From a virus (lineage: Duplodnaviria; Heunggongvirae; Uroviricota; Caudoviricetes): a stretch of DNA of 27,080 bases. The translations under genes were made by a program, and so were the position numbers. Below the pieces are notes generated by a model, which was not told the origin of the DNA, searched no databases, and worked only from the letters and a program-made list of their open reading frames with translations. Position 1 is the first letter of the stretch. The number at the start of each line of letters is the position of its first letter. The stretch is taken from IMG/VR virus record IMGVR_UViG_2645728048_000018, one strand, 5' to 3'. Shown here one piece after another: positions 1 to 27,080 of this stretch.

Positions 1-9434: not shown

Positions 9435-10075
9435 TTTTCGGAATACCTCTCCCGTTTACTCAGTTGTTCAGGCAGATGGTGAAGCAGCTCACCGTTGCCG
9501 CAGTAAATGGCGGCATGGTTCGGTACCGAAGCACCAAAGCAGCACAGCAGAATATCGCCCGCCTGTGCAGAGGACAGGGGCACCCGGTAAAAGCCGGTGA
9601 CCGCCATATTGTCCAGGTAAAGGTTCTGACCGTTGCGCCACCAGTCATCCTCGCGATGAAAATCCGGCATTTCAGTCCCCGCCAGATGATAAGCATCCCG
9701 GAACAGTGTGTAACAGTCCGTCACCCCATGCTCAAAGCGCCGTCCTGTCAGATGTGGCACACAGCGGAATTTGTGAATGTCACCCCGGCAGACCAGCCAC
9801 CAGGGCAGTGCGCTTTTTATCTGCAGCCGCCGGTCAGCCTCGCTCAGCCAGGGCAGCCCACCGGGATGACTGTGGACCAGTGCCACAATCTCCCCCTGCA
9901 TCTCTGCCCGCAGCCAGTCTTCCGGTGCGATACGAAAATACGCCTCCGGCTCTGCAGAAATATTCACACAAGGGATATACCACTCCCCCTCCGGCGTGCT
10001 TATCACGAAGCCGCACGACTCCGCAGGCGCACACCGCCGGGCATGCGCCAGAATCGCTGATTCAGTCTGTGTCAT
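9332..10075 (-). CDS. K: Tail assembly protein K (MPN/JAB plus NlpC/P60-like)
   Basis: From the internal Met at 10075, MTQTESAILAHARRCAPAESCGFV...HSHPGG...CYTLFRDAYHLAG, collinear with lambda gpK. The ORF-track N-terminal extension overlaps L and is rejected. Confidence 0.85.
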   Translation of the reverse strand: MTQTESAILAHARRCAPAESCGFVISTPEGEWYIPCVNISAEPEAYFRIAPEDWLRAEMQGEIVALVHSHPGGLPWLSEADRRLQIKSALPWWLVCRGDIHKFRCVPHLTGRRFEHGVTDCYTLFRDAYHLAGTEMPDFHREDDWWRNGQNLYLDNMAVTGFYRVPLSSAQAGDILLCCFGASVPNHAAIYCGNGELLHHLPEQLSKRERYSEKWQRRTHSVWRHRHWHASAFTGIYNDLAAASACM

Positions 10076-10085
10076 AAACCGGGAT

Positions 10086-10784
10086 TTACTGCGAAAGTTT
10101 ATTAATGGAAAGGAAACCGCCAAAATTGCCGACATTCCTGCGCAGTTCACACCCGCGCATGCACTTGCTGCATCTGTCCTTACGGATATCCGTGGTGGGG
10201 TTGTCGAACTCATCCGCCACCGCAGGACCGTTATACCCGCATTCATCTCCCCGGTAATCCCACATACAGGTGTTCGCCAGCATGATGCGACCGGGAAACA
10301 GCGCCCCATCCGTCTCGGTCGGTGTAGCCAGCACAAACGAGGCCGTCATGGCTGTCAGCTGCGACATCTGCTCCACCACCCAGCGGTCACTCAGCTCCTG
10401 CTCCGGGTCCGCCTCCGGATTGCCCGCAACGAAATTCACCGCATCCAGAAAACGGGCATACACCCGGCGGCGGACCACCGTGGCCCCCACCAGACTCTGC
10501 AGGTCTTCCGCCATCCCGGTGACCAGACCGAACAGATTGGACACCGTCAGCGACGGTCTGGCACTGCTGCCCTTCCCGCTCATCTCAAAACCGCTGCCGT
10601 CAATCGGGTATGCCTGATATTGCCGCCCCTGCCAGGTGACCGGCTCCCCTTTTTCATTCAGCTCATTACAGAAAAAATACCGCTCACCGCCCTGTACCGT
10701 CAGGTCGATTTCCCAGAGTACCACCCGCGGTGACTGCTCTGACTTAACCGACTCGTTCAGACTTTCTTCGCGAATATCCTGCAT
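10086..10784 (-). CDS. L: Minor tail protein L
   Basis: 232 aa, MQDIREESLNESVKSEQSPRVVLWEIDLT...GNFGGFLSINKLSQ, near-identical layout to lambda gpL. Confidence 0.9.
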   Translation of the reverse strand: MQDIREESLNESVKSEQSPRVVLWEIDLTVQGGERYFFCNELNEKGEPVTWQGRQYQAYPIDGSGFEMSGKGSSARPSLTVSNLFGLVTGMAEDLQSLVGATVVRRRVYARFLDAVNFVAGNPEADPEQELSDRWVVEQMSQLTAMTASFVLATPTETDGALFPGRIMLANTCMWDYRGDECGYNGPAVADEFDNPTTDIRKDRCSKCMRGCELRRNVGNFGGFLSINKLSQ

Positions 10785-11125
10785 CAGTTCACCACCTGCT
10801 CAATCGTACAACTGAAATCACTGTGCCTGGCGTTATCTGTGACGCTCCACTCCCGGCACACCACCCTCACCGTCAGGTTATGTTTCGGCGGTCGCCACAA
10901 AAAGGCACGGTAACCACCATGCCACGATAAAAATTCATCCAGCCAGCGCCGGGTTGGTTCATCCGTCACCCGGAACACCGCCTGAAACGTCTTCAGTCTG
11001 GCATTAAGTCCCGTCGGTCGGCGCTGTTCATAACCGTCACCAAACCGAACCCTCACCACCGACGGTTTCTCACTCACCTGCATCCCTTCACGCGGGACCA
11101 GATGCAGCGTTTTTATCTCAGCCAC
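10784..11125 (-). CDS. M: Minor tail protein M
   Basis: 113 aa with VRFGDGYEQRRPTGLNARLKT...EQVVN, as in lambda gpM. ATGA overlap with L. Confidence 0.85.
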   Translation of the reverse strand: MAEIKTLHLVPREGMQVSEKPSVVRVRFGDGYEQRRPTGLNARLKTFQAVFRVTDEPTRRWLDEFLSWHGGYRAFLWRPPKHNLTVRVVCREWSVTDNARHSDFSCTIEQVVN

Positions 11126-14100
11126 TCAGCATTCCTCCGTCACGTCGCATGGACAGCATCACCGCCTGCACCCGCTGGTCAATCAGCTGCACAAGACTGC
11201 CTGCCGCCTCCGCCCCTATCTGTCCGTTAGCCCCGTCATTCTGAATGGCGATGTGGTAGACCGGGGAATACACCAGACCGGCACTGCCGTTCATACTGCC
11301 CACCGCGCGTACGCCCAGCGAGCCATCCGCCGCCCGGGTCAGGGGCATAATGGCTTCAGGTCCGGCTTCCCCCATCAGCCCGGCCCCTTTTGCAAACGCA
11401 AAGTACGTGGGCGTGTCCACAATGCTGTTGCTGTACGCACTCAGGTTTGCCGAGGTATACACGCCGCCTTTTGCATTGGCCACCGCACCGCCCAGCCAGT
11501 CACCAATGCTGCCAATAAATCCTCCCGCACCGGACATACCGTTTGCCGCCGTCTTAATTCCGTTGACAATCGCGGCATTCATAAGAACTTTTGAGATTTC
11601 CTGCAGTACGGATGAGGCCCAGTTGCGCCATTCCACTTTGTTTCCGTTCAGCATCTCCGTGATGTTATTCACCATCCCTGAGATACCCTCCGTCGCAAGC
11701 TGTGCTGCCTGTGAGGCGTAATCGGATGCATTGTCCACCCAGTTACTGAGCCCCTCCTGCAAGCCTTTCTGCCAGTCCGCACGCTGCGCATCCGATTCGG
11801 CATAAAAGGCTGCCTGGTCCTTAAGGCGTTCGCTCAGATACTGCGCGTTCTGTGCCCGTGCCTGTCTGTAAAAATCCTCACTGATATCCCCGGTCTGATA
11901 CTGAGACTGAAGGTCCGCATCCTTCTGGCGGAAGCTGTCGCGGATCTGCTGCAACTCCCGCATGCGTTCCCTGGCTCGTTCTCCCTGCCCGTATCCCAGC
12001 AGTTCGGCTTCATTTGATGCACGCGCAGCCACATTATCATTCTTCAGGGTCTCTTCCCGGGATCGCAACTGTTCCCGGATTTTTTGCTGGTCAATCAGGG
12101 CCGCGTTACGCAGCAGTTCCTGCTTCTGCATCTCCGTCAGGGTTTTCAGTTCGCCCTGCGCAGTCTGGTACTTCAGCTTCGCCAGCTCTGTATTCTGACC
12201 CGCCAGTGCCAGTTGCTCTTTCTGCTGCTTCAGTAGCCGGGAAAAACTGTCTTCCGCTTTTTCCGTCTCTGATTTTCCACCCCGGGATTTAGGTTTGTTC
12301 GCCTCGTTATTACGCCAGGCTTCCAGAGCATTACTGATATAACGCTGTCTCGCCTCCTGATACGAATCCCCCACAAAACCAAGGTCATCCGCCGCATACC
12401 CCAGCCGGGCACGCTCTTTTTCCTCCCCCTTCAGTCGGGACAGGGCCAGCTCACGTTCTGTTTTTGTCAGGGCGCTCTGCTGTTTATCATCCAGGGTGGC
12501 CTGCGGCAGCCGTAACGGTACATTCACCAGTCCCTGACGCTGCTGAAGCAGTTCATTCCCCAGCCCCAGCAGACGGTTGAATTCCGTATGCTGACCGTTC
12601 ATAACCAGCATGGACTGGTACACCTTATTCTGCTCTGCCGCCTGCTGACGAATTAACGCCACACGACGGTCTTCCAGCCCGGCAAGCACATCCTGAATGG
12701 ACTGCGCTTTTTCCTGCATCTGTGCCAGACGGGACTGCTCAACGGCAAGCTGCTCTGTTGCCTGAGAAAGCCCTTCCGTCACGGTCTTCACCGATGTCAG
12801 ATGGTTTATCATGAATCCGTCACCGGTTGTCCAGCCAGGGTTAGCCAGAACATACTGATATCCAGCGATTTTTTCCTGCAGGGATTTCACCCGGCTGGCC
12901 TGTTCATCAATCAGCCGGTTCTGCTCTGCCAGCGCCGCCCGTGTTCGTCCTTCATTATCTGAGGCTTCAGGCAAAGACATTGACGGCGTTTTATGCGCGA
13001 TTTCATCTATCGTCAGTGCATACTGGCGCGCTGACTCCCTGGCCTGCTCCTGATTCTGGTACAGCGTATACCATGCTGCTGCCCCCAGCATCACCAGTCC
13101 GGGTACGCCACCAACCAGTCCCAACGCACCAGTCATCAGACGTGAGCCCACCGCCGTTGTACTGTTCAGCTCATTCTGGGCTGCGGTTCTGGCAGCAATA
13201 TTTCTGTTCAGGCGTTCCTGTGTGGCCGCCAGACGGGCTTCTGCAGCAATCTGCATCTCCGTCCCGCGGGCTGCCGCCACAGCCTGCTGTGCACGGTACA
13301 CGGCTGCCCTTGCCCGCGCCGTGGCAATCTGCGTCCCCCTGAGCTGTGCTTCCGCCAGTGCCACTTCATTACGTGCTGCCGTCACAAGTCCTGCCGTGGC
13401 AGACACCGCTCCGGAGGCCATATTGCCAAAGTACCGGGCAACCCCGACGGCAACCAGCGCCCCCGCGGCTGTTGCCACATTATCAATATTACCGGCAACA
13501 CCGTTCAGCACGCCGGAGAGCGTTTTCGTCGCTCCGCTGGCTTCATTCGCGCCACCCACCCAGGCCATAAAGGCGTTTTCCACCTTTGTGATCCCGTCAG
13601 AGACCGTTTCCGGCATGGCGGCATATTCATCACGCAATACCCCCAGCTGGCTGATTAACGCAGGAACGACTTTATCCGCCGTCAGTTTGCCGTCGTCCGC
13701 CATCGCCTTAAGGTCTTTACGGGCCACGCCCATACCCGCAGCCAGTGCACGTACGATCCGGTCTCCGCTTTCATTGACCGAATTAAATTCCTCACCGCGT
13801 AACACACCCTGTGCCAGCGCCTGGCTGAACTGGGTGATCACCGAGCCCGCCTCTGCCGTACTGGCACCGGAGATTTTCAGCCCCGTGGAAATGGCCTCCG
13901 TCACCTTCAGCACATCATCAGCACTGTAACCATATTCACGCATTGAGGCTGCCGAGCGGGCAAACAGGGCCGCATTATCTGAAAATGCCGTGCCCGTCCG
14001 CTGGCTGATATCCATCAGCACTTTCTGTGATGACGAAAATTCATCGGATGACTGCGACGCCTGTTTCAGTCGGGCATTCACGGAACTCCATTCATCGGCC

Positions 14101-14360
14101 AGAGAAATCAGGTGTCCGGTGGCAAAGGCACCTGCAAATGCCCCCGCCGTTCCGGCAGCTGAAGCGCGGATTTCCGTCAACTGGCTGTTCAGCTCAGCCA
14201 GGGCGCGTCGCTGCTCCCGGGCGACTGCGGCAGCCTGACGCCCGCCATTCTGCAGGGTCCGGTAATATTCACTGCCCATGCGGGAAGCCCGCTGGATCTC
14301 CGACTGGAATGACTGCGAATTTGCCGAAATTTTGATAATCAGTTCACGTAACGTCGCCAT
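11118..14360 (-). CDS. H: Tail tape measure protein (gpH-like)
   Basis: 1080 aa, alpha-helical and Ala/Gln/Arg-rich with a Gly-rich C-terminal region. Position between G-T and M. Confidence 0.85.
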   Translation of the reverse strand: MATLRELIIKISANSQSFQSEIQRASRMGSEYYRTLQNGGRQAAAVAREQRRALAELNSQLTEIRASAAGTAGAFAGAFATGHLISLADEWSSVNARLKQASQSSDEFSSSQKVLMDISQRTGTAFSDNAALFARSAASMREYGYSADDVLKVTEAISTGLKISGASTAEAGSVITQFSQALAQGVLRGEEFNSVNESGDRIVRALAAGMGVARKDLKAMADDGKLTADKVVPALISQLGVLRDEYAAMPETVSDGITKVENAFMAWVGGANEASGATKTLSGVLNGVAGNIDNVATAAGALVAVGVARYFGNMASGAVSATAGLVTAARNEVALAEAQLRGTQIATARARAAVYRAQQAVAAARGTEMQIAAEARLAATQERLNRNIAARTAAQNELNSTTAVGSRLMTGALGLVGGVPGLVMLGAAAWYTLYQNQEQARESARQYALTIDEIAHKTPSMSLPEASDNEGRTRAALAEQNRLIDEQASRVKSLQEKIAGYQYVLANPGWTTGDGFMINHLTSVKTVTEGLSQATEQLAVEQSRLAQMQEKAQSIQDVLAGLEDRRVALIRQQAAEQNKVYQSMLVMNGQHTEFNRLLGLGNELLQQRQGLVNVPLRLPQATLDDKQQSALTKTERELALSRLKGEEKERARLGYAADDLGFVGDSYQEARQRYISNALEAWRNNEANKPKSRGGKSETEKAEDSFSRLLKQQKEQLALAGQNTELAKLKYQTAQGELKTLTEMQKQELLRNAALIDQQKIREQLRSREETLKNDNVAARASNEAELLGYGQGERARERMRELQQIRDSFRQKDADLQSQYQTGDISEDFYRQARAQNAQYLSERLKDQAAFYAESDAQRADWQKGLQEGLSNWVDNASDYASQAAQLATEGISGMVNNITEMLNGNKVEWRNWASSVLQEISKVLMNAAIVNGIKTAANGMSGAGGFIGSIGDWLGGAVANAKGGVYTSANLSAYSNSIVDTPTYFAFAKGAGLMGEAGPEAIMPLTRAADGSLGVRAVGSMNGSAGLVYSPVYHIAIQNDGANGQIGAEAAGSLVQLIDQRVQAVMLSMRRDGGMLSG

Positions 14361-14378
14361 TCACCTTTCTCCGGGCGT

Positions 14379-14399
14379 AAAAAAACCGCCTCAGCGGTT
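14379..14399 (-). terminator. Hairpin plus U7 between the G-T stop and the H start
   Basis: Minus strand AACCGC-TGAG-GCGGTT followed by TTTTTTT. The same AACCGC/GCGGTT stem recurs at 22104-22124. Confidence 0.4.
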
Positions 14400-14407
14400 C
14401 TCATCAT

Positions 14408-15087
14408 TCATGACTGTGCTGCGAAGCTCAGCGCGTCTTCCAGCGCCGCAAACGGATCCACCTCCGGCTTATCCTCATCCTCGCCCCAGCAGAGCATGGC
14501 GTCCTTCAGTGCAACATTCATCCCCTGTGCCCCAAAAACCGCTTTCACGATCTGTGCATTACGGATATCCCCGCGCTCATCACCCAGCGGGGATACCCTG
14601 TCGAACTCCATCCACATCATCGCCTCGCTCACACTCAGGCTGTGCCGCAGTTCGGATAAGGTGCGCCCCAGACGGAGCGCAAGTCGCATCAGAAAGCGAA
14701 TTTCCGGGCGGGCTACTTTTTTCTGGCCGACTCTGCATCAGCGATCAGTTCCAGTGCCTGACGCAGCAACCGGGCATGTACCGGACCATAGACGGCCAGC
14801 ACCTGCTCACGGTCGTCCGGAGCGAACACCCGCTGCAGATCCGTATCACACAGGACATCGCAGAACAGCGTCACATCCGCTTCCAGGTTACGGCGGGTTT
14901 TCGCCACCACCGACAGGGTATCGTCATCCTCTCCATCACCATTGAGCACTTCCTGCCACAGATACCAGGCCTCTGCCGAAGGCTCCCGCAGCACCACGCT
15001 GACATTACCCCATTCCGGCACCTTCACCGTTTTATGACGAAACCCTGACAGTCTGGCCAGCGCCAGCGTTTTCAGATCCTTTTTCAT
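14408..15087 (-). CDS. Tail assembly chaperone G-T fusion made by programmed -1 ribosomal frameshift
   Basis: The T-frame ORF (14408..14689, MRLALRLGRTLSELRH...) extends upstream in the -1 frame to overlap the G 3' end. The slippery heptamer A_AAA_AAG (minus strand, plus coordinates 14716-14722) lies immediately before the G stop. Confidence 0.7.
14713..15087 (-). CDS. G: Tail assembly chaperone G
   Basis: Start at the internal Met (MKKDLKTLALARL...), 124 aa, acidic. Ends ...AESARKK with the A_AAA_AAG slippery site in the last codons. Confidence 0.75.
   Translation of the reverse strand: MKKDLKTLALARLSGFRHKTVKVPEWGNVSVVLREPSAEAWYLWQEVLNGDGEDDDTLSVVAKTRRNLEADVTLFCDVLCDTDLQRVFAPDDREQVLAVYGPVHARLLRQALELIADAESARKK
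14716..14722 (-). promoter_or_regulatory. -1 frameshift slippery site A_AAA_AAG
   Basis: Heptamer seen directly in the sequence at the G/T junction, conserved in position with the lambda G-T frameshift. Confidence 0.7.
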
Positions 15088-15101
15088 GATGACCCATCCC
15101 C

Positions 15102-15818
15102 TTATCCGGCGGCTGCGCTCACTGTCACGGTGCATTCAACAGACGTCACACTCTGTGCTTTCTCTGCCGAATCGGTCACCACGCAGGTATATTTCCCCGC
15201 ATCAGCGGACTGCGCTCCTGGCTTACTGAAGGTGTCTGTCGTCTGCCCGTCAACCGGCTGACCATCCTTCTTCCAGGCGTATTTATACGGCGGCGTTCCC
15301 CCGTTGGCACTGACTGACATTGTCAGCAGCGCACCTGTATTCACGGTAAGTGTTTTATCCAGATTTTTCACAAACGCCAGCGGTACCACAAAGGACACCG
15401 GTTTGCCTTTCATACGCAGTGAAAACGTTGCTGCCACCACGCCGTTGGTACCGGATGACCAGGTGTGCTGACGCACTTCCGCCAGGAACTTAAAGCCCTT
15501 ACCGGACGGAAACAGCACCTTAAACGCATACAACGCGTCATTGTCATAGGCATCACGCAGGGCGTTCTGGGCCTGATTCAGATAAAAATTACCCGACATG
15601 GAAATCTCAGACGACGCCCCCAGACCGTTGATGTTCTCCTGCTCGGTGGAGCAGAGCGTGGTCACATCAATATCCTGTTTCTGACCGGCGGTGAACTGGA
15701 CTTCCTTGATGGTGCAGTCCAGGCGCAGATATTCCGCCTTATCCATAGTTTCAGCAGTCGCCGGGGCAGATGAAATCATCACCTGCGTCAGCTGTGAGCG
15801 TTCATACAAAGCAGACAT
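15102..15818 (-). CDS. Major tail protein (non-lambda type) with C-terminal Ig-like domain
   Basis: 238 aa. Position upstream of the G/G-T chaperones. The C-terminal ~80 aa (TLTVNTGALLTMSVSANGGTPPYKYAWKKDGQPVDGQTTDTFSKPGAQSADAGKYTCVVTD) looks like an Ig-like fold. No similarity to lambda gpV. Confidence 0.7.
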   Translation of the reverse strand: MSALYERSQLTQVMISSAPATAETMDKAEYLRLDCTIKEVQFTAGQKQDIDVTTLCSTEQENINGLGASSEISMSGNFYLNQAQNALRDAYDNDALYAFKVLFPSGKGFKFLAEVRQHTWSSGTNGVVAATFSLRMKGKPVSFVVPLAFVKNLDKTLTVNTGALLTMSVSANGGTPPYKYAWKKDGQPVDGQTTDTFSKPGAQSADAGKYTCVVTDSAEKAQSVTSVECTVTVSAAAG

Positions 15819-15834
15819 TCTGCCTCCTGATAAT

Positions 15835-15860
15835 AAAAAACCCGCACGCGGCGGGGTATG
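15835..15860 (-). terminator. Hairpin plus U6 immediately upstream of the major tail gene RBS
   Basis: Minus strand CCCGC-CGCGT-GCGGG followed by TTTTTT, then the AGGAGG RBS and ATG at 15818. Confidence 0.4.
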
Positions 15861-15884
15861 GGTTTTGTAGAAAAAAAGAAAAAG

Positions 15885-16229
15885 TCACACCGTGACCTGA
15901 AACTCCAGGGTTGCACGGTAACAGCGGTTTTCCGGAATATAGTCCTGCATTTCACTGACGGATCCCGGGGCCAGCAGCATTATGGCTTCACGGGCGTCCT
16001 GACGTATCTGACGCGCCTGCGTCACAGTCCCGGCATAAACGTCTATCTGCACCGACACTGAGGACTCCGCCTGCCCGCCCATCACGTCCGCAGACACCGA
16101 TGAAATCAGGCTGAAAACCACCCACGGAAGCGCCACCGACGGCCTGCCATCCAGCAGGGGGACCACATACGGGTACACCTGCCCGCCGGCAAGATGCGCC
16201 AGATGAGGATACAAATCCGCCTCCGTCAT
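15885..16229 (-). CDS. Tail terminator / tail completion protein (gpU-like role)
   Basis: 114 aa ORF in the conserved slot before the major tail gene. The call is positional. Confidence 0.5.
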   Translation of the reverse strand: MTEADLYPHLAHLAGGQVYPYVVPLLDGRPSVALPWVVFSLISSVSADVMGGQAESSVSVQIDVYAGTVTQARQIRQDAREAIMLLAPGSVSEMQDYIPENRCYRATLEFQVTV

Positions 16230-16672
16230 CGTCTCAGTACCTCATCAATGGCCCGGTTCATCCGCGCAATCGCCACCTGAGCTGCCTGTTCACTGCGCAC
16301 ATCAAACGCCGGGCGCACAAACGGGTGCGGTGGCATATTCACGGTCCCCATTTCCACAAACCGCCAGTAGAAAGCTTTGCGCGGGTTATCCGCCTTCATG
16401 GTGTTATCGCTGTTACCGGTGTCCGGATTAACACCACGGATATGGACACCAGATTCCATCCCGCCATCGCGGGAGCGCCGGGAAAGGACCACCACATTGC
16501 GGCGCAGTTTTCCCCTGCGTACCGGTGCCCGTGACACCACTTCTTCTTTCAGCACATTCGCACCCGCACGGGTTGCCTCACGCAGCACCCGGTTATTTTC
16601 CGCACCACTCAGAAGCTGCAAATCGCGGCTGATGTCCTCCAGCCCCGAAAAATCCAGCAGGGTTTCGATCAT
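16226..16672 (-). CDS. Tail completion protein, HK97 gp10-like
   Basis: 148 aa, 4-bp overlap with the downstream gene. Position and size fit the HK97 gp10 family. Confidence 0.5.
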   Translation of the reverse strand: MIETLLDFSGLEDISRDLQLLSGAENNRVLREATRAGANVLKEEVVSRAPVRRGKLRRNVVVLSRRSRDGGMESGVHIRGVNPDTGNSDNTMKADNPRKAFYWRFVEMGTVNMPPHPFVRPAFDVRSEQAAQVAIARMNRAIDEVLRR

Positions 16673-17019
16673 TTTTCCCCTCCCAGCCGACAGAGAATTT
16701 CCAGACGCCCGCCGGTCGCATCCGGCACGGGCAGCCCGACAACGTTCAGGATCCGGTCACGCCATGGACCACTCAGCACATGAAGTCGTGACGCTGCCGT
16801 GATTTCCCGACCGGACTGACCGCGCACCCAGATGCGGATTTCCGCCTGCGCCATTTCCGCACCGGACTGCATCCGCTCCCGGCTGCTCCTGCCTCGGATA
16901 TCCGCATGAATTTTCCCGCATGACACCCATTCTTCCGTCATTTCTCCGGCAGCGTTACGGGTTAACACCGGGTTCAGAACACTTATCATCTGTGTCAGAC
17001 GACCTGCAGATATTGCCAT
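16669..17019 (-). CDS. Head closure / head-tail adaptor protein
   Basis: 116 aa in the conserved position between the connector and tail-completion genes. Confidence 0.5.
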   Translation of the reverse strand: MAISAGRLTQMISVLNPVLTRNAAGEMTEEWVSCGKIHADIRGRSSRERMQSGAEMAQAEIRIWVRGQSGREITAASRLHVLSGPWRDRILNVVGLPVPDATGGRLEILCRLGGEK

Positions 17020-17028
17020 TCCCCCTCC

Positions 17029-17355
17029 TCATAACACCGTCGGACAACGCAAATCGTAAATCAGCACGGAAACAGAAAACGGCAGCTCCCCCTGAAGCAG
17101 TTCTTCCCGCTCCGCAAGATCCGGATTCCGGTACAGCATCCCGGTCAGTCGCATGGCAGCCCCCTTCATCCGGGTTAATGCCTCGCCCGGGATCAGTTCA
17201 CCGTCCTCACGGATCACTTTATCCCGGCTGCCCTGAATGTAGGCCAGCAGCACGGCGGTAGCCTGACGAACCTTGTCCATCAGCATGTCATCATCCGCGT
17301 CATGGTCGACACGCAGATGTGCCTTGATCTCTTCCAGTGTCAGTAATGCCGTCAT
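17029..17355 (-). CDS. Head-tail connector protein (gp6-like)
   Basis: 108 aa, acidic N-terminus, overlaps the portal stop by 4 bp. Confidence 0.5.
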   Translation of the reverse strand: MTALLTLEEIKAHLRVDHDADDDMLMDKVRQATAVLLAYIQGSRDKVIREDGELIPGEALTRMKGAAMRLTGMLYRNPDLAEREELLQGELPFSVSVLIYDLRCPTVL

Positions 17356-25764: not shown

Positions 25765-26065
25765 AACAATGCCGCCCTGTCGGTCATCAATCCTCTGCTT
25801 AATGGCAACGACAATTATCCGACTTAAATCACAAATCAGACACATGACATAACAGGGCTTGCGAGGTAACACATCGTCCTGTTTCTTCCACCATCGCACC
25901 GGACTGGCGACTATGAGGGGACAACGCCGCGCTCCGTTAACGCGGTAAACCCCGGTGTGTATCGTTTTTGATTATCCCCGCACACTCGCGCAGAGGAGTC
26001 TCCCTGTCGGGCTGCGGTCTCTGTTAATGAGGGAATACAGCGACGATACGGCGCATCAGCAAAAC

Positions 26066-26533
26066 TTAGTTCAGGCACTGAGTGCGGATATAGTCCTGTG
26101 CCCCTTCCAGCTGCTTCTGCATTGTCATCAACCGTTCTCTGAGGATGAAATAATCCCGTTCAGCGGTGTCTGCCAGTCGGGGGCCGGTTGCATTATCCAC
26201 GCCGGAGGTGCCGGTGGCTTCACGCACGGTACCGGAGCAGGTGGCGTTGATCCGCAGGCGCTTACGACCAGCGGCAACATCAGCACGCAGAGTTTCATTT
26301 TCAGCTCTCGCATCGGCTAATTCCCTCGAGTATCTGGCATCAAGTTCAGCGACATCACGCTGGCGTATCTGCATATCAGTAATTGTCGCGTTCGCCAGTT
26401 TCAGCTCACTGACTTTTTTATCGCGCTGCGCTTTGTAGGTGATGGCGTTATCGCGGTAATGATTCAGCCCCAGACTAAGCACACCACAGGCTACCAGCAG
26501 GACAATAATCACCACACACAGAACACGGTTCAT
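26066..26533 (-). CDS. Rz: Rz i-spanin
   Basis: From the ATG at 26533: [39 protein letters not shown]...[47 protein letters not shown], collinear with lambda Rz. Confidence 0.85.
26128..26298 (-). CDS. Rz1: Rz1 o-spanin lipoprotein, embedded in Rz in the +1 frame
   Basis: [56 protein letters not shown]: lipobox followed by a proline-rich region, matching lambda Rz1 ([27 protein letters not shown]). Confidence 0.8.
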
Positions 26534-26534
26534 A

Positions 26535-26621
26535 TCACCACCAACGGATTGCCCAGACCAGAACAGCAATGGCCACAATACGAATGGCAAATGCCATTGC
26601 CCGAATAAGTTCAGCACTCAT
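26535..26621 (-). CDS. Tiny hydrophobic ORF 3 (28 aa) immediately upstream of Rz
   Basis: [28 protein letters not shown]. The stop TGA is 1 nt before the Rz ATG. It is paralogous to the C-terminal part of ORF 2. Confidence 0.3.
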
Positions 26622-26632
26622 CTTTTTAAAGT

Positions 26633-26755
26633 TCACGATTTCAGCGCAATGACCAGTTTTGCCAGCCCATACAGCATCGGAGACACAGCAATACCAACAG
26701 CCACCCACTTAATAGCAAAAGCCAGCGCTCTGCTGATGTCATCAGTCACTGTCAC
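26633..26755 (-). CDS. Tiny hydrophobic ORF 2 (40 aa, GTG start)
   Basis: (V)TVTDDISRALAFAIKWVAVGIAVSPMLYGLAKLVIALKS. The GTG start overlaps the TGA stop of ORF 1 (GTGA coupling). It is the distal part of ORF-track entry 26633..26905. Confidence 0.3.
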   Translation of the reverse strand: MTVTDDISRALAFAIKWVAVGIAVSPMLYGLAKLVIALKS

Positions 26756-26883
26756 CCCAGCAGCCCCGACGAAGACAACATCACCCAGGCGAGGGACAGA
26801 AAAAGAGCAACCAGCATTAGTGAAAATGAAATACCGACAATCACACACAGGACCTTTGCCGGCGTTATGAGTTTGTCTGACAT
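26752..26883 (-). CDS. Tiny hydrophobic ORF 1 (43 aa), holin-like single transmembrane peptide
   Basis: ATG at 26883 preceded by an AAGGGG RBS: MSDKLITPAKVLCVIVGISFSLMLVALFLSLAWVMLSSSGLLG. It is the first ORF downstream of the tR'-like terminator, where a holin gene is expected. Confidence 0.35.
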   Translation of the reverse strand: MSDKLITPAKVLCVIVGISFSLMLVALFLSLAWVMLSSSGLLG

Positions 26884-27044
26884 AGCTACCCCTTAATTGC
26901 CACAATTAACTGGGATACTACCCATAAAAAAGGGATGCTCCAGACCAGCAAAAATTTCCAGTTTGGTAATTGACTAATCATGAGTCGCAACTCCCTAATC
27001 AGTTTGCTAAAATCAATCAAGGCAGCCTCCCATAGCTTACTGCC

Positions 27045-27079
27045 ATAAAAACAAAACCCCGCTTGCTGCCAACAAACGG
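27045..27079 (-). terminator. tR'-like intrinsic terminator at the start of the late operon
   Basis: Minus strand CCCGUUUG-UUGGCAG-CAAGCGGG (one G.U pair) followed by UUUUGUUUUUAU, about 160 nt upstream of the first late ORF. The window edge truncates the context. Confidence 0.4.
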
Positions 27080-27080
27080 G

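Follow-up and report, generated by a model that had tools for sequence, protein, structure and literature searches.

The best-described counterparts of the locus analysed here are the lysis cassettes of phage lambda, phage 21 and the Shiga-toxin (Stx) phages. In lambda R and Rz abut and bor follows Rz; classical morons carry a promoter and a terminator of their own. Small transmembrane (TM) proteins which modulate lysis but do not execute it are also known, namely the "releasin" gp25 of Mu, the RI antiholin of T4 and the dual-start antiholins. Accessory TM regulators of this kind are reportedly located in or near the lysis cassettes of phages with SAR endolysins. In phage 21 and the Stx phages a PF04971 holin, an R21-like SAR endolysin and Rz with embedded Rz1 are arranged in the late operon in the order S, R, Rz/Rz1. 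This layout is found in about 99% of Stx phages (PMC8136144).

The locus shares all these components with the phage 21/Stx-phage cassette and differs from it by a gap of 642 nt between R and Rz, which holds a terminator and four micro-ORFs, and by a YdfR-family gene between S and R. The features located at this end of the window (the whole stretch of 27,080 nt that was analysed) are as follows.

26066..26533, minus strand: Rz, i-spanin, 155 aa (PF03245, 7.5e-50; phrog_13, 7.4e-76)
26128..26313, minus strand: Rz1, o-spanin lipoprotein, in the +1 frame of Rz (PF06085, 1.7e-21; phrog_3198, 1.7e-31)
26535..26621, minus strand: ORF3, 28 aa, ATG start, hydrophobic (partial match to phrog_4493, 3.8e-6)
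26633..26755, minus strand: ORF2, 40 aa, GTG start, 5'-truncated copy of a 48-aa single-TM family (phrog_1115/4493/3246)
26752..26883, minus strand: ORF1, 43 aa, ATG start, single TM helix, Shine-Dalgarno sequence AAGGGG (phrog_4906)
26886..27020, minus strand: ORF0, 44 aa, TTG start, Shine-Dalgarno sequence GGGAGG 5 nt upstream (phrog_6632)
27043..27080, minus strand: 3' part of an intrinsic-terminator hairpin with its T-tract, directly downstream of R; the first 5 nt of the hairpin lie past the window end

The cassette is intact and of the ordinary Stx-phage type (pinholin, SAR endolysin, Rz/Rz1), and it resides in a lambdoid, Stx-phage-like prophage of E. coli. The first-pass annotation had reported Rz/Rz1 with no endolysin. 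The spanins are borne out by the Pfam matches listed above; the claim of a missing endolysin is false. Its absence is an artefact of the window edge, and the gene looks missing because the window stops short of R. In a genome 100% identical over this region (E. coli NCCP15648; position 7001 of the locus L001 corresponds to window position 27080) the operon continues upstream of 27080, and the lysozyme gene R (177 aa; PF00959, 1.3e-23) ends at L001 6905, which is 96 bp past the window end. The class II (P21-type) holin, 71 aa long (PF04971, 9e-33), is encoded at L001 5464-5679, with the YdfR-family gene between S and R. R matches the phage 21 lysozyme structures (PDB 3HDE at 8e-16, and also 3HDF), and its N-terminus (MNAKIRYGLSAAVLALIAAGAPAP) is predicted to be SAR-like. 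The order from right to left is the P21-type pinholin S, the YdfR-family gene, R, the hairpin, the four micro-ORFs and Rz with embedded Rz1, so that holin, endolysin, i-spanin and embedded o-spanin of a lambdoid cassette are all found in one operon. The S21-family holin along with a SAR-like, R21-homologous endolysin would assign it to the pinholin/SAR-endolysin type of phage 21.

The idea of a lysis-defective prophage which keeps only its spanins is disproved by the endolysin gene immediately upstream of position 27080. The arrangement is also common: at least 80% of the 1181-bp region is present in 570 of 5426 complete E. coli genomes, and the exact arrangement in about 10% of them. The region is 100% identical across many independent complete genomes, which excludes the possibility that the three reading frames reflect sequencing indels. 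Isolated, plaque-forming phages, PhiR5_1 among them, have the same string ORF0-ORF1-ORF2-ORF3-Rz after S and R.

The space between the terminator and Rz had been given as about 370 bp, which is too low: about 515 bp lie between the hairpin end and the Rz ATG, and 642 nt separate the R stop from the Rz start. The terminator itself had been described as tR'-like and is instead a hairpin directly after R. It is located at L001 6996-7028 and has a 15-bp stem with an A-tract ahead and a T-tract behind; the folding energy is -24.2 kcal/mol (z = -4.95), and none of 200 shuffled sequences was as stable. The hairpin is kept in relatives without ant/Rha genes (L001, L165, L006) and is missing from those with ant/Rha, where these genes occupy the R-Rz gap. 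The slot is the same insertion-tolerant one that is used by the morons of lambdoid phages in the R-Rz and Rz-cos regions, with the hairpin and ant/Rha as alternative occupants after R. No named counterpart was recognised in the Qin prophage of K-12, where rrrQ directly adjoins rzpQ and the micro-ORFs have no equivalent among the small ynf genes.

A crude consensus scan, which leaves room for expression in the lysogen, revealed no sense promoter in the stretch from the post-R terminator to ORF0. A single weak promoter-like site was seen in antisense orientation, the scan giving 3 sites where 3.4 are expected by chance. In contrast to classical morons, the micro-ORFs have a terminator upstream and not downstream, no promoter was found for them, and they run directly into Rz. 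The five cistrons ORF0-ORF1-ORF2-ORF3-Rz are spaced by 11 nt or less, and in the loci examined the final micro-ORF before Rz always stops within 11 nt of it. In Stx phages the overlap of ORF1 with the ant stop reads TGATG, and 8 nt separate the end of ORF1 from Rz; there the ORF1 homologue follows a truncated ant gene, whereas here ORF1 follows ORF0. Since no sense promoter was found and the cistrons are so closely packed, the Q-antiterminated late transcript would probably be the sole source of the peptides, whose translation would probably be chained into that of Rz.

The three ORFs of 43, 40 and 28 aa (ORF1, ORF2 and ORF3) were recognised correctly by the first-pass annotation. They lie on the minus strand in three frames (start coordinates modulo 3 are 0, 1 and 2) between the post-R hairpin and Rz, and the GTGA overlap of the ORF2 start with the ORF1 stop, as well as the TGA-T-ATG junction which places the ORF3 stop 1 nt before the Rz ATG, were both confirmed. 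A fourth micro-ORF, ORF0, had been overlooked and is also absent from the PGAP annotation; its TAG stop is 2 nt from the ORF1 ATG. Long antisense ORFs likewise remain open in this region, and because of this the absence of stop codons is weak evidence here. Each of ORF1 to ORF3 was also correctly judged hydrophobic, with one strong 19-residue stretch apiece (Kyte-Doolittle 1.9 to 2.9). The micro-ORF peptides have net charges of +1 to +3 and GRAVY values of 1.0-1.6. In all four only 0-11 residues follow the TM helix, and the ends are uncharged or carry a single Lys (SSSGLLG, ALKS, AIRWW, AIKG); the highly charged hydrophilic C-terminal tail typical of holins is absent from ORF0 to ORF3.

Neither Pfam nor NCBIfam gave a match for ORF0 to ORF3, and the only PHROG matches are to families of "unknown function": phrog_4906 for ORF1, phrog_1115/4493/3246 for ORF2 and ORF3, and phrog_6632 for ORF0. 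These three groups of families take the place of the decayed holin and endolysin which the micro-ORFs had been supposed to represent, and no holin or lysozyme family was matched in Pfam, PHROGs or NCBIfam. PADLOC models gave no match to ORF0-ORF3 at E <= 1. No characterised homologue of any of the peptides was found in Pfam, PHROGs, NCBIfam, PADLOC or, for ORF1, an exhaustive profile search, and a literature search by accession numbers and PHROG identifiers returned no papers.

ORF1 looks like an intact gene. Its match to phrog_4906 (4.5e-21) covers residues 1-43, and full-length homologues are present in 276 phage records, most Stx phages included. The 103 protein clusters are all from E. coli and nearly all of 43-44 aa, and in every locus examined the gene is in a lysis cassette, adjoining Rz or an o-spanin-like lipoprotein. 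A homologue about 65% identical to ORF1, XECs191 of E. coli O157:H7 Sakai (MMGWLMISDKLITLVKSLCVLVGISFLVMLVAIFFSTAWRVLTLSGLVG), has been shown to be translated: in LB it has a translatome RPKM of 12.6, an RCV of 0.43 and a coverage of 0.55 (Hucker et al. 2017, PMC5597208). With uninduced cultures, its RIBOseq signal exceeded the thresholds under one condition out of three, and it was predicted to reside in the inner membrane with a single TM helix (PMC5597208), in agreement with the prediction for ORF1. The published gene call of XECs191 has a longer N-terminus, giving 49 aa as against the 43 aa of ORF1. The resemblance of the ORF1 helix to the N-terminus of Rz, to which attention had been drawn, turned out to be weak, as 158 of 5000 shuffled sequences equal it. 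The origin of ORF1 from an i-spanin N-terminus was considered and rejected: the similarity to Rz is not significant, and among 1.84 billion representative proteins a profile search found 28 short relatives only, with no spanin or protein of holin length among them. Only about 10 residues follow the TM helix of ORF1, where an i-spanin has a periplasmic coiled coil.

ORF0 also looks like an intact gene, by its sequence. A charged N-terminus (IDFSKLIRELR) precedes a single TM helix at the C-terminal end, and the match of ORF0 to phrog_6632 (1.4e-13) covers residues 1-43. Its homologues, 44-45 aa long, are spread over Salmonella, Citrobacter, Enterobacter, Klebsiella and Providencia, with the N-terminus conserved across genera. 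Descent of ORF0 from the ORF2 family as a distant paralogue was considered and set aside, as the similarity between the C-termini of ORF0 and ORF2 is reached by 29 of 5000 shuffles and is suggestive only.

ORF2 matches phrog_1115, phrog_4493 and phrog_3246 at 6.4e-25, 5e-17 and 2.4e-20, respectively, the first of these matches covering only the C-terminal 38 of 67 profile positions. PGAP predicts a 51-aa version starting at 26788, and the 90-aa phrog_3246 probably reflects over-long ORF calls overlapping ORF1. As can be seen from the family alignment, the usual N-terminus (MKNGLELKAP) is replaced in the window's ORF2, which thus lacks the N-terminal third of the family. It looks as if ORF2 had lost its native start through recombination exactly at the ORF1 stop. 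No confirmed match to the ORF2 family was found in the GTDB species-representative genomes, and therefore the family is strain-variable prophage cargo.

The similarity of ORF2 and ORF3 noticed earlier was confirmed: their local score of 47 exceeds the shuffled mean (23.2 +/- 4.5) and was reached in none of 5000 shuffles. It spans only the first ~14-20 residues. Both ORFs match phrog_4493 and phrog_3246; the C-terminus of ORF3, ending in AIRWW, is unrelated to the ORF2 family, and the DNA homology of ORF3 to a P0048-type gene is short, covering the first ~14 codons only. In phage phiSTEC1589 the equivalent ORF2 copy is frameshifted, and ORF3 is reduced to 15 aa by an in-frame loss of 13 codons with start and stop unchanged. 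Thus ORF3 and the 5'-truncated ORF2 copy look like recombination remnants, and ORF3 is probably a decayed partial paralogue of ORF2 which survives as a leader ORF of Rz. The main value of ORF3, and perhaps of the truncated ORF2, may be that of translated leaders bringing ribosomes to Rz.

Selection was estimated from five or six sequence variants per family. The dN/dS ratio is 0.14 for the ORF2 family (E. coli versus Salmonella), the lowest of the six frames; it is 0.27 for ORF0 versus 0.49-2.2 in the other five frames, and about 0.38 for ORF1 versus 0.62-1.33 in the other frames, the latter value being the lowest of six and only moderate. The variable sites of the ORF2 family are distributed as 10/3/24 over the codon positions, and its core is invariant at pS of about 0.65-0.69. 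The 160 IMG/VR loci are 94-100% identical to the window and uninformative for this analysis. Judged by these sequence comparisons, ORF0, ORF1 and the ORF2 family are conserved small membrane-peptide genes under purifying selection. The earlier proposal of an unrecognised membrane-peptide module is thus partly right, with three qualifications: the peptides are on record already (RefSeq lists them as hypothetical proteins, PHROGs has families for them, and the ORF1 homologue is the RIBOseq gene XECs191), ORF3 and the truncated ORF2 look like remnants, and the families do not form one module.

The latter follows from the distribution of the families. Each of them is also found alone, in other late-gene contexts, and therefore the locus is a mosaic of mobile micro-genes. 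The order of the micro-genes varies between phages, and comparison of the sequences shows the peptide families to shuffle independently among the late-gene junctions of different phages. In Salmonella the ORF2 family is found at prophage ends, between a tail-fibre-like gene with a SASA domain and a tail assembly chaperone; the ORF0 family is located before gpJ in Citrobacter and inside the baseplate module in Klebsiella. Only relatives of the L168 type join ORF1- and ORF2-family genes with an L32-type lipoprotein. In these prophages the ORF1-like gene overlaps the start of a lipoprotein listed as an o-spanin in the spanin census, and no Rz-like i-spanin is present. Phage phiP27 was considered as an Rz-less cassette using the peptides and rejected, as phiP27 proper is without them; the i-spanin credited to it by the spanin census is another ORF, a doubtful one with a TTG start that runs antisense to an ORF of 90 aa.

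These locations outside the lysis cassette, along with the use of the R-Rz gap by the ant/Rha morons of relatives, could mean that the peptides are lysis-independent, moron-like cargo in an insertion-tolerant gap, protecting the lysogen or the infected cell, for instance by superinfection exclusion or by the blocking of a membrane-bound host defence effector; the near-invariant TM cores, which suggest a specific membrane partner, would fit as well. We regard this as a possible but rather unlikely explanation. No promoter belonging to the peptide genes was detected and the terminator is upstream, the genes always share the orientation of the late genes and lie tightly against them, PADLOC gave no matches, and ORF1 keeps its place beside Rz or an o-spanin-like lipoprotein at every locus examined.

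It is less probable, and on the whole doubtful, that the ORFs have no function as peptides and are hydrophobic-looking by-products left where illegitimate recombination recurred at the R-Rz joint, open by chance or for passing ribosomes to Rz. Such an origin would agree with the 13-codon loss tolerated by ORF3 with its start and Rz-adjacent stop kept, with the frameshift of ORF2 in phiSTEC1589 and with the constant position of the last stop within 11 nt of Rz; the lack of stop codons says little here, antisense ORFs being open too. It does not agree with the conservation of amino acids despite high synonymous divergence (0.14, 0.27 and 0.38 for the ORF2 family, ORF0 and ORF1), with the length of ORF1 kept across dozens of clusters, or with the occurrence of the same peptides in contexts without a downstream Rz.

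Still less likely are the peptides to be membrane-damaging effectors, i.e. additional holin- or pinholin-like parts, type I toxin-like peptides or a disruptin-like substitute or helper of the spanins. They are small, hydrophobic and encoded within a lysis cassette, and the pairing of the ORF1-like gene with an o-spanin-listed lipoprotein in L168-type prophages devoid of an Rz-like i-spanin is in favour of a spanin-related role. However, the charged C-terminal tail and any holin family match are both lacking, an i-spanin needs a longer periplasmic tail than the ~12 aa or less present here, and the peptides are not cationic and amphipathic like the phiKT disruptin, as seen from their net charge and GRAVY. 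The canonical set of S, R and Rz/Rz1 is, moreover, already there. In size (28-48 aa), single TM helix and inner-membrane location the peptides resemble Hok, Ldr, TisB, AcrZ and MgtS; they differ in that they share no sequence or Rfam match with them and are encoded by phage late-operon genes for which neither an antisense RNA nor a separate promoter was seen. A search of Rfam for a type I toxin or an antisense RNA gave no match at E <= 1 to a family of either kind.

That holin and endolysin have been lost and the micro-ORFs are debris of S and R is extremely improbable, since this reading draws on the lack of an endolysin inside the window alone and on ORF3 and the truncated ORF2, which resemble remnants of peptide genes and not of S or R, while holin and lysozyme lie immediately upstream in identical genomes, the peptides match no holin or lysozyme in Pfam, PHROGs or NCBIfam, and isolated phages have the same ORF string.

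Taken as a whole, an intact cassette accompanied by three families of single-pass inner-membrane micro-peptides, late-expressed and partly remnant, is the explanation that we favour and consider reasonably probable. Our best guess is that the peptides would be late-expressed modulators in the inner membrane. They would probably act there via helix-helix packing, given TM cores that hardly vary and that include small-xxx-small motifs (GISFS in ORF1, GIAVS in ORF2). Their role would likely be a dispensable modulation of a late membrane event, most plausibly of the timing of lysis or of the behaviour of the spanins, holin or SAR endolysin. To our knowledge, lambda, phage 21 and P22 lyse without such genes, and any role in lysis would for this reason be an accessory one. 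A lysis-specific role is weakened by the ORF2 family beside tail-fibre genes and the ORF0 family in tail and baseplate modules.

The functional analogy favoured for the modulating peptides is with the accessory lysis regulators (releasin, the RI antiholin and the dual-start antiholins). The analogy is one of position and type: the peptides have no sequence similarity to these regulators, are much shorter and lack a soluble domain, and, unlike them, two of the three peptide families also occur outside lysis cassettes. As a tentative and rather speculative extension, phrog_6632, phrog_4906 and phrog_1115 might constitute an unrecognised class of mobile, late, single-pass micro-membrane proteins of temperate enterobacterial phages which have specific membrane partners and set the timing of lysis or protect the infected cell. 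Possible partners would be the pinholin, the SAR endolysin or the spanin machinery, or else a host membrane protein.

The claim of spanins without an endolysin vanishes once the sequence past the window edge is read, which cautions against over-reading truncated windows. What the locus does reveal is that lambdoid and Stx-phage lysis cassettes very often hold conserved membrane-peptide micro-genes which are unannotated in most phage records. The lysis systems of lambda and phage 21 are well developed and would make a lysis-tuning peptide among them easy to examine, and such a peptide would be medically relevant because the release of toxin by Stx phages depends on this cassette. If such a class of peptides exists, the timing and amount of Shiga toxin release by Stx phages would be affected, and the first gene to suspect as a new accessory factor of lysis would be ORF1, which most Stx phage genomes carry immediately before Rz without annotating it.

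The operon at the right-hand end of the window is read from that end towards the left, and every gene in question lies on the minus strand:

26066..26533, minus strand, i-spanin gene Rz (PF03245, 7.5e-50)
26128..26313, minus strand, o-spanin gene Rz1, embedded in Rz (PF06085, 1.7e-21)
26535..26621, minus strand, ORF3, 28 aa, with its TGA one base ahead of the Rz ATG
26633..26755, minus strand, ORF2, 40 aa, with a GTG start overlapping the ORF1 stop as GTGA
26752..26883, minus strand, ORF1, 43 aa, with an ATG start and the Shine-Dalgarno sequence AAGGGG
26886..27020, minus strand, ORF0, 44 aa, with a TTG start and, 5 nt ahead of it, the strong Shine-Dalgarno sequence GGGAGG (phrog_6632)

ORF1, ORF2 and ORF3 were found exactly as the first-pass annotation had described them, in three different frames, and each contains one 19-residue stretch with a Kyte-Doolittle hydrophobicity of 1.9 to 2.9. 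Sequencing indels are ruled out as the origin of the three frames, since the 1181-bp region recurs with 100% identity in numerous independent complete genomes of E. coli; 570 of 5426 such genomes cover at least 80% of it. ORF0, whose stop lies 2 nt ahead of the ORF1 ATG, is a fourth conserved micro-ORF, included neither in the first-pass list nor in the PGAP annotation of the identical genome.

The operon runs on past window position 27080 in E. coli NCCP15648, a genome with 100% identity over the region, and there includes a 71-aa class II holin (gene S; 9e-33 to PF04971, ‘P21 holin S’), a YdfR-family gene and a 177-aa lysozyme (gene R; PF00959), the stop codon of the latter being located 96 bp past the window's end. 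The reported lack of an endolysin is thus an artefact of the window edge, and the idea of a decayed cassette is wrong: holin, lysozyme and Rz/Rz1 are all present. The lysozyme matches RrrD and the solved phage 21 lysozyme structures 3HDE/3HDF (about 1e-15), and its N-terminus, MNAKIRYGLSAAVLALIAAGAPAP, is SAR-like. PMC8136144 reports the same layout of pinholin, SAR endolysin and Rz/Rz1 for about 99% of Stx phages. S and R, followed by the same string of ORFs ahead of Rz, also occur in PhiR5_1, an isolated phage whose host is E. coli C. The lysis cassette is complete and of a known type. Between the YdfR-family gene and the lysozyme, the opposite strand of NCCP15648 harbors a 90-aa hypothetical gene (locus L001, 5994-6266, minus strand), the PhiR5_1 equivalent of which is annotated as DUF1823.

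R stop and Rz start are 642 nt apart in this prophage and 492 to 1413 nt apart in the relatives examined. The hairpin earlier labelled tR'-like is not tR' and immediately follows R; its stem is 15 bp long and its folding energy -24.2 kcal/mol (z = -4.95). Among relatives it is present where no ant/Rha gene follows R and absent where one does.

None of the peptides has a match in Pfam, NCBIfam or PADLOC. All of them match PHROG families, every one labelled ‘unknown function’: ORF1 phrog_4906 (4.5e-21), ORF2 phrog_1115, phrog_3246 and phrog_4493 (down to 6.4e-25), ORF3 phrog_4493 (3.8e-6) and ORF0 phrog_6632 (1.4e-13). The peptides are thus already catalogued (in RefSeq, in PHROGs and as XECs191, the ORF1 homologue of E. 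coli O157:H7 Sakai), under the name ‘hypothetical’ in every public source. Most are recorded on about 1000 contigs or more, and the exact ORF0 sequences on far fewer. The micro-ORFs are real as ORFs, and the three peptide families are under purifying selection.

For ORF1, a full-length 43-aa homologue, 63-100% identical and free of stops, was detected by tblastn in 276 phage records. These take in most Stx1- and Stx2-converting phages, where the homologue is usually unannotated. In phi24B, Min27 and P8983 it follows a truncated ant gene, whose stop it overlaps as TGATG, and Rz starts 8-11 nt after its end. An indexed protein search returned 103 clusters, from E. coli only and nearly all of 43-44 aa. 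The ORF1 frame has a dN/dS of 0.38 versus 0.62-1.33 in the other five frames (six alleles). The proposed kinship of ORF1 with the Rz N-terminus found no support, since a profile search of 1.84 billion representative proteins gave only 28 short relatives, none of them a spanin or holin, and the pairwise score was equalled by 158 of 5000 shuffles. XECs191 was described as a novel gene in a RIBOseq study, with a translatome RPKM of 12.6, a ribosome coverage value (RCV) of 0.43 and a coverage of 0.55 in LB; it is a predicted inner-membrane protein with one TM helix, and the authors' classifier called it ‘real’ (PMC5597208). One member of the peptide families is translated.

The ORF0 frame has a dN/dS of 0.27, the lowest of its six frames. 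Homologues 44-45 aa long come from Salmonella, Citrobacter, Enterobacter, Klebsiella and Providencia and share the near-invariant N-terminus IDFSKLIRELR; in the four non-E. coli loci examined they start with GTG preceded by a good Shine-Dalgarno sequence.

The usual form of the ORF2 family is a protein of 48 aa, MKNGLELKAPVTDDISRAVAFAIKWVAVGIAVSPMLYGLAKLIIALKS. In the window copy the 3' end of ORF1 has taken the place of the first ~10 codons and of the ribosome-binding site, so that only the GTG of the GTGA overlap and the upstream start used by PGAP remain as possible starts. The 51-aa RefSeq model WP_042004856 (L001 7293-7448) has its predicted start, a CTG codon, at window 26788 (minus strand), and other pipelines start at the GTG and give 40 aa. 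Constraint on the family is strong, with a dN/dS of 0.14 and variable sites distributed 10/3/24 by codon position; the core AFAIKWVAVG-AVSPMLYGLAKL is identical in E. coli and Salmonella copies despite a synonymous divergence (pS) of 0.65-0.69, near saturation. A low dN/dS, 0.25, was also obtained for one antisense frame, the expected result for the frame whose wobble positions coincide with those of the sense frame; the sense frame is favoured by start codons, Shine-Dalgarno sequences and operon orientation alike. Antisense to ORF1 and ORF2 there is a 73-aa ORF (26649..26870, plus strand), open in all relatives and extended to 128-198 aa in loci L006 and L173 (the latter from Salmonella). Most likely it is no gene and merely reflects the codon usage of the sense genes and the wobble positions in common with them.

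The paralogy of ORF2 and ORF3 was confirmed by 0 of 5000 shuffles and by PHROG matches in common, and P0048 (MNAELLRAAAFAIKW...ALKS), a 38-aa family member, bridges the two. The DNA match of ORF3 to a P0048-type gene covers the first ~14 codons only. The ORF3 ending, AIRWW (window 26535..26550), resembles the C-terminus of ORF0-family proteins of other genera, namely Citrobacter, Enterobacter and Klebsiella, which end in AIRWW or VRWW. Judging from this common ending, which at five residues is too short for a test, ORF3 may be chimeric, with its 5' end of ORF2 type and its 3' end of ORF0 type. In phage phiSTEC1589-Stx1c (L165, about 2130-2320) the ORF2 copy has a deletion of 1 nt, and ORF1 ends with TAA rather than TGA, so that the GTGA overlap is lost; ORF3 is cut in frame to 15 aa with its start and Rz-adjacent stop unchanged. 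From this deletion, the shortened ORF3 and the partial DNA match we conclude that ORF3 is a remnant and that the truncated ORF2 copy is dispensable in the window's arrangement. ORF3 would probably matter only as a translated leader for Rz.

Gene orders between R and Rz in the window and in related phages

phi24B, Min27: R, truncated ant, ORF1, Rz
PhiR12_3: R, ORF2, ORF1, Rz
window: R, ORF0, ORF1, truncated ORF2, ORF3, Rz
PhiR5_1: as in the window, plus a Rha-like gene after R

The boundaries of megablast matches fall at ORF starts. In Salmonella enterica (L173 2305..2668; L172) two tandem ORF2-family paralogues of 64 and 55 aa lie in a non-lysis context, between a tail-fibre-like gene with a SASA-esterase domain and a DUF1353 ‘tail assembly chaperone’, and adjoin host genes at the prophage edge. 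In Enterobacter the ORF0 homologue is found between the endolysin and a pair of spanins; in Citrobacter it precedes gpJ, and in Klebsiella it lies within a baseplate module. The small gene is co-oriented with the late genes in every case examined. The micro-ORFs are a mosaic and not a single module, and the peptide families move independently between late-gene junctions.

The L168-type E. coli prophages (L168-L171) have a different cassette, with two holins and a GH108 endolysin. The endolysin is followed (about 2300-2960) by a 65-aa TM ORF, by genes of the ORF2 family (38 aa) and the ORF1 family (44 aa), and by a 60-aa lipoprotein-like ORF (phrog_7528), which begins before the ORF1-like gene has ended. 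These prophages have no called Rz-like i-spanin, and the set could be spanin-deficient or disrupt the outer membrane in an unconventional way. A spanin census lists this lipoprotein as an o-spanin for phiP27, and its supplement gives a 64-aa ‘i-spanin’ for the same phage (PMC6139136). The latter assignment looks doubtful; the ORF (L175 3170..3364) starts with TTG, has no predicted coiled coil and is antisense to a 90-aa ORF.

Just downstream of Rz, the window contains a 113-aa ORF (25401..25742, minus strand) with a lipoprotein-like signal, LVMGC, which RefSeq names ‘TonB family protein’; its one weak PADLOC match (E = 0.044) is meaningless. It looks like a moron; in lambda this position is occupied by bor. 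Further leftwards follow an HNH endonuclease (24662..25027, minus strand) and then small and large terminase, capsid and portal genes. With a packaging module in the same order as in phiP27 and a lysis module of Stx-phage type, the prophage is a mosaic of both.

No sense promoter was found between the post-R terminator and ORF0, and the five cistrons ORF0-ORF1-ORF2-ORF3-Rz are spaced by at most 11 nt. Given this arrangement, the peptides are probably made from the Q-antiterminated late transcript, and translation of the micro-ORFs probably continues as a chain into Rz. The TM cores hardly vary and contain small-xxx-small motifs, which suggests that the helices pack against a specific partner in the membrane. 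We tentatively favour, as a possibility that is far from assured, a dispensable modulation of a late membrane event, that is, of lysis timing or of spanin, holin or SAR-endolysin behaviour. A protective or cargo role independent of lysis is nearly as likely, because two of the three peptide families also occur in non-lysis contexts. The lead from this analysis is a conserved micro-gene that most Stx phage genomes carry, unannotated, immediately ahead of Rz and the role of which is easily testable.
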